Notes under the pieces: generated by a model | What the model saw: only the letters and a program-made list of their open reading frames with translations | Databases searched by the model: none | Told to the model about the DNA's origin: nothing | Made by a program: the position numbers and the translations under genes | Part shown: positions 1 to 64,000 of the stretch, piece after piece | Layout of the letters: the number at the start of each line of letters is the position of its first letter | How positions within the stretch are numbered: position 1 is the stretch's first letter | NCBI RefSeq assembly: GCF_003790525.1 | Contig: NZ_CP033635.1 | Strand: one strand, 5' to 3' | Length of the DNA: 64,000 nt | DNA from: Escherichia coli | Lineage (GTDB): Bacteria > Pseudomonadota > Gammaproteobacteria > Enterobacterales > Enterobacteriaceae

Positions 1-25210: not shown

Positions 25211-26065
25211 TTAAATAGAGACTGCGGGTTGCAGACTGACTTTAATGTCAGCTGGTGTCGCGTAATAAGGCGCGGAGGTAATAAAAAGGCGAATGCCGCA
25301 GTCGAGGTAATTTTTGAGTGTTGTCAGATTAATTCCGCCGGTCAGAGCCAGCGTGCAGTGAGGAGCCAGCGACGGTGCTATTTGCGCAATTTCAGTTGCC
25401 TGTTGCGGATTAAATTTGTCGAGCTGAAGTACGTCTGGTTGCGCGCGTAACGCGGCGATTGCCTCTTTCGGCGTGTCGGCTTCAACAACTATTTTCTTCT
25501 CGGGTGCGTGGCGACGTAACTGATTGATTGCGCCTGACCAGTCCTGATTGTCATGAAGAAAATGACGGTGGTTGGCAAACAATAATATGGTTTCCGCACA
25601 TCCGGCACGATGAATCAGTCCTCCGGCAGCCAGAATTGCCTGCGAGGCCAGTAAGCGGGTGCCCGGAATTGCTTTTCGGGTGCAGGCGATATTGCCATCA
25701 GGGTAACGTTCACGAAGTAACGCCAGCATTTGAGCGAGATAATCAGAAACACCGCAACTCCACTCCAGCACATTCTGGACTGCCTTCCATCCCTGATGAA
25801 GTGCTGCGGCATTACCTTGCGCACGGATTAGCCGCTGACCCGCGTTCGCTTGTGAACCGTCGCTGACCGCGTTATCAATAGTTAATCCCAGCGTAGTTAA
25901 CATCTTACACGCGACAGAAATTCCGCTGACGCAGCCGCCCTGACGGTGAAAAAACTCTATATAGCCATGCTGGTGTCCAATATTTAATGCTCGCGTGGTC
26001 AGGTCACCGCCCTGGATATCTTCCAGAAGTAACGCATCGATTTGTGCCTGAGAAAGGAAAATCAT
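25211..26065 (-). CDS. ModD-like protein (quinolinate/nicotinate-nucleotide phosphoribosyltransferase family homolog)
   Basis: 284-aa ORF with type II PRTase-like sequence; family assignment from memory of ModD/QPRTase features. Confidence 0.6.
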   Translation of the reverse strand: MIFLSQAQIDALLLEDIQGGDLTTRALNIGHQHGYIEFFHRQGGCVSGISVACKMLTTLGLTIDNAVSDGSQANAGQRLIRAQGNAAALHQGWKAVQNVLEWSCGVSDYLAQMLALLRERYPDGNIACTRKAIPGTRLLASQAILAAGGLIHRAGCAETILLFANHRHFLHDNQDWSGAINQLRRHAPEKKIVVEADTPKEAIAALRAQPDVLQLDKFNPQQATEIAQIAPSLAPHCTLALTGGINLTTLKNYLDCGIRLFITSAPYYATPADIKVSLQPAVSI

Positions 26066-26874
26066 CGCAGTGCCTCTTGCGGTACGCTATCCCACCAGAT
26101 GAGCGCCCAGTCGCGGCTGGCAGGGGCGAGGGCACGAGCATCTTGTTGTTGATACCAGTGATATAACCGCTCACGCTCATCGTCGTTAAGCGCGCCAAGA
26201 CTCCAGCTGACGTTCTGCTCAAAACGTTCCCAGGTGCTGTTATCCTGTTGGCAATTTTGTCCACGGATAAAATCAACGTGGGCATAAATTCCCATCTGAT
26301 ACAGGACGTTGAGCGCAAATATATAGTTGGGTAATTCGATCACTTCCCGACCAGCCGCCCGCTGAATGGCTGGAGAGACGAACGAGGTGCTGACCAGATG
26401 AGTCGTATAGACGCGAAGCCGTGCCTGATTATTCAGTTTGCTCATTGCCTGGCGCATATCAGCCACCAGAGTGGAGCGGGAAGCCACGGCAATATCGCAG
26501 CGTGGCAGGTCACTCCAGTCCTCTTCCCAGGCGCGCTGGATCCAGTGGACATTGTCTGCCTTTAGCGCGGCGGCGCGACGGGCGGCAACGTTCAGCATCC
26601 CCTGACTGTAATCAACGCCATAAATCGTCGTGAGTTTGTCAGCCAGCGCCAGCGATACGGTACCCGGTCCGCAGCCCATATCGAATAAGGTTTGTGCGCC
26701 TTGCAGATCAATTTTAGCGGTCAGTTGTTGCAGGTAGCTGTCCGTAGGCGAGGCGCAATTTTCCGCCATTTTTTCCGCCCGTTGATCCCAGTGATCCGGC
26801 GTTTTTTCTGTGCGATGGGCCAGCCTGAGTTGCTGAAGGTAAAGGTCTGCAAAATCAATATCATCAATGAGCAT
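26062..26874 (-). CDS. Class I SAM-dependent methyltransferase
   Basis: 270-aa ORF with motif I FDMGCGPGTVS; stop overlaps the ModD-like start. Confidence 0.7.
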   Translation of the reverse strand: MLIDDIDFADLYLQQLRLAHRTEKTPDHWDQRAEKMAENCASPTDSYLQQLTAKIDLQGAQTLFDMGCGPGTVSLALADKLTTIYGVDYSQGMLNVAARRAAALKADNVHWIQRAWEEDWSDLPRCDIAVASRSTLVADMRQAMSKLNNQARLRVYTTHLVSTSFVSPAIQRAAGREVIELPNYIFALNVLYQMGIYAHVDFIRGQNCQQDNSTWERFEQNVSWSLGALNDDERERLYHWYQQQDARALAPASRDWALIWWDSVPQEALR

Positions 26875-26883
26875 GATTTTTCC

Positions 26884-27642
26884 TTAGTGCTTAATTGCAG
26901 AGAGGTGATGGTGAATCTGGTCGGCAGAAACCCGGTACAGGGCAGCCAGTTTTTTCGTTGTTAACTGTTCGGTCGGTAAGCCTTGTGTTACACGTCCATC
27001 TGGCTCTACCTGGATAATGCTGTCGGCAATGGCGTTGGCATGGAGCGGATGATGAGTCGACATTAACATTGTCATGCCGTTATTTTTGAGCTGCGCCAGC
27101 GTGTCCAGTAGTTGGATCTGATGACCGAAATCGAGGCTGGAGGCAGGCTCATCCAGTAATAACAAGCGCGGTTGCTGGACGAGTGCACGGGCGATTAAAG
27201 CCAGCTGACGTTCACCGCCGCTAAGCGTATTCCAGCGTCGTGTCGCCAGATGCAAAATGCCCAGCTTTTCCAGTTGCTCCGTTGCTTTCAGGCGTTCTTG
27301 CTTACCGGGAACGGAAAAAGCGCCTATGGTGGGGGCCAGGCCCATCAACACCATATCCAGCACACTAAAAGCAAAAATGCCGTCGTGCGCCTGCGGCACC
27401 CAGGCAATAGCCTGCGCGCGCTGGCGATGGCTGAGTGTCTGCACAGGGAGGCTATCCAGTAAGATCTCGCCTTTTAATAACGGTATAACGCCAAGAATGG
27501 AGCGCATGAGTGTGGTTTTGCCGCAACCATTGGCTCCTAACAGACAACAAATTGTTCCTTGCGACAGGGTGAAGGACACGTCGCGTAGCACCGGATGGCG
27601 GGAGTAACCCAGAGACGCATGACGGACGGCAAGCAAAGTCAC
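26884..27642 (-). CDS. ABC transporter ATP-binding protein (iron-chelate/FecE-BtuD type)
   Basis: Walker A GANGCGKTT, signature LSGGERQ, Walker B LLLDEP; start set at GTG (GGAGG RBS) overlapping the permease stop. Confidence 0.85.
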   Translation of the reverse strand: MTLLAVRHASLGYSRHPVLRDVSFTLSQGTICCLLGANGCGKTTLMRSILGVIPLLKGEILLDSLPVQTLSHRQRAQAIAWVPQAHDGIFAFSVLDMVLMGLAPTIGAFSVPGKQERLKATEQLEKLGILHLATRRWNTLSGGERQLALIARALVQQPRLLLLDEPASSLDFGHQIQLLDTLAQLKNNGMTMLMSTHHPLHANAIADSIIQVEPDGRVTQGLPTEQLTTKKLAALYRVSADQIHHHLSAIKH

Positions 27643-28619
27643 TGGCGACCTCCGCGTAACAACAAAAACAGGAAAAACGGTGCGCCAACAAAAGCGGTCA
27701 GAATGCCAAGTGGGATTTCTGTTGTTCCAATGCTGCGTGCCAGCGTATCGGTAAGCAGGAGCAGAATCGCGCCAGTACACATTGCCATGGGCAACAGCTG
27801 CTGATGGTTATGACCGGTCAACAAGCGGGCAATGTGCGGAACGACCAGGCCGACCCAACCAATTATGCCCGCTATTGCTACCGTGCTGGCGGTGATGAGT
27901 GTGGCGCAGACAATCAATCCAAAGCGCAGACGTGTCACGTTCAGTCCCAGCGAACGGGCTTCGTCGTCGGAAAGTGTGAGTAAATTCATGCGCCAGCGGA
28001 GAAAAAACAGGGGCAAGGAGCCTATGAGAATGATCGGTGCAGCATAGCAGAGATCGCGTAAGGTCACGGTGGACAGCCCCCCCAGCAACCAGAAGGTAAT
28101 TGACGGTAACTGGGTGTAAGGATCGGCCAGCGTTTTTATTAGCGATATCCCCGCTCCGCACAACGTGCCTAACGCAATACCTACCAGCACCAGGGTTAAG
28201 ATCGGATCGTGGCGGGTCACCCGACGCGTAATCAACCAGACGCCCGCGACCACCATCAGCCCGCCGCAAAATGCGTACAGCTGGATGTAAACAATGGATA
28301 ATCCCCACAGGATTGCCGCGCAGGCACCAAGTCCGGCACCGGCGGAGACGCCTAAAATATCCGGTGACACTAAGGGATTACGGAACATTCCCTGATAGGT
28401 GGTTCCAGCCCCTGCCAGCGCCGCGCCCAGAAACAGCGCAGCAAGAATACGCGGCACGCGGATTTGCCAGAAGACAATTTGTTCCTGCACAGGAACATTT
28501 TCTTGACGAAGAATGAGCGCCAGCAGTTGCTGCATATCGAGATGATAAGCCCCACTTACGGCGGCAAAAGTGATACTGATAGCTGCCAGCAGCAAAATAC
28601 ATCCGTTTACGGTTCTCAT
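27639..28619 (-). CDS. ABC transporter permease (FecCD/BtuC family)
   Basis: 326-aa polytopic membrane protein; start overlaps the binding-protein stop. Confidence 0.85.
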   Translation of the reverse strand: MRTVNGCILLLAAISITFAAVSGAYHLDMQQLLALILRQENVPVQEQIVFWQIRVPRILAALFLGAALAGAGTTYQGMFRNPLVSPDILGVSAGAGLGACAAILWGLSIVYIQLYAFCGGLMVVAGVWLITRRVTRHDPILTLVLVGIALGTLCGAGISLIKTLADPYTQLPSITFWLLGGLSTVTLRDLCYAAPIILIGSLPLFFLRWRMNLLTLSDDEARSLGLNVTRLRFGLIVCATLITASTVAIAGIIGWVGLVVPHIARLLTGHNHQQLLPMAMCTGAILLLLTDTLARSIGTTEIPLGILTAFVGAPFFLFLLLRGGRQ

Positions 28620-29641
28620 TAGCTCGCCACCAATTTTTGATAGTCGGCGTCACTGAGTGAACAATGCCAGAACAGTTGGGCGTAATGCTGCATGTCACTT
28701 TTAAACTGGCGATTGATGGCGGGATCCAGCCAGGCGTGAAGTCTGCGTAATCCCAGAAGACGGTTGATTCCCGGCGGGGCATCCAGCCAGCCAAAGGGCA
28801 GGCCACTTAAAAATAAGATGCGTTGTTCCGCAACCGCTTTCACGCCCTGCCAGAGAGGATCACGACGAATAAAATCTGCAGTAACGGCCTCCTGAACCAG
28901 AATAATATCCGGCTGCCAGCGCAGGAGATTTTCCATGGAAACCTGTGTCAGACCGTGGCGATCGGCTATTTGCGCGACGTTGTGCAAACCTAATAATTCC
29001 GCCGCCTCGGTATGCAACGAACCCTGTAAGCCCGTTTCCAGCCCTCGAGGACCGCGCGCAGCATAAAAGCTGAGGTTAGCGGCGGGTGAGGTGGCGAATG
29101 CCTGAGCTTCACCAACGAAGCGGCTGGCGAGATTGGCTTGTTCTGCGGCGCGGTGCTCTTCGCCTAACGTTTTGCCAAGCGTTGTTAACTGTTCTGCTGA
29201 TTGTTCCAGTTTCCCGTTAAGCAATAACCAGGGTATTTGTGTCTGTTCGCTAACCTGCCGTGCCTGGGAGATCCAGGTTTCATCCGTATTGCCGCAATCA
29301 ACGACCAAATCGGGATGTAACGCCATAAGCCCTTCCAGCGAGAGTGTGCTGGCGCGCCCGGCGAGTCGTCCCAGCCTGGGGAACTGGCGAATGTGCTCTG
29401 GCAATGGAATTAATGCCTGACGGGCAAAATCAAAAGAGGAAAAACCGACCATTTTTTCTGGCGCGACAGCCAGCAATAGTAAATCGGCGGGCGCGCCTGC
29501 GCTGACGATGCGTGTAATGTTTTGGGCTTCGGGAAGCGTCAGTGAGGACCAGAATTTGACTGATTGTGCAAAGGACGGCAGATGATGCAGGAACAATGTC
29601 GACGCAAGAATCTGTGTAAACCTCCGTCTGGTTAGTGACAT
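28619..29641 (-). CDS. Periplasmic substrate-binding protein (TroA/BtuF/FhuD-like) with Tat-like signal peptide
   Basis: Start set at internal ATG with RBS-like cagga; N-terminus MSLTRRRFTQILASTLFLHHLPSFAQ. Confidence 0.7.
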   Translation of the reverse strand: MSLTRRRFTQILASTLFLHHLPSFAQSVKFWSSLTLPEAQNITRIVSAGAPADLLLLAVAPEKMVGFSSFDFARQALIPLPEHIRQFPRLGRLAGRASTLSLEGLMALHPDLVVDCGNTDETWISQARQVSEQTQIPWLLLNGKLEQSAEQLTTLGKTLGEEHRAAEQANLASRFVGEAQAFATSPAANLSFYAARGPRGLETGLQGSLHTEAAELLGLHNVAQIADRHGLTQVSMENLLRWQPDIILVQEAVTADFIRRDPLWQGVKAVAEQRILFLSGLPFGWLDAPPGINRLLGLRRLHAWLDPAINRQFKSDMQHYAQLFWHCSLSDADYQKLVAS

Positions 29642-29970
29642 AAGTAATATCCTGATAATTAAAACCGCTATATACTTACACATATAGCGAAAAAGATCAT
29701 GTTTGATGTCAAAATTTGTCTAAAGAGACAGAATGATTTGCTTGTTTCTTAAATAACACTTTGTTCCACAAGAAAATTGTCAGGGAGAATGGGGAGTGGG
29801 GGAAAATATAAATAGAGGTGTAATGATTAACAAGTTGATAAAATAAAATTAAAATCTTCTCTAATAAAAGAAAATAAAGGCATAGACCGTAGAAAGAGTG
29901 GTATTTCGTGGTGAAGAAAGAGCAATGCCAATTTTATGCATGTAATGGCATTGCTCGATATACAGTAAAG

Positions 29971-31668
29971 TTAAGGCGTAGGTTCCGCCTCTTTTTGTTT
30001 TAGCGGCTGTGTTGTTGATTCACTGAGTGGACGCGTCGCCGGAACATTGTCACACGGTTGCTCTTTCGGGCAGATCAAATCCAGCATTTTCAGCGTCACG
30101 CCATTGGTCCAGCCAAAGCCATCCTGTAATGGATATTCGCCACCGCCGCCCCCTGTTCCGGTGGCGCTGACATCATATTTTTCCACCAGCTTTTTCTCCC
30201 GGTCATAGGTGTTCTGAACATTGGTCAGGAAGTGCCAGCTAATGTCCATCGCCACCTCTTTTTGCCCGTAGTTTTGTAATCCTTCTGTCGCGACCCACTG
30301 CAACGGTGCCCAGCCGTTTGGCGCATCCCATTGTTGTCCACTTTTCACCGACGTGGTGTTCAGGCCGCCGGGTTGCAGCAGATGTGTTTTCGTCGCCGTC
30401 GCCATTTTGCTGGCGCGATCTTTCGCTGCCGCATTGACGTACAGCGGGAACAGGGCGGCCGCGGTTAACTGATTGCGCACTTTATGACTTTTCAGGTCGT
30501 AATCGGCATACCAGCCTTGTTGATCGTTCCACAGGTATTTTTCGATCCCTTTTTGACGGGCATTCGCCAGCGTTTCGTACTGGTTTGCCATCGCGTTATC
30601 TCCGGCAGCTTTGCTGGCGCGGGCGAGGATTTTTTCCATTTTAAACATCAGGCTGTTCAGATCGACCGGTACGATGCTGGTGGTGCGTAAGGTATTTAAC
30701 TGCTGCGGATTGTCCATCCAGCGCGAGCTGAAATCCCAGCCAGACGCAGCGGCAGAGCGCAGATCGCGGTAAATTTCAGTGGCAGGTCGATTCGGATTGC
30801 TTTTGGCGGTGGCAATATCTTCCACCCATGACTCTGGTCGTGGCGTATCGCGATCGTCCCAGTAGCGGTTGAGAAGGGTACCATCCTGAAGTTTGACAAC
30901 GCGTTTTTCCTGTTGTCCGGCTTGCAGGTTTTCAACACCGTCCATCCAGTAAGCATATTCTTTTTGCATTTGCGGCAGGTATTGTTTCAACGCGGCATCG
31001 CCTTCATGCTGCGCCAGTAACTCTACCATCAGGGCAAAGAAGGGCGGCTGCGAGCGGCTTAAATAGTAACTGCGGTTGCCGTTGGGAATATGACCGTAAG
31101 TGTCTATTTCATGAGCAAAATTGGCCACCATATCCGCGACTTTATCCCAGTGACCGCTTTCGGCAAGTCCTAACATGGTGAAGTAACTGTCCCAGTAATA
31201 TACCTCGCGAAAACGTCCGCCCGGCACGACATAAGGTTCCGGCAGCGGTAACAGAGAATCCCATTTTTCGGTATTTTCGGTAGCACGCGTTAATACCGGC
31301 CAAAGTCCGTCAATATGTTCGCGCAGTGACTGCCCCTCTGGCGGAACATATTTCTCGCCCTCTTTTGGCAGGGTGAAATTGACGTTAACGAAATGGCGCA
31401 GATCAAATCCGCTCTGGTTTTGCTGCATCCGATAATCAGCAAGGATCATCAGCGGATCGCTGTTCGGCACGGCATCGGCAAAGGTTTTTTGGTCCGGAAA
31501 AAGTTTGGCGTTTTGCACATCATTAAACAGCGGCCCTAATAAAATATCAGGCGGCTGTGGCGTTACCGATGTTTCTTCTGCCTGCACCGATAGCGCAGCA
31601 AAACACAAAAAGATGCAGGCTGGAATTAACGCCATTTTTTGCGGGCGAGAAGGGGTGGGGGATTTCAT
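29971..31668 (-). CDS. treA: Periplasmic trehalase
   Basis: 565-aa [24 protein letters not shown]...; matches TreA. Confidence 0.95.
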
Positions 31669-31986
31669 CAATCATTCTCCTTTGGCGAAACCGAATAAAA
31701 CGGTATTCAAGTATCAGAAAACCTTAGTTCAGGATCGCACTAGCTGCATGATCGAAATCACATTCTGCGAACTGACAGACATTTTAGAAAAGGGAATTAA
31801 AGGGATAAATAACGGCGAAATAGAGTGATTAAATAACGTCTGTTTATTAGCCAGCCAGCGACGTTGGGTTCGCGATTAGCGAAGAAAAATCATCATAATT
31901 TGGTGAAAAATATAACAGGTAGTTAAAAACATCAGTGCAGAGTAAATTGCCGGATGACATCAGAATGATGCCATCCGAACGGTGGT

Positions 31987-33405
31987 TTAACCCTGACGGT
32001 TGAAACGTTGCGTTTTAACGTCCAGCGTTAGCGTTTCTTCTGGTTGTATCGCATACAGTTTCTCACCCTGCTGGCAAATCCAGCCAATTCCCAGTTCACG
32101 GGCGATTAGGGCACTGTGGGATAGCGGACTTCCGGCGCTAAGGCAGATACCTTTTACAACCGCTGGATCCAGTTGCAGTACTGTGGAGGGATAAATGTTC
32201 TCCGCCAGTAGAATAGTTGGTGAGTTAAACTGCGGGAGTTCTTCTTTCGTTTGGGTCAGGTGGACCAGGGTGCGATGCAGAAGATCGTCCACATCGATAT
32301 AGCGAGCCTGTAGATATTCATCATCCAGCTGTTGGTATTGCTGGCTAAGTTCTTTAAGAACGTGTTGCCAGGCATATTCCGCCGTGCAATGTTCATGCTG
32401 AAGGAGTTCGCTTGCCGCCGCCTGCAGTTCCGGATCATCTAACAGTGTATGGTGACCAGAAAAGATTGCGGCAATATCGTCAAGCCCGCTGGTTTCTGCT
32501 TTCGCTGTTAACGTCATCAGATCTAATAACGTGAAGTCAATGGCCTGGCGTAATCGTTCTTGTTCTTCTTCCACGGTCAGGATTGATTTTGCCTGTACCG
32601 TACATAAAACAGGTTGATAATAAAAGGCTTTACCCGAAACAGGCGGAACGGGACGCAGAGTAGGTGGAGCAACTTCCTCCGTTTCACCAAAGTTATCTTC
32701 AGCCAGCTGACGGAAGGCGATCAGTGCCTCTTCAGCTTCTGGTCCTTTCGCAATCAGGCGCAGCGTATCGTTATAGCGAACTTGTAGTAACGCAATCTGG
32801 TTAATACTCTCCGGTGTAACGCATTTGCCGTTTTTCTCCAGCAACATATCGGCATTAAATGTCGATAAGGTATAAACCAGCCGGGAGGCCGGACGTACAT
32901 GCAGGCCGTTACGGTTTTTTATGACCACCGACAGAGAACGGGCTTCTTCATCGTACGGAGGACATGTGTCAGAGATTTCAGTGTCGGAGGACGGTAAACC
33001 CAGTTGTTCACGTTTGGCTTCCAGCGCATGCATGGCGTCAAAGATGACTTTGTCGATATCCGCCCCCGAGGCCGCGCTGACCGTTGCTGCCAGTGTACCT
33101 TCGACCAACGGCGCAGCACACAAACGTACTTTTGCGGCGATCTCGGGAGCCAGCAATTCCAGCGCAGTTTCAGCACTCAATAATGCGCTACCCATATCCA
33201 TCATGACCAGCACATGGTCGGCATCAGCAACAGATTCGATGGCCTCCATCACTTTGACGGCATCGGTACCAATGGGATTTTGTGGATCGTCAATTCCCGC
33301 GGCAATGGCGATTTTACAAATATCACCCATTAACATCTGACGGGCTAGTTCACCGACACCTTCTCCCAGTCGGCTGCTATGTGAAACTATGACCAGGTTT
33401 ACCAT
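31987..33405 (-). CDS. dhaM: PTS-dependent dihydroxyacetone kinase, phosphotransferase subunit DhaM
   Basis: 472-aa EIIA/HPr/EI-like fusion; matches DhaM. Confidence 0.9.
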   Translation of the reverse strand: MVNLVIVSHSSRLGEGVGELARQMLMGDICKIAIAAGIDDPQNPIGTDAVKVMEAIESVADADHVLVMMDMGSALLSAETALELLAPEIAAKVRLCAAPLVEGTLAATVSAASGADIDKVIFDAMHALEAKREQLGLPSSDTEISDTCPPYDEEARSLSVVIKNRNGLHVRPASRLVYTLSTFNADMLLEKNGKCVTPESINQIALLQVRYNDTLRLIAKGPEAEEALIAFRQLAEDNFGETEEVAPPTLRPVPPVSGKAFYYQPVLCTVQAKSILTVEEEQERLRQAIDFTLLDLMTLTAKAETSGLDDIAAIFSGHHTLLDDPELQAAASELLQHEHCTAEYAWQHVLKELSQQYQQLDDEYLQARYIDVDDLLHRTLVHLTQTKEELPQFNSPTILLAENIYPSTVLQLDPAVVKGICLSAGSPLSHSALIARELGIGWICQQGEKLYAIQPEETLTLDVKTQRFNRQG

Positions 33406-33415
33406 CACCAATTCC

Positions 33416-34048
33416 TTACTCTTTTGCGGCTAACGCCAACATTTGCATCATAAACATCACCGAGGTCGCGCCGGGATCCTGGTGACCAATACTGCGTTCA
33501 CCGAGATAACTGGCGCGGCCTTTGCGGGCTTGCATCGTAATCGTACTTTGTGCAGCGGATTCGGCGATGCTACTGGCAGTGTCGAGGGCCGCCGGAACAG
33601 AAAGATTTTGCTCGCAGGACTGACGTAACGATTCCACCACCGACACCCAGACATCACACATGGTTTTATCGCCAGGTTCGGCTTTACCGCGACTGATTAC
33701 GCCGTCCGCGCCATCGCGGAACATCTGATAAAGCTCTTCCAGCGTCAGGCTTTGCCGTGCCTGGGTCGCCTGTGCGGCGCGGATAAAGAAGGTACCGAAC
33801 AGCGGACCACTGGCACCTCCGACGCTGGAAAGTAGCGTCATACCGGTATTCTTAAGAATGAAACCGATATCTTTATCTGCGATAGCAGGGAGTTTTTCCA
33901 CCACTTTGCTAAAGCCTCGGTTCATATTTAGCCCGTGGTCAGCGTCGCCAATTTCGCGATCCAGTCCGGTAAGATACTCGCTCTCGGTGCTGAAAATATC
34001 GCCACAACGAGTGAGCCAGTTAACAATTTGAGTTCTGCTCAGTGACAT
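33416..34048 (-). CDS. dhaL: Dihydroxyacetone kinase ADP-binding subunit DhaL
   Basis: 210-aa ORF from internal ATG with AGGAG RBS (MSLSRTQIVNWL...). Confidence 0.9.
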   Translation of the reverse strand: MSLSRTQIVNWLTRCGDIFSTESEYLTGLDREIGDADHGLNMNRGFSKVVEKLPAIADKDIGFILKNTGMTLLSSVGGASGPLFGTFFIRAAQATQARQSLTLEELYQMFRDGADGVISRGKAEPGDKTMCDVWVSVVESLRQSCEQNLSVPAALDTASSIAESAAQSTITMQARKGRASYLGERSIGHQDPGATSVMFMMQMLALAAKE

Positions 34049-34058
34049 AGCTATCTCC

Positions 34059-35129
34059 TTATTTACCCCAGTTAAGGGCCGGGGTGTGGACCGGGGCGTC
34101 CCAGAGTGCCAGCGTTTCGTCATCAACTTTCAGTAAGGTGATTGAGAAACCGGTCATATCCAGTGAGGTGCAGTACGCGCCAATTAAATTACGTTCGATA
34201 GTCAATCCCGCTTGCTGGCAACGTGTGGTCAGGCGGTTATAGACGCCGTACAGCTCAGAAAGCGGAGTTGCGCCAAGATTGTTAACCAGCGCAATCACCC
34301 GATCGCCAGACTGGAGCGGTTGTTTGGTTTGTGGTTCTTCCTGCCAGCTGCCTTGTTGATAATCCCAGAAACGCAAAGTGCGATGGTATGAGCCATTTTC
34401 CAGCAGGGTGTCGAACATTTCATCGACGGTTTGATCAAGGGAAGAGAAGGGGCGGCGGTCAATACCTGGCTCACCATGAATGCCGACGCCAAATTCCATC
34501 TCATTATCCGCCAGGGTAAAAGAAGGTTTGCCCGCGGCAGGAACAGTACAGGCACCGAGAGCGATACCTATTGAATGGCCTTGATTATTCAACTTACGCC
34601 CCAGTTCCGCACAGGCGTCCAGTGAGTCGCCACGCTCCGCCGCTGCACCTACGAGTTTTTCAATTAATACGGTGTTGGCAACGCCGCGCCGCCCGGCGGT
34701 ATAAAGACTGTCTTTTACTGCAACGTCGTCATCAATGACCACAGTGGTCACTTTTACGCCGCTATCGTGCAGTAACTCGGTTGCTGTTTCGAAGTTAAGA
34801 ATATCGCCGGTGTAATTTTTGATAATCAACAGTACACCTTCGCCGCCATCAATTTGCATGGCGCATTCAAAGATTTTATCGGGCGTCGGTGAGGTGAAAA
34901 TTTCGCCCGGACAGGCTCCCGAAAGCATCCCCTGACCGATATAGCCACAGTGCATCGGCTCGTGTCCGCTGCCGCCACCCGACAGCAGGGCGACTTTACC
35001 TGCAACGGGGGCATCAGCTCGGGTGACATACACCGGATCCTGGTGCAGTGTCAGCGATGGATGCGCTTTCGCTAGTCCTGCCAGTTGTTCGTCCAGTACG
35101 TCTTGCACATCATTGATCAATTTTTTCAT
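34059..35129 (-). CDS. dhaK: Dihydroxyacetone kinase DHA-binding subunit DhaK
   Basis: 356-aa ORF from MKKLINDVQDV with GGAG RBS. Confidence 0.9.
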   Translation of the reverse strand: MKKLINDVQDVLDEQLAGLAKAHPSLTLHQDPVYVTRADAPVAGKVALLSGGGSGHEPMHCGYIGQGMLSGACPGEIFTSPTPDKIFECAMQIDGGEGVLLIIKNYTGDILNFETATELLHDSGVKVTTVVIDDDVAVKDSLYTAGRRGVANTVLIEKLVGAAAERGDSLDACAELGRKLNNQGHSIGIALGACTVPAAGKPSFTLADNEMEFGVGIHGEPGIDRRPFSSLDQTVDEMFDTLLENGSYHRTLRFWDYQQGSWQEEPQTKQPLQSGDRVIALVNNLGATPLSELYGVYNRLTTRCQQAGLTIERNLIGAYCTSLDMTGFSITLLKVDDETLALWDAPVHTPALNWGK

Positions 35130-35356
35130 TATTTTGCTCCAGCAATTACGGTAGGGCATGGATGATGTTCAACGACACGGCGACCACTGACTTCCGATGA
35201 ATCCATTGTGCATCAGGCAAGGGAAAAGAAAATTAGCCCAAATTATGTTTCATAGTGAAACATATTCTTTAATGAATGTTCCATATTGAAACTTTTACGT
35301 GTATTAATACTTAAAATTGCGAGCCGGAACACCTTTTGTCATAAGGGATGCGGGAT

Positions 35357-37276
35357 ATGAGTGGCGCTTTTAACAACGATGGTCGGGACATATCTCCCTT
35401 AATTGCAACCTCCTGGGAGCGATGCATTAAGCTGATGAAACGGGAGACATGGAACGTACCACACCAGGCCCAGGGCGTGACATTTGCTTCTATTTATCGG
35501 CGTAAGAAAGCGATGCTGACGCTCGGGCAGGCTGCGCTGGAAGATGCCTGGGAATATATGGCACCGCGAGAGTGTGCGTTGCTTATCCTCGATGAAACCG
35601 CCTGCATTCTCAGCCGTAATGGCGATCCGCAAACCTTGCAGCAGCTAAGTGCACTGGGATTCAATGACGGCACGTATTGCGCCGAGGGAATTATTGGTAC
35701 TTGTGCGCTATCATTAGCGGCTATCTCTGGTCAGGCCGTGAAAACGATGGCCGATCAACATTTCAAACAGGCACTCTGGAACTGGGCCTTTTGTGCAACG
35801 CCGTTGTTTGACAGCAAGGGCCGATTGACGGGAACAATAGCGCTGGCGTGTCCGGTTGAACAAACTACCGCAGCTGATTTGCCGTTGACGTTGGCAATCG
35901 CACGCGAGGTCGGAAATTTACTGCTGACGGACAGTTTGCTCGCTGAAACTAACCGTCATTTAAATCAACTTAATGCCCTGTTAGAAAGTATGGATGATGG
36001 CGTGATTAGCTGGGACGAGCAGGGTAATTTGCAATTTATCAATGCCCAGGCGGCGCGGGTCTTGCGCCTTGACGCGACGGCAAGTCAGGGAAGGGCGATC
36101 ACTGAACTCTTAACGTTACCCGCCGTATTGCAACAAGCAATAAAACAGGCACATCCGCTCAAACACGTAGAAGCAACCTTTGAAAGTCAGCACCAGTTTA
36201 TTGATGCGGTGATAACCCTTAAACCGATAATAGAAACGCAGGGAACCAGCTTTATTTTGTTGCTCCATCCTGTGGAACAGATGCGGCAGTTAATGACCAG
36301 TCAATTAGGAAAAGTCAGCCATACTTTCGCTCATATGCCACAGGACGATCCGCAAACCCGCCGCTTGATTCATTTTGGTCGCCAGGCGGCGCGCAGTAGC
36401 CTTCCTGTCCTGCTTTGTGGAGAAGAGGGCGTGGGCAAGGCACTGCTAAGTCAGGCAATTCATAATGAAAGTGAGCGTGCAGCGGGGCCTTATATCGCCG
36501 TCAATTGTGAGTTATATGGTGATGCGGCGCTGGCGGAAGAATTTATTGGCGGCGATCGCACGGACAATGAAAATGGTCGTCTGAGTCGGCTGGAACTGGC
36601 GCACGGCGGCACGCTGTTTCTTGAAAAGATTGAATATCTGGCGGTGGAGTTACAGTCTGCTTTGCTTCAGGTTATCAAGCAGGGGGTTATCACGCGACTG
36701 GATGCGCGGCGTTTAATACCCATTGATGTCAAAGTGATTGCCACAACGACCGCGGACCTCGCAATGCTGGTGGAACAAAATCGTTTTAGTCGCCAGCTGT
36801 ATTACGCGCTGCATGCATTTGAAATTACCATCCCGCCACTGCGTATGCGGCGTGGCAGCATTCCGGCGCTGGTGAATAACAAATTACGCAGCCTTGAAAA
36901 ACGCTTCTCTACGCGGCTGAAAATTGATGACGATGCCCTCGCTCGCCTGGTTTCTTGTGCATGGCCAGGCAACGATTTTGAACTTTACAGCGTCATCGAG
37001 AATCTTGCTCTGAGTAGTGATAACGGGCGCATTCGCGTCAGTGATTTACCTGAACATCTGTTTACCGAGCAGGCGACAGATGATGTCAGCGCCACTCGCC
37101 TTTCCACCAGTCTGTCATTTGCGGAAGTTGAAAAAGAGGCAATTATTAACGCAGCCCAGGTCACAGGCGGTCGCATTCAGGAAATGTCGGCTTTACTTGG
37201 AATCGGCCGCACTACGCTGTGGCGGAAAATGAAGCAACATGGCATTGATGCAGGGCAGTTTAAGCGCCGTGGATAG
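35357..37276 (+). CDS. dhaR: Transcriptional activator DhaR (GAF-PAS-AAA+ enhancer-binding protein)
   Basis: 639-aa ORF from MSGAFNNDGRDISPL; AAA+ and C-terminal HTH regions. Confidence 0.9.
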   Translation: MSGAFNNDGRDISPLIATSWERCIKLMKRETWNVPHQAQGVTFASIYRRKKAMLTLGQAALEDAWEYMAPRECALLILDETACILSRNGDPQTLQQLSALGFNDGTYCAEGIIGTCALSLAAISGQAVKTMADQHFKQALWNWAFCATPLFDSKGRLTGTIALACPVEQTTAADLPLTLAIAREVGNLLLTDSLLAETNRHLNQLNALLESMDDGVISWDEQGNLQFINAQAARVLRLDATASQGRAITELLTLPAVLQQAIKQAHPLKHVEATFESQHQFIDAVITLKPIIETQGTSFILLLHPVEQMRQLMTSQLGKVSHTFAHMPQDDPQTRRLIHFGRQAARSSLPVLLCGEEGVGKALLSQAIHNESERAAGPYIAVNCELYGDAALAEEFIGGDRTDNENGRLSRLELAHGGTLFLEKIEYLAVELQSALLQVIKQGVITRLDARRLIPIDVKVIATTTADLAMLVEQNRFSRQLYYALHAFEITIPPLRMRRGSIPALVNNKLRSLEKRFSTRLKIDDDALARLVSCAWPGNDFELYSVIENLALSSDNGRIRVSDLPEHLFTEQATDDVSATRLSTSLSFAEVEKEAIINAAQVTGGRIQEMSALLGIGRTTLWRKMKQHGIDAGQFKRRG

Positions 37277-37312
37277 CGGGAGAGTATGTACTTTCCCGCT
37301 ATGAATTGCTAA

Positions 37313-37489
37313 TTAATAGCCACCATGACTGCCGTGATTTGGTCCACCATTTGAAGGTGGCATTGCCTTATCGGAGGGCGCAGGACCACGAGGGCCATCG
37401 CTGTGGCGGTGATGATGGTGGGGAACACAAGCACTCAACAGGCTTGCAAAGACAATTGCTAACAGGCTGAAGGTAAATGTTTTTTTCAT
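37313..37489 (-). CDS. Hypothetical 58-aa lipoprotein with His-rich mature region
   Basis: MKKTFTFSLLAIVFASLLSAC lipoprotein signal (lipobox LSAC) followed by VPHHHHRHSDGPRGPAPSDKAMPPSNGGPNHGSHGGY; weak RBS. Confidence 0.4.
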   Translation of the reverse strand: MKKTFTFSLLAIVFASLLSACVPHHHHRHSDGPRGPAPSDKAMPPSNGGPNHGSHGGY

Positions 37490-37603
37490 GACAAACTCTT
37501 GAACGGTTAATGCACTGTGATTGTTATCACATAAAAGCTGCATTGTTAATATTGTCAGGAGTCTGATTATGAGTTTTGGTAACTCAGAATTGAAAGAAGA
37601 CGC

Positions 37604-37639
37604 GTAGCAGGCGTAAAAAAGCCATTACGTGCAACTCAC
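37604..37639 (-). terminator. Rho-independent terminator downstream of ychF
   Basis: 8-bp stem agccatta/taatggct, followed on the minus strand by a T-run. Confidence 0.6.
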
Positions 37640-37680
37640 ATAATGGCTCGTTATTAACCGCCAGAGTAGTATTAGCGGAA

Positions 37681-38772
37681 TTAGACGTTGAACAGGAAGT
37701 TCATTACATCGCCATCTTTAACGATGTAATCTTTGCCTTCTGCACGCATTTTGCCTGCTTCTTTCGCGCCTTGTTCACCTTTGTAAGTGATGAAATCTTC
37801 AAACGAGATGGTTTGTGCACGGATAAAGCCTTTTTCAAAATCAGTATGGATTTTGCCAGCGGCCTGCGGCGCGGTTGCACCAACCGGAATGGTCCATGCA
37901 CGTACTTCTTTCACCCCAGCGGTGAAGTAAGTTTGCAGGTTCAGCAGCTTATAACCGGCACGGATCACACGGTTCAGGCCCGGCTCTTCCAGCCCAAGCT
38001 CCTGCATAAACTCGTCACGTTCTTCGTCGTCCAGTTCGGCAATGTCTGCTTCAACAGCAGCACAAACCGGAACCACAACAGAACCTTCTTTCGCCGCGAT
38101 TTCACGCACCTGGTCAAGATACGGGTTGTTTTCAAAACCGTCTTCGTTGACGTTGGCGATGTACATTGTTGGTTTCAGCGTCAGGAAGCTCAGGTAACGA
38201 ATAGCCGCTTTCTCTTCAGCGCTTAAATCCAGCGCGCGCAGCATACCTGCGTTTTCCAGCTGGGGCAGGCATTTTTCCAGGACCGCCAGCTCAGCTTTCG
38301 CGTCTTTATCGCCACCTTTGGCTTTCTTCTGTACGCGATGAATCGCACGTTCACAGGTGTCGAGATCCGCCAGCGCCAGTTCGGTGTTGATAACTTCAAT
38401 ATCATCCGCCGGGTTAACTTTGCCGGAAACGTGAATGATGTTGTCATTTTCAAAGCAGCGAACAACGTGACCGATCGCTTCGGTTTCACGGATGTTGGTC
38501 AGGAACTGGTTACCCAGACCTTCGCCTTTCGATGCGCCTTTTACCAGACCGGCGATATCGACAAATTCCATGGTCGTGGGAAGCGTACGCTGCGGTTTTA
38601 CGATTTCAGCCAGTTGATCCAGGCGAGGGTCAGGCATTGGTACGACGCCTGTGTTCGGCTCAATGGTACAGAATGGAAAGTTGGCCGCTTCAATACCGGC
38701 TTTGGTCAGCGCGTTGAACAGGGTAGATTTCCCGACGTTGGGCAAACCGACGATACCGCATTTGAATCCCAT
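37681..38772 (-). CDS. ychF: Ribosome-binding ATPase YchF (Obg-family)
   Basis: 363-aa ORF with G1 motif GLPNVGKST. Confidence 0.95.
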
Positions 38773-38888
38773 GATTTAAATCACCTTAATATCTTAATAA
38801 TCAACCTGTTATTGCTAACAGATTGCAGAAATGGAAATAACTTTGCCTATTATACACGGCACTCGGCAAAAATGCCGCAGACAACGAC

Positions 38889-39473
38889 TTATTGCGCTTT
38901 AAAGGCGTGCAATCGGTTCGTTGCTTTGGTCAAGCCATCTGTAAACCACATTTCAGTACAACGTGCCGCTTCGTCGATGGCTTCATCAATTAACTTCTGT
39001 TCACTAACAGGCGGTTTGCCTAACACAAAACCGACAACTTTATTTTTATCGCCTGGATGACCAATTCCGATGCGTAAACGGTGAAAGTTAGGGTTATTAC
39101 CCAATTTACTGATGATGTCTTTCAGTCCATTGTGACCACCATGGCCACCGCCCAACTTAAATTTGGCGACGCCAGGAGGCAGATCCAGTTCGTCGTGGGC
39201 CACCAGAATTTCGTCCGGATTAATACGGAAAAAACTGGCCATCGCCGCAACGGCTTTGCCGCTGAGATTCATAAATGTAGTCGGGACTAACAGGCGGACA
39301 TCTTCGCCTCCAAGGGTGACTCGCGAAGTATAACCAAAGAATTTAGCCTCTTCGCGCAGCGGAGCGCGCAATCGCTCTGCCAGTAAGTCAACGAACCAGG
39401 CACCAGCATTATGTCGCGTTGCGGCGTATTCAGCGCCGGGGTTCGCCAGGCCGACAATCAATTTAATCGTCAC
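38889..39473 (-). CDS. pth: Peptidyl-tRNA hydrolase
   Basis: 194-aa [27 protein letters not shown]... Confidence 0.95.
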
Positions 39474-39750
39474 GTTTTTTTGTCCTGAGTGTGTACATAA
39501 CTGGCGCGTAGTTTACTGGTTGCGGCCCCGCTTGACAAAAAACTGCGTATCAAATGCAGATAACGCAATAATTGCCTGAGTGGACTATTAGAAAGCCAAG
39601 GTGTTCAGGCGTTTATTTGTAAAGTTTTGTTGAAATAAGGGTTGTAATTGTGATCACGCCCGCACATAACCCACAGGGTGTTGTCTATACTTTACACATA
39701 AGGAAGAGGGGTATTCCCTGTTACAACCCAGAAAGTTCCGGAGGTGACAT

Positions 39751-40029
39751 ATGAAACGCAAAAACGCTTCGTTACTCGGTAACGTGCTCATGGGGTTGGG
39801 TCTGGTGGTAATGGTGGTCGGTGTGGGGTATTCAATCCTCAACCAGTTACCACAGTTTAATATGCCCCAGTATTTCGCACATGGTGCAGTGCTAAGTATT
39901 TTCGTCGGTGCCATTCTCTGGCTGGCGGGTGCCCGTGTTGGCGGGCATGAACAGGTGTGCGACCGTTACTGGTGGGTTCGCCACTATGACAAACGTTGCC
40001 GCCGTAGCGATAATCGCCGTCATAGCTAA
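39751..40029 (+). CDS. ychH: Small inner membrane protein YchH
   Basis: 92-aa ORF with two hydrophobic segments; synteny. Confidence 0.8.
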   Translation: MKRKNASLLGNVLMGLGLVVMVVGVGYSILNQLPQFNMPQYFAHGAVLSIFVGAILWLAGARVGGHEQVCDRYWWVRHYDKRCRRSDNRRHS

Positions 40030-40083
40030 CAAATACTGCAGTTTACTGACCAGTCAGTTTGCTCTGACTGGTCAATCTCGTAC

Positions 40084-41763
40084 TTATAAATCCGCCATCG
40101 CCGCGCGACGATTCGGGAAGAAAGCAAGGCGGCCCGGGATCGGTTGAATGCCTGCGCGAGCCATCGTGCGCAGTGGCTGGAATTCCACGTTGCACACGCG
40201 CAGTTCACATCCTTCGGGTAGACGCTTCACAAAACGCTGGAACGCATCAAGACCACCAGCATCAAGTACCGGAACGGCATCCCACTTCAGAATCACAATC
40301 CGTTTGCCTTCAAGACGTGACTCCAGGTCTGTGAATAAGCCTTCAGCAGCAGCAAAAAACAGCGGGCCAATAACGCGCAGTACCAGGACATCGTCTGGAA
40401 CATCTACGACTACCGGTGCCAGGCGAGTCATACGTGCGATACGACGCATAAACAGCAGCGATGCCAGCACGATCCCCACGCTGATGGCAATAACCATATC
40501 AAACAGCACGGTCAGCGACATGCACAACAGCATGACAATGATGTCATCTTTCGGTGCATGACGCAGCAAGTCGACCACTTTGTGCGCTTCACTCATGTTC
40601 CACGCCACCATCAACAGCAGGGCTGCCATGGCGGAAAGCGGCAGCCAGGAGAGCAGCGGTGCCAGTACCAGCAGGGCAAGAATAACCAGAATAGAGTGGA
40701 TCACCGCCGAGATAGGGGAAGTTGCCCCGGCACGGACGTTAGCGGCAGAACGCGCGATGGCAGCTGTAGCGGTAATGCCACCAAAGAACGGAGCGATAAT
40801 ATTCCCCAGTCCCTGTCCAACCAGTTCGCTGTTCGCTTTGTGTTTCGTTCCGGTCATACCATCCAGTACCACGGCGCAGAGCAGAGATTCGATTGCGCCG
40901 AGCATTGCCATTGAGAATGCCGCAGGCAGCAGTGTGCGAATAGAATCCCAGGTTAGCGTGAATTCTGAATCAGGCAGATCCCACGGCAGCACAAGTTGCG
41001 GCAGCAGTTGCGGAATACCGTTACCCTGAGAACCATCGGCCAGGACGTAGTGGAATTGCGAACCGATGGTAGCAACATGTCCGCCGAGCAGATTAACAAT
41101 CCCCATCACCGCGCAACCAGCCAGCAAGGCCGGAAGATGACCGGGTAAACGAATGCCCAGACGCGGCCAGAAAACCAGAATACCAAGCGTCACAATGCCA
41201 ATGGCTGCATCACCCACATTAATGGTCGGCAGCGCCATAAATAATGCGCCGACTTTTTGTAGATAATGTTCCGGGACATGGGCCATTTGCAGACCGAGAA
41301 AATCTTTAATCTGCATGGTACCGATGGTGATCCCGATACCCGAGGTGAAACCTAAGGTGACGGAAACCGGAATATACTCAATCAGGCGCCCAAAGCGTGC
41401 CAGCCCCATCAGAATCAAAAAGATCCCCGACAGCAAGGTCGCAACCAGCAGTCCTGCCAGTCCAAACTGTTGCGAAACGGGATAGAGAATTACCACAAAT
41501 GCCGCAGTCGGACCGGAAACGCTAAAGCGTGACCCCCCCGTCAGAGCAATGACAATCCCCGCAACAGCTGCGGTATATAAACCGTACTGGGGTGCCACAC
41601 CACTACCAATAGCCAACGCCATCGCCAGCGGGATAGCAATAATCCCGACGGTTATCCCGGCAATCAGGTCACGGGTAAACCGTGCGGCAGTATATTTTTC
41701 TTTCCAGCAAGCGTCGATCAGAGCGCGGAAAGGCATCACATGTGAGGAAAATATTTTGTTCAC
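40084..41763 (-). CDS. dauA: SulP-family C4-dicarboxylate transporter DauA (YchM) with STAS domain
   Basis: 559-aa membrane transporter with C-terminal STAS-like region. Confidence 0.9.
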
Positions 41764-41887
41764 AATAATGTTTCATCCGTGAGCGCATCATCTGTCAACT
41801 AAATGGCAGGTGAAGGAGGCATAGGTCATACAAATGGATATTACAGACAAAAAAACCCGCCGCAGCGGGTCTTTGAGCCGGGTTCGA

Positions 41888-42961
<1,074 letters not shown>

Positions 42962-42985
42962 TCACCGAAACTCAGCTTGCCCGGC

Positions 42986-43836
42986 TTAAAGCATGGCTCT
43001 GTGCAATGGGGAAAGATTAACGCCTTTCGCCACAAAGCCATTGAGCCATTCCGGGGCTTGCTCTAGCACCTGGCGGGCTTCAGACTCTGTATCAAATTCA
43101 GCAAAGACACAGGCCCCTGTCCCAGTCAGGCGCGACGGGGCGTATTCTAACAGCCAGGAAAGCACCGCATCAACCTCGCGAAAACGTTTTCTTGCGATAA
43201 CCTCGCAATCATTGCTGAATTCACATTTTAGCAACGTTTCTATTGACCTTTTTGGCGTATTGCGCGGGAGTTCAGGATCTTTAAAAATCACCGGTGTCGG
43301 AATACTTACACCAGGGTGCGCCACCAGATACCACTTCTCTGGCGGATCCACCGGCGTTAGTATTTCACCAACGCCTTCGGCAAACGCGGCATGCCCCCGA
43401 ACAAAGACAGGAACATCTGCGCCCAGCGTCAGTCCCATTTCCGCCAGCTCATCCATGCTTAGCCCGCATTGCCAGAGATGATTTAATGCCACCAGGACCG
43501 TCGCGGCATTGGATGAACCACCGCCGAGACCGCCGCCCATCGGCAAACGCTTGTCAATGCTGATATTCGCACCGCTTCCCGTCGGAAGACGCCCGCTGTC
43601 TGCCGCAGTTTTCATCAATAACCGCGCTGCGCGAACGATCAGGTTATCTTCATGTTCCACGCCTTCAACGGGCGTTAACAGACGAATATCCCCATCGTCA
43701 CGAAGCTCAATGTTGATGGTGTCGCCGTAATCAAGAAACTGAAACAGCGTTTGCAGCGTGTGGTAACCATCCGCACGCTGACCGGTAATGTATAAAAACA
43801 GATTAAGTTTTGCCGGAGAGGGCCACTGTGTCCGCA

Positions 43837-43837
<1 letters not shown>
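42986..43837 (-). CDS. ispE: 4-diphosphocytidyl-2-C-methyl-D-erythritol kinase
   Basis: 283-aa GHMP kinase ([14 protein letters not shown]). Confidence 0.95.
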
Positions 43838-44529
<692 letters not shown>

Positions 44530-44673
44530 CTATGTTCACGTTGTCTTAATTGCCAGAATCTAACGGCTTTCGGCAATTACTCCAAAAGGGGGCGCTCTCT
44601 TTTATTGATCTTACGCATCCTGTATGATGCAAGCAGACTAACCCTATCAACGTTGGTATTATTTCCCGCAGAC

Positions 44674-45930
44674 ATGACCCTTTTAGCACTCGGTATCAAC
44701 CATAAAACGGCACCTGTATCGCTGCGAGAACGTGTATCGTTTTCGCCGGATAAGCTCGATCAGGCGCTTGACAGCCTGCTTGCGCAGCCGATGGTGCAGG
44801 GCGGTGTGGTGCTGTCGACGTGTAACCGCACAGAACTTTATCTCAGCGTTGAAGAACGGGATGACCTGCAAGAGGCGCTCATTCGCTGGTTGTGTGATTA
44901 CCATAATCTCAACGAAGACGATCTGCGTAATAGCCTCTACTGGCATCAGGATAACGATGCGGTCAGTCATTTAATGCGCGTTGCCAGTGGGCTTGATTCT
45001 CTCGTCCTTGGCGAGCCGCAGATCCTCGGTCAGGTTAAAAAAGCGTTTGCCGATTCGCAAAAAGGTCATATGAAGGCCAGCGAACTGGAACGCATGTTTC
45101 AGAAATCTTTCTCTGTAGCGAAACGCGTTCGCACTGAAACAGATATCGGTGCCAGTGCTGTGTCTGTCGCTTTTGCGGCTTGTACGCTGGCGCGGCAGAT
45201 CTTTGAATCGCTCTCTACGGTGACGGTACTGCTGGTGGGTGCGGGCGAAACCATCGAGCTGGTGGCGCGTCATCTGCGTGAACACAAAGTACAGAAGATG
45301 ATTATCGCCAACCGCACTCGCGAACGTGCCCAAATTCTGGCAGATGAAGTCGGCGCGGAAGTGATTGCCCTGAGCGATATCGACGAGCGTCTGCGCGAAG
45401 CCGATATCATCATCAGTTCCACCGCCAGCCCGTTACCGATTATCGGTAAAGGCATGGTGGAGCGGGCATTAAAAAGCCGTCGCAACCAACCAATGCTGTT
45501 GGTGGATATTGCCGTTCCGCGCGATGTTGAGCCGGAAGTTGGCAAACTGGCGAATGCTTATCTTTACAGCGTTGATGATCTGCAAAGCATCATTTCGCAC
45601 AACCTGGCGCAGCGTAAAGCCGCAGCGGTTGAGGCGGAAACTATTGTCGCTCAGGAAACCAGCGAATTTATGGCGTGGCTGCGCGCACAAAGCGCCAGCG
45701 AGACCATTCGCGAGTATCGCAGCCAGGCAGAGCACGTTCGCGATGAGTTAACCGCCAAAGCGTTAGCGGCCCTTGAGCAGGGCGGCGACGCTCAAGCCAT
45801 TATGCAGGATCTGGCATGGAAACTGACTAACCGCCTGATCCATGCGCCAACGAAATCACTTCAACAGGCCGCCCGTGACGGGGATAACGAACGCCTGAAT
45901 ATTCTGCGCGACAGCCTCGGGCTGGAGTAG
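44674..45930 (+). CDS. hemA: Glutamyl-tRNA reductase
   Basis: 418-aa ORF from [15 protein letters not shown]; ORF-track 5' extension rejected. Confidence 0.95.
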
Positions 45931-45971
45931 CAGTACATCATTTTCCTTTTTTACAGGGTGCATTTACGCCT

Positions 45972-47054
45972 ATGAAGCCTTCTATCGTTGCCAAACTGGA
46001 AGCCCTGCATGAACGCCATGAAGAAGTTCAGGCGTTGCTGGGTGACGCGCAAACTATCGCCGACCAGGAACGTTTTCGCGCATTATCACGCGAATATGCG
46101 CAGTTAAGTGATGTTTCGCGCTGTTTTACCGACTGGCAACAGGTTCAGGAAGATATCGAAACCGCACAGATGATGCTCGACGATCCTGAAATGCGTGAGA
46201 TGGCGCAGGATGAACTGCGCGAAGCTAAAGAAAAAAGCGAGCAACTGGAACAGCAATTACAGGTTCTGTTACTACCAAAAGATCCTGATGACGAACGTAA
46301 CGCCTTCCTCGAAGTCCGTGCCGGAACCGGCGGCGACGAAGCGGCGCTGTTCGCTGGCGATCTGTTCCGTATGTACAGCCGTTACGCCGAAGCCCGCCGC
46401 TGGCGTGTAGAAATCATGAGCGCCAGCGAGGGTGAACATGGTGGTTATAAAGAGATCATCGCCAAAATTAGCGGTGATGGTGTATATGGTCGTTTGAAAT
46501 TCGAATCTGGCGGTCATCGCGTGCAGCGTGTTCCTGCTACGGAATCGCAGGGTCGTATTCATACTTCTGCTTGTACCGTTGCGGTAATGCCAGAACTGCC
46601 TGACGCAGAACTGCCGGACATCAACCCAGCAGATTTGCGCATTGATACTTTCCGCTCGTCAGGGGCGGGGGGGCAGCACGTTAACACCACCGATTCGGCA
46701 ATTCGTATTACTCACTTGCCGACCGGAATTGTTGTTGAATGTCAGGACGAACGTTCACAACATAAAAACAAAGCTAAAGCACTTTCTGTACTCGGTGCTC
46801 GTATCCACGCTGCTGAAATGGCAAAACGGCAACAGGCCGAAGCGTCTACCCGTCGTAACCTGCTGGGGAGTGGCGATCGCAGCGACCGTAACCGTACTTA
46901 CAACTTCCCGCAGGGGCGCGTTACCGATCACCGCATCAACCTGACGCTCTACCGCCTGGATGAAGTGATGGAAGGTAAGCTGGATATGCTAATTGAACCG
47001 ATTATCCAGGAACATCAGGCCGACCAACTGGCGGCGTTGTCCGAGCAGGAATAA
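45972..47054 (+). CDS. prfA: Peptide chain release factor 1
   Basis: 360-aa ORF with GGQ motif (SGAGGQHVN) and PAT-type tripeptide region. Confidence 0.95.
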
Positions 47055-47887
47055 TGGAATATCAACACTGGTTACGTGAAGCAATAAGCCAACTTCAGGC
47101 GAGCGAAAGCCCGCGGCGTGATGCTGAAATCCTGCTGGCGCATGTTACCGGCAAAGGGCGTACTTTTATTCTCGCCTTTGGTGAAACGCAGCTGACTGAC
47201 GAACAATGTCAGCAACTTGATGCGCTACTGACGCGTCGTCGCGATGGTGAACCTATTGCTCATTTAACCGGGGTGCGAGAATTCTGGTCGCTGCCGTTAT
47301 TTGTTTCGCCAGCGACCTTAATTCCGCGCCCGGATACGGAGTGTCTGGTGGAGCAGGCACTGGCGCGGTTGCCTGAACAGCCTTGCCGTATTCTCGATCT
47401 CGGGACGGGTACCGGGGCGATTGCGCTGGCGCTGGCTAGCGAGCGCCCGGACTGCGAAATTACCGCTGTAGATTGTATGCCTGATGCTGTCTCTCTGGCG
47501 CAACGTAATGCCCAGAATCTGGCGATCAAAAATATCCACATTCTGCAAAGTGACTGGTTTAGCGCGCTAGCCGGGCAGCAGTTTGCGATGATTGTCAGCA
47601 ATCCGCCGTATATTGACGAGCAGGACCCACATCTTCAACAAGGCGATGTCCGCTTTGAGCCGCTCACTGCACTGGTTGCGGCTGACAGTGGAATGGCCGA
47701 CATCGTGCATATCATCGAACAGTCGCGTAACGCGCTGGTATCCGGCGGCTTTCTGCTTCTGGAACATGGCTGGCAGCAGGGCGAAGCGGTGCGACAGGCA
47801 TTTATCCACGCGGGATATCATGACGTCGAAACCTGTCGGGACTATGGTGATAACGAGCGCGTAACGCTCGGCCGCTATTATCAATGA
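47054..47887 (+). CDS. prmC: Release factor glutamine N5-methyltransferase PrmC (HemK)
   Basis: 277-aa ORF with NPPY motif; start overlaps prfA stop. Confidence 0.95.
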   Translation: MEYQHWLREAISQLQASESPRRDAEILLAHVTGKGRTFILAFGETQLTDEQCQQLDALLTRRRDGEPIAHLTGVREFWSLPLFVSPATLIPRPDTECLVEQALARLPEQPCRILDLGTGTGAIALALASERPDCEITAVDCMPDAVSLAQRNAQNLAIKNIHILQSDWFSALAGQQFAMIVSNPPYIDEQDPHLQQGDVRFEPLTALVAADSGMADIVHIIEQSRNALVSGGFLLLEHGWQQGEAVRQAFIHAGYHDVETCRDYGDNERVTLGRYYQ

Positions 47888-48276
47888 CAAGTTTTTCTAC
47901 ACTGCTTAGCGTTCATCTCATTAGCATTGCGCTTTCTGTAGGGCTATTAACCTTACGTTTCTGGCTACGTTATCAGAAACATCCACAGGCTTTTGCTCGT
48001 TGGACGCGCATTGTGCCGCCGGTTGTCGATACGCTGTTATTGTTAAGCGGCATTGCGTTGATGGCTAAAGCGCACATCCTGCCATTTTCCGGGCAGGCAC
48101 AGTGGCTGACTGAAAAGCTGTTTGGAGTTATCATTTATATCGTTTTGGGTTTTATTGCACTCGATTATCGTCGTATGCACAGTCAGCAGGCGCGCATTAT
48201 TGCCTTCCCGCTGGCGTTGGTGGTGCTGTACATCATCATTAAACTCGCCACCACAAAAGTACCGTTACTGGGGTAA
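47884..48276 (+). CDS. ychQ: SirB2-family inner membrane protein YchQ
   Basis: 130-aa membrane ORF; overlaps prmC stop by 4 nt. Confidence 0.8.
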   Translation: MTSFSTLLSVHLISIALSVGLLTLRFWLRYQKHPQAFARWTRIVPPVVDTLLLLSGIALMAKAHILPFSGQAQWLTEKLFGVIIYIVLGFIALDYRRMHSQQARIIAFPLALVVLYIIIKLATTKVPLLG

Positions 48277-48279
48277 GTC

Positions 48280-49089
48280 ATGAGATCGTTAGCTGATTTC
48301 GAATTTAATAAAGCGCCATTGTGCGAAGGCATGATCCTGGCTTGCGAAGCAATCCGCCGCGATTTTCCCTCGCAAGATGTTTACGACGAACTGGAGCGTC
48401 TCGTTAGTCTGGCGAAGGAAGAAATCAGCCAGCTTCTGCCTTTAGAAGAACAGCTGGAAAAACTGATCGCGCTGTTTTACGGCGACTGGGGATTTAAAGC
48501 CTCACGCGGCGTTTATCGTCTTTCCGATGCATTATGGCTGGACCAGGTGTTAAAGAATCGACAGGGCAGTGCGGTATCATTAGGTGCCGTTTTATTATGG
48601 GTCGCGAATCGTCTCGATTTGCCGCTGCTGCCGGTGATTTTCCCTACGCAGCTGATATTGCGCATTGAATGTCCGGATGGCGAAATTTGGCTGATTAATC
48701 CTTTTAACGGTGAATCGTTAAGTGAACATATGCTGGATGTGTGGTTAAAGGGAAATATCAGCCCGTCGGCGGAACTGTTTTATGAAGACCTTGATGAAGC
48801 TGATAACATTGAGGTAATCCGCAAATTGCTGGATACACTCAAAGCCTCGTTGATGGAAGAAAATCAGATGGAGCTGGCGCTACGTACCAGCGAAGCTTTA
48901 TTACAATTTAACCCGGAAGATCCCTATGAAATTCGCGATCGCGGGTTGATTTATGCGCAACTGGATTGCGAACACGTTGCGTTGAACGATTTAAGTTATT
49001 TCGTTGAACAGTGTCCGGAAGACCCGATCAGCGAAATGATCCGTGCGCAAATAAATAACATCGCGCATAAACATATTGTGCTGCATTAA
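48280..49089 (+). CDS. ychA: SirB1-family transglutaminase-like/TPR protein YchA
   Basis: 269-aa ORF; synteny. Confidence 0.8.
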   Translation: MRSLADFEFNKAPLCEGMILACEAIRRDFPSQDVYDELERLVSLAKEEISQLLPLEEQLEKLIALFYGDWGFKASRGVYRLSDALWLDQVLKNRQGSAVSLGAVLLWVANRLDLPLLPVIFPTQLILRIECPDGEIWLINPFNGESLSEHMLDVWLKGNISPSAELFYEDLDEADNIEVIRKLLDTLKASLMEENQMELALRTSEALLQFNPEDPYEIRDRGLIYAQLDCEHVALNDLSYFVEQCPEDPISEMIRAQINNIAHKHIVLH

Positions 49090-49115
49090 TTAATCGACAT
49101 TTTACTCAAGATTAA

Positions 49116-49979
<864 letters not shown>

Positions 49980-50000
49980 TCTTTTTTGCTTGAAAAATAA

Positions 50001-50031
50001 AGTCTTAGCGTTCTGCGTTAAGACTTTTTTC
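50001..50031 (+). terminator. Rho-independent terminator of kdsA
   Basis: 10-bp stem (one G-U pair), 5-nt loop, then TTTTT. Confidence 0.7.
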
Positions 50032-50044
50032 ATGGGTGCCGGAT

Positions 50045-50078
50045 ACAAAAAAGGCCGCAGGCTATTACCTCTGCGGCC
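50045..50078 (-). terminator. Rho-independent terminator of ldr copy 1
   Basis: Stem ggccgcag/ctgcggcc followed on the minus strand by a T-run. Confidence 0.65.
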
Positions 50079-50127
50079 GGTTTCGGGCGCATATTGCCAT
50101 CACGGCAGCCTGACGCCCGTTTTCACC

Positions 50128-50235
50128 TTACTTCCGGTTACGCCACCAGCTGACAATCGCTGCGGTAATAATTCCCGCCAGGATCGGTGCTGCCAGGTCG
50201 TGCCAGAAAGTCATGGCAAACTGCGTGAGCGTCAT
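50128..50235 (-). CDS. ldr: Type I toxin Ldr (35 aa), copy 1
   Basis: Minus-strand ORF MTLTQFAMTFWHDLAAPILAGIITAAIVSWWRNRK; below the 60-aa ORF-track cutoff. Confidence 0.8.
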   Translation of the reverse strand: MTLTQFAMTFWHDLAAPILAGIITAAIVSWWRNRK

Positions 50236-50285
50236 ATAGCCGCCTTGTTGTAATGACAACATTTTGCGGCTATTCTTGAATTGTT

Positions 50286-50350
50286 CTGGTTCAAGATTAG
50301 CCCCCGTTCTGTTGTCAGGTTGTACCTCTCAACGTGCGGGGGTTTTCTCT
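50286..50350 (+). ncRNA. rdl: Rdl antisense RNA (antitoxin), copy 1; boundaries approximate
   Basis: Antisense to the ldr leader; ends in a hairpin (cccccg...cggggg) followed by TTTTCTCTTT; placement from recalled Ldr/Rdl architecture. Confidence 0.4.
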
Positions 50351-50579
50351 TTCCAGCAACCAATGCCACCAGGGATAAAGCCCCCGCAACATTGCGCCTC
50401 ACCGGATAACTCCGGCTTGGTGTGGATACTACGTCTCAATTCATCTTCACTTCATCCCTGAAATGTTTGCAATGAAGAGTGCATTCCGGTTTTTCAACAG
50501 CTGTTACAGTCGTTTCATGAGTGCTCTGGATGATGCTTCCAGCTCGGGTTGCCAATATTTACTTGCAGAAGAGATAAAG

Positions 50580-50612
50580 ACAAAAAGGGCCGCAGGCTGT
50601 TACCCCTGCGGC
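50580..50612 (-). terminator. Rho-independent terminator of ldr copy 2
   Basis: Stem gggccgcagg/cctgcggcc followed on the minus strand by a T-run. Confidence 0.6.
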
Positions 50613-50662
50613 CGGTTTCGGGCGCATATTGCCATCACGGCAGCCTGACGCCCGTTTTCACC

Positions 50663-50770
50663 TTACTTCCGGTTACGCCACCAGCTGACAATCACTGCGG
50701 TAATAATCCCCGCCAGGATCGGTGCCGCCAGGTCGTGCCAGAAAATCATGGCAAACTGCGCGAGCGTCAT
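50663..50770 (-). CDS. ldr: Type I toxin Ldr (35 aa), copy 2
   Basis: Minus-strand ORF MTLAQFAMIFWHDLAAPILAGIITAVIVSWWRNRK. Confidence 0.8.
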   Translation of the reverse strand: MTLAQFAMIFWHDLAAPILAGIITAVIVSWWRNRK

Positions 50771-50821
50771 ATAGCCGCCTTGTTGTAATGACAACATTTT
50801 GCGGCTATTCTTGAATTGTTG

Positions 50822-50886
50822 ATGGTTCAAGATTAGCCCCCGTTCTGTTGTCAGGTTTTACCTCTCAACGTGCGGGGGTTTTCTCT
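50822..50886 (+). ncRNA. rdl: Rdl antisense RNA (antitoxin), copy 2; boundaries approximate
   Basis: Same hairpin plus U-tract as copy 1. Confidence 0.4.
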
Positions 50887-51175
50887 TTCCAGCAACCAAT
50901 GCCACCAGGGATAAAGCCCCCGCAACATTGCGCCTCACCGGATAACGCCGGCTTGGTGTGGATATTACGTCTCAATTCATCTTCACTTCATCCCTGAAAT
51001 GTTTGCAATAAAGAGTACATTCCGGCTTTTCAACAGCTGTTGCAGTGGTTTCGTGCAGGTTGTGGTACAGGCTCGCAATTCTGATTAACGACCTGTTCAG
51101 GTAGTATGAAGAAATACAATAAGCAGGAATTTATATTATCTCCCCCGATTTCTGTCATCAGAGGAGATATAACTG

Positions 51176-52276
51176 TCAGGCAAATATCGTCATCAAATAG
51201 GCGGCAAACAGTGCCAGATGCGCTGCGCCATTGAGCACGTTAGTTCGTCCGGTGGAGAAGGAGATATGGCACAGTACTAAAGAGGCCACCATCACCACCA
51301 TTTCTGGCGCACCAAGTGCAAACTGTAATTCGTTACCCGTCATAAAGGCAATTAACGTGACGACAGGTACGGTAAGCGAAATGGTTGCTAACACTGAACC
51401 AAAGAACAGATTCATCGCGCGCTGGACCTGGTTATTCAACACTGCTTTTAACGCACCTAAACCTTCCGGCGACAGAATCAACAGAGCCACCAGGAAGCCA
51501 GTAAAGGCGACAGGCGCATTCATGCTGTCGAGCAATGTCTCCAGCGAGCTGGCGTTCATTTTGGTCACCGCAATAACGGCAATCAGATGGATAATCAACC
51601 AGATAGCATGCCACAGGCTGCTATGGGCAGACGGTTTACCGTGATGCGGGTCGTCATCATCACTGTCATCTTCGTGCTCGTAGACAAACAAACTTTGATG
51701 CGTTTTGGTCTGGATCAGCAAAAATACGCCATACATTGCCGCAGAAATTAATGCTACCAGTAACGCCTGACCGGTTGAAAAATTCGCCGCAGGCAGAGCC
51801 ATTGGAAATACCAGTACGATTATCGCCAGGGGGAACAGCGCAATTAAATACTGCTTGATACCAAACAGATTCATATATTGGGTGGCAAACTTGCGTCCGC
51901 CCAACAATAATGAAAAGCCAACCAGCCCACCGGTAACAATCATAATGATTGAATAGAGCGTATCACGCATTAGCGTTGGCGCGGCGTCGCCGGTTGCCAT
52001 TAAAGCTGAAATCAAACTGACTTCAAGAATAACCACTGAAAGGCTAAGAATAAGCGAACCGTAAGGTTCTCCCAGGCGATGGGCTAATACGTCCGCATGA
52101 CGGACAACACTAAAGGCGCTACTTAAAATACCAATAAGAGCAAGAAGATTGATGCCAATGACCACTGGTAGTGTCTGGCTGCTTCCCCACAGGAACAGCA
52201 CTACCAGCGCCAGAACCGGGAAAATAAGCGAAGTCTCCTTGTGGCGGGTTTTTACCGCCTCTTGAGCATTTGACAT
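51176..52276 (-). CDS. chaA: Ca2+/H+ (Na+/H+) antiporter ChaA
   Basis: 366-aa CaCA-family membrane protein from MSNAQEAVKTRHKE; acidic loop DDSDDDD. Confidence 0.9.
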   Translation of the reverse strand: MSNAQEAVKTRHKETSLIFPVLALVVLFLWGSSQTLPVVIGINLLALIGILSSAFSVVRHADVLAHRLGEPYGSLILSLSVVILEVSLISALMATGDAAPTLMRDTLYSIIMIVTGGLVGFSLLLGGRKFATQYMNLFGIKQYLIALFPLAIIVLVFPMALPAANFSTGQALLVALISAAMYGVFLLIQTKTHQSLFVYEHEDDSDDDDPHHGKPSAHSSLWHAIWLIIHLIAVIAVTKMNASSLETLLDSMNAPVAFTGFLVALLILSPEGLGALKAVLNNQVQRAMNLFFGSVLATISLTVPVVTLIAFMTGNELQFALGAPEMVVMVASLVLCHISFSTGRTNVLNGAAHLALFAAYLMTIFA

Positions 52277-52545
52277 TATGGTTATCCCTTTGCAGATGAA
52301 TTTATCGAAAATGTAAAAAATAGGTAGGAAAAATAACAGAAAGTGTCTGGATATCGGTAACATTTTACGAATTTTTACCCCGCTGTCGATTTTTTACTCA
52401 TCGGGCCATAAAAATAAGCAATGCGTTTAGACAATGTTTGTTTTAGCACTCCTTAAGAAGAGTCTGACATGAAAATTCTTATGTTTTGGCAAGAGTAGAT
52501 ATTGTTGACCACACTTAATGTTCAACTTTGTAAAAGGAGTCAACG

Positions 52546-52776
52546 ATGCCGTATAAAACGAAAAGCGATCTGCCGGAAAGCGTAAAGCACGTTCTACCGT
52601 CTCATGCCCAGGATATCTATAAAGAAGCGTTCAACAGCGCATGGGATCAATATAAAGATAAAGAAGATCGGCGTGATGACGCCAGTCGCGAAGAAACCGC
52701 GCATAAAGTGGCCTGGGCTGCTGTGAAGCATGAATATGCCAAAGGGGATGATGATAAATGGCATAAAAAATCGTAA
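52546..52776 (+). CDS. chaB: Putative cation transport regulator ChaB
   Basis: 76-aa ORF MPYKTKSDLPESVKHVLPSHAQDIYKEAFN... Confidence 0.85.
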   Translation: MPYKTKSDLPESVKHVLPSHAQDIYKEAFNSAWDQYKDKEDRRDDASREETAHKVAWAAVKHEYAKGDDDKWHKKS

Positions 52777-52933
52777 AACCGGTAGCTTAGTTAAAGCTAT
52801 TCGTGCGGTGTTGCCTTGCAAGTGGTCCGTGGATTGCATATTGTCCCGTTAGTGGTTTCAAAATGAGCAGTAAAAATGTCCGGAAGACACCAAAAAGTTG
52901 TCGCAGGGAAGTATGCAGTGGCGGAGGTGTAAG

Positions 52934-53629
52934 GTGATAACGCGTGATTTCTTGATGAATGCCGATTGTAAAACGGCATTTGGTGCCATTGAAGAATCAC
53001 TCTTATGGTCAGCAGAGCAACGGGCGGCTTCGCTGGCGGCGACGCTGGCTTGTCGACCTGATGAGGGACCGGTGTGGATCTTCGGTTATGGATCGTTGAT
53101 GTGGAATCCGGCACTGGAGTTTACCGAGTCGTGCACCGGTACACTGGTTGGATGGCATCGCGCGTTTTGCCTGCGCCTGACCGCCGGGCGCGGGACTGCG
53201 CACCAGCCGGGACGGATGCTTGCACTGAAAGAGGGCGGACGCACCACAGGCGTCGCCTATCGACTGCCAGAAGAGACGCTGGAGCAGGAACTAACCCTGT
53301 TGTGGAAGCGCGAGATGATTACCGGCTGTTATCTGCCAACCTGGTGTCAGCTTGATCTTGATGATGGACGCACAGTAAACGCCATTGTGTTTATTATGGA
53401 CCCGCGACATCCAGAATATGAATCTGACACTCGCGCTCAGGTCATCGCGCCGTTGATTGCGGCGGCGAGCGGTCCGCTGGGAACCAACGCACAATACCTG
53501 TTTTCACTGGAACAGGAGCTTATCAAACTGGGAATGCAGGACGATGGGCTGAATGATTTGCTGGTATCGGTAAAAAAACTGCTGGCGGAGAATTATCCGG
53601 ATGCTGTGTTACGGCCGGGATTCGCCTGA
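52934..53629 (+). CDS. chaC: Glutathione-specific gamma-glutamylcyclotransferase ChaC
   Basis: 231-aa ORF from GTG start with GGAGG RBS; YGSL motif (IFGYGSLMWNP). Confidence 0.85.
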   Translation: MITRDFLMNADCKTAFGAIEESLLWSAEQRAASLAATLACRPDEGPVWIFGYGSLMWNPALEFTESCTGTLVGWHRAFCLRLTAGRGTAHQPGRMLALKEGGRTTGVAYRLPEETLEQELTLLWKREMITGCYLPTWCQLDLDDGRTVNAIVFIMDPRHPEYESDTRAQVIAPLIAAASGPLGTNAQYLFSLEQELIKLGMQDDGLNDLLVSVKKLLAENYPDAVLRPGFA

Positions 53630-53672
53630 GTAAACTTCCCTCATAGTGGGGCGTCAGACGCCCCCTCAAACA

Positions 53673-54026
53673 TTAAAATGTGAGCACTTTATCGGCTGAC
53701 AGCGTCCATTGCGCCAGTTCAACAAGAGTACCGATTTCCACCCCATCAATCAGAGGAAGTGTGCTAATCCCGCGTCCGTCAGTACAGGTTTTGCACAATT
53801 TCACCGGTACATTCTGAGCGGTAAGGATCTCCAGCATTTGCTGAATGTTGTAGCCTTCCCCTGGTTTTTGCCCGCGCAACCCGGCTGTGACCGCATCAGA
53901 CATCAGGAACAGACGCAGATCCAGATTGCTCTCCTGCTCTCGTAACGCAATGGCCAGCCGCAAGCTGTTAAACAAGGATTCGCTCCCGTAAGGTGCTCCA
54001 TTGGCAACGATCACGATTTTTTGCAT
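53673..54026 (-). CDS. ychN: DsrE/DsrF-like family protein YchN
   Basis: 117-aa ORF MQKIVIVANGAPYGSES... Confidence 0.85.
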   Translation of the reverse strand: MQKIVIVANGAPYGSESLFNSLRLAIALREQESNLDLRLFLMSDAVTAGLRGQKPGEGYNIQQMLEILTAQNVPVKLCKTCTDGRGISTLPLIDGVEIGTLVELAQWTLSADKVLTF

Positions 54027-54074
54027 TATTTACTCCTGTATTCAGGGAATTAGACACTCATCTTCTATCTTACC

Positions 54075-54201
<127 letters not shown>

Positions 54202-54210
54202 ACCGACGTT

Positions 54211-55605
54211 TTGAGCCGTTTCGTTCCTCGCATTATTCCGTTTTATTTACTCTTGCTGGCGGCAGGCGGTACAGCTAACGCACAATCTACCTTCGAGCAA
54301 AAAGCGGCAAATCCCTTTGATAATAACAATGATGGTCTGCCGGATTTAGGCATGGCACCTGAAAATCATGATGGGGAAAAACACTTTGCGGAAATTGTGA
54401 AAGATTTCGGCGAAACCAGTATGAATGATAACGGGCTGGATACTGGCGAGCAGGCAAAAGCTTTCGCATTAGGAAAAGTCCGCGACGCGCTTAGTCAACA
54501 GGTTAATCAGCACGTAGAGTCCTGGCTATCACCGTGGGGAAATGCCAGTGTTGACGTCAAAGTGGATAACGAAGGACATTTCACCGGCAGTCGCGGAAGC
54601 TGGTTTGTGCCGTTACAAGATAATGATCGTTATCTCACCTGGAGCCAGCTTGGTCTTACTCAGCAGGATGATGGCTTGGTGAGCAATGTGGGCGTAGGGC
54701 AACGCTGGGCGCGCGGCAACTGGCTGGTGGGTTATAACACTTTTTATGACAACTTGCTGGACGAAAATCTTCAGCGAGCGGGCTTTGGTGCCGAAGCGTG
54801 GGGCGAATATTTGCGACTATCGGCAAACTTTTATCAGCCGTTTGCTGCATGGCATGAACAGACAGCCACGCAGGAACAGCGGATGGCGCGCGGGTACGAC
54901 CTGACAGCCCGGATGCGCATGCCGTTCTATCAACACCTCAATACCAGTGTCAGCGTAGAACAGTATTTTGGTGATCGTGTCGATTTGTTTAACTCTGGTA
55001 CGGGTTATCACAATCCCGTCGCGTTGAGTCTGGGATTAAATTACACCCCTGTGCCCTTAGTCACTGTGACGGCCCGGCATAAACAGGGTGAAAGTGGCGA
55101 GAATCAAAATAACCTCGGGCTGAATCTTAACTACCGCTTTGGTGTACCGCTCAAAAAACAACTTTCTGCGGGCGAAGTTGCCGAAAGTCAGTCGTTACGT
55201 GGTAGTCGCTATGACAATCCGCAGCGAAATAATCTTCCGACTCTTGAGTACCGACAGCGAAAAACCTTAACGGTGTTTCTGGCGACACCGCCGTGGGATC
55301 TAAAACCTGGCGAAACAGTGCCGCTGAAATTACAAATCCGCAGTCGTTACGGTATTCGGCAACTGATTTGGCAGGGCGATACGCAGATATTAAGTTTGAC
55401 GCCGGGCGCACAAGCCAACAGTGAGGAGGGCTGGACGCTGATCATGCCTGACTGGCAAAACGGGGAAGGCGCAAGCAATCACTGGCGATTGTCAGTAGTG
55501 GTGGAAGATAACCAGGGGCAGCGTGTCTCCTCCAATGAGATCACGCTAACGCTTGTCGAACCGTTCGACGCATTGTCAAACGACGAACTGCGCTGGGAAC
55601 CGTAA
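54211..55605 (+). CDS. ychO: Invasin/intimin-like outer membrane protein YchO
   Basis: 464-aa ORF with signal peptide and inverse-autotransporter-like beta domain; synteny next to narL. Confidence 0.75.
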   Translation: MSRFVPRIIPFYLLLLAAGGTANAQSTFEQKAANPFDNNNDGLPDLGMAPENHDGEKHFAEIVKDFGETSMNDNGLDTGEQAKAFALGKVRDALSQQVNQHVESWLSPWGNASVDVKVDNEGHFTGSRGSWFVPLQDNDRYLTWSQLGLTQQDDGLVSNVGVGQRWARGNWLVGYNTFYDNLLDENLQRAGFGAEAWGEYLRLSANFYQPFAAWHEQTATQEQRMARGYDLTARMRMPFYQHLNTSVSVEQYFGDRVDLFNSGTGYHNPVALSLGLNYTPVPLVTVTARHKQGESGENQNNLGLNLNYRFGVPLKKQLSAGEVAESQSLRGSRYDNPQRNNLPTLEYRQRKTLTVFLATPPWDLKPGETVPLKLQIRSRYGIRQLIWQGDTQILSLTPGAQANSEEGWTLIMPDWQNGEGASNHWRLSVVVEDNQGQRVSSNEITLTLVEPFDALSNDELRWEP

Positions 55606-56256
55606 TCAGAAAATGCGCTCCTGATGCACCCATACCGCAGCTTCCACGCGAGACTTGAGCTTCATTTTCTTCAGCATGTGCTTGACGTGCACTTTTACTG
55701 TGCTTTCGGTGATATCCAGGCGGCGGGCAATCATCTTGTTCGGCAAACCCTGGGCAATCAGCTTGAGAATATCGCGCTCGCGTGGGGTTAACTGGTTAAC
55801 ATCGCGTTCAGTAGTGGCACGGTTAGCGCGCAAGCTGGCGGCCAGAACAGGCGTTAATGCTTCGCTTAATACCATTTCGCCAGCAGCTGCCTGATGCAAT
55901 GCTTTCAGCAGATCTTCCGGTTCCATATCTTTTAACAGATAGCCATCCGCGCCGCGTTTCAGTGCGGTGACCACATCTTCTTCATGGTTAGAGACGCTGA
56001 ATACCACAATGCGACCGGAGAGGGACTTTTCGCGCAGTTTATCCAGCGTTTCCAGACCGTTCATGCCGGGCATATTGAGATCTAACAGGATCAGATCGGG
56101 ATCAAGAGATTCCGCCAGTTCAATACCCTGTTCGCCATTACTCGCTTCGCCAACCACGGTGATATCTGGTGCCATACTGATAAGCTGTTTTACGCCAGTT
56201 CGCAGCATCGGGTGATCGTCGATCAGCAGGATAGTAGCCGGTTCCTGATTACTCAT
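55606..56256 (-). CDS. narL: Nitrate/nitrite response regulator NarL
   Basis: 216-aa ORF from [19 protein letters not shown]; receiver plus LuxR-type HTH. Confidence 0.95.
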
Positions 56257-58045
56257 GGGTATCTCCTTGGACGTCTGTGAAAGTTTTTTCGGGAATAAAG
56301 GTGACAACCACTTCGGTGCCACCTGATTCACGACGGCGGACGCGGCAATCGCCTCGTAAACTTTGCGCACGGTCGCGCATTATTATCATGCCGTAGTGAT
56401 TGCTGCGGATGGCATTTTCAGGCACGCCGCAGCCGTTATCCTGGACGGTCAGTTTGACCTGATTATCGTTTTGCGCCACCGTCACCACGACCTCACTCGC
56501 TTGCGAATGTTTGAGGGCGTTACTTAATGCCTCACGGGCAATTTGCAACAAGTGGATTGCCTGATGCGAAGGCACCAGACGAGGCGGCAATTGATAATCC
56601 AGCTTCACCGGGAAGCCAAATTTGGCGCTGTACTCTTCGCAACTCGCCTCCAGCGCCGGACGTAATCCAGGCTCGGTGAGCTGCAAACGGAATGTGGTGA
56701 GCAATTCACGCAACTGCGCCCAGGATGCATTCAGTTCGTTACGGATCTGACTTAACAGTTCGCGGCTGCTTTCTGGCAGCGCATCGCCCTGCATCTGTAA
56801 ACAACTCACCTGCATCTTCATGCAAGAGAGAGATTGGGCAATAGAATCATGCAGTTCGCGCGCAATGGTGGCACGCTCTTCCATCACGATCAACTGTTGC
56901 TGACGTTCCTGATGGCGATCCAGCGCCAGCGTGGCGGTGAGTTGTTCAACCAGGGTATCCACCAGTTGTTGTTGATCATGGCTAAGATGACGCCCCTGCG
57001 GCAGGGTCGCCAGCAAAATACCGTACTGCGTATGAGAGTCAGCCAGCCGCCACTTCAGGGTTGTGCCGCGATCGCCAACGGGTAATATGCCGCGCGGGCA
57101 GAGCTGGCAGCCTTTATCATCACAAGTCATATCTGGCTGGCAGGTAAACTCCTGATGATTCTCTTCATCATCAGTGTCATACACCCGCAGTTCGATATCA
57201 CGTAGCAGGGTTAAATTCTGTAAGCCGTTGAGTACCGGTGACAGGCGTTCACACAGCGGGGCGCGGGAATGCAAACGGCGGTTAGCCTGCCATAAAAAAG
57301 AGAGGATCTGATTTTTATGCTCCAGCCCGGCAGTTTTCTCCTGAACCCGCTGCTCAAGTACGGCATAACTTTCGGCCAGTTCTGCAGACATATTGTTCAA
57401 TGCAGTTCCAAGCATCGCCATTTCGTTGCGCCCGCTGATGTTTGCGCGTTGGGTAAAATCGCGATGGCTGACGGCACTCGCCATTGCCAGCAGTTGCCGC
57501 CACGGTTGTAGCAGTCGCGCCCGCAACCAGATAATAGTGAACACCAGTAAAAGTGCCATAAATACCGCCATTACCCGATGGACCAGTACCACTGTCTCAA
57601 TGCGCATTTCCGTGGTGCGGTCAAAACCAGATACCAGCTGATCAAGCCCGGCAACAAACTGGCTGACATCCGCTGACACCGTTTCGCGGTTTTGTGCACG
57701 CATCAGCGCAGGGATCAGTTCATTACGCCAGTAATCTTGTAAACCCTGTAATTGCGCCAGTTGTCCGTCTCGTTCCGCTGCTCGAGTCAACTCGGCGCTA
57801 AATGCCGTTTGTTCCATTTCTTTAATTAAGGGCTTGTCTTTCTCGCTTAATGGCACTGCCGCCAACAGACGGTAACTTTGCATGCGCAGCGATCCCGCTT
57901 TGTTGATCGCATGGGCGCTGCCCTGAACGCCTTGCACCAGCCAGCCAGAAACTGCCATCCCTGCCAGTCCAATAGCAGTAGAAAGCAACACAATAAGCGC
58001 AACCTGATTAACCAGGGTGAGCGGAGAGAGACAACGTTTAAGCAT
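56249..58045 (-). CDS. narX: Nitrate/nitrite sensor histidine kinase NarX
   Basis: 598-aa ORF with two TM segments, HAMP, HisKA_3 and ATPase region; stop overlaps narL start. Confidence 0.95.
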
Positions 58046-58310
58046 GTAAACCTCTTCCTTCGGGCTTTAAATGAGCAATAACCTTAATGAATGTGACGAT
58101 ACATTCTGGAATGGCAGTATTCTCGGCTATTGGCTGAAGTATACCCATACCCGGAAAGAGTTACTCCTTATTTGCCGCGTGGTTAGTCGCTTTACATCGG
58201 TAAGGGTAGGGATTTTACAGCACCGTGAAAAATCTCATAATTTTTATGAAATCACTGTACTCACTATGGGTAATGATAAATATCAATGATAGATAAAGTT
58301 ATCTTATCGT

Positions 58311-58324
58311 TTGATTTACATCAA
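58311..58324. promoter_or_regulatory. FNR box in the narK promoter
   Basis: TTGATttacATCAA, perfect TTGAT-N4-ATCAA, about 60 bp upstream of narK. Confidence 0.7.
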
Positions 58325-58383
58325 ATTGCCTTTAGCTACAGACACTAAGGTGGCAGACATCGAAACGAGTATCAGAGGTGTCT

Positions 58384-59775
58384 ATGAGTCACTCATCCGC
58401 CCCCGAAAGGGCTACTGGAGCTGTCATTACAGATTGGCGACCGGAAGATCCTGCGTTCTGGCAACAACGCGGTCAACGTATTGCCAGCCGCAACCTGTGG
58501 ATTTCCGTTCCCTGTCTGCTGCTGGCGTTTTGCGTATGGATGTTGTTCAGCGCTGTTGCGGTGAACTTACCGAAAGTCGGTTTTAATTTTACGACCGATC
58601 AGCTATTTATGTTGACTGCGCTGCCTTCGGTTTCTGGCGCGTTATTACGTGTTCCATACTCCTTTATGGTTCCTATCTTCGGTGGTCGTCGCTGGACGGC
58701 GTTCAGCACCGGTATTCTGATTATTCCTTGCGTCTGGCTGGGTTTTGCCGTGCAGGATACCTCCACGCCTTATAGCGTCTTCATCATCATCTCTCTGCTG
58801 TGCGGCTTTGCTGGCGCGAACTTCGCATCCAGTATGGCAAACATCAGCTTCTTCTTTCCGAAACAGAAGCAGGGTGGCGCGCTGGGTCTGAATGGTGGTC
58901 TGGGCAACATGGGCGTCAGCGTCATGCAGTTGGTTGCTCCGCTGGTGGTATCACTGTCGATTTTCGCAGTATTTGGTAGCCAGGGTGTCAAACAGCCGGA
59001 TGGGACTGAGCTGTATCTGGCGAATGCGTCCTGGGTATGGGTGCCGTTCCTTGCCATCTTCACCATTGCGGCGTGGTTTGGCATGAACGATCTTGCTACC
59101 TCGAAAGCCTCCATCAAGGAGCAGTTGCCGGTACTCAAACGGGGTCATCTGTGGATTATGAGCCTGCTGTATCTGGCAACCTTCGGCTCCTTCATCGGCT
59201 TCTCCGCGGGCTTTGCGATGCTGTCAAAAACGCAGTTCCCGGATGTTCAGATTCTGCAATACGCTTTCTTCGGGCCGTTTATTGGTGCGCTGGCGCGTTC
59301 TGCAGGTGGCGCATTATCTGACCGTCTGGGCGGAACTCGTGTCACGCTGGTGAACTTTATCCTGATGGCGATTTTCAGCGGCCTGCTGTTCCTGACCTTA
59401 CCGACTGACGGACAGGGCGGAAGCTTCATGGCGTTCTTCGCAGTCTTCCTGGCGCTGTTCCTGACAGCTGGGCTGGGTAGTGGTTCCACTTTCCAGATGA
59501 TTTCCGTGATCTTCCGTAAACTGACAATGGATCGCGTGAAAGCAGAAGGGGGTTCTGACGAACGTGCGATGCGTGAAGCGGCAACCGACACGGCGGCGGC
59601 GCTGGGTTTCATCTCTGCGATTGGCGCGATTGGTGGCTTCTTTATCCCGAAAGCGTTTGGTAGCTCGCTGGCATTAACGGGTTCGCCAGTCGGCGCAATG
59701 AAAGTATTTTTGATTTTCTATATCGCCTGCGTGGTGATTACCTGGGCGGTATATGGTCGGCATTCTAAAAAATAA
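58384..59775 (+). CDS. narK: Nitrate/nitrite antiporter NarK (MFS)
   Basis: 463-aa 12-TM protein from MSHSSAPERATGAV. Confidence 0.95.
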   Translation: MSHSSAPERATGAVITDWRPEDPAFWQQRGQRIASRNLWISVPCLLLAFCVWMLFSAVAVNLPKVGFNFTTDQLFMLTALPSVSGALLRVPYSFMVPIFGGRRWTAFSTGILIIPCVWLGFAVQDTSTPYSVFIIISLLCGFAGANFASSMANISFFFPKQKQGGALGLNGGLGNMGVSVMQLVAPLVVSLSIFAVFGSQGVKQPDGTELYLANASWVWVPFLAIFTIAAWFGMNDLATSKASIKEQLPVLKRGHLWIMSLLYLATFGSFIGFSAGFAMLSKTQFPDVQILQYAFFGPFIGALARSAGGALSDRLGGTRVTLVNFILMAIFSGLLFLTLPTDGQGGSFMAFFAVFLALFLTAGLGSGSTFQMISVIFRKLTMDRVKAEGGSDERAMREAATDTAAALGFISAIGAIGGFFIPKAFGSSLALTGSPVGAMKVFLIFYIACVVITWAVYGRHSKK

Positions 59776-60063
59776 ATCTTAATATTTGATTATCCTTTGC
59801 GCGGCATGATGTCGCGCTTTTTTTATGCGTCATTTAGTTACAACATACTCATATTATATTGGCTTATTTCGCCGGATTTCATTAAGAGCCATTAATATGT
59901 TACCCATGGGGAATACTCCTTAATACCCATCTGCATAAAAATCTTAATAGTTTAAATAACTACAGGTATAAAACGTCTTAATTTACAGCGTGTTATGCTG
60001 TAACTGCTAATTATCCTAAAGGGGTATCTTAGGAATTTACTTTATTTTTCATCCCCATCACTC

Positions 60064-60077
60064 TTGATCGTTATCAA
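60064..60077. promoter_or_regulatory. FNR box in the narG promoter
   Basis: TTGATcgttATCAA, perfect TTGAT-N4-ATCAA, about 90 bp upstream of narG; NarL-heptamer-like TACCCAT further upstream near 59925. Confidence 0.75.
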
Positions 60078-60168
60078 TTCTCACGCTGTTTCAGAGCGTT
60101 ACTTTGCCCTTAAACATTAGCAATGTCGATTTATCAGAGGGCCGACAGGCTCCCACAGGAGAAAACCG

Positions 60169-64000: not shown

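What the first reader, a model, noticed from the sequence alone, without database searches (positions are those of the whole stretch)
26884..27780. Apparent 140-bp overlap of the ATPase and permease ORFs resolves to a GTG start with 4-nt coupling
The ORF track extends the ATPase frame to 27780, deep into the permease gene. A GTG at 27642 preceded by GGAGG overlaps the permease TGA stop (GTGA), giving a 252-aa ATPase of normal size. This is worth recording because automated annotation may call the long form.
Basis: seen in the sequence. Interest (0 to 1): 0.25.

Follow-up and report, generated by a model that had tools for sequence, protein, structure and literature searches.

The report
Routine start-codon call, ABC ATPase gene
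The apparent 140-base overlap between two transporter genes comes from listing the longest possible reading frame; the ATPase really starts at a GTG that overlaps the upstream gene's stop codon by four bases, as the reference annotation already says, so this is ordinary.

Summary
The window is Escherichia coli SMS-3-5. The minus-strand ORF 26884..27780 (298 aa) is only the longest mechanical ORF. GTG 27642, six bases after GGAGG (27653-27649), overlaps the permease stop as GTGA and gives a 252-aa ATPase.

- RefSeq annotates exactly this 759-nt gene in all four strains checked.
- About 120 homologues from many genera are 249-256 aa and none aligns with the 46-aa extension. Met1-to-Walker-A-lysine distance is 41-43 in 123 of 126 proteins; the only value of 88 is the long form.
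- Citrobacter and Hafnia have ATG at the same position. Citrobacter, Hafnia and Shewanella have no in-frame start codon upstream.
- In the 138-nt overlap, substitutions fall on the permease's third codon positions: 2/46 amino-acid changes in the permease frame against 17/45 in the extension frame.
- The -1 frame of this permease has only 2 stops in 326 codons, so a long open stretch is expected.

The long form does exist in a few older GenBank records, so the warning was fair. Already known; low interest.

In passing: a conserved ModE-type operator precedes the operon, which suggests molybdate rather than iron control.

The parts
26884..27642 (-). ABC transporter ATP-binding protein gene, true extent (252 aa, stop included); RefSeq WP_000173310.1
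   Evidence: RefSeq CDS of 759 nt. Pfam ABC_tran 106.8 bits. NCBIfam profiles align from residue 3-4 of this form to profile positions 2-5.
27640..27642 (-). GTG start codon of the ATPase, sharing TG with the permease stop (GTGA)
   Evidence: The homologous position is GTG in E. albertii and Shewanella and ATG in Citrobacter and Hafnia.
27649..27653 (-). Shine-Dalgarno GGAGG, 6 nt upstream of the GTG, inside the last codons of the permease gene
   Evidence: duplex with the 16S 3' tail is -10.2 kcal/mol. It is conserved in E. albertii, and SD-like purine runs are present in Hafnia (-11.4), Shewanella (-9.4) and Citrobacter (-5.7).
27643..27780 (-). Spurious 46-codon N-terminal extension of the mechanical ORF; in reality the 3' end of the permease gene read in its -1 frame
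27639..28619 (-). FecCD-family (type II importer) permease gene, 326 aa; its stop TGA is at 27641-27639
   Evidence: FecCD 299 bits; best solved relative is HI1471/MolB, 9.4e-65. RefSeq annotation.
28619..29641 (-). Periplasmic substrate-binding protein gene (340 aa by RefSeq); its TAA stop overlaps the permease ATG by 1 nt (TAATG)
26062..26874 (-). Class I SAM-dependent methyltransferase gene, starting 9 nt after the ATPase stop
25211..26065 (-). modD (QRPTase-like) gene; its ATG overlaps the methyltransferase TGA by 4 nt (ATGA)
   Evidence: TIGR01334 scores 500.7 bits against a cut-off of 178.85..
23215..25185 (-). TonB-dependent receptor gene, the last gene of the cluster (RefSeq start ATG 25185)
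29664..29691 (-). ModE-operator-like palindrome TTCGCTATATG-TGTAAG-TATATAGCGGT, ending 22 nt before the binding-protein start codon
   Evidence: One search flagged it as a hairpin. One search gave 18/22 to my search pattern, the only hit of 16/22 or better in the window, and found it conserved in four other genera. The published consensus is in PMC545781.

Best explanation
The ATPase gene of this binding-protein-dependent ABC importer begins at GTG 27642 and encodes a 252-aa protein. Its ribosome-binding site (GGAGG) lies inside the last codons of the permease gene, and its start codon overlaps the permease stop codon (GTGA). Ribosomes finishing the permease are therefore positioned to start the ATPase at once, by termination-reinitiation, by SD-assisted initiation, or both. 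This would help keep the two subunits of the BtuCD-like complex in balance. The 298-aa 'long form' is a by-product of listing ORFs from the first possible start after a stop. The 46 extra codons are the permease's C-terminal coding sequence read in a frame that happens to be almost free of stop codons. Shown here: the position of the start, and the lack of conservation and of selection on the extension. Inferred: that translation of the two genes is actually coupled.
For: (1) Sequence: GGAGG, 6 nt, then GTGA. SD duplex energy is -10.2 kcal/mol at GTG 27642 against -1.5 at GTG 27780.
(2) RefSeq annotates a 759-nt CDS overlapping the permease by 4 nt in SMS-3-5, O157:H7 Z1767, FDAARGOS_943 and clone D i14.
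(3) In the 5.8-billion-protein search with the long form as query, no hit covers more than 85% of it (252/298 = 84.6%). Full-length homologues are 249-256 aa. Their N-termini read MTLLAV/MTLLTV/MAMVVF/MTIVNF. Met1-to-Walker-A-lysine distance is 41-43 in 123 of 126 proteins with the motif; the single value of 88 is the deposited long form.
(4) DNA of orthologous loci: E. albertii GTGA, Citrobacter ATGA, Shewanella GTGA, Hafnia TGATG. Citrobacter, Hafnia and Shewanella have no in-frame ATG/GTG/TTG between the upstream stop and the conserved start. Hafnia has a stop 31 codons upstream. In E. albertii the codon equivalent to GTG 27780 encodes Gly.
(5) Across the 138-nt overlap, E. coli against E. 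albertii differs at permease codon positions 1/2/3 by 4/0/15. That gives 2/46 amino-acid changes in the permease frame but 17/45 in the extension frame. Against Citrobacter the figures are 10/46 and 29/45.
(6) Solved relatives begin where the short form begins: FhuC residue 10, LptB residue 4 and HI1470 residue 18 align with long-form residues 48, 50 and 62. NCBIfam profiles align from position 2-5 to residue 3-4 of the short form.
(7) Overlaps of 4 nt and 1 nt with an SD in the upstream gene are the common arrangement for coupled gene pairs and were shown to couple translation in E. coli test cases (PMC6728339; PMC10666635). The same operon also has TAATG and ATGA junctions.
Against: There is no direct measurement of the N-terminus or of initiation in this strain, and E. 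coli K-12, for which most ribosome profiling exists, lacks the cluster. A TTG two codons downstream (27636) uses the same SD and cannot be excluded by sequence alone. Predicted RNA structure around the junction is no stronger than in shuffled sequence (z = 0.48), so there is no sign of an SD-sequestering hairpin that would make the ATPase strictly dependent on permease translation. With so strong an SD, independent initiation is also plausible. Most homologue N-termini are themselves gene-caller predictions, although the DNA-level arguments do not depend on them.
Confidence: 0.93

Rival explanations
1. The ATPase starts at TTG 27636, two codons downstream of the GTG (250 aa), so there is no start/stop overlap but a 2-nt gap after the permease stop.
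For: TTG is in frame and lies within reach of the same GGAGG.
Against: The spacing from GGAGG would be 12 nt, longer than the usual 5-9 (established knowledge). The equivalent codon is CTT in Citrobacter and ATC in Shewanella, so it is not a conserved start, whereas codon 1 is GTG or ATG in all five genera. RefSeq uses the GTG.
Confidence: 0.04
2. The 298-aa long form, starting at GTG 27780, is a real protein, or a real minor isoform, with a 46-aa N-terminal extension encoded in overlap with the permease.
For: The frame is open and begins with GTG. The long form has been deposited by some annotation pipelines.
Against: There is no SD and no homologue with the extension. The start codon is absent in E. 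albertii, Citrobacter, Hafnia and Shewanella, and Hafnia has an in-frame stop. The extension frame evolves as unconstrained sequence (17/45 changes against 2/46). The open frame is explained by composition: 2 stops in 326 codons.
Confidence: 0.01
3. A fraction of ribosomes slips by -1 in the U-rich stretch near the permease end (CCGTTTTTCCTGTTTTTGTTG, about 27680-27660) and makes a permease-ATPase fusion, since the ATPase frame is the permease -1 frame and is open there.
For: The frame relationship and the open -1 frame are seen. U-runs are present. A natural 26-bp deletion in strain FDAARGOS_943 produces exactly such an in-frame fusion ORF.
Against: There is no canonical X XXY YYZ heptamer and no significant downstream structure. 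The U-runs are explained by the conserved Phe-Phe-Leu motif of FecCD permeases. The strain with the deletion also has a pseudogenised binding-protein gene, so it reflects decay and not design.
Confidence: 0.01

Closest known systems
Overlapping stop/start gene pairs (ATGA, GTGA, TGATG) translated by termination-reinitiation, as analysed in E. coli and Haloferax (PMC6728339; PMC10666635; review PMC12548453)
   Same: There is a 4-nt overlap, an SD motif inside the 3' end of the upstream gene, and the two genes encode subunits of one heteromeric complex. Other junctions in the same operon are of the -1 and -4 types.
   Different: The start codon is GTG, not ATG, though it is ATG in Citrobacter and Hafnia. 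Coupling was not measured here, and no SD-masking structure is predicted.
MolBC-A (HI1470/HI1471/HI1472) of Haemophilus influenzae, a type II ABC importer for molybdate/tungstate (PMC4031551)
   Same: The best solved relative of the permease is HI1471 (9.4e-65). The best single-domain relative of the ATPase is HI1470 (1.6e-35). A modD gene is in the cluster, and a ModE-type operator lies upstream.
   Different: The binding protein is only weakly similar to HI1472/MolA (1.2e-07 over 74 residues). This cluster additionally has a methyltransferase and a TonB-dependent receptor. The substrate is untested.
BtuCD-F, FhuBC-D and HmuUV type II importers (vitamin B12, hydroxamate siderophores, haem)
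   Same: The architecture is the same: a FecCD permease, an ATPase of about 250 aa and a cluster A binding protein. All are detected as homologues.
   Different: No NCBIfam equivalog model reaches its cut-off for the ATPase, permease or binding protein, so none of these substrate assignments can be transferred.

Membership tests
ABC transporter nucleotide-binding domain (Pfam PF00005 ABC_tran) | Profile match above Pfam's gathering score | tested here: met
   106.8 bits against a cut-off of 25. The match begins at residue 65 of the long form, which is residue 19 of the short form.
ABC transporter nucleotide-binding domain (Pfam PF00005 ABC_tran) | Walker A (GxxGxGKT/S), ABC signature (LSGGQ-like) and Walker B (hhhhDEP) motifs | tested here: met
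   Read directly from the translation: GANGCGKTT, LSGGERQ and LLLLDEP, followed by STHH (H-loop).
Type II (BtuCD-like) binding-protein-dependent importer | ATPase encoded beside a FecCD-family permease and a Peripla_BP_2 binding protein | tested here: met
   (FecCD 299 bits; Peripla_BP_2 61.7 bits). Gene order is and is conserved in four other genera.
Specific substrate families (FecE, FhuC, haem HmuV-type, corrinoid BtuD-type, F420-0 type) | NCBIfam equivalog score at or above the curated cut-off | tested here: not met
   the best scores are 177 against 372 (F420-0), 164 against 261 (haem), 159 against 537 (corrinoid), 152 against 375 (FecE) and 123 against 433 (FhuC).
Translationally coupled overlapping gene pair | [quoted passage not shown] | tested here: met
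   GTGA at 27642-27639. An overlap is conserved, as GTGA, ATGA or TGATG, in five genera.
Translationally coupled overlapping gene pair | SD motif for the downstream gene inside the upstream coding sequence | tested here: met
   GGAGG at 27653-27649, -10.2 kcal/mol.
Translationally coupled overlapping gene pair | Translation of the downstream gene depends on translation of the upstream gene | not testable with these tools
   This needs reporter constructs with a premature stop in the permease, as was done for other E. coli pairs in PMC6728339.
ModE-regulated operon | Operator matching ATCGNTATATA-N6-TATATANCGAT near the promoter | tested here: met
   TTCGCTATATG-TGTAAG-TATATAGCGGT scores 18/22 against my search pattern, which is 17/20 against the specified positions of the consensus quoted in PMC545781. 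Boxes of 18-19/22 sit at the same place in four other genera.
ModE-regulated operon | ModE binding and molybdate-dependent repression | not testable with these tools
   This needs a gel shift or ChIP, and expression measured with and without molybdate in a modE mutant.

The most novel reading that the evidence does not exclude
Because the ATPase frame is the permease's -1 frame and stays open for 56 codons before the GTG, a small fraction of ribosomes might slip at the U-rich Phe-Phe-Leu-Phe-Leu codons. That would produce a covalent permease-ATPase fusion as a programmed minor product. A natural 26-bp deletion in one strain makes such a fusion ORF constitutively.
Probability: 0.01. Interest if true: 0.45.

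Novelty: already known. Interest (0 to 1): 0.05.

Why it matters
For the finding itself, very little. It confirms that the reference start site is right. It also identifies a handful of older GenBank/UniProt entries (for example UniRef100_F4SXH3, 298 aa) that carry a spurious 46-residue N-terminus. That is useful only as an annotation clean-up and as a reminder that the -1 frame of membrane-protein genes is naturally poor in stop codons.

The context may matter more. The six-gene cluster is named 'iron' in RefSeq, is present in about 39% of complete E. coli genomes, and carries a conserved ModE-type operator. It may therefore be a molybdenum-responsive TonB-dependent uptake system.

Tried and rejected
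(1) I tried to count how many E. coli genomes carry the 26-bp deletion seen in FDAARGOS_943 by searching with the deletion junction. The search joins the two flanking pieces into one place, so all 2140 records scored 100% coverage and the count is uninformative.

(2) Folding 120 nt around the junction to look for an SD-masking hairpin gave z = 0.48, no better than shuffles. No structural argument for obligatory coupling can be made.

(3) The ungapped comparison of the first 46 ATPase codons between E. coli and Citrobacter (last lines) is invalid, because Citrobacter has a one-codon insertion near codon 14. I ignored it and use only the upstream 138-nt comparison, which is gap-free.

(4) Literature searches for the operon were swamped by unrelated uses of 'ModD' (type III methyltransferase alleles) and 'mode'. 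The primary paper on ModE sites (Studholme and Pau 2003) is not held, so the consensus is cited second-hand from PMC545781.

(5) Rfam found no riboswitch or other RNA family in or near the operon.

(6) The promoter and terminator scan of 23000-30100 gave counts equal to the shuffled expectation. I used it only because it flagged the palindrome.

Full report
**What the window is.** The 1.1-kb stretch around the finding is 100% identical to Escherichia coli SMS-3-5 (NC_010498.1, 1970155-1971255). It is present at 95-100% identity in 2139 of 5426 complete E. coli genomes. It lies in a six-gene, same-strand cluster between treA and ymgE. The genes, in order, are:
- a periplasmic binding protein
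- a FecCD permease
- an ABC ATPase
- a class I SAM methyltransferase
- ModD
- a TonB-dependent receptor

**The observation.** The mechanical ORF list gives a minus-strand ORF 26884..27780 (GTG start, 298 aa) that overlaps the permease ORF 27639..28619 by 142 nt. The minus-strand sequence reads GTTACGCGGAGGTCGCCAGTGACTTTG. GGAGG is at 27653-27649, followed by six bases. GTG is at 27642-27640 and the permease TGA at 27641-27639. From this GTG the ATPase is 759 nt, or 252 aa. Every number in the finding checks out.

**Whether the long open frame means anything.** It does not.
- The tool lists ORFs from the first ATG/GTG/TTG after a stop, so the 298-aa form is only an upper bound.
- The ATPase frame is the -1 frame of the permease. 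Across the whole permease gene that frame contains 2 stop codons in 326 codons, against 24 in the +1 frame. Long open stretches there follow from the composition of a hydrophobic membrane-protein gene.
- The GTG at 27780 has no Shine-Dalgarno pairing (-1.5 kcal/mol). GTG 27642 has -10.2 kcal/mol at ideal spacing.

**Evidence from annotation.** NCBI's RefSeq pipeline annotates a 759-nt CDS (WP_000173310.1 or WP_000173324.1) overlapping the permease by 4 nt. This holds in SMS-3-5, O157:H7 Z1767, FDAARGOS_943 and clone D i14. An exact-sequence look-up shows the 252-aa protein on at least 1000 contigs. The 298-aa form exists in only a few deposited records: AER84057.1 and AER88976.1 from the original clone D i14/i2 GenBank entries, EGI17390.1, and UniRef100_F4SXH3.

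**Evidence from homologues.**
- Searching 5.8 billion proteins with the long form, no hit covers more than 85% of it; the short form is 84.6% of it. Full-length homologues are 249-256 aa. They come from E. albertii, Citrobacter, Salmonella, Leclercia, Enterobacter, Klebsiella, Raoultella, Hafnia, Edwardsiella, Serratia, Pantoea and Shewanella.
- The 306-348-aa variants are C-terminal frameshift read-throughs that still begin MTLLAV.
- Among the proteins retrieved, the distance from Met1 to the Walker A lysine is 41-43 in 123 of 126. The single value of 88 is the deposited long form.
- Solved relatives begin at the same place: FhuC residue 10, LptB residue 4 and HI1470 residue 18 align with long-form residues 48, 50 and 62.
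- NCBIfam profiles align from their positions 2-5 to residues 3-4 of the short form.

**Evidence from DNA, independent of gene callers.** I fetched the orthologous loci from E. albertii, Citrobacter, Hafnia and Shewanella. All have the same gene order, except that Shewanella lacks modD. The junctions are GTGA, ATGA, TGATG and GTGA respectively.
- Citrobacter and Hafnia use ATG at the aligned start.
- Citrobacter, Hafnia and Shewanella have no in-frame ATG/GTG/TTG anywhere between the upstream stop and that start.
- Hafnia has an in-frame stop 31 codons upstream.
- In E. albertii the codon equivalent to GTG 27780 encodes Gly.

In the gap-free 138-nt overlap, E. coli and E. albertii differ at permease codon positions 1/2/3 by 4/0/15. 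This changes 2 of 46 permease residues but 17 of 45 'extension' residues. Against Citrobacter the figures are 10/46 and 29/45. Only the permease frame is under purifying selection.

**How it most likely works.** The ATPase is translated from GTG 27642 using the GGAGG embedded in the permease's last codons. The stop and start overlap, so a ribosome terminating on TGA is two bases from the GTG and can reinitiate. This -4 arrangement, and the -1 arrangement, with an internal SD has been shown experimentally to couple translation in several E. coli gene pairs, usually with a strong contribution from the SD (PMC6728339; PMC10666635 and PMC12548453). The same operon uses TAATG between the binding protein and the permease, and ATGA between the methyltransferase and ModD, which fits a tightly packed, co-translated operon.

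The start site is shown; the coupling is inferred. The local RNA fold is no more stable than shuffled sequence (z = 0.48). Independent initiation at this strong SD therefore probably contributes as well.

**Rivals.**
- TTG 27636, two codons downstream, shares the SD but at 12-nt spacing, and it is not a start codon in Citrobacter or Shewanella. I give it about 4%.
- A real 298-aa isoform gets about 1%, for the reasons above.
- A programmed -1 slip in the U-rich FFLFL codons producing a permease-ATPase fusion also gets about 1%. There is no canonical slippery heptamer and no stimulatory structure, and the U-runs are explained by conserved Phe/Leu residues.

**Comparison with what is known.** The protein is an ordinary member of the ABC ATPase family. 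Pfam ABC_tran scores above threshold, and the Walker A, signature and Walker B motifs are present. It belongs to a type II (BtuCD-like) importer. No substrate-specific NCBIfam model reaches its cut-off. The closest solved system is H. influenzae MolBC (HI1470/HI1471), a molybdate/tungstate importer (PMC4031551).

**Verdict.** The start is already in the reference annotation, so the finding is ordinary and of low interest.

**Seen in passing.**
- The palindrome TTCGCTATATG-TGTAAG-TATATAGCGGT (29691-29664) lies 22 nt before the binding-protein start. It fits the E. coli ModE operator consensus ATCGNTATATA-N6-TATATANCGAT (PMC545781) at 17 of 20 specified positions.
- It is the only site of 16/22 or better in the 64-kb window. 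It recurs at 18-19/22, 17-24 nt before the start codon, in E. albertii, Citrobacter, Hafnia and Shewanella.
- Together with modD and the MolBC-like core, this suggests the cluster responds to molybdate and not to iron, contrary to the name RefSeq gives the binding protein.
- I did not test this further. I also could not establish whether it has been published.

Noticed in passing
window 29664-29691 (minus strand), upstream of the binding-protein gene: There is a palindrome TTCGCTATATG-TGTAAG-TATATAGCGGT matching the E. coli ModE operator consensus. It is the only strong match in the window and is conserved at the same position in E. albertii, Citrobacter, Hafnia and Shewanella. With modD and the MolB/MolC-like core, it suggests a molybdate-regulated TonB-dependent uptake operon that RefSeq names 'iron'.
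   Followed up: partly
window 29641 versus 29683 (minus strand): This is the same kind of longest-ORF artefact. The mechanical ORF for the binding protein starts at ATG 29683 (354 aa), an ATG that lies inside the ModE-like palindrome. RefSeq and the four other genera start at ATG 29641 (340 aa). The N-terminus MSLTRRRFTQIL resembles a twin-arginine export signal.
   Followed up: partly
window 25185 versus 25206 (minus strand): The TonB-dependent receptor ORF is listed from TTG 25206 (663 aa), but RefSeq starts it at ATG 25185 (656 aa).
   Followed up: no
L002 (E. coli FDAARGOS_943) about 1690-1715; equivalent to window about 27665-27690: A 26-bp deletion between two TTTTGTTG direct repeats removes the permease C-terminus and puts the permease in frame with the ATPase, giving a 580-codon open frame. 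The binding-protein gene in the same strain has an internal stop, so the cluster is decaying there. I could not determine its frequency.
   Followed up: partly
L003 (E. coli O157:H7 Z1767) 2527-3339: The methyltransferase gene of the cluster is annotated as a pseudogene (internal stop) in this O157:H7 strain, while the transporter genes are intact.
   Followed up: no
window 23215-29691 as a whole: The six-gene cluster is accessory in E. coli. It is present in 2139 of 5426 complete genomes, with 8 copies on plasmids. It sits between treA and ymgE. The same gene order occurs in E. albertii and Citrobacter (also next to treA) and in Hafnia; Shewanella has it without modD.
   Followed up: partly
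window 6970-7048 (+); 50283-50348 (+); 50819-50884 (+): Rfam matches above gathering score: C0299 sRNA (106.7 bits) and two tandem rdlD antitoxin RNAs of the ldr/rdl type I toxin-antitoxin family (86.3 and 83.6 bits).
   Followed up: no
window 26062-26065 and 28619 (minus strand): Other junctions in the operon are also overlapping: methyltransferase/ModD ATGA (4 nt) and binding protein/permease TAATG (1 nt). The ATPase-to-methyltransferase junction has a 9-nt gap containing AAGGAAAAA.
   Followed up: yes

Follow-up and report, generated by a model that had tools for sequence, protein, structure and literature searches.

A predicted twin-arginine signal, with no cofactor implied, on the binding protein of a six-gene Escherichia coli uptake cassette carrying a ModE-type operator

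Within a 64,000-nucleotide stretch of Escherichia coli DNA (contig NZ_CP033635.1 of assembly GCF_003790525.1; hereafter the window), the first gene of an uptake operon encodes a substrate-binding protein (28619..29641, minus strand; RefSeq WP_000060153.1) with consecutive arginines near its N-terminus. This raises the questions of which translocase exports the protein, and whether the choice of route says anything about what the protein carries. The original prediction held that the N-terminus resembles a twin-arginine (Tat) signal, and that Tat export is so unusual among binding proteins as to hint at a bound cofactor. The reading favoured here, to which we give a probability of roughly 0.7, is that of a Tat-exported binding protein belonging to a six-gene cassette with a ModE-type operator, in which the signal carries no implication of a cofactor.

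The reading frame of the binding protein ends with a stop codon at 28619 on the minus strand and, read from the ATG at 29641-29639, yields a 340-residue product with the N-terminus MSLTRRRFTQILASTLFLHHLPSFAQSVKF, identical to that originally quoted. This start had been proposed together with a ribosome-binding-site-like cagga, and both are confirmed: a Shine-Dalgarno-like AGGA (29650..29653, minus strand) lies 8 nt before the ATG, and the RefSeq start is identical (1023 nt). The Citrobacter orthologue has AGGA at the same spacing from its start, and the N-termini of homologues from other genera mostly start 3-4 residues ahead of the arginine pair. A longer frame from an ATG at 29683 (MCKYIAVLIIRILL...) is not credible, because this ATG sits inside a palindrome (described below) and is unsupported by the homologue N-termini. 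Some databases hold shorter gene calls (323-325 aa) that start at Leu16 or Leu18; these were likewise rejected, because they cut off the signal, which would be senseless for a binding protein that works in the periplasm.

Reading from the preferred start, we predict a 25-residue signal peptide (MSLTRRRFTQILASTLFLHHLPSFA; 29567..29641, minus strand) comprising a short n-region (MSL), the motif T4-R5-R6-R7-F8-T9-Q10 (29612..29632, minus strand), a short core of weak hydrophobicity (ILASTLFL) with HH after it, and a terminal SFA. Signal peptidase I would cut after SFA and before Q26, the fit of S-F-A/Q to the -3/-1 rule having been judged by eye. Residues 4-10 fit the S/T-R-R-x-F-L-K consensus at the boundary of the n- and h-regions, within the first ~35 residues, and RRRFT satisfies the default TatP pattern RR.[FGAVML][LITMVF]. 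Compared with a mean of 33 residues in the E. coli Tat set the signal is short, with just three residues preceding the motif, and the c-region of the E. coli allele has HH and neither K nor R. In the AlphaFold2 (AF2) model, the N-terminus forms a helix over residues 5-18, followed by a lower-confidence non-regular stretch up to a strand at 29-32.

As a lone sequence such an N-terminus is weak evidence, since the default TatP pattern alone matches ~7% of Gram-negative Sec signals (PMC1182353); RR motifs are also known for false positives, for example in B. subtilis. The same base rate favours the principal competing explanation, namely an ordinary Sec signal in which the three arginines provide n-region charge only and the protein crosses unfolded via SecYEG. 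This explanation also draws on the short signal and n-region, and on the lack of a basic c-region residue in the E. coli allele. On a scoring matrix derived from 25 E. coli Tat signals, taken from a table in PMC7549933, however, the query scored 14.0 bits in register R5R6, as against -11.1 in register R6R7, and the predicted functional arginine pair is R5R6. Leave-one-out scores of the Tat signals themselves ranged from 4.8 to 23.8 bits (median 16.6), whereas the best of 31 Sec signals, a manually compiled comparison set that includes NikA with its chance RR, reached 5.5 bits.

Hydropathy gave a more divided picture. [quoted passage not shown] The best 8-residue stretch, ILASTLFL, reaches 2.38 and falls inside the Sec range, which counts for a Sec signal. 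The Sec-exported TonB-dependent receptor of the same operon has a core as weak as that of the binding protein, and hydrophobicity alone is therefore not discriminating. Likewise, the curated models Pfam TAT_signal (PF10518) and TIGR01409 did not match the query even at E <= 10, a silence that would suit a Sec signal, but controls with TorA, SufI and FhuD indicated that this test is insensitive here, the TorA signal being missed and SufI scoring 15.8 bits, below the cut-off of 22.7. The protein is also absent from the 25 Tat substrates that a TatP-based survey listed for the ExPEC strain PCN033, which may lack the gene.

A pure charge role for the arginines predicts interchange of lysine and arginine, and drift of the flanking residues. 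Among 84 distinct homologue N-termini (~50% identity or more), by contrast, 83 possess [ST]RRx[FL], that is, the arginine pair with S or T before it and F or L two residues after, the sole exception being KKR. The arginine codons differ across genera (AGA CGG, CGT CGT, CGT CGC, CGT AGA and AGA CGT), and it is the retention of the motif with genus-specific codons that makes the evidence for Tat strong. Conservation of the arginine pair, which the original prediction had named as a check, was thus clearly positive. Across cluster representatives of decreasing identity, the Tat motif was detected in 22 of 29 at >=40%, 6 of 25 at 35-40% and 4 of 50 at 30-35%, and more distant family members carry the textbook NRRSFLK and NRRQFLK. 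Also, K or R occurs late in the h- or c-region of 50 of the 83 homologue signals, as in Sec-avoidance signals, whereas Sec signals avoid such residues. Clear Sec-type signals are found on some relatives in syntenic cassettes, which speaks for the Sec alternative. Weighed against the conserved motif, the matrix score and the 12- and 15-residue hydropathy, we consider an ordinary Sec signal unlikely. Within this subfamily of binding proteins the predicted Tat signal is inherited, and conservation of the complete motif shows the putative Tat recognition to be under selection.

This conservation also bears on whether the signal might be promiscuous, directing the protein to Tat or Sec according to its folding speed and to how heavily either translocase is loaded. 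In reporter assays, certain Tat-motif signals of E. coli can use both routes, and the E. coli allele here combines a canonical RR motif and a moderately hydrophobic 8-residue core with a c-region lacking the basic 'Sec-avoidance' residue. Selection for Tat recognition, as reflected in the intact motif, argues in the opposite direction, and dual routing appears to us distinctly improbable. The twin-arginine reading of the N-terminus is well supported in silico, the resemblance originally proposed having been borne out by motif, matrix score and homologue conservation.

Several known Tat signals can be compared with this N-terminus. The signal of SufI/FtsP (MSLSRRQFIQASGIALCAGAVPLKASA; 27 versus 25 residues) has a near-identical start, MSL-S/T-RR-x-F-x-Q, with first 11 residues MSLSRRQFIQA compared to MSLTRRRFTQI in the query, and SufI is cofactor-less. 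The mature SufI protein is multicopper-oxidase-like and unrelated to the binding protein, and its c-region has a Lys, whereas the query lacks a basic residue in that region and has His-His earlier. The ferric hydroxamate binding protein of E. coli and Salmonella, FhuD (signal MSGLPLISRRRLLTAMALSPLLWQMNTAQA), is likewise a Peripla_BP_2 protein; it has an SRRR-type twin-arginine motif and works with a type II ABC importer and a TonB-dependent receptor. FhuD is not known to have a cofactor, and it is on the Tat substrate lists of both E. coli and Salmonella. It represents a different subfamily, absent among the sequence and fold matches to the query, and its system handles iron, whereas the query operon has a ModE-like operator, ModD and a methyltransferase. 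A further parallel is FepB (PA4159) of Pseudomonas aeruginosa, a siderophore-type binding protein of the enterobactin system with a 25-residue signal (MPTRRRSALPLLALALSLFATLAAA) and T-R-R-R near its N-terminus. This protein is among validated Tat substrates, where it is marked 'this work', was assayed with a signal-peptide reporter and has no predicted cofactor (PMC6085387). Its sequence after the arginine pair is off consensus (RRRSAL), giving 0.6 bits on the E. coli matrix, and the query fits much better. In Achromobacter, binding proteins account for at least 7 of the expressed putative Tat substrates listed.

The binding protein itself is of an ordinary kind. It matches Pfam PF01497 (Peripla_BP_2; E = 8e-17), and the AF2 model (pLDDT 91.3) shows the plain two-lobe architecture of cluster-A binding proteins, in which residues 162-183 form a long helix, and no extra domain. 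The PDB matches at the top of the listing are all cluster-A (class III) binding proteins. Together, the Pfam match, the long helix and the adjoining FecCD/BtuC-type permease gene assign the protein to the cluster A binding proteins of type II ABC importers. The best PDB match and closest solved relative, 4PAG from Sulfurospirillum deleyianum (E = 8.9e-26, 26% identity, TM-score 0.78), is an uncharacterised structural-genomics binding protein that gives no clue to ligand or export route. MolA (HI1472; 3psa) of Haemophilus influenzae is the third-best fold match, with a sequence match of E = 1.2e-7 and ~20% identity that aligns well only over residues 214-287.

These comparisons bear on the suggestion that Tat export of a binding protein is so unusual as to hint at a bound cofactor, against which the FhuD, P. 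aeruginosa FepB and Achromobacter precedents speak. The suggestion also sits poorly with the predicted plain fold, the Sec-type signals of syntenic relatives, and the absence from the operon, by domain and RefSeq annotation, of any Tat chaperone gene. Because the signal is comparable to those of E. coli FhuD and P. aeruginosa FepB, the Tat signal alone does not imply a cofactor; the cofactor hint is not supported, and a cofactor need not be assumed. A related proposal is that Tat is used to export the protein with a cofactor or cytoplasmic ligand preloaded, for example a small chelator that the methyltransferase and ModD would synthesise. Cofactor binders do constitute 19 of the 28 K-12 Tat substrates (PMC6085387). 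The operon encodes these two cytoplasmic enzymes, and the Tat motif is strongly conserved within the subfamily, both of which would fit preloading. The fold without an additional domain, the lack of a proofreading chaperone gene in the cassette, the Tat-listed binding proteins FhuD and FepB, with no known and no predicted cofactor respectively, and the Sec-type signals of related cassette proteins all weigh against preloading, as does a Shewanella cassette in which modD is absent and the RR signal is nevertheless kept. We regard preloaded export as very improbable.

The binding-protein gene heads a cassette of six genes encoded on the minus strand. Its stop codon overlaps (TAATG) the ATG of a FecCD/BtuC-type permease (27639..28619), followed by an ABC ATPase (26884..27642; 'fepC' of the ExPEC literature), a class I SAM-dependent methyltransferase (26062..26874; probably 'yc73', by gene order), the quinolinate phosphoribosyltransferase-like ModD (25211..26065; TIGR01334, 500.7 bits, with PDB matches only to QPRTases) and, as the last operon gene, a TonB-dependent outer-membrane receptor with plug and barrel domains (23215..25185; 'prrA', a RefSeq CDS). 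Neither the methyltransferase nor the receptor has a close solved relative. The cluster corresponds to the accessory prrA-modD-yc73-fepC genes absent from K-12; the cassette was identified in 2148 of 5426 complete genomes, with O157:H7 and ExPEC among the carriers. From about 2001 onwards, publications have presented it as a putative iron-uptake system, and it is annotated 'iron ABC transporter'. Our literature search found neither a TonB-dependent molybdate receptor nor a functional study of the cluster, which does not prove their absence. An Rfam scan of positions 22500-30500 detected no riboswitch (Moco, cobalamin or other), returning only a sub-threshold chance match.

Upstream of the binding-protein gene we identified a ModE-operator-like palindrome, TTCGCTATATG-N6-TATATAGCGGT (29664..29691, no strand assigned), with the core CGCTATAT-N8-ATATAGCG at 29666-29689. 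This candidate operator agrees with the E. coli ModE consensus ATCGNTATATA-N6-TATATANCGAT (PMC545781) at 17 of the 20 positions that the consensus specifies, and ends 24 nt upstream of the start codon. It is the only match to the consensus in the window at <=3 mismatches, and none of 100 shuffles gave one. In architecture and position it also corresponds to the K-12 modA sequence CGTTATAT-N8-ACATAACG, which we take to be a ModE operator. A ModE box lies ahead of the orthologous binding-protein gene in all six loci surveyed (the query and five other taxa; loci L008, L010 and L011 were left out as too short), and a second box lies ahead of the receptor gene in four of the six, compared to 0.19 matches in a shuffled 17-kb locus. 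One of the five other cassettes contains a ModE homologue.

A TTGACA read from the sequence at 29707..29712 (minus strand), 17 nt upstream of the left arm of the palindrome, is a possible -35 hexamer, in which case the operator would cover the -10/+1 region. It was not reported by a promoter scan because no good -10 hexamer follows 16-18 nt on. The palindrome was also flagged by a scan as terminator-like, a reading we rejected given its AT-rich stem (3 GC pairs), its location 280 nt beyond the treA stop, and the conservation of the ModE half-sites in loci with differing upstream genes. Over 29642-29970, the best match to the Fur box GATAATGATAATCATTATC was 13 of 19 positions, equal to the background in the window (27 sites with 13 matches and 2 with 14).

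Given the conserved ModE operator, the lack of a convincing Fur box in this region and the ModE homologue in one cassette, molybdenum-responsive uptake appears likely. The operon is probably repressed by molybdate-ModE, and what it imports is probably not iron but a species of molybdenum or tungsten. A precedent for a molybdenum-linked cassette is the molABC-modD cluster of H. influenzae, which has been linked to molybdate/tungstate uptake and has in common with the present one a cluster-A binding protein (MolA), a type II importer (MolBC) and an adjacent modD. Unlike the E. coli cassette, the mol cluster as described is without a TonB-dependent receptor or methyltransferase. That the E. coli cluster as a whole performs ModE-repressed, TonB-dependent acquisition of molybdenum or tungsten, as an oxyanion or as a chelate processed in the cytoplasm by ModD and the methyltransferase, with the Tat-exported binding protein as a conserved subfamily hallmark, is a more tentative proposal, to which we would give somewhat less than an even chance.

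On the most likely export route, the binding protein would fold in the cytoplasm before its RR motif is recognised by TatBC. TatABC would then carry it in folded form through the inner membrane, and LepB would remove the signal. The mature protein of ~315 residues may subsequently be handed its ligand by the TonB-dependent receptor and dock onto the type II ABC importer. The simplest reason for such a Tat signal would be rapid cytoplasmic folding or incompatibility with Sec.

Taken on its own, the signal adds one more strain-variable candidate to the list of E. coli Tat substrates, and the protein is predicted to be a further cofactor-free binding protein using Tat. The context of the cassette is of greater importance than the signal, in that a cluster cited as an iron system has a conserved ModE operator and yet no Fur box. 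If the molybdenum or tungsten reading is true, the Enterobacteriaceae would possess a second, outer-membrane-gated molybdenum route beside ModABC. If the ModE and molybdenum context holds, this would represent a TonB-dependent molybdenum/tungsten route in enterobacteria that we did not find described in the literature, and tat mutants of carrier strains would lose a molybdenum-linked uptake function.

The open reading frame of the binding protein runs on the minus strand from the ATG at 29641 to the stop codon at 28619 and encodes 340 residues, with an AGGA (Shine-Dalgarno-like) element 8 nt before the ATG. Its N-terminus, MSLTRRRFTQILASTLFLHHLPSFAQSVKF, is as quoted in the original prediction, and RefSeq (WP_000060153.1) adopts an identical start under the label 'iron ABC transporter substrate-binding protein'; some sources instead name the product 'ABC transporter ATP-binding protein'. 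The longest reading frame, starting with an ATG at 29683 (29681-29683), was rejected, because this ATG lies inside a palindrome and homologues in other genera mostly begin 3-4 residues before the Arg pair. Some older deposited gene calls (P0272 and P0273; 323-325 aa) begin at Leu16 or Leu18, resulting in the loss of the signal peptide. The 1.4 kb searched around the gene was 100% identical to E. coli strain SMS-3-5. The protein belongs to the Peripla_BP_2 family, and its AlphaFold model (pLDDT 91.3) is that of an ordinary two-lobe cluster-A binding protein. The closest solved relatives are 4PAG (TM 0.78), an uncharacterised Sulfurospirillum protein, followed by MolA of Haemophilus influenzae. 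Start codon and fold class can both be read from the sequence.

The RRRFT stretch of the signal satisfies the TatP pattern RR.[FGAVML][LITMVF]. Since this pattern alone is also found in ~7% of Gram-negative Sec signals (PMC1182353), conservation of the Arg pair was checked across homologues. Among 84 distinct full-length N-termini drawn from the best 120 matches in a search of 5.8 billion proteins, 83 possess the motif [ST]-R-R-x-[FL]-[ALI]-Q at an unchanged position; the single exception reads KKR, and two further seeming exceptions are gene calls beginning at the Met of TRRMF. The Arg codons are not constant across genera: E. coli and Citrobacter encode the pair as AGA CGG, Serratia as CGT CGT, Shewanella as CGT CGC, Providencia as CGT AGA and a metagenomic relative as AGA CGT. 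This variation indicates that selection acts on the residues and not on the nucleotides. Remote members carry the textbook motifs NRRQFLK and NRRSFLK. Family-wide, using representatives of 50%-identity clusters and counting a motif followed by an uncharged stretch, Tat-type signals were found in 22/29 representatives at ≥40% identity to the query, 6/25 at 35-40% and 4/50 at 30-35%, with signals of Sec and lipoprotein type predominating in this last bracket. The predicted Tat signal is therefore a trait of the binding protein's subfamily, not of the entire family.

Against a log-odds matrix derived from a published table of 25 E. coli Tat signals (PMC7549933), the query scored 14.0 bits in the R5R6 register and -11.1 in the R6R7 register. 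Leave-one-out scores of the Tat set ranged from 4.8 to 23.8 (median 16.6), and the top score among 31 Sec signals was 5.5. The proposal of a Tat-like signal (TRRRFTQIL) is supported by a score exceeding the best Sec signal and by conservation of the Arg pair, the latter having been named in the original prediction as a check.

The hydrophobic core of the signal is short, with best Kyte-Doolittle means of 1.23 (12 residues) and 1.24 (15 residues), against 2.29±0.35 and 1.98±0.33 in a Sec set and 1.68±0.39 and 1.46±0.32 in the Tat set; the Sec set was an informal compilation, which we count as a weakness of the Tat reading. Late basic residues in the h/c region are typical of Tat 'Sec-avoidance'; a Lys or Arg occurs there in 50 of 83 homologue signals, with the E. 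coli allele possessing His-His instead. Points against the Tat reading include a signal of only 25 aa, a best 8-residue window (2.38) that is Sec-like, and an equally weak core in the operon's own Sec-exported receptor. Neither the Pfam nor the TIGRFAM Tat model matched the binding protein, a silence that carries no information because the same tool also misses the TorA signal and places SufI below threshold. Overall, in silico support for the Tat reading corresponds to a probability of about 0.7. TatBC would then recognise R5R6, with the protein exported in a folded state and the signal cleaved after Ala25.

It had also been suggested that Tat export, being unusual for a binding protein, hints at a bound cofactor; the FhuD and FepB precedents, the plain fold, the lack of a chaperone gene and the Sec-type signals of syntenic relatives speak against this view. 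FhuD, from the same Pfam family, is listed as a Tat substrate in both E. coli and Salmonella. The Pseudomonas aeruginosa FepB signal, MPTRRRSALPLLALALSLFATLAAA, comprises 25 residues and a TRRR, as does the binding-protein signal, and is among validated Tat substrates ('this work'; cofactor 'none predicted'); one third of K-12 Tat substrates lack a cofactor (PMC6085387). The binding-protein signal starts nearly identically to that of SufI, the standard example of a Tat substrate without a cofactor, and at least 7 of the putative Tat substrates listed as expressed in Achromobacter xylosoxidans are binding proteins. No extra domain was seen in the AlphaFold model, and no chaperone gene was found in the six-gene cassette. 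Two relatives in syntenic cassettes, P0132 (40% identity; gene behind a TonB-dependent receptor gene) and P0150 (35% identity; gene ahead of permease, ATPase and methyltransferase genes), possess plain Sec-type signals, and the Shewanella cassette lacks modD while retaining the RR signal. Tat export is uncommon for binding proteins of E. coli K-12, not for those of bacteria generally, and fast folding would be the simplest reason for its use in this subfamily.

The operon is tightly packed between treA and ymgE on the minus strand, where the binding-protein gene is followed, by domain and RefSeq annotation, by a FecCD/BtuC-type permease, an ATPase, a class I SAM methyltransferase, ModD (TIGR01334, 500.7 bits) and a TonB-dependent receptor; no close solved relative was found for the last three. 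The binding-protein stop codon overlaps the permease start (TAATG, 28617-28621), and 4-nt overlaps also occur at the permease/ATPase and methyltransferase/modD pairs, suggesting translational coupling along the operon. The cassette is accessory, being present in 2148/5426 complete E. coli genomes. In K-12 MG1655 (1244000-1249500, compared with 23215-29970 of the window) all six genes are absent and only ycgY lies between ymgE and treA, which explains why the binding protein is not on classical Tat lists. In UPEC CFT073 the cassette is known as the 'prrA-modD-yc73-fepC' cluster and in O157:H7 as O-island 55 / S-loop 83, and it has been called only possibly involved in iron uptake (PMC12928451, PMC1890555).

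Upstream of the operon, a ModE-operator-like palindrome, TTCGCTATATG-N6-TATATAGCGGT, was identified at 29664-29691, 24 nt before the binding-protein start codon, with the core CGCTATAT-N8-ATATAGCG. It agrees with the E. coli ModE consensus, ATCGNTATATA-N6-TATATANCGAT (PMC545781), at 17/20 specified positions. At ≤3 mismatches the site is unique in the 64-kb window, and 0/100 shuffles contained a match. K-12 offers a counterpart with matching architecture and position, CGTTATAT-N8-ACATAACG, ending 19 nt before modA and taken here as the ModE operator. No convincing Fur box was found ahead of the operon, the best match (13/19) being at background level. A perfect TTGACA lies at 29707-29712, 17 nt upstream of the palindrome's left arm; a good -10 hexamer at standard spacing is absent, and a promoter scan reported no promoter. 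A perfect inverted repeat of 11 nt (GAGCAATGCCA / TGGCATTGCTC, 15 nt apart; 29920-29956) closely follows the treA stop; it probably serves as the treA terminator and would then set treA apart from the uptake operon.

The orthologous binding-protein gene is likewise closely preceded by the palindrome (≤2 mismatches) in Citrobacter, Serratia fonticola, Shewanella fodinae, Providencia and the metagenomic relative. A second copy adjoins the receptor-gene start in four of these loci, either just upstream (Serratia L004, 12491-12514; Shewanella L005, 11752-11775; Providencia L006, 12579-12602) or just inside the called start (metagenomic L007, 12519-12542). E. coli and Citrobacter, with a modD-to-receptor gap of only ~25 nt, lack it. 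No additional matches were found in any of these loci, with 0.19 expected per shuffled 17-kb locus. Like the Tat motif and its conservation, the operon structure and the conserved palindrome are direct readings of the DNA. In the 40%-identical metagenomic cassette, the position held elsewhere by modD is occupied by a ModE-family gene (L007 11622-12437), whose product comprises a ModE-repressor domain (95.4 bits, just under the 98.5 cut-off) and two Mop domains. Directly after the Serratia cassette is a YiiM-like MOSC-domain gene (L004 14556-15197; best match, below cut-off, 6-hydroxyaminopurine reductase). MOSC domains are tied to molybdenum-cofactor enzymes; this proximity may be coincidence.

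A precedent for the cassette is provided by MolABC of H. influenzae, a type II molybdate importer with a cluster-A binding protein, encoded beside modD. From this precedent, the conserved ModE-like palindrome and the lack of a convincing Fur box, we infer that the operon is probably repressed by molybdate-ModE and serves to acquire molybdenum or tungsten, not iron, with ligand passing from receptor to binding protein to importer. Given that Tat-targeted binding proteins are already known, the addition of WP_000060153.1 is of modest interest. More notable is the incidental finding that an accessory cluster with an iron-uptake annotation has a conserved predicted ModE operator, which, if confirmed, would suggest that Enterobacteriaceae possess a TonB-dependent route for molybdenum or tungsten.

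Follow-up and report, generated by a model that had tools for sequence, protein, structure and literature searches.

A predicted ModE operator in front of an accessory Escherichia coli transport operon annotated as an iron transporter

Next to treA, some E. coli strains carry a six-gene operon that annotations uniformly describe as an iron transporter, and RefSeq accordingly names its binding protein a component of an "iron ABC transporter". The AT-rich region in front of this operon raises the question of which metal signal controls it. We analyzed this region within a window of 64 kb (the whole stretch of DNA studied here, 64,000 nucleotides), which is assigned to E. coli SMS-3-5; gene coordinates were taken from the RefSeq annotation of that strain. 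The analysis suggested that an inverted repeat at 29666–29689 is an operator for ModE and that ModE-molybdate represses the six-gene operon at this promoter. We put the probability of this reading, which is based on sequence comparison, at about 0.88. The metal signal of the operon would most likely be molybdate, not iron, and the predicted operator would add a new target to those of a known regulator.

The start codon of the binding-protein gene (29641–29639, minus strand, according to RefSeq) and the treA stop codon (29971–29973) are separated by 329 bp with a G+C content of 31.3%, compared with 50.6% for the whole window. Among all 329-nt windows in the 64 kb, 0.02% are as AT-rich, and the gap is the AT-richest stretch of this length. 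The preliminary description had presented this AT-rich gap as the control region of an uptake operon, and both its boundaries and its unusual composition were borne out. Such extreme AT-richness was restricted to Escherichia. In other genera, the spacer at 29713–29920 had no counterpart, and the entire gap measured 182–255 nt with 37–50% G+C. The treA-proximal end of the gap contains a probable intrinsic terminator of treA, with an 11-bp stem and a predicted energy of −18.6 kcal/mol (Table 1). Its stem was identical in five E. coli alleles and its loop was variable, and other genera had a different GC-rich hairpin followed by a T-run in the same place. When both strands of 28500–31000 were searched with Rfam covariance models, no family was detected at E ≤ 1, including the Moco and cobalamin riboswitches.

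Table 1. Coordinates of the operon and of predicted elements in its upstream region.
Feature	Position	Strand	Description
Six-gene operon, predicted to be ModE-regulated	23215–29641	−	RefSeq annotation, NCBIfam and Pfam matches
Substrate-binding protein	28619–29641	−	Operon gene 1; Peripla_BP_2
FecCD-type permease	27639–28619	−	Operon gene 2
ATPase	26884–27642	−	Operon gene 3
SAM-dependent methyltransferase	26062–26874	−	Operon gene 4
ModD	25211–26065	−	Operon gene 5; TIGR01334, E 1e-150
TonB-dependent receptor	23215–25185	−	Operon gene 6
Shine-Dalgarno AGGA	29650–29653	−	First operon gene; 8 nt ahead of ATG 29641–29639
Fur-like stretch 1, GATAATTAAAACCGCTATA	29654–29672		Chance match; overlaps edge of ModE box
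Predicted ModE operator core	29666–29689		Plus strand CGCTATATA-CTTACA-CATATAGCG; minus strand CGCTATATG-TGTAAG-TATATAGCG
Conserved promoter element TTGACATCAAACAT	29699–29712	−	Contains perfect −35 hexamer TTGACA at 29712–29707
AT-rich spacer	29713–29920		treA terminator to operon promoter; 30–35% G+C
Fur-like stretch 2, TGTAATGATTAACAAGTTG	29819–29837		Chance match; region absent from other genera
Probable intrinsic treA terminator	29921–29957	−	GAGCAATGCCA, 15-nt loop, TGGCATTGCTC, then TTTCTTC

The inverted repeat reads CGCTATATACTTACACATATAGCG and has the form cgctatat-N8-atatagcg; it had been noticed before, with coordinates that differed by one base from those found here. The E. coli ModE consensus is ATCGNTATATA-N6-TATATANCGAT (PMC545781). 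With these flanks the predicted box extends over 29664–29691, and 17 of the 20 specified positions agree with the consensus. For the core, CGNTATATA-N6-TATATANCG, the agreement is 15 of 16 positions, i.e. one mismatch. A scan for ModE had been proposed in the preliminary description. In 20,000 dinucleotide shuffles of the region, no site with two or fewer mismatches to the core arose, and the analytic probability of such a match was about 1.7e-5. Also, the entire 64-kb window contained a single site with up to three mismatches, the one at 29666–29689, with 0.05 expected. In 110 kb of K-12 control loci, including fep, fec and fhu, the pattern matched the modA and moaA operators only. Read from the K-12 genome, the modA operator CGTTATATTGTCGCCTACATAACG agrees with the core consensus at 14 of 16 positions and the moaA operator CGCTATATACATGATTACATAGCG at 15 of 16. 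The E. coli alleles of the box differ from each other at an N position, in the spacer, or towards the consensus; for example, the O157-type allele, CGATATATATGTAAATATATAGCG, matches all 16 core positions. Thus, in terms of consensus match only, the operator predicted here from sequence (15/16 in the window, 15–16/16 among alleles) is closer to the ModE consensus than is the modA operator (14/16).

The location of the box resembles that of a known ModE site, as it lies 24 nt ahead of the ATG of the binding-protein gene and the modA operator lies 19 nt ahead of the modA ATG. On the other side, the TTGACA hexamer ends 17 nt upstream of the box. Since the palindrome starts 17 bp past TTGACA and ends 24 nt before the ATG, it would cover the −10 region and the transcription start. 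The element containing TTGACA may be a −35 element or an activator site. In all orthologs from Enterobacteriaceae, TTGAY was found at the fixed distance of 17 nt from the box, and the DNA further upstream could not be aligned. The Shine-Dalgarno sequence, as TCAGGA, was kept in orthologs as well. Candidates for the −10 hexamer at 17–18 nt from TTGACA (CGCTAT and GCTATA) are poor, and a better one, TATATG, needs a 20-nt spacer. Because no −10 element could be placed cleanly, the promoter may need an activator, or transcription may begin elsewhere. In the clade of Serratia H1w and Klebsiella BIGb0407, the box opens with CATTAT, and these six bases make a good −10 hexamer at 17-nt spacing.

At the position of TTGACA, relatives have TTGAT-N4-nnCAA, which resembles an FNR site. 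This element agrees with the FNR consensus at 7 of 10 positions in the present sequence and at 8–9 of 10 in most other genera. In E. coli alone, we did not accept it as an FNR site, because a 7/10 match is at the level of other chance matches in the region; the interest of the element rests on its conservation in relatives. A promoter scan also reported TTGTTA-17-TATATT at 29833–29805, its sole hit on the minus strand. This candidate was rejected, as it is situated in the Escherichia-specific AT-rich segment and is at chance level (two hits in the AT-rich spacer compared with 1.8 expected from shuffles).

Conservation of the box was examined in orthologous loci that together comprised 530 kb from about 12 genera, with binding-protein identities of 50–99%. 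Of the 33 loci, 32 had a box with 0–3 mismatches upstream of the binding-protein gene (33 boxes), and in 29 of the 32 it was located 19–34 nt ahead of the start codon. These orthologs extended to Shewanella, at 50% protein identity, and the gene order of the operon was kept. Elsewhere in the 530 kb only three boxes were found, two of them directly ahead of the operon's own receptor gene. Conservation of the site from E. coli to Shewanella suggests that the operon is most likely turned on by shortage of molybdenum rather than of iron.

The genes of the operon have molybdenum links of their own. The best solved relative of the permease is HI1471 (MolB; E 9e-65), followed by FhuB (2e-50). MolB belongs to MolBC-A (HI1470/HI1471/HI1472), a type II ABC molybdate/tungstate importer of H. 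influenzae (PMC4031551). The ATPase is 36% identical to MolC, and the profile of the binding protein matches MolA with an E value of 2.4e-13. The binding protein, whose best solved relative is an unnamed periplasmic binding protein (4pag), shares 26% identity with MolA over 233 residues, so that the ligand may differ and the transported substrate may not be free molybdate. Also, H. influenzae molABC adjoins modD, as is the case here, and the two ModD proteins are 46% identical. For the TonB-dependent receptor, no solved structure was found at E ≤ 1e-10. In H. influenzae, neither a TonB-dependent receptor gene nor a methyltransferase gene was seen beside molABC, in a locus examined to about 0.4 kb past molC. 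Taken together, a MolBC-A-like importer, a methyltransferase, ModD and a receptor suggest that the operon is most likely a system for acquisition of molybdenum (or tungsten) that carries the label of an iron transporter. A ModE-like box was also found 30 nt ahead of molA in H. influenzae, and a second species of the Pasteurellaceae has one 22 nt ahead of this gene. With 13 of 16 core positions, the H. influenzae box agrees less well with the consensus than the one studied here. Measurements in H. influenzae have shown that molybdate represses molB by way of an "unknown factor" (PMC4031551), and ModE is a candidate for this factor in the control of the mol operon.

The closest parallel in E. 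coli itself is modABC of K-12, whose operator is a palindrome of the same 24-bp type and is likewise placed just ahead of the ribosome-binding site of a periplasmic binding-protein gene. The same regulator gene, modE, occurs in the species: it is present in 5391 of 5426 complete E. coli genomes, and no copy is located within the window. The two systems differ in hardware. modABC is a type I importer, whereas the operon described here encodes a type II (FecCD/BtuC-like) importer together with a TonB-dependent receptor, a methyltransferase and ModD. Unlike modABC, it is accessory, being carried by 2147 of 5426 complete E. coli genomes (about 40%), O157:H7 and ST131 strains among them. In our search of the literature, no study of this operon was found, and neither was a report of ModE control over a TonB-dependent system in enterobacteria; an earlier prediction of the site, for example in RegPrecise, may exist. 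A search with the O157 locus tags, which we take to be Z1961–Z1966, gave one incidental mention (Z1966).

ModE can activate genes as well as repress them. That control is negative in this case we infer from the position of the site and from analogy with modA. It is known that molybdate-bound ModE represses molybdate uptake (PMC11672702; PMC8264917). In the proposed mechanism, when molybdate is ample, a dimer of ModE with molybdate would bind the palindrome, cover the −10 and transcription-start region and block RNA polymerase. When molybdate is scarce, ModE would be off the DNA and the six-gene operon would be transcribed. The proteins made would be a TonB-dependent receptor of the outer membrane, a type II ABC importer similar to MolBC-A, a methyltransferase and ModD.

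Other explanations of the region have to be considered, in particular control by iron. According to this idea, Fe(II)-Fur would bind GATAAT hexamers at 29654–29672, at 29819–29837 or at both, and would repress the operon when iron is plentiful. Peripla_BP_2 proteins, FecCD permeases and TonB-dependent receptors are families that often carry iron chelates, the same hardware serves the fep, fhu, fec, cir and fiu systems, and the RefSeq label of the binding protein also speaks for Fur. The hexamer runs that the preliminary description had compared with the Fur box do exist (cctgataattaaaacc at 29651–29666 and taatgattaacaagttgataaaat at 29821–29844), and its count of 13 of 19 consensus matches was reproduced for 29654–29672; their role as Fur sites did not hold, as their scores were at chance level and they were not conserved. 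We scored them with a 19-bp Fur matrix that was trained on 15 Fur-regulated K-12 promoters, with the consensus as the starting point of an iterative refinement. The better site received 8.45 bits, which is above two of the 15 leave-one-out training scores (fecA and fhuE), but 11.7% of 2000 dinucleotide-preserving shuffles reached this value. The second site received 0.44 bits, a score reached by 96% of shuffles. By comparison, Fur boxes of Fur-repressed siderophore promoters scored 5.8–16.6 bits in leave-one-out mode, with a median of 12.8. The better site is also located between the palindrome and the Shine-Dalgarno sequence and does not cover a −35 or −10 element. Across the orthologous loci, the maximum of the Fur matrix was mostly below 6 bits and had no fixed position, the ATTATC/GATAAT motif was lost outside Escherichia, and the O157 allele carries a substitution within the second Fur-like site. 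The best-conserved element of the region is instead the ModE box, the nearest transporter of solved structure imports molybdate, and none of the K-12 iron loci that were scanned had a ModE box. We therefore regard repression by Fur as very improbable. Zur was considered too and rejected, since the best match to GAAATGTTATAATATAACATTTC was 14 of 23 positions within a plain A/T run. A somewhat larger, still small, probability is assigned to the view, raised in the preliminary description, that the gap is mainly an H-NS nucleation site which silences a horizontally acquired island, with the repeat being incidental. The gap is, after all, the AT-richest of its size in the window, the operon is found in a minority of E. 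coli genomes, and homology to K-12 resumes only within the 3′ end of treA; K-12-type strains have ycgY in place of the operon. However, the G+C content of the operon (52.4%) equals that of treA (52.0%). In Citrobacter, Raoultella, Enterobacter, a Klebsiella MAG and isolate RIT693, treA is followed directly by the operon, and in E. albertii the two are about 1.6 kb apart. Its presence beside treA in these six further lineages suggests that the position is ancestral and that it is the K-12 lineage that lacks the operon. With this old neighborhood and a composition like that of treA, silencing of foreign DNA found no support. The additional AT-rich segment is confined to Escherichia; the ModE box, by contrast, is kept everywhere. 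Moreover, binding of H-NS could coexist with ModE control, and it would leave the palindrome unexplained.

Two further alternatives concern the repeat itself, and we consider both even less probable than Fur. Rather than bind a protein, the repeat could function in the transcript, forming a hairpin of the 5′ leader that serves either as a terminator or attenuator (a stem of 11 pairs followed by UUUUAAUUAU) or as a structure that affects translation. A terminator scan of the minus strand did report it, with 11 pairs (three of them G-C), a 4-nt loop and a T-rich tail, and the predicted fold of the leader forms the repeat stem at −10.7 kcal/mol. But in 23 distinct orthologous boxes it was the sequence that was conserved and not the pairing as such. 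Covariation was within the range of shuffles, 83 of 500 of which reached the observed score; the sole freely varying pair, N3:N22, was unpaired in 8 of the 23 sequences, and at this pair the O157 allele has a C-to-A change without compensation. The T-rich tail was not conserved either, being replaced by AAATATTGCG in Symbiopectobacterium and AATATTGTGG in Shewanella. A stem with only three G-C pairs, the lack of any Rfam hit, in particular to the Moco riboswitch, and the occurrence of the same sequence pattern in the K-12 modA and moaA operators also argue against a function in RNA. The other alternative, which we rate just as low, is that another regulator, which happens to have a similar TATAT-rich palindromic site, binds here in place of ModE. 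Several proteins can recognize AT-rich palindromes, and ModE binding is here a prediction from sequence. Against this, the site shares with the ModE consensus two traits peculiar to it, the CG dinucleotides and a spacer of exactly 6 bp, and in K-12 control DNA the pattern picks known ModE operators only. No regulator gene was found within or adjoining the operon at any orthologous locus, and ModD and the homology to MolB connect the genes with molybdenum independently of the site.

If the repeat is indeed a ModE operator, the predicted signal of an operon labeled as an iron transporter shifts to molybdate, and the ModE regulon gains an accessory operon. A broader proposal, for which we see a real chance though slightly short of even, is that about 40% of complete E. 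coli genomes, together with many other Enterobacterales and Shewanella, encode a TonB-energized uptake system for molybdenum or tungsten under the control of ModE and possibly of FNR. In such a system the receptor would feed a MolBC-like importer, and the methyltransferase and ModD would process the cargo, perhaps a molybdenum chelate and not free molybdate. The usual view is that molybdate diffuses through porins (PMC8264917), and a TonB-energized route would contradict it. If this is true, the widespread annotation as an iron transporter would be wrong. The finding would also point to active, receptor-mediated acquisition of molybdenum or tungsten by Enterobacterales that live in the gut or cause disease. 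Since anaerobic respiration in the inflamed gut is supported by molybdoenzymes, a second route of molybdenum uptake in O157:H7, ST131 and avian strains could affect their fitness.

The sequence is identical (100%) to the chromosome of Escherichia coli SMS-3-5 (NC_010498.1). All genes around the control region (29642-29970) are carried on the - strand, and a six-gene operon sits downstream of treA (see table). In K-12, ycgY takes the place of the operon, and homology to K-12 picks up again only within the final ~60 bases of treA. The entire 329-bp gap was restricted to operon-carrying genomes (2147 of 5426 complete E. coli genomes, O157:H7 and ST131 strains among them), and modE was found in 5391 of the 5426.

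Genes and promoter element around the control region
Feature	Position	Strand	Remark
treA	29971-31668	-	
Perfect TTGACA	29712-29707	-	ends 17 nt upstream of box
Peripla_BP_2 substrate-binding protein	28619-29641	-	
FecCD permease	27639-28619	-	
ABC ATPase	26884-27642	-	
Class I SAM-dependent methyltransferase	26062-26874	-	
ModD	25211-26065	-	TIGR01334, E 1e-150
TonB-dependent receptor	23215-25185	-	

Several additional features of this locus were observed. SMS-3-5 and K-12 diverge strongly over ~60 bases at the treA 3' end (29971-30035 versus 2680-2745 of the K-12 locus) and clean homology returns only deeper in the gene, which places the boundary between the operon and ycgY haplotypes inside treA. 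O157:H7 strain F7508 has treA annotated as a pseudogene with a frameshift. A contig of a 'Collinsella sp.' MAG was 99% identical to E. coli across the operon, probably reflecting bin contamination. On the + strand, a terminator-like hairpin (AGGCGTAGGTTCCGCCT then CTTTTTGTTT; 29974-29990) begins one base past the treA stop codon, within the last treA codons, and could stop antisense transcription arriving from the operon side. The N-terminus of the binding protein (29566-29641, - strand; MSLTRRRFTQILAS...), in which R5 and R6 were invariant in 17 orthologs, resembles a twin-arginine (Tat) export signal, an unusual feature in this class of binding proteins.

The control region contains an inverted repeat, cgctatat-N8-atatagcg, at 29666-29689. 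Its sequence, CGCTATATA-CTTACA-CATATAGCG, agreed with the E. coli ModE consensus, ATCGNTATATA-N6-TATATANCGAT (quoted in PMC545781), at 15 of the 16 core positions that are specified; with the flanks counted, 17 of 20 agreed. It was the only site with ≤3 mismatches in 64 kb, where 0.05 were expected, and shuffled versions of the region never fell below 3 mismatches (0 of 20,000). In K-12 control DNA totalling 110 kb, the fep, fec and fhu loci among it, the pattern matched only the modA and moaA operators. As read from the genome, these operators are CGTTATATTGTCGCCTACATAACG (14/16) and CGCTATATACATGATTACATAGCG (15/16), respectively; the former ends 19 nt before the modA ATG, the same layout as that of our box, which ends 24 nt before the binding-protein ATG. 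All five E. coli gap alleles (91.6-100% identity) retained the box. In the O157-type allele it was a perfect match (CGATATATATGTAAATATATAGCG, 16/16), with three differences from SMS-3-5: at the N position, in the spacer and one change toward the consensus. We predict that the key element of the control region is a ModE operator, with a probability of roughly 0.88.

Orthologs were collected by a binding-protein profile scan with one genome per species, which yielded 34 loci from Escherichia, Citrobacter, Yokenella, Symbiopectobacterium, Enterobacter, Klebsiella, Raoultella, Affinibrenneria, Serratia, Erwinia and Shewanella. Operon gene order was retained in these loci, with binding-protein identity down to 50%. 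Of the 33 loci scanned, 32 had a box with 0-3 mismatches upstream of the binding-protein gene; its distance to the start codon was 19-34 nt in 29 of these loci, whereas Affinibrenneria (two loci) and Erwinia had it 211-252 nt upstream. The only locus without a box (L038) had a mislocated start, since the protein match there begins at residue 37. Altogether, 530 kb of orthologous loci contained 33 boxes ahead of the binding-protein gene and 3 at other positions; two of these 3 immediately precede the receptor gene in the same operon. These second boxes were found in Shewanella fodinae (L048, 11740-11763, 0 mismatches) and Serratia sp. H1w (L046, 9061-9084, 3 mismatches), just ahead of the receptor gene, whose start is at 11779 and 9121, respectively, so the receptor may have its own ModE-controlled promoter there. 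ModD was missing in some lineages, including Shewanella and a few enterics (loci L041, L043-L045 and L048-L050), which retained the ModE box and the other five genes (binding protein, permease, ATPase, methyltransferase and receptor). The constant accessory enzyme is thus the methyltransferase, not ModD.

The preliminary description had reported an AT-rich control region with the inverted repeat and two GATAAT-like stretches, all of which are present, the stretches being where it placed them; the gap (31.3% G+C) is the AT-richest 329-nt stretch in the window. While these observations are real, their interpretation needs to be changed from Fur, which is unsupported, to a predicted ModE operator. 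A 19-bp Fur matrix (resulting consensus GATAATGATAATCATTATC) was built by iterative refinement starting at the consensus, using 15 K-12 promoter regions known as Fur-repressed (fepA-fes, fepD-entS, fepB-entC, fhuA, cirA, fiu, fecI, fecA, tonB, exbB, ryhB, fhuE, fhuF, sufA and feoA), which gave leave-one-out scores of 5.8-16.6 bits (median 12.8). The top site in the control region (29654-29672) scored 8.45 bits and the site near 29819 only 0.44 bits. When the region was shuffled 2000 times with dinucleotides preserved, 11.7% of the shuffles reached 8.45 bits, so the resemblance is what an AT-rich stretch yields by chance. Upstream of the orthologs, in the same regions used for the box scan, the Fur-matrix maximum was mostly <6 bits and not fixed in position. 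Fur control of the operon is therefore very unlikely. The two top Fur-matrix scores of the window (12.0 and 12.9 bits) were outside the control region, at 28605-28623, where the binding-protein and permease genes meet within the operon, and at 44726-44744; both are probably chance matches in coding DNA.

The repeat could instead be an RNA hairpin or terminator, and a terminator scan indeed picked it out on the - strand, as a stem with a T-rich tail after it. However, covariation among 23 distinct orthologous boxes was not above that of shuffles (83 of 500 reached the observed score), the sole freely varying pair (N3:N22) was unpaired in 8 of the 23, including the O157 allele, the T-rich tail was not conserved, and no Rfam family matched, the Moco riboswitch included. 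Conservation lies in the sequence TATATA, which fits a protein-binding site. AT-richness had also been noted as consistent with H-NS silencing of horizontally acquired DNA. Escherichia alone has some 120 nt of additional AT-rich sequence (around 29713-29920), where H-NS may bind; the same gap in other genera is 182-255 nt with 37-50% G+C. This explanation leaves the palindrome unaccounted for. Besides, G+C content of the operon (52.4%) is close to that of treA (52.0%), and in Citrobacter, Raoultella, Enterobacter, a Klebsiella MAG and RIT693 treA is followed directly by the operon, while in E. albertii the two are ~1.6 kb apart, indicating that this position is ancestral and arguing against silencing of an acquired island.

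In the promoter context of the predicted ModE operator, TTGAY occurred at exactly the TTGACA position in all Enterobacteriaceae orthologs, and farther upstream the sequences were unalignable. In the Serratia H1w/Klebsiella BIGb0407 clade, the box starts with CATTAT, a good -10 hexamer at 17-nt spacing; the E. coli hexamer at that position, CGCTAT, is poor, and TATATG requires a 20-nt spacer. TG is retained in the box spacer (TGTAAA) and could be an extended -10 element. An upstream element, TTGAY-N4-nnCAA (29699-29712, - strand; same position in comparison loci L021-L052), starts 23 nt before the box and is TTGAT-N4-nnCAA in most enteric genera. The FNR consensus, TTGAT-N4-ATCAA, was matched at 7 of 10 positions by the E. 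coli element and at 8-9 of 10 by those of Citrobacter, Yokenella, Raoultella, Enterobacter and Symbiopectobacterium, which suggests an FNR class II promoter with anaerobic activation in addition to ModE repression. The promoter could thus have either of two layouts, TTGACA-17-box or FNR class II; with either one, the box would cover the -10 and start region, a placement pointing to repression. Most likely, ModE would repress the operon in a molybdate-dependent manner by promoter occlusion, like modABC. Some 30 nt before TTGAT (L023-L037), Citrobacter, Raoultella and Enterobacter share a conserved short palindrome, CCCTTAnGGGG(TA), which is degenerate in E. coli (TTCTTGTGGAA, ~29765-29785) and could be a further binding site.

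Molybdate-bound ModE represses molybdate uptake genes (PMC11672702; PMC8264917). The best solved relative of the permease was HI1471 MolB (E 9e-65; FhuB, 2e-50; BtuC, ~1e-41), a part of the H. influenzae molybdate/tungstate importer MolBC-A (PMC4031551). The binding-protein profile matched MolA (HI_1472, E 2.4e-13), pairwise identity being only 26%. In H. influenzae, ModD, 46% identical to E. coli ModD, is immediately upstream of molA-molB-molC, and ModE-like boxes are located 30 nt before molA (L054 5905-5928, 13/16) and 34 nt before a modA-like gene (L054 2879-2902, 14/16); another member of Pasteurellaceae has a 14/16 box 22 nt before molA (L055/L056 5922-5945). H. influenzae molB is repressed by molybdate through an 'unknown factor' (PMC4031551), and ModE acting at the molA box would fit as the obvious candidate. 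In Zymomonas mobilis, modD, modE and two genes for TonB-dependent transporters lie together in the nif cluster (PMC8594446), another grouping of ModD with TonB-dependent receptors where molybdenum demand is high.

Our literature search found no paper on the operon; the site may already be in Studholme & Pau 2003 or RegPrecise, which were outside that search. ModE operators as a class are well known, but the controlled system is out of the ordinary: the predicted ModE target is a TonB-dependent, MolBC-like system that is annotated as an iron transporter and occurs in many pathogenic E. coli.

Follow-up and report, generated by a model that had tools for sequence, protein, structure and literature searches.

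The dhaR-ychF junction and its transcription signals

The analyzed window is a stretch of 64,000 nucleotides from an Escherichia coli genome, in which dhaR (35348-37276, plus strand) and ychF (37681-38772, minus strand) face each other across a short gap. Both genes were placed with the list of open reading frames and the PGAP annotation of a strain that is identical across the junction, and ychF also by an island comparison. dhaR ends with the stop codon TAG at 37274-37276 and starts at about 35357 in RefSeq, and the stop codon of ychF is found at 37681-37683. The gap spans 37277-37680 and has a length of 404 bp. Strain 2016C-3878 is 100% identical to the window at the junction and 99% identical over 49.7 kb of the window. 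An earlier note on this DNA had described a gap of about 400 bp that lacks the autotransporter gene ycgV, and the 404 bp indeed have no similarity to the insert of K-12. The gene order that it gave for K-12 was also right, with dhaR, ycgV (2,868 bp), and ychF found in TOP10.

The gap holds a small gene of 58 codons on the minus strand (37313-37489), which is convergent with dhaR. Between the two genes, folding placed a hairpin at 37273-37302 that spans the dhaR stop codon and consists of a 13-bp stem (AUAGCGGGAGAGU / ACUUUCCCGCUAU) and a 4-nt loop. On the plus strand, the fold of 58 nt reached -23.4 kcal/mol (z = -5.4; 0 of 200 shuffles as good), and the minus strand reached -21.0 kcal/mol (z = -4.8). 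The earlier note had seen a hairpin after dhaR with no U-tract. This hairpin is real and a U-tract is absent on both strands, so that it does not classify as an intrinsic terminator, but its coordinates had been set about 3 nt off and a stem of 7 bp with a 12-nt loop had been given. A comparison of four species showed partial conservation of the hairpin and no true compensatory changes. Its variable stem position, the one imperfect pair, forms a G.U pair in plus-strand RNA and an A.C mismatch in minus-strand RNA, which suggests that the hairpin acts at the 3' end of the dhaR transcript.

An intrinsic terminator of ychF was identified by folding at 37615-37649 on the minus strand, with a 13-bp stem, a 5-nt loop, and six U. 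Over a stretch of 96 nt, its fold reached -28.4 kcal/mol (z = -4.3), and it is conserved in all Escherichia species examined, including those without the small gene. As ychF has a strong terminator of its own, the small gene is not expected to be co-transcribed with it.

The region of 80 bp directly upstream of the small gene (37490-37569, minus strand) stands out by its low diversity and was taken as the promoter and 5' leader. Its nucleotide diversity of 0.029 compares with 0.10-0.12 in neighbouring spacers and third codon positions, and it is more conserved than the small gene itself. The RNA fold of the leader was no better than that of shuffled sequence (z = -0.74), and an Rfam scan of positions 36000-39000 at E <= 1 returned no match. 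Further upstream, the spacer at 37570-37612 is the most variable part of the gap, with a diversity of 0.096. A mini-ORF of 12 codons (MSFGNSELKEDA) on the plus strand, read from the sequence at 37569-37607 and preceded by AGGAG, is open in all species. It was rejected as a gene and probably is none, as it covers the least conserved stretch and most of its changes alter the amino acid.

A pattern scan identified a CRP-type core palindrome, TGTGATTGTTATCACA (TGTGA-N6-TCACA), at 37516-37531 within the conserved region. No other perfect CRP core occurs in the window of 64 kb (chance expectation 0.06), and the palindrome is invariant across species. Its half-sites and spacing are of CRP type in a consensus comparison by eye, by which Fur, Zur, and FNR sites were dismissed. 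The centre of the palindrome is located 34.5 nt upstream of the small-gene ATG. A consensus scan placed a sigma-70-like promoter (TTAACA, 18-nt spacer, AACAAT) at 37520-37549 on the minus strand, which would leave a leader of about 24 nt. It was the only match in the scan and is weak (9/12), with a count no higher than in shuffled sequence.

Activation by CRP was judged by whether the site is centred near -41.5 or -61.5 from the transcription start, and the spacing fits neither class I nor class II activation on either strand. A site centred at -41.5 would require a start at about 37482, inside the ORF, where the signal-peptide codons are clearly translated. The small gene would have its own promoter, and the palindrome overlaps the predicted -10 hexamer, a position typical of repressors. 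Repression by cAMP-CRP, if bound, is therefore the best guess, although a rather doubtful one. No operator of a metal regulator was recognised by eye upstream of the small gene.

Coding evidence and predicted product of the small gene

The ORF at 37313-37489 encodes a product of 58 amino acids, MKKTFTFSLLAIVFASLLSACVPHHHHRHSDGPRGPAPSDKAMPPSNGGPNHGSHGGY, and is labelled as hypothetical protein WP_169780884.1 by PGAP in the strain identical across the junction. A Shine-Dalgarno-like AAGAG is read from the sequence at 37496-37500 on the minus strand, 6 nt before the ATG at 37489, and is invariant in the eight sequences from four species that were compared. Some annotations carry an extended form of 76 amino acids, in which the signal peptide would be buried. 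This form was rejected, and the ATG at 37489 was taken as the true start because the upstream in-frame ATG is ATA in E. marmotae.

Variation in the small gene follows the reading frame. Third codon positions showed a nucleotide diversity of 0.118, as against 0.022 for first and second positions, which resembles the pattern of ychF (0.117 and 0.000) and dhaR (0.207 and 0.016). Third positions hold 14 of the 23 variable sites (binomial p = 0.006). All changes are synonymous in thirteen of the variable codons, and eight others show amino-acid changes, most of which are singletons. In divergent pairs of copies, dN/dS was 0.03-0.2 at dS values of up to 0.47, and the sole length difference among the copies is an in-frame indel of 6 nt. 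An ORF on the opposite strand is disfavoured because the variable sites land on its second codon positions.

The intact gene also predominates in public assemblies. Its main intact variants occur in more than 1,000 contigs each, compared with clusters of 1-3 sequences from at most two contigs each for frameshifted versions, and of 59 sampled records, 58 carry it as an annotated CDS. Compared with the commonest form, the allele of the window has three private changes (G40D, P42A, and R57G) and no synonymous change, which could point to relaxed constraint in this lineage.

A dN/dS well below 1, the third-position bias, and an indel in a multiple of three are the marks of a coding gene. By these sequence comparisons, the small ORF, at the coordinates that the earlier note had given for a possible 58-aa prelipoprotein, is a genuine coding gene on which purifying selection acts, and it is very probably translated. 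The shortness and low complexity of the protein are counted against the strength of the gene model. If the ORF were untranslated, its conservation would have to be explained by an RNA or regulatory element, be it the CRP site, the hairpin, or a small RNA, or by a short divergence time. Such a reading could draw on the non-coding position of the most conserved stretch (37490-37569) and on the palindrome as a strong candidate for a protein-binding site. It is nevertheless very improbable, as it leaves unexplained the three-base periodicity of variation in the annotated frame, the low dN/dS at a dS of up to 0.47, and the in-frame indel. The lack of an Rfam match and the unremarkable leader fold also speak against it, and any RNA made from the plus strand would have to run through the spacer, where conservation within the gap is lowest.

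The N-terminus of the predicted protein reads as a signal peptide (residues 1-20) followed by a lipobox, encoded at 37427-37489 on the minus strand. It begins with MKK, continues with the hydrophobic core TFTFSLLAIVFASL, and ends with L-S-A-C21, with the codon of Cys21 at 37427-37429. The lipobox rule of PROSITE PS51257 is [LVI][ASTVI][GAS]C with the Cys within residues 15-35. A positively charged N-terminus, a hydrophobic core, a lipobox, and a Cys in this range were all found, and residues 1-21, including the lipobox (LSA|C) and the Cys, are invariant in 10 variants. The copy of E. marmotae carries the UniRef name 'Lipoprotein'. With good confidence, the product of the small gene is predicted to be a lipoprotein. 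Asp at position +2 after the lipidated Cys blocks outer-membrane sorting by the Lol system. Positions +2 and +3 are Val-Pro in all variants, and outer-membrane sorting would be expected because residue +2 is Val and not Asp.

The mature peptide comprises 38 residues with seven His, seven Pro, and seven Gly, in line with the His/Gly/Pro dominance described earlier. A histidine cluster, HHHHRH (residues 24-29; 37403-37420, minus strand), begins three residues past the lipidated Cys. All seven His are invariant across variants, with His52 retained through a synonymous CAC/CAT change, and two E. coli variants have His in place of R28. The Pro/Gly-rich stretch MPPSNGGPNHGS is likewise invariant and as strongly conserved as the His cluster. 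AlphaFold2, run on a shallow alignment, modelled a helix at residues 3-20 only and left the rest without secondary structure at pLDDT 53-61. The mature peptide is predicted to be unstructured.

Searches for homologues of the peptide, which the earlier note had proposed, returned only members of the family itself, all within Escherichia. A HMMER profile search of 1.84 billion representative proteins found no relatives outside the genus, and a word-based protein search likewise found family members only. The other match of the protein searches, P0027, was discarded as the translation of a tandem repeat, in which a chance match to 'TFTFSLL' recurs fifteen times. No family of Pfam or NCBIfam fits, and the sub-threshold matches are confined to the signal peptide. 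Among these, LptM (NCBIfam NF047847) reached 13.8 bits (E = 0.045), below its cut-off of 27.7, with an alignment limited to residues 1-21. Pfam DUF6769, with an independent E-value of 0.03, aligned at 24 of its 130 profile positions, none of them beyond the signal peptide. The sole matches among solved structures were the His-tag and protease-site leaders of recombinant proteins, and phage records held no match to the small gene. Five plasmid matches were found in non-mobilizable records of 150-540 kb, which may be pieces of chromosomes. A literature search with peptide strings retrieved no paper that mentions the small lipoprotein.

Distribution and history of the two alleles

The 411-bp gap sequence was found in 1,297 of 5,426 complete E. 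coli genomes, with the B2 strains ATCC 25922, F11, O127:H6 EPEC, PMV-1, and APEC O2:K1:H4 among the carriers of the small-ORF allele. A probe for the beta-barrel of ycgV was found in 3,945 of the same 5,426 genomes. About 184 genomes carry neither allele, among them HH97 with a degraded ycgV. The junction was seen in at least six states, namely with the small gene, with ycgV, with a degraded ycgV, with a minimal gap of about 95-105 bp, as the variant of E. albertii, and with the small gene together with a 40-kb island. These counts bear out the suspicion that the junction is a hotspot of presence/absence polymorphism. The presence/absence polymorphism of ycgV is already known, and the small gene itself is unstudied. 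ycgV has been found missing from phylogroups F, G, and B2, which was reported as a loss (PMC6896753).

The island occurs in some small-gene strains, where 39,974 bp are integrated at the 3' end of ychF. It encodes a tyrosine integrase, a NACHT-domain protein, helicases, and an AAA ATPase. It is flanked by direct repeats of 13 bp, which duplicate the last 13 nt of ychF (37681-37693).

To cover the genus, GTDB species representatives were scanned with the DhaR C-terminus, which retrieved six Escherichia loci, a set that lacked E. fergusonii and the E. coli reference. In E. whittamii and Escherichia sp. E1V33, the small ORF is present at the same junction with 91-93% amino-acid identity, and in E. 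marmotae the small gene likewise lies between ychF and dhaR. In two further Escherichia representatives, the gap measures just about 95-105 bp, and E. albertii has kept only the first 12 nt of the module, its left end TAGCGGGAGAGT. None of the six Escherichia representatives retrieved carries ycgV at this junction. A different insert of two genes occupies the dhaR-ychF junction of Citrobacter amalonaticus.

The limits of the exchanged DNA depend on the allele used for comparison. In K-12 (TOP10), the slot holds ycgV (2,868 bp) inside a segment of 3.7 kb. Near dhaR, the window ceases to resemble K-12 at about 37270-37274, and near ychF the similarity returns at about 37679. Compared with minimal-gap species, the module extends from about 37274 to 37610, and compared with ycgV alleles, the differing part extends from about 37270 to 37575. 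The approximately 100 nt adjoining ychF are common to both alleles and are only about 79% identical, compared with 96-98% in the flanking genes, which points to an old or foreign origin of the ycgV cassette. No remnant of ycgV was found in the small-gene allele, and tblastn recovered nothing significant of the small gene in K-12, HH97, E. albertii, or the minimal-gap alleles. The third-position diversity of the small gene (0.118) matches that of the flanking ychF (0.117). Outside E. coli, the closest YcgV belongs to Citrobacter farmeri (83% identity), where its context is unrelated and it adjoins a porin gene and dcm/vsr genes.

These comparisons suggest that the presence of ycgV may be a gain by replacement rather than the published 'loss', and the small gene is fairly likely to be ancestral, with ycgV as its replacement in the lineage leading to most E. 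coli. Confidence in this ancestral state is limited because few species were sampled and recombination between species is possible. The 3.7-kb autotransporter cassette would then have taken the place of about 300 bp, containing the hairpin, the gene, and its promoter, in about 73% of E. coli genomes.

In the reverse order, ycgV would have come first and would have been lost by deletion in the common ancestor of F, G, and B2, and the small ORF would be a by-product of this event or a later recombinant from other Escherichia. Degraded alleles as in HH97 show that ycgV does decay at this site, and interspecies recombination is known to occur in Escherichia. Such a history is nonetheless considered unlikely, as E. 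marmotae, E. whittamii, and Escherichia sp. E1V33 carry the small gene at precisely the same junction, the synonymous divergence of the gene matches that of ychF, and E. albertii has kept the left end TAGCGGGAGAGT. Neither allele holds a remnant of the other, the low identity next to ychF indicates an old or foreign cassette, and the closest YcgV outside E. coli is found elsewhere in its genome. Under the favoured replacement of the small gene by ycgV, the outgroup data alter the published account, as ycgV was apparently gained and not simply lost in F, G, and B2.

Possible roles of the lipoprotein

Taken as a whole, the gap is read as a self-contained one-gene module that is older than E. coli and encodes a lipoprotein with a possible metal-binding tail, a combined reading that is plausible at somewhat less than an even chance. 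The precursor would leave the cytoplasm through Sec, receive its lipid at Cys21, and be processed by signal peptidase II, after which the Lol system would carry the lipoprotein to the inner leaflet of the outer membrane. The remaining 37 residues would extend into the periplasm as an unstructured tail with many His, Pro, and Gly. There, the invariant C-V-P-HHHH-R-H cluster and two distal His could bind Ni, Zn, Cu, or Co, and the peptide could serve as a small membrane-tethered metal buffer or as a metal- or pH-responsive tether.

Consecutive His clusters typically bind metal, and the strongest compositional feature of the peptide is its seven invariant His among 38 residues, with four in a row. 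Judged from composition alone, binding of divalent transition metals is the most likely activity of the mature peptide, although the proposal is tentative. The lack of a recognised operator for a metal regulator neither supports nor excludes it. The evidence for the gene and for the lipoprotein fits a metal-independent tail equally well. Such a tail could act as a tether or accessory of an outer-membrane machine, as LptM does for LptD/E, or as an envelope peptide responsive to pH or stress, comparable to OsmB or to Asr, a periplasmic protein rich in His and Lys. This main alternative is equally tentative. The predicted unstructured tail resembles known small accessory lipoproteins, the sole operator-like element recognised upstream is of CRP type, and the conservation of MPPSNGGPNHGS to the same degree as the His cluster would fit a partner-binding motif. 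Against it stand the His content itself and the similarity to LptM, which is confined to the signal peptide (13.8 bits against the cut-off of 27.7).

LptM (YifL) is an outer-membrane lipoprotein that aids the maturation of the LPS translocon. It is also a prolipoprotein of about 60 residues that has a lipobox, and its mature part is likewise short, Pro-rich, and unstructured and ends in Tyr, but it has no His cluster. It is widespread in Enterobacterales, whereas the small gene occurs only in Escherichia and most E. coli lack it. OsmB, EcnA/EcnB, and Lpp are similar in size, in having a lipobox, in their single-gene loci with own promoters, and in their envelope location. They are Gly-rich or helical, in contrast to the His/Pro-rich peptide described here, and showed no similarity to it in any search. 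Their regulation depends on sigma-S, osmolarity, or EnvZ, whereas the only recognisable operator at the small gene is CRP-type.

The short unstructured His runs flanked by Gly, Ser, or Asp in the N-terminus of ZinT, the His loop of ZnuA, the tail of SlyD, and Hpn of H. pylori resemble the His-rich tail, and ZinT and ZnuA are periplasmic, as is proposed for the tail. These segments, however, belong to folded or cytoplasmic proteins, none is a lipid-anchored peptide of fewer than 40 residues, and no homology was found. YcgV shares with the small lipoprotein the slot between dhaR and the ychF terminator and the nature of an envelope protein. It differs as a protein of 955 amino acids with Pfam Pertactin and Autotransporter domains, unrelated in sequence and encoded by the alternative allele.

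A broader version of the metal-binding proposal sees in the peptide an Escherichia-specific periplasmic metal buffer or metallochaperone, anchored in the outer membrane and controlled by CRP according to the catabolite state, which would be a lineage-defining envelope trait of B2 and its relatives. This version is speculative and quite improbable.

The current understanding of the locus is not overturned by these results, which add one well-supported small gene and a clearer history of a known polymorphic site. The locus separates major lineages of E. coli, as B2 and its relatives, which include most extraintestinal pathogens, keep an orphan lipoprotein and most others carry the YcgV adhesin. 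If the lipoprotein binds metal or an outer-membrane partner, it would be a lineage-specific envelope component that is invisible to small-protein surveys based on K-12. If it were a CRP-controlled metal buffer, it could affect metal homeostasis or host colonisation in extraintestinal pathogenic E. coli.

The small-gene allele of the window and its histidine cluster

The window carries its own allele of the small gene, the 58-codon ORF for a His-rich prolipoprotein in the dhaR-ychF gap (37313-37489, minus strand). Compared with the commonest E. coli form, this allele has the amino-acid changes G40D, P42A, and R57G and no synonymous changes, and gap sequences at least 99% identical to that of the window were found in 773 complete genomes. 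Three amino-acid changes without a synonymous change may indicate that selection has been relaxed or altered in the lineage of this allele.

When the peptide HHHHRHSDGPRGP (window 37403-37420) was compared with solved structures, the only matches were N-terminal leaders of recombinant proteins, consisting of a His-tag and a protease site. The likeness of this natural peptide to a recombinant tag is a coincidence. Vector contamination as its origin was excluded, since the small-gene peptide was found in other species as well as in 1,297 complete genomes.

The ychF side of the gap and an island integrated there in some strains

The region directly downstream of ychF is about 78-79% identical between the small-gene allele and alleles with ycgV, the alternative occupant of the gap. 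The K-12 version of this region (L003:5235-6002) contains extra insertions, and its terminator stem and U-tract look weakened. A degraded ycgV was also observed in E. coli HH97 (L005:3989-5130), where it is annotated as two pseudogene fragments.

In some strains with the small gene, the 3' end of ychF is the integration site of an island of 39,974 bp, located at L046:4549-44535 in E. coli KN13-4. Both island ends carry the 13-bp direct repeat GTTCAACGTCTAA, which corresponds to the final 13 nt of ychF, with the core at window positions 37681-37693. The island looks like a defence island because of its gene content, which comprises a tyrosine integrase adjoining ychF, a NACHT-domain protein, two DEAD/DEAH helicases, an AAA ATPase, and insertion sequences. 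Intergenic elements of 21-24 nt, such as TCCGCTTCGTGCCAGGAGCGG, occur within it in 3-6 copies each (L046:6000-17884).

ORFs clustered between treA and ymgE

Elsewhere in the window, six ORFs are clustered between treA and ymgE (23215-29683, minus strand). According to a closely related annotated genome, they encode the binding protein, permease, and ATPase of an iron ABC transporter, a SAM methyltransferase, ModD, and a TonB-dependent receptor. The same position in K-12 presumably holds ycgY only.

The dhaR-ychF junction in other species

In E. albertii NBRC 107761, the dha regulator appears truncated, as no more than the final 111 codons of dhaR could be detected (L018:8001-8333). The first 12 nt (TAGCGGGAGAGT) of the small-gene module, which comprises the hairpin, the gene, and its upstream region, persist 3' of the dhaR stop codon in this genome. 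The Citrobacter amalonaticus gap (L019:8632-10467) holds two different ORFs of 236 and 321 aa, which, judged by eye only, look like a DeoC-type aldolase and a GntR-type regulator, respectively. The dhaR-ychF junction is therefore variable across genera too.

What the first reader, a model, noticed from the sequence alone, without database searches (positions are those of the whole stretch)
50040..51100. Ldr/Rdl type I toxin-antitoxin tandem repeats present in two copies with diverged toxin peptides
Two direct repeats of about 535 bp each encode a 35-aa Ldr toxin on the minus strand (copy 1 MTLTQFAMTFWHDLAAPILAGIITAAIVSWWRNRK; copy 2 MTLAQFAMIFWHDLAAPILAGIITAVIVSWWRNRK) and an antisense Rdl-like RNA ending in a hairpin plus U-tract. 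I recall three units at this site in K-12, so copy number differs here, consistent with unequal recombination between repeats. The toxin ORFs are missed by the 60-aa ORF track.
Basis: partly seen in the sequence, partly recalled or inferred. Interest (0 to 1): 0.5.

Follow-up and report, generated by a model that had tools for sequence, protein, structure and literature searches.

The report
Two-copy Ldr/Rdl toxin-antitoxin repeat
This is the well-known E. coli Ldr/Rdl small-toxin and antisense-RNA repeat between kdsA and chaA, here in a common natural two-copy form rather than the three copies of K-12, so it is real but ordinary.

Summary
Window 50045-51122 holds two tandem units with 535/536-bp spacing, between kdsA and chaA. 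Each unit also encodes a 66-nt Rdl antisense RNA on the plus strand (Rfam rdlD, 86.3 and 83.6 bits against a gathering score of 50).

K-12 MG1655 has three units (ldrA/B/C with rdlA/B/C) at the same site. The window stretch is 100% identical to E. coli SMS-3-5 and 22 other complete genomes, and RefSeq already annotates two Ldr toxins there. That makes an assembly collapse very unlikely.

In an evenly spaced sample of 58 complete E. coli genomes, the kdsA-chaA gap indicates 1, 2, 3 or 4 units in 17, 18, 22 and 1 genomes. Unit-by-unit comparison shows mosaic units, as expected from unequal crossover and gene conversion.

Verdict: an already known type I toxin-antitoxin locus showing a common copy-number polymorphism. 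Interest is low. Two side observations remain untested. The two units differ in leader-ORF geometry, and a conserved 3' UTR element is predicted to pair with the ribosome-binding site and start codon.

The parts
49125..49979 (+). kdsA, the left flanking gene (not part of the element; fixes the synteny)
   Evidence: 284-aa ORF; annotated as kdsA in the identical SMS-3-5 stretch and in K-12
50045..50579 (.). LDR unit 1 (K-12 LDR-A-like)
   Evidence: Direct-repeat families D1/D2, spacing 535/536; 97.9% identical to the K-12 ldrA unit
50045..50079 (-). Intrinsic terminator of the ldr-1 mRNA (GGCCGCAG...CUGCGGCC hairpin followed by U6)
   Evidence: Read directly from the sequence; hairpin predicted
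50128..50235 (-). ldr-1, 35-aa toxin MTLTQFAMTFWHDLAAPILAGIITAAIVSWWRNRK (RefSeq WP_000176713.1)
   Evidence: Pfam PF13940 E 7.7e-25; annotated in SMS-3-5
50283..50348 (+). rdl-1 antisense RNA, complementary to positions -48 to -113 of the ldr-1 5' UTR
   Evidence: Rfam RF01813, 86.3 bits, gathering score 50; fold z -4.7; same position as K-12 rdlA; offsets
50045..50418 (-). Inferred ldr-1 mRNA (~374 nt). The 5' end is inferred from a TAGTAT -10-like hexamer at 50431-50426, not mapped
   Evidence: Inference from the sequence; fold z -6.6
50232..50402 (-). Leader ORF of unit 1 (GUG start, 56 aa). Its UGA stop overlaps the ldr-1 AUG (AUGA); it is an ldrX-like candidate
   Evidence: The assignment as ldrX is an inference; the ldrX model is an untested hypothesis in the literature (PMC4147584)
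50580..51122 (.). LDR unit 2 (K-12 LDR-C-like); homology with unit 1 decays over the last ~65 nt
   Evidence: 96.5% identical to the K-12 ldrC unit; right-edge comparison
50578..50613 (-). Intrinsic terminator of the ldr-2 mRNA
   Evidence: Terminator scan: 9-bp stem, 8 GC pairs, followed by CTTTTTGTCT; fold
50663..50770 (-). ldr-2, 35-aa toxin MTLAQFAMIFWHDLAAPILAGIITAVIVSWWRNRK (RefSeq WP_000170956.1)
   Evidence: Pfam PF13940 E 2.9e-24; annotated in SMS-3-5
50819..50884 (+). rdl-2 antisense RNA, complementary to positions -49 to -114 of the ldr-2 5' UTR
   Evidence: Rfam RF01813, 83.6 bits; fold z -5.3; 4 of 66 nt differ from rdl-1
50580..50954 (-). Inferred ldr-2 mRNA (~375 nt; TAATAT -10-like hexamer at 50967-50962)
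   Evidence: Inference from the sequence; fold z -5.3
51176..52276 (-). chaA, the right flanking gene (not part of the element; fixes the synteny)
   Evidence: ORF; annotated as chaA in the identical SMS-3-5 stretch

Best explanation
This is the chromosomal LDR (long direct repeat) locus of E. coli between kdsA and chaA. It is a tandem array of Ldr/Rdl type I toxin-antitoxin modules, present here as a natural two-unit allele.

Each unit is transcribed on the minus strand into a roughly 375-nt, highly structured mRNA that encodes a 35-aa single-pass inner-membrane peptide. On the plus strand each unit gives a 66-nt antisense RNA, Rdl. Rdl is perfectly complementary to positions -48 to -113 of its own ldr 5' UTR and does not cover the Shine-Dalgarno sequence or the AUG.

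Rdl pairing keeps toxin translation off. The step by which it does so is not established. The published hypothesis is a block of a leader ORF (ldrX) whose translation is coupled to ldr, with RNase III cleavage of the duplex. If translated, Ldr inserts into the inner membrane, collapses ATP synthesis and arrests growth.

Copy number at this site varies between strains through unequal homologous recombination and gene conversion between the ~535-bp units.

Shown here: the anatomy, family membership, synteny, allele frequency and mosaicism. Taken from the K-12 literature: toxicity, membrane action and repression by Rdl. Inferred: promoters, transcript ends and the way Rdl blocks translation.
For: The tandem units and both ORFs are present.

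Pfam Ldr_toxin matches at E 7.7e-25 and 2.9e-24. The LdrD NMR structure 5LBJ matches at E 3.7e-10.

Rfam rdlD scores 86.3 and 83.6 bits against a gathering score of 50. Both RNAs fold into a hairpin followed by a U-tract.

The K-12 annotation of ldrA/B/C and rdlA/B/C shows the same spacing and the same flanking genes.

The stretch is 100% identical to SMS-3-5 and 22 other complete genomes, with two Ldr CDSs annotated.

In 58 sampled genomes the gap lengths are 661, 1196, 1731 and 2263 bp, which fits 126 + n x 535 bp. One example of each class was checked against annotation and Rfam.

Units are mosaic. The single-unit allele has an A-like left part and a C-like right edge. The left part of the K-12 ldrB unit is identical to that of O157 unit 2. 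Units 3 and 4 of the four-unit strain are identical over the ldr and rdl/leader segments and differ only at the right edge.

Literature: Rdl overlaps the 5' UTR and the ldrX model is a hypothesis (PMC4147584). LdrA is a membrane toxin that blocks ATP synthesis and is neutralised by YajC (PMC12643268; PMC8309996). The ldrD/rdlD duplex is cut by RNase III in vivo (PMC7373196). Ldr loci have undergone lineage-specific duplications (PMC2887945).
Against: Nothing contradicts the identification, but several points are open.

No expression data exist for this strain.

The consensus sigma-70 scan found no promoter at its threshold. The promoters I name match only 8 of 12 positions or have a poor -35.

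NCBIfam returned no family for the peptides, although PGAP names them as Ldr family.

The ldrX coupling step cannot be identical in the two units. Unit 2 lacks an ORF overlapping the ldr AUG and instead has an in-frame upstream UUG.

The effect of the A4T, I9T and A26V substitutions on toxicity is unknown.
Confidence: 0.96

Rival explanations
1. The two-unit array is an assembly artefact: the strain really has three or more units, and a short-read assembler collapsed one ~535-bp repeat.
For: Tandem 535-bp repeats at 90-97% identity are the kind of sequence short-read assemblers collapse. K-12 has three units. The provenance of the window's reads is unknown.
Against: The 1351-bp kdsA-chaA stretch is 100% identical in 23 independent complete genomes from different laboratories and hosts, SMS-3-5 among them. 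A two-unit gap is seen in 18 of 58 evenly sampled complete genomes, including O157:H7. The two units differ at about 50 positions and each has its own specific flank, so the junctions are unambiguous. E. whittamii and Escherichia sp. E1V33 also carry two units at this site.
Confidence: 0.02
2. One or both units are decaying relics: the sequences are recognisable, but the toxin or the antisense RNA is no longer functional, as with degenerate chromosomal hok loci.
For: Relics do exist in relatives. The Pseudocitrobacter vendiensis ldr has a premature stop, and O157:H7 unit 2 has a 6-nt deletion in the Rdl stem. Window unit 2 carries the uncommon A26V change and unit 1 carries A4T. Function was not tested here.
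Against: Both ORFs are intact and full length, with strong Pfam scores. Both Rdl RNAs match the Rfam model end to end with intact stems. The Shine-Dalgarno sequences, terminators and 5'/3' UTR elements are conserved with K-12 and with the ldrD group. Two of the 5 nucleotide differences between the ORFs are synonymous and the substitutions are conservative.
Confidence: 0.05
3. The Ldr/Rdl identification stands, but repression does not work through an ldrX leader ORF. Instead the full-length ldr mRNA is translationally inert because a conserved 3' UTR element pairs with the leader, the Shine-Dalgarno sequence and the AUG, much like hok fold-back inhibition. Rdl would then act on a processed or refolded form.
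For: The full-length mRNAs fold far better than shuffled sequences (z -6.6 and -5.3), with the Shine-Dalgarno sequence and AUG paired to the 3' UTR. RNAalifold on 15 homologs, including the ldrD group and Citrobacter, recovers the same long-range helices. Of the cells in these helices, 98% are paired, against 30-53% when partners are slid. The UTRs are more conserved than the CDS between the LdrA-C and LdrD groups. The ORF overlapping the ldr AUG is not conserved between unit types. Reviews state that the mechanism is unknown (PMC8309996).
Against: There is only one compensatory change. The shuffle controls are not decisive (25-35 of 500 shuffles reach the observed value), so support comes from conservation rather than covariation. 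A local hairpin (UGUUGU-CAUU-ACAACA) could compete for the same leader bases; this is my own reading of the sequence. I could not read Kawano 2012 or Masachis and Darfeuille 2018, so the idea may already be published.
Confidence: 0.3

Closest known systems
E. coli K-12 LDR-A/B/C (ldrA-rdlA, ldrB-rdlB, ldrC-rdlC) between kdsA and chaA
   Same: The flanking genes, orientation, unit length (~535 bp) and internal layout are the same: terminator, 35-aa ldr, and rdl antisense to the 5' UTR. Unit 1 is 97.9% identical to the ldrA unit and unit 2 is 96.5% identical to the ldrC unit.
   Different: There are two units instead of three, with no ldrB-like internal unit. The peptides differ from K-12 LdrA/LdrC by A4T plus I9T (unit 1) and by A26V (unit 2).
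RefSeq annotation of E. coli SMS-3-5 (NC_010498.1, ECSMS35_RS09755 and RS09750) and 22 other complete genomes
   Same: The sequence is 100% identical over kdsA-chaA. The same two Ldr proteins, WP_000176713.1 and WP_000170956.1, are annotated.
   Different: RefSeq annotates only the toxin CDSs there; the two Rdl RNAs are not annotated.
ldrD-rdlD of K-12 (the experimentally characterised LDR-D module)
   Same: The family and architecture are the same. The 5' and 3' UTRs are nearly identical, and Rdl matches the Rfam model built on rdlD. The peptide aligns end to end with the LdrD structure 5LBJ.
   Different: It sits at a different locus (bcsG-yhjV) as a single unit. The coding sequence is clearly diverged; reviews give 57% identity between LdrA and LdrD (PMC8309996).
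hok/sok (plasmid R1 and chromosomal hok loci)
   Same: It works in a similar way. A stable, structured toxin mRNA has a long 5' UTR, and a short cis-antisense RNA targets the leader rather than the toxin's Shine-Dalgarno sequence. A leader-ORF coupling model has been proposed, and 5'-3' pairing is predicted.
   Different: The toxin families are unrelated. The Rfam sok model scores only 31.4 and 27 bits against a gathering score of 59. This is not a member.

Membership tests
Ldr/Rdl type I toxin-antitoxin (LDR) | A 35-aa hydrophobic peptide of the Ldr family (Pfam PF13940) | tested here: met
   Both peptides match positions 1-35 of the 35-position model, at E 7.7e-25 and 2.9e-24. They also match LdrD 5LBJ at E 3.7e-10.
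Ldr/Rdl type I toxin-antitoxin (LDR) | A cis-encoded ~66-nt antisense RNA of the Rdl family (Rfam RF01813) on the opposite strand | tested here: met
   Scores are 86.3 and 83.6 bits against a gathering score of 50, with all 66 model positions matched. Both fold as a hairpin followed by a U-tract.
Ldr/Rdl type I toxin-antitoxin (LDR) | Rdl overlaps the ldr 5' UTR and does not cover the Shine-Dalgarno sequence or the start codon | tested here: met
   Rdl covers mRNA positions -48 to -113 in unit 1 and -49 to -114 in unit 2, relative to the AUG. This agrees with the description in PMC4147584.
Ldr/Rdl type I toxin-antitoxin (LDR) | The module lies within a ~530-bp long direct repeat, at the kdsA-chaA site of LDR-A/B/C | tested here: met
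   Spacing is 535/536 bp. The flanking genes are the same as in K-12, and units are 96.5-97.9% identical to K-12 units.
Ldr/Rdl type I toxin-antitoxin (LDR) | Overexpressed peptide is toxic, and the cognate Rdl represses it | not testable with these tools
   This is known for K-12 LdrD/RdlD and LdrA. It has not been tested for the A4T/I9T and A26V variants.
Ldr/Rdl type I toxin-antitoxin (LDR) | Both transcripts are actually made (a stable ldr mRNA and an unstable Rdl) | not testable with these tools
   Only terminators and -10-like hexamers can be read from the sequence. The sigma-70 consensus scan found no site at its threshold.
Fst/Ldr superfamily | [quoted passage not shown] | tested here: met
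   Both peptides end ...IVSWWRNRK. The signature is described.
hok/sok | A match to the hok-family toxin or to the Rfam sok model at or above the gathering score | tested here: not met
   The sok model RF01794 scores 31.4 and 27 bits against a gathering score of 59. The peptide hits Ldr_toxin and no Hok family.

The most novel reading that the evidence does not exclude
The most novel reading concerns how ldr is kept silent, not the locus itself. Across the LdrA-C and LdrD groups, a conserved 3' UTR element is predicted to pair with the leader, the Shine-Dalgarno sequence and the AUG, giving a hok-like fold-back lock. The proposed ldrX leader ORF is not conserved in frame between unit types. 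Unit 1 has an ORF whose stop overlaps the ldr AUG, while unit 2 (also the type in the sampled single-unit allele L003 and O157 unit 1) has an upstream UUG in frame with ldr, predicting a 55-aa extended form. If this is real and unpublished, it would change the accepted, untested model of Rdl action.
Probability: 0.15. Interest if true: 0.35.

Novelty: already known. Interest (0 to 1): 0.1.

Why it matters
It matters little as a discovery. The locus, its toxin family, its antisense RNA and strain-to-strain differences in Ldr gene number are all documented, and this allele's two toxin genes are already annotated in RefSeq.

Three practical points follow:
- Automated annotation of this allele lists the two toxin CDSs but not the two Rdl RNAs.
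- Copy number at kdsA-chaA (1, 2, 3 or 4 units) is a simple, frequent structural polymorphism. It tracks lineage and could confuse short-read assemblies.
- How Rdl blocks translation is still unknown according to reviews. The natural variation between units seen here (leader ORF overlapping versus in frame; conserved 3' UTR pairing) offers ready-made test cases.

Tried and rejected
- NCBIfam scan of both peptides returned no family. This reflects a gap in the library or the shortness of the peptides, and is not evidence against membership, because Pfam matches strongly.
- The sigma-70 consensus scan found no promoter in 49950-51200. I therefore give only weak, hand-read candidates: rdl TTGTAA-17-TATTCT, and an ldr -10 of TAGTAT (unit 1) or TAATAT (unit 2).
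- Tandem Repeats Finder reported nothing because its longest period is 500. The repeat finder did detect the array.
- The genome-contig scan with the 17-nt Rdl core gave 28 loci. Most are chance hits in unrelated MAGs; my estimate is about 35 expected by chance for a 17-mer in 298 Gb. Only the Escherichia, Citrobacter and Pseudocitrobacter loci are real.
- Kawano 2012 (RNA Biol), Fozo 2008 (MMBR) and Masachis and Darfeuille 2018 are not held. I could not check the exact published coordinates of ldrX or whether the 3' UTR pairing has been described.
- The covariation test of the long-range pairing is inconclusive because the sequences are too conserved, with only one compensatory pair.
- hok/sok membership was considered because of sub-threshold Rfam sok hits on the ldr leader, and rejected.
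- Whether two units is the ancestral state could not be decided. Outgroups carry two units (E. whittamii, Escherichia sp. E1V33) or one (Pseudocitrobacter), but their units are homogenised within each genome.

Full report
**1. What is in the sequence**

Between the stop codon of a 284-aa ORF (49125-49979, +) and the stop codon of a minus-strand ORF that starts at 51176 lies a 1196-bp gap. It contains two direct repeats. Repeat family D2 is 50045-50285 vs 50580-50820 (97% identical, spacing 535). Family D1 is 50287-50586 vs 50823-51122 (86%, spacing 536).

Each unit carries a minus-strand 35-codon ORF, at 50128-50235 and 50663-50770. The ORFs differ at five nucleotides. Three change the peptide (T4A, T9I, A26V) and two are synonymous.

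Downstream of each ORF on the minus strand is a GC-rich hairpin followed by a U run. On the plus strand each unit matches the whole Rfam rdlD model: 50283-50348 at 86.3 bits and 50819-50884 at 83.6 bits, against a gathering score of 50. Both fold into a single long hairpin ending in UUUUCU, with z-scores of -4.7 and -5.3.

**2. What it is**

Both peptides match Pfam Ldr_toxin PF13940 end to end, at E 7.7e-25 and 2.9e-24. They also match the solved LdrD structure 5LBJ. NCBIfam gave no hit.

The K-12 MG1655 record shows, between kdsA and chaA, ldrA-rdlA, ldrB-rdlB and ldrC-rdlC. The internal spacing and orientation are identical to the window.

Window unit 1 is 97.9% identical to the K-12 ldrA unit. 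Unit 2 is 96.5% identical to the ldrC unit. The two window units are 90.1% identical to each other. In both units Rdl is complementary to the ldr 5' UTR, at positions -48 to -113 and -49 to -114, and does not reach the Shine-Dalgarno sequence or the AUG. This matches the description of the family in PMC4147584.

**3. Is the two-copy state real and unusual?**

The 1351-bp stretch 49900-51250 is 100% identical in 23 complete E. coli genomes, including SMS-3-5. RefSeq annotates two 'type I toxin-antitoxin system toxin Ldr family protein' genes there, WP_000176713.1 and WP_000170956.1, but no Rdl RNAs.

To estimate allele frequencies I joined 2 kb of left flank to 2 kb of right flank. I then read the span between the two flanks in 58 genomes taken at even steps down the ranking of 5,424 matching genomes. 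The gaps fall into four classes that fit 126 + n x 535 bp:

| Gap length | Units | Genomes |
|---|---|---|
| ~661 bp | 1 | 17 (one with an IS200 insertion) |
| ~1196 bp | 2 | 18 (two with an IS insertion) |
| ~1731 bp | 3 | 22 |
| 2263 bp | 4 | 1 |

One example of each class was checked against its RefSeq annotation. For the 1-, 2- and 4-unit examples the number of Rfam rdlD hits equals the number of ldr genes in every case; K-12 annotates three rdl genes.

O157:H7 also has two units. So do E. whittamii and Escherichia sp. E1V33 at the same kdsA-chaA site, while Pseudocitrobacter vendiensis has one. Two units is thus one of three common states, and an assembly collapse is very unlikely. The sample is weighted by what has been sequenced and is not a population estimate.

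**4. How the copy number changes**

I cut 14 units from six alleles and compared them in three segments.

- All first units share one left edge.
- All last units share one right edge. That edge differs at 29-39 positions in the last ~70 nt from the inter-unit spacer type.
- The single-unit allele has an A-type left part (1 mismatch to K-12 unit A) and a C-type right edge (1 mismatch to window unit 2).
- The left part of K-12 unit B is identical to that of O157 unit 2 and of unit 2 in the four-unit strain.
- Units 3 and 4 of the four-unit strain are identical over the ldr and rdl/leader segments and differ only at the right edge.

Window unit 1 also shares a few sites with K-12 unit B, so no single crossover explains the difference from K-12. 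The direction of change, loss here or gain in the K-12 lineage, is unresolved. Lineage-specific duplication and loss of Ldr loci was already described by Fozo et al. 2010 (PMC2887945).

**5. How it works**

From the K-12 literature:
- LdrD and LdrA are toxic when overexpressed.
- LdrA is a single-pass inner-membrane peptide that causes a rapid ATP drop and growth arrest, and it is neutralised by YajC.
- RdlD represses ldrD translation.
- The ldrD-rdlD duplex is an RNase III substrate in vivo.

These points come from PMC4147584, PMC12643268, PMC8309996 and PMC7373196.

The step by which Rdl blocks translation is stated to be unknown. The standing hypothesis is a leader ORF, ldrX, whose translation is coupled to ldr and blocked by Rdl.

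In the window, unit 1 has a GUG-initiated 56-aa ORF (50232-50402, -). It is preceded by GGAG, and its UGA stop overlaps the ldr AUG (AUGA). Unit 2 has a stop after 26 codons, and a 1-nt insertion places an upstream UUG (50830) in frame with ldr, giving a 55-aa ORF. The unit 2 geometry also occurs in the single-unit allele, in O157 unit 1 and in E. whittamii. A different 25-aa ORF (MLRGLYPWWHWLLERENPRTLRG-T/K-T) is kept in 15 of 16 units and ends inside the Rdl target. I could not read the paper that defines ldrX, so I do not say which of these it is.

**6. A side observation on the mRNA**

The inferred full-length mRNAs fold much better than shuffled sequences, with z-scores of -6.6 and -5.3. 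In the predicted fold, the leader, the Shine-Dalgarno sequence and the AUG pair with a segment of the 3' UTR.

I aligned 15 ldr mRNAs, including K-12 ldrD, its relatives in E. whittamii and Escherichia sp. E1V33, and Citrobacter sedlakii. The 5' and 3' UTRs are more conserved than the coding sequence. RNAalifold recovers the same long-range helices.

For those 32 pairs, 98% of cells are paired, against 30-53% when partners are slid by 1-3 columns. There is only one compensatory change, and 25-35 of 500 shuffles reach the observed values. This is evidence from conservation and not from covariation. It resembles fold-back inhibition in hok mRNA. Sub-threshold hits of the Rfam sok model on the ldr leaders (31.4 and 27 bits, gathering score 59) point the same way but do not make this a hok/sok member. 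Whether this is already published I could not establish.

**7. Verdict**

The object is an already known type I toxin-antitoxin locus, in a common and already annotated two-unit allele. Interest is low. The only route to anything new is the unresolved mechanism of Rdl action, for which the natural variation between unit types could be used.

Noticed in passing
window 50232-50402 (-) versus 50663-50830 (-): The two units differ in leader-ORF geometry. Unit 1 has a 56-aa GUG ORF whose UGA stop overlaps the ldr AUG. Unit 2 has an early stop plus a 1-nt insertion that puts an upstream UUG in frame with ldr, giving a 55-aa ORF. The unit 2 type is also the one found in the sampled single-unit allele (L003), O157 unit 1 and E. 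whittamii.
   Followed up: partly
window 50045-50418 (-) and 50580-50954 (-); alignment A1: The leader, Shine-Dalgarno sequence and AUG are predicted to pair at long range with a conserved 3' UTR element. The 5' and 3' UTRs are more conserved than the CDS between the LdrA-C and LdrD groups. Pairing is kept in 98% of cells, but only one compensatory change was found.
   Followed up: partly
window 50233-50385 (-) and 50768-50921 (-): Sub-threshold matches of the Rfam sok model RF01794 (31.4 and 27 bits, gathering score 59) cover the ldr leaders and end on the ldr AUG.
   Followed up: no
window 6970-7048 (+): Rfam C0299 sRNA at 106.7 bits. It is the only other Rfam family above its gathering score in the window; no tRNA genes were found.
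   Followed up: no
L005 2839-2898 (O157:H7 FRIK804, unit 2): The Rdl of the second unit has a 6-nt deletion in the 5' arm of its stem. It scores 66.6 bits against 80-92 for the other Rdl copies, so this antitoxin may be weakened.
   Followed up: no
L006 2062-2653 (strain E26); also H35 and H37: An IS200C element with its STnc490 RNA is inserted between kdsA and the first LDR unit in some strains. This adds ~709 bp to the gap.
   Followed up: partly
L022 1443-1535 (Pseudocitrobacter vendiensis): The kdsA-chaA site holds one LDR unit. Its ldr has a premature stop (…IVGW*) while its Rdl is intact at 85 bits. The site is therefore old, and toxin decay occurs in some lineages.
   Followed up: partly
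L004 2147-2254 (strain 127, unit 1 of 4): This Ldr carries H12D within the otherwise invariant FWHDL motif.
   Followed up: no

Follow-up and report, generated by a model that had tools for sequence, protein, structure and literature searches.

The window analysed here is a 64,000-nucleotide stretch of Escherichia coli DNA that matches the reverse complement of positions 1,934,055-1,998,054 of the SMS-3-5 chromosome with 7 mismatches over its 64,000 bases. On this identity, its source is E. coli SMS-3-5 or a strain almost identical to it. The gene considered, ychO, lies in a 2.8-kb ychN-ychO-narL region which is 100% identical to SMS-3-5 and to several other genomes (Table 1). An earlier note on this DNA had described a 464-residue open reading frame and named it ychO. 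The frame was found as described, both in the ORF list and in RefSeq, and the name is borne out by RefSeq and by the YchO/YchP equivalog model NF007556 of NCBIfam, which aligned residues 5-454 of the protein with model positions 3-452 of 454 and scored 802.8 bits for a cut-off of 508. In SMS-3-5 the gene was described as iatA (EcSMS35_1920, 1,395 bp; Goh et al. 2019, PMC6714894), with no difference of substance from the gene of the window. The K-12 protein (b1220) differs from that of the window by 5 amino acids, its start, stop and neighbours being alike. ychO is an already known and correctly annotated core gene of E. coli; its organisation is monocistronic, with ychN diverging from it and narL facing it tail to tail.

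Table 1. Coordinates of the features of the ychO locus, numbered from the first base of the 64,000-nucleotide window.
Feature	Position	Strand	Remarks
ychN-ychO divergent spacer	54027..54210		184 nt; presumed ychO promoter and leader
ychO (= iatA) CDS	54211..55605	+	464 codons and TAA, TTG start; ORF list, RefSeq, NCBIfam
Predicted signal peptide	54211..54282	+	Residues 1-24 (MSRFVPRIIPFYLLLLAAGGTANA, then Q); read from sequence
Presumed periplasmic N-terminal region	54283..54525	+	Residues 25-105; AF2, Pfam, orthologue alignment
Predicted 12-stranded outer-membrane beta-barrel	54526..55146	+	Residues ~106-312; AF2, Foldseek, Pfam IAT_beta
Predicted short helices and linker	55147..55242	+	Residues 313-344; AF2, invasin alignment, conserved motif
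Predicted single Ig-like passenger	55243..55560	+	Residues 345-450; AF2, Foldseek, phmmer; intimin D00-related
Variable C-terminal tail and TAA stop	55561..55605	+	Residues 451-464; divergence, low AF2 confidence
TAATCA junction	55603..55608		ychO TAA (55603-55605) abuts complement of narL TGA (55606-55608)
narL (response regulator)	55606..56256	-	RefSeq, ORF list; convergent neighbour of ychO

The start codon deserves attention, as TTG is not the only candidate. An in-frame TAA is found at 54169-54171 and the TTG at 54211 is the first start codon after it. This TTG is the curated ychO start in K-12, and RefSeq gives the gene the coordinates of the window ORF in SMS-3-5 and equivalent ones in K-12 MG1655. 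Two other codons were considered and rejected. An ATG located 12 codons upstream of the TTG is not in frame in either the window or K-12, and runs into a TGA in both; a nearby run of T residues has five Ts in the window and reads TTATT in K-12. In strains with a run of six Ts this ATG comes into frame and yields ychO gene calls of 476 amino acids. Besides having the wrong frame here, it would put acidic residues ahead of the signal peptide. The next ATG, Met48, was the start of an old 417-residue annotation corrected in Pilatti 2016 (PMC4787180), and its use would delete the signal peptide. Because the upstream ATG is closed off in this way, the TTG at 54211 is the only start giving YchO a signal peptide in this strain.

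The predicted signal peptide, which the earlier note had already recognised, could be seen by eye: a basic n-region (MSRFVPR, two Arg) is followed by a 13-residue hydrophobic core (IIPFYLLLLAAGG) and by a TANA/Q cleavage site with an A-x-A motif, that is, small residues at -3 and -1. The same conclusion was reached in Pilatti 2016 (PMC4787180). This region varies among the orthologues, with a mean top-residue frequency of 0.39 among the matches listed. Residues 25-105, which come next, presumably lie in the periplasm; AF2 modelled them with helical segments at a pLDDT below 50, and Pfam detected no domain there, LysM included, except the start of IAT_beta. In this region residues 43-105 are partly conserved in the 106 orthologues among the matches listed, for instance in the LP.LG and GEAS motifs.

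The sole Pfam domain of YchO is IAT_beta (PF11924), at residues 64-341, with an E-value of 8.6e-103 and 344 bits for a cut-off of 22.3. The earlier note had seen an inverse-autotransporter-like region and proposed a search for the invasin/intimin beta-domain as its check; the domain is thus detected, and the region is what it was taken for. A phmmer search against the PDB retrieved two beta-domains, that of invasin from Yersinia (4e1t, E 2.7e-47) and that of intimin from EHEC (4e1s, E 1.4e-40), far beyond chance; sequence search with the full protein reached no other solved structure. Other inverse-autotransporter models of NCBIfam match the N-terminal and barrel part only, far under their cut-offs: the intimin model NF033627 scored 183.4 bits for a cut-off of 1400 (model positions 184-546 of 939) and the SinH model NF033423 scored 242 bits for a cut-off of 999 (model positions 8-358 of 730). 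In YchO, Pfam found neither a LysM nor a Big_1 or lectin domain.

An AF2 model of YchO was built from a 60-sequence alignment. The N-terminal ~100 residues were of low confidence; twelve long strands were predicted at residues 111-309 (pLDDT ~90 and above), then two short helices (314-317 and 320-326), a linker and a beta-sandwich at residues 345-448 (pLDDT ~90). Compared by Foldseek with 4e1t and 4e1s, the barrel gave a TM score of 0.91 and an rmsd of 1.9-2.1 Å over a 242-column alignment including the plug helices and the linker. The model thus predicts a 12-strand barrel with an internal helix and linker like those of the intimin and invasin crystal structures. In the helix and linker region the SLRGSRYD...R motif is conserved among orthologues, and the invasin sequence alignment reaches YchO residue 348. 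The predicted topology is inverted, with an Ig-like passenger placed C-terminal to the barrel and made of one domain only. By every computational measure used, YchO belongs to the inverse autotransporters.

The C-terminal 127 residues were also modelled separately (pLDDT 86). The best Foldseek match of the isolated C-terminal domain was 6tqd, the D00-D0 fragment of intimin, with an E-value of 2e-5, a TM score of 0.61 and an rmsd of 2.9 Å, ranking above generic Ig folds. It was also the top phmmer match of this domain, a weak one (E 0.023). Searched in isolation, the domain had no Pfam match and no Big domain, weak Big_* matches being scattered among its homologues, so that the fold is assigned by structure prediction. 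The alignment with the NCBIfam intimin model extends to YchO residue 448 and those with long inverse autotransporters to ~450; the passenger is therefore homologous to their first, membrane-proximal Ig domain. The tail that follows (451-464) is variable, with 25% identity to Citrobacter koseri and a mean top-residue frequency of 0.38 in the orthologues among the matches listed.

YchO thereby shares with intimin of EPEC/EHEC and with Yersinia invasin the signal peptide, the 12-strand barrel (35-40% identity), the plug helix and the linker, and its passenger is homologous to intimin D00, the first extracellular Ig-like domain of that protein. Unlike both, it has no LysM, no further Big_1 repeats, no C-type lectin tip and no known Tir- or integrin-binding module, and it is encoded by a core chromosomal gene instead of being located in a pathogenicity island. 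With only one D00-type Ig domain and no lectin tip, receptor binding of the invasin or intimin kind cannot be assumed for it. The best NCBIfam model other than its own is that of SinH of Salmonella, or IatB of E. coli (residues 12-357), related in the N-terminal region and barrel. The passenger of SinH/IatB is short and of IgSF fold, as in YchO, but these proteins have ~725-743 residues and a downstream sinI-like gene, whereas YchO has 464 residues and no co-encoded partner. ZirT of Salmonella, like YchO, consists only of an IAT barrel and a short IgSF C-terminal extension; its substrates ZirS and ZirU are encoded downstream in its operon, and nothing comparable lies beside ychO in the genera examined.

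Of 5,426 complete E. coli genomes, 5,422 carry the locus, and an intact copy is kept by essentially every E. coli; iatA had been reported in 99% of 126 genomes with more than 98% conservation (Goh et al. 2019, PMC6714894). Compared with C. koseri, dN/dS was 0.05 overall, 0.11 in the passenger and 0.43 in the last 12 residues, values that point to strong purifying selection on ychO. To find the family elsewhere we scanned genomes with a DNA pattern for two motifs, FLATPPW ... WQGDTQ. The signature was recovered in at least 120 Enterobacterales species-level genomes, the carriers including Citrobacter, Enterobacter, Kosakonia, Serratia, Rahnella, Erwinia, Pantoea and others, together with Salmonella enterica subsp. 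arizonae and diarizonae. Among the matches listed, all 106 near-full-length orthologues measured 434-494 residues, so that the single-domain architecture is fixed in them. Column conservation over these 106 listed orthologues, a set chosen using Ig-domain motifs, was 0.75 in the Ig domain and 0.71 in the barrel. An unbiased whole-protein search, from which three representatives 47-52% identical were taken, gave identities of 0.53-0.60 in the Ig domain versus 0.46-0.54 in the barrel. The Ig domain of YchO is thus conserved to the same degree as its barrel, whereas in other inverse autotransporters its identity is much lower than that of the barrel (0.21 versus 0.38). From these sequence comparisons we infer that a conserved passenger, present in plant-associated genera as well, is easier to reconcile with a conserved partner than with a receptor specific to a host.

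Downstream, ychO and narL converge with zero intergenic bases, a statement of the earlier note on which the window sequence and RefSeq agree. The junction reads GAA CCG TAA/TCA GAA AAT, and in the RefSeq annotation of both SMS-3-5 and K-12 MG1655 narL begins on the base after ychO, on the opposite strand; narX lies upstream of narL with an 8-nt overlap. With a spacer of 0 nt no terminator fits between ychO and narL, so that the two transcription units must either overlap or terminate within one another. The TAATCA junction of the window is found again in C. koseri, though the YchO tail differs there. Among the matches listed, the convergent arrangement was kept in 56 loci with both genes, as far as Serratia and Rahnella (YchO ~48% identical), and Erwinia and Pantoea had ychO without an adjacent narL. 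The stop-to-stop distance over the 56 species listed was -4 nt (TTAA-type shared stops) in 18, 0 nt in 16, 2-6 nt in 8 and 20-80 nt in 10, the four remaining species being outliers, two with gaps of 642 and 1,395 nt and two with computed overlaps of 48 and 54 nt. The two genes overlap, abut or lie within 6 nt in 42 of these 56 species and are arranged otherwise in 14. The upstream neighbour of ychO varies, being ychN in E. coli and nasA-like genes in C. koseri; the neighbours elsewhere include PEBP and bestrophin genes, and none encodes an Ig-like secreted protein in the genera examined. From RNA-seq of K-12, ExcludonFinder reports overlapping transcripts for ychO-narL and places the pair in the convergent excludome of MG1655, having seen it in 50% or more of 58 transcriptomes. 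Another convergent pair of the 64-kb window, emtA/ycgR, has a 1-nt gap and also figures in the K-12 excludon list, indicating that so close an arrangement, though uncommon, is not exceptional. A neutral origin of the ychO-narL junction is no less likely than a regulatory one, since a pair whose spacer has been lost is hard to separate by rearrangement.

The regulatory signals of the region were then scanned. The ychN-ychO spacer is 99% identical to that of K-12. One weak sigma-70 match was obtained in the region (54001-54029), not above chance expectation, and no Rfam family was found in or beside the locus. A single NarL-type heptamer (TACYYMT) is located at 54031-54037 and overlaps the ychN ribosome-binding site; with this one heptamer and no NarL-site cluster upstream in the spacer scan, control of ychO by NarL was discarded. 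The terminator scan revealed, on the minus strand, a hairpin followed by a T5 run at 55292-55269, antisense to the RKTLTVFLATPPW codons. It was rejected as a narXL terminator and taken as a chance feature, its T-run being broken in other Escherichia. Among the matches listed, the mean hairpin dG was -13.7 in narL-adjacent species (n=58) and -16.7 in non-adjacent ones (n=62), and neither hairpin energy nor T-run length set the two groups apart. In all, 5 terminator-like matches were found in the region, not above the 3.4 expected from shuffling.

Goh et al. 2019 (PMC6714894) assigned the IatA passenger to an FnIII/Ig-like fold by Phyre2, looked for the protein and found it undetectable, and speculated that it may aid the translocation of other proteins. 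In APEC, a ychO mutant had lowered adhesion, invasion and biofilm, which complementation restored, and over-expression raised biofilm (Pilatti 2016, PMC4787180). In the same study ychO was expressed in vitro and in vivo, 426 transcripts were altered in the mutant, for which the authors suggested a membrane disturbance, and the difference in chick survival was not significant overall; neither narL nor narX is mentioned. Adhesion, which the earlier note had put forward as the function of such proteins, belongs to the family as a whole; in the case of YchO it goes back to this one APEC knockout, with its non-significant survival assay. Heinz et al. 2016 (PMC4943183) described inverse autotransporters whose IgSF extensions are short, as well as a ZirT/SinH class with co-encoded substrates. 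A paper on Cronobacter ESA_00986 was set aside as evidence on ychO, as it merely cites the gene and establishes no orthology.

Taken with the domain order, folds, family membership and purifying selection computed here, these data make it probable that the ychO product is a minimal type Ve autotransporter showing one D00-type Ig domain and having a short-range attachment role. The precursor would be exported by Sec via its 24-residue signal peptide and would leave residues ~25-105 in the periplasm. Residues ~106-312 would form a 12-stranded barrel inserted in the outer membrane, with a need for the BAM complex by analogy with intimin and invasin, and by the same analogy the helix and linker (313-344) would fill and traverse its lumen. 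The C-terminal Ig-like domain of ~105 residues would be threaded out and displayed near the cell surface; export route, BAM dependence and surface display are here extended to YchO from its family. The protein would act as a short-range module for attachment between cells or to surfaces and for biofilm, and not as a long-reach receptor-binding invasin. A single Ig domain is a few nanometres long, so that it may not reach past the LPS O-antigen or a capsule, which weakens a direct role as host adhesin. The equal conservation of ychO in plant-associated Erwinia and Pantoea argues against an animal-host receptor. The short-range attachment role itself is suggested by the single APEC knockout study, whose phenotypes may be indirect given the 426 altered transcripts.

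In another reading, YchO is no adhesin but a conserved envelope component whose membrane-proximal Ig domain, periplasmic N-terminal region or both bind a conserved bacterial partner, the mutant phenotypes then being indirect effects of a perturbed envelope. It would account for an Ig domain as conserved as the barrel, unlike that of other inverse autotransporters, and for a family found in plant- and animal-associated genera alike. It also agrees with the position of the homologous intimin D00, a juncture domain beside the barrel and not at the tip according to the PDB title, and with the membrane disturbance proposed in Pilatti 2016 (PMC4787180) for the 426 changed genes. However, no partner is known or co-encoded, and the restored adhesion on complementation and the raised biofilm on over-expression fit a direct role; we hold this reading to be possible but rather doubtful. 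That YchO translocates other proteins in the manner of ZirT and SinH, as raised speculatively by Goh et al. (PMC6714894), is very improbable: its short C-terminal IgSF extension does resemble this class (PMC4943183, PMC6714894), but the substrates of ZirT, SinH and Yfr4 are encoded immediately downstream, whereas ychO is monocistronic, its neighbours in the other genera examined include no Ig-like secreted protein and its score with the SinH model falls far below the cut-off (242 bits versus 999). It is hardly credible that ychO is what is left, decaying and without function, of a longer adhesin of the intimin/invasin type that was cut off behind its first Ig domain. The passenger is indeed reduced to the D00-type domain where long members continue with many Big_1 repeats, and IatA was undetectable in one study (PMC6714894), but a dN/dS of 0.05 indicates strong purifying selection, the architecture is fixed at 434-494 residues in 106 orthologues of many genera among the matches listed, and essentially every E. 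coli has an intact gene, which is expressed in APEC (PMC4787180).

The junction with narL could itself be functional, an excludon making ychO and narXL mutually antagonistic and so tying nitrate sensing to YchO. The pair belongs to the convergent excludome of MG1655, it extends from Escherichia as far as Serratia and Rahnella even though the upstream neighbour is not constant, the genes lie at -4, 0 or 2-6 nt in 18, 16 and 8 of the 56 species listed, and a terminator cannot fit between them. Yet a zero spacer is what one would expect under neutrality, too, after the loss of intergenic DNA, and emtA/ycgR has its 1-nt gap in the same window. The arrangement differs in 14 of the 56 species listed (12 gaps of 20-1,395 nt and 2 overlaps of 48 and 54 nt), a NarL-site cluster is absent upstream of ychO, and Erwinia and Pantoea keep ychO without a neighbouring narL. 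We therefore regard a functional junction as unlikely. Still more improbable is a combined version, in which YchO would be no host-cell invasin but an envelope protein docking a non-host partner and possibly wired to narXL by convergent transcription; if true, such wiring would explain why the two stops overlap, abut or lie within 6 nt in 42 of the 56 species listed.

The gene matters modestly; among the inverse autotransporters of E. coli, YchO/IatA is the most widespread one. A passenger of unusually strong conservation and a narL junction kept in many species go slightly beyond the literature searched and leave the classification of the gene unchanged. As the junction has no room for a terminator, ychO deletions, published or future, may disturb the 3' end of narXL, and the published APEC deletion may have done so too. 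The D00-type conserved passenger, the plant-associated orthologues and the narL junction can help in the design of experiments. A ChIP-exo study listed ychO among the direct targets of YfeC, and a sigma-54 mapping study located a site within the ychN gene, at a distance of 405 bp upstream from ychO.

The start of ychO is preceded by a run of Ts whose length differs between strains. Five Ts are present in the window (54187-54191), versus TTATT in K-12 and 6 Ts in other strains. The 6-T form brings an ATG into frame 12 codons upstream, and this results in gene calls of 476 aa. An 81-nt stretch containing the 5 Ts has exact matches in 1,166 records; with 6 Ts, the number of matching records is 101. 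Further upstream, a sigma-54 binding site directed towards ychO has been reported within the K-12 ychN gene, with the sequence TCGGTACAGGTTTTGCA. Relative to this report, the conserved GG at -24 is replaced by AG in the counterpart carried by the window. From the sequence, weaker binding of sigma-54 would be expected in the window strain.

Among the retrieved YchO homologues, one (P0007, encoded on an ENA contig of 4,487 nt) has a mosaic composition. Its N-terminus and barrel are Citrobacter-like, with 76-88% identity to the window protein, and its Ig domain and tail are 100% identical to E. coli YchO. This variant is either a recombinant allele or the product of a chimeric metagenome assembly. 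The ychN-ychO-narL region, searched with window 53600-56400, gave 13 matching places on records labelled as plasmids and up to 3 copies in a few genomes; these may represent F-prime-like elements or replicons that were wrongly assigned.

NarL-type heptamers (TACYYMT) were counted over the entire window, yielding 53 occurrences for 30.5 expected from shuffled sequences. They are clustered in the intergenic regions on either side of narK, towards narX and towards narG (58142-58272 and 59846-60175), consistent with the known nitrate-regulated promoters.

A second convergent pair with a near-zero spacer, emtA/ycgR, was identified within the window (21363-22710). The two genes are arranged tail-to-tail with a gap of 1 nt and, like ychO-narL, they belong to the listed convergent excludons of K-12, pairs whose transcripts overlap at their 3' ends.

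Elsewhere in the window, an Ldr/rdlD locus (50128-50884) comprises 2 type I toxin genes and 2 antitoxin sRNAs; the corresponding K-12 locus presumably holds three ldr/rdl copies. Between treA and ymgE, a gene cluster (23215-29641) encodes an iron ABC transporter (substrate-binding protein, permease and ATPase), a SAM-dependent methyltransferase, ModD and a TonB-dependent receptor, and looks like an accessory iron-uptake island. At the beginning of the window, a truncated autotransporter pseudogene adjoins minE.

Coordinates of the features detected in the window
Feature	Position	Strand	Remarks
Autotransporter beta-barrel pseudogene	1-253		Truncated, without N-terminus; RefSeq annotation
C0299 sRNA	6970-7048	+	Rfam RF00119, 106.7 bits
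emtA	21363-21974	+	
ycgR	21976-22710	-	
Pair of Ldr-family type I toxin genes	about 50128-50235, 50663-50770	-	
Two rdlD-type antitoxin sRNAs	50283-50348, 50819-50884	+	Rfam RF01813
Counterpart of the K-12 intragenic sigma-54 site	53779-53795	+	Inside ychN; reads TCAGTACAGGTTTTGCA
Region with the polymorphic T-run upstream of the ychO start	54176-54213		Varies across E. coli
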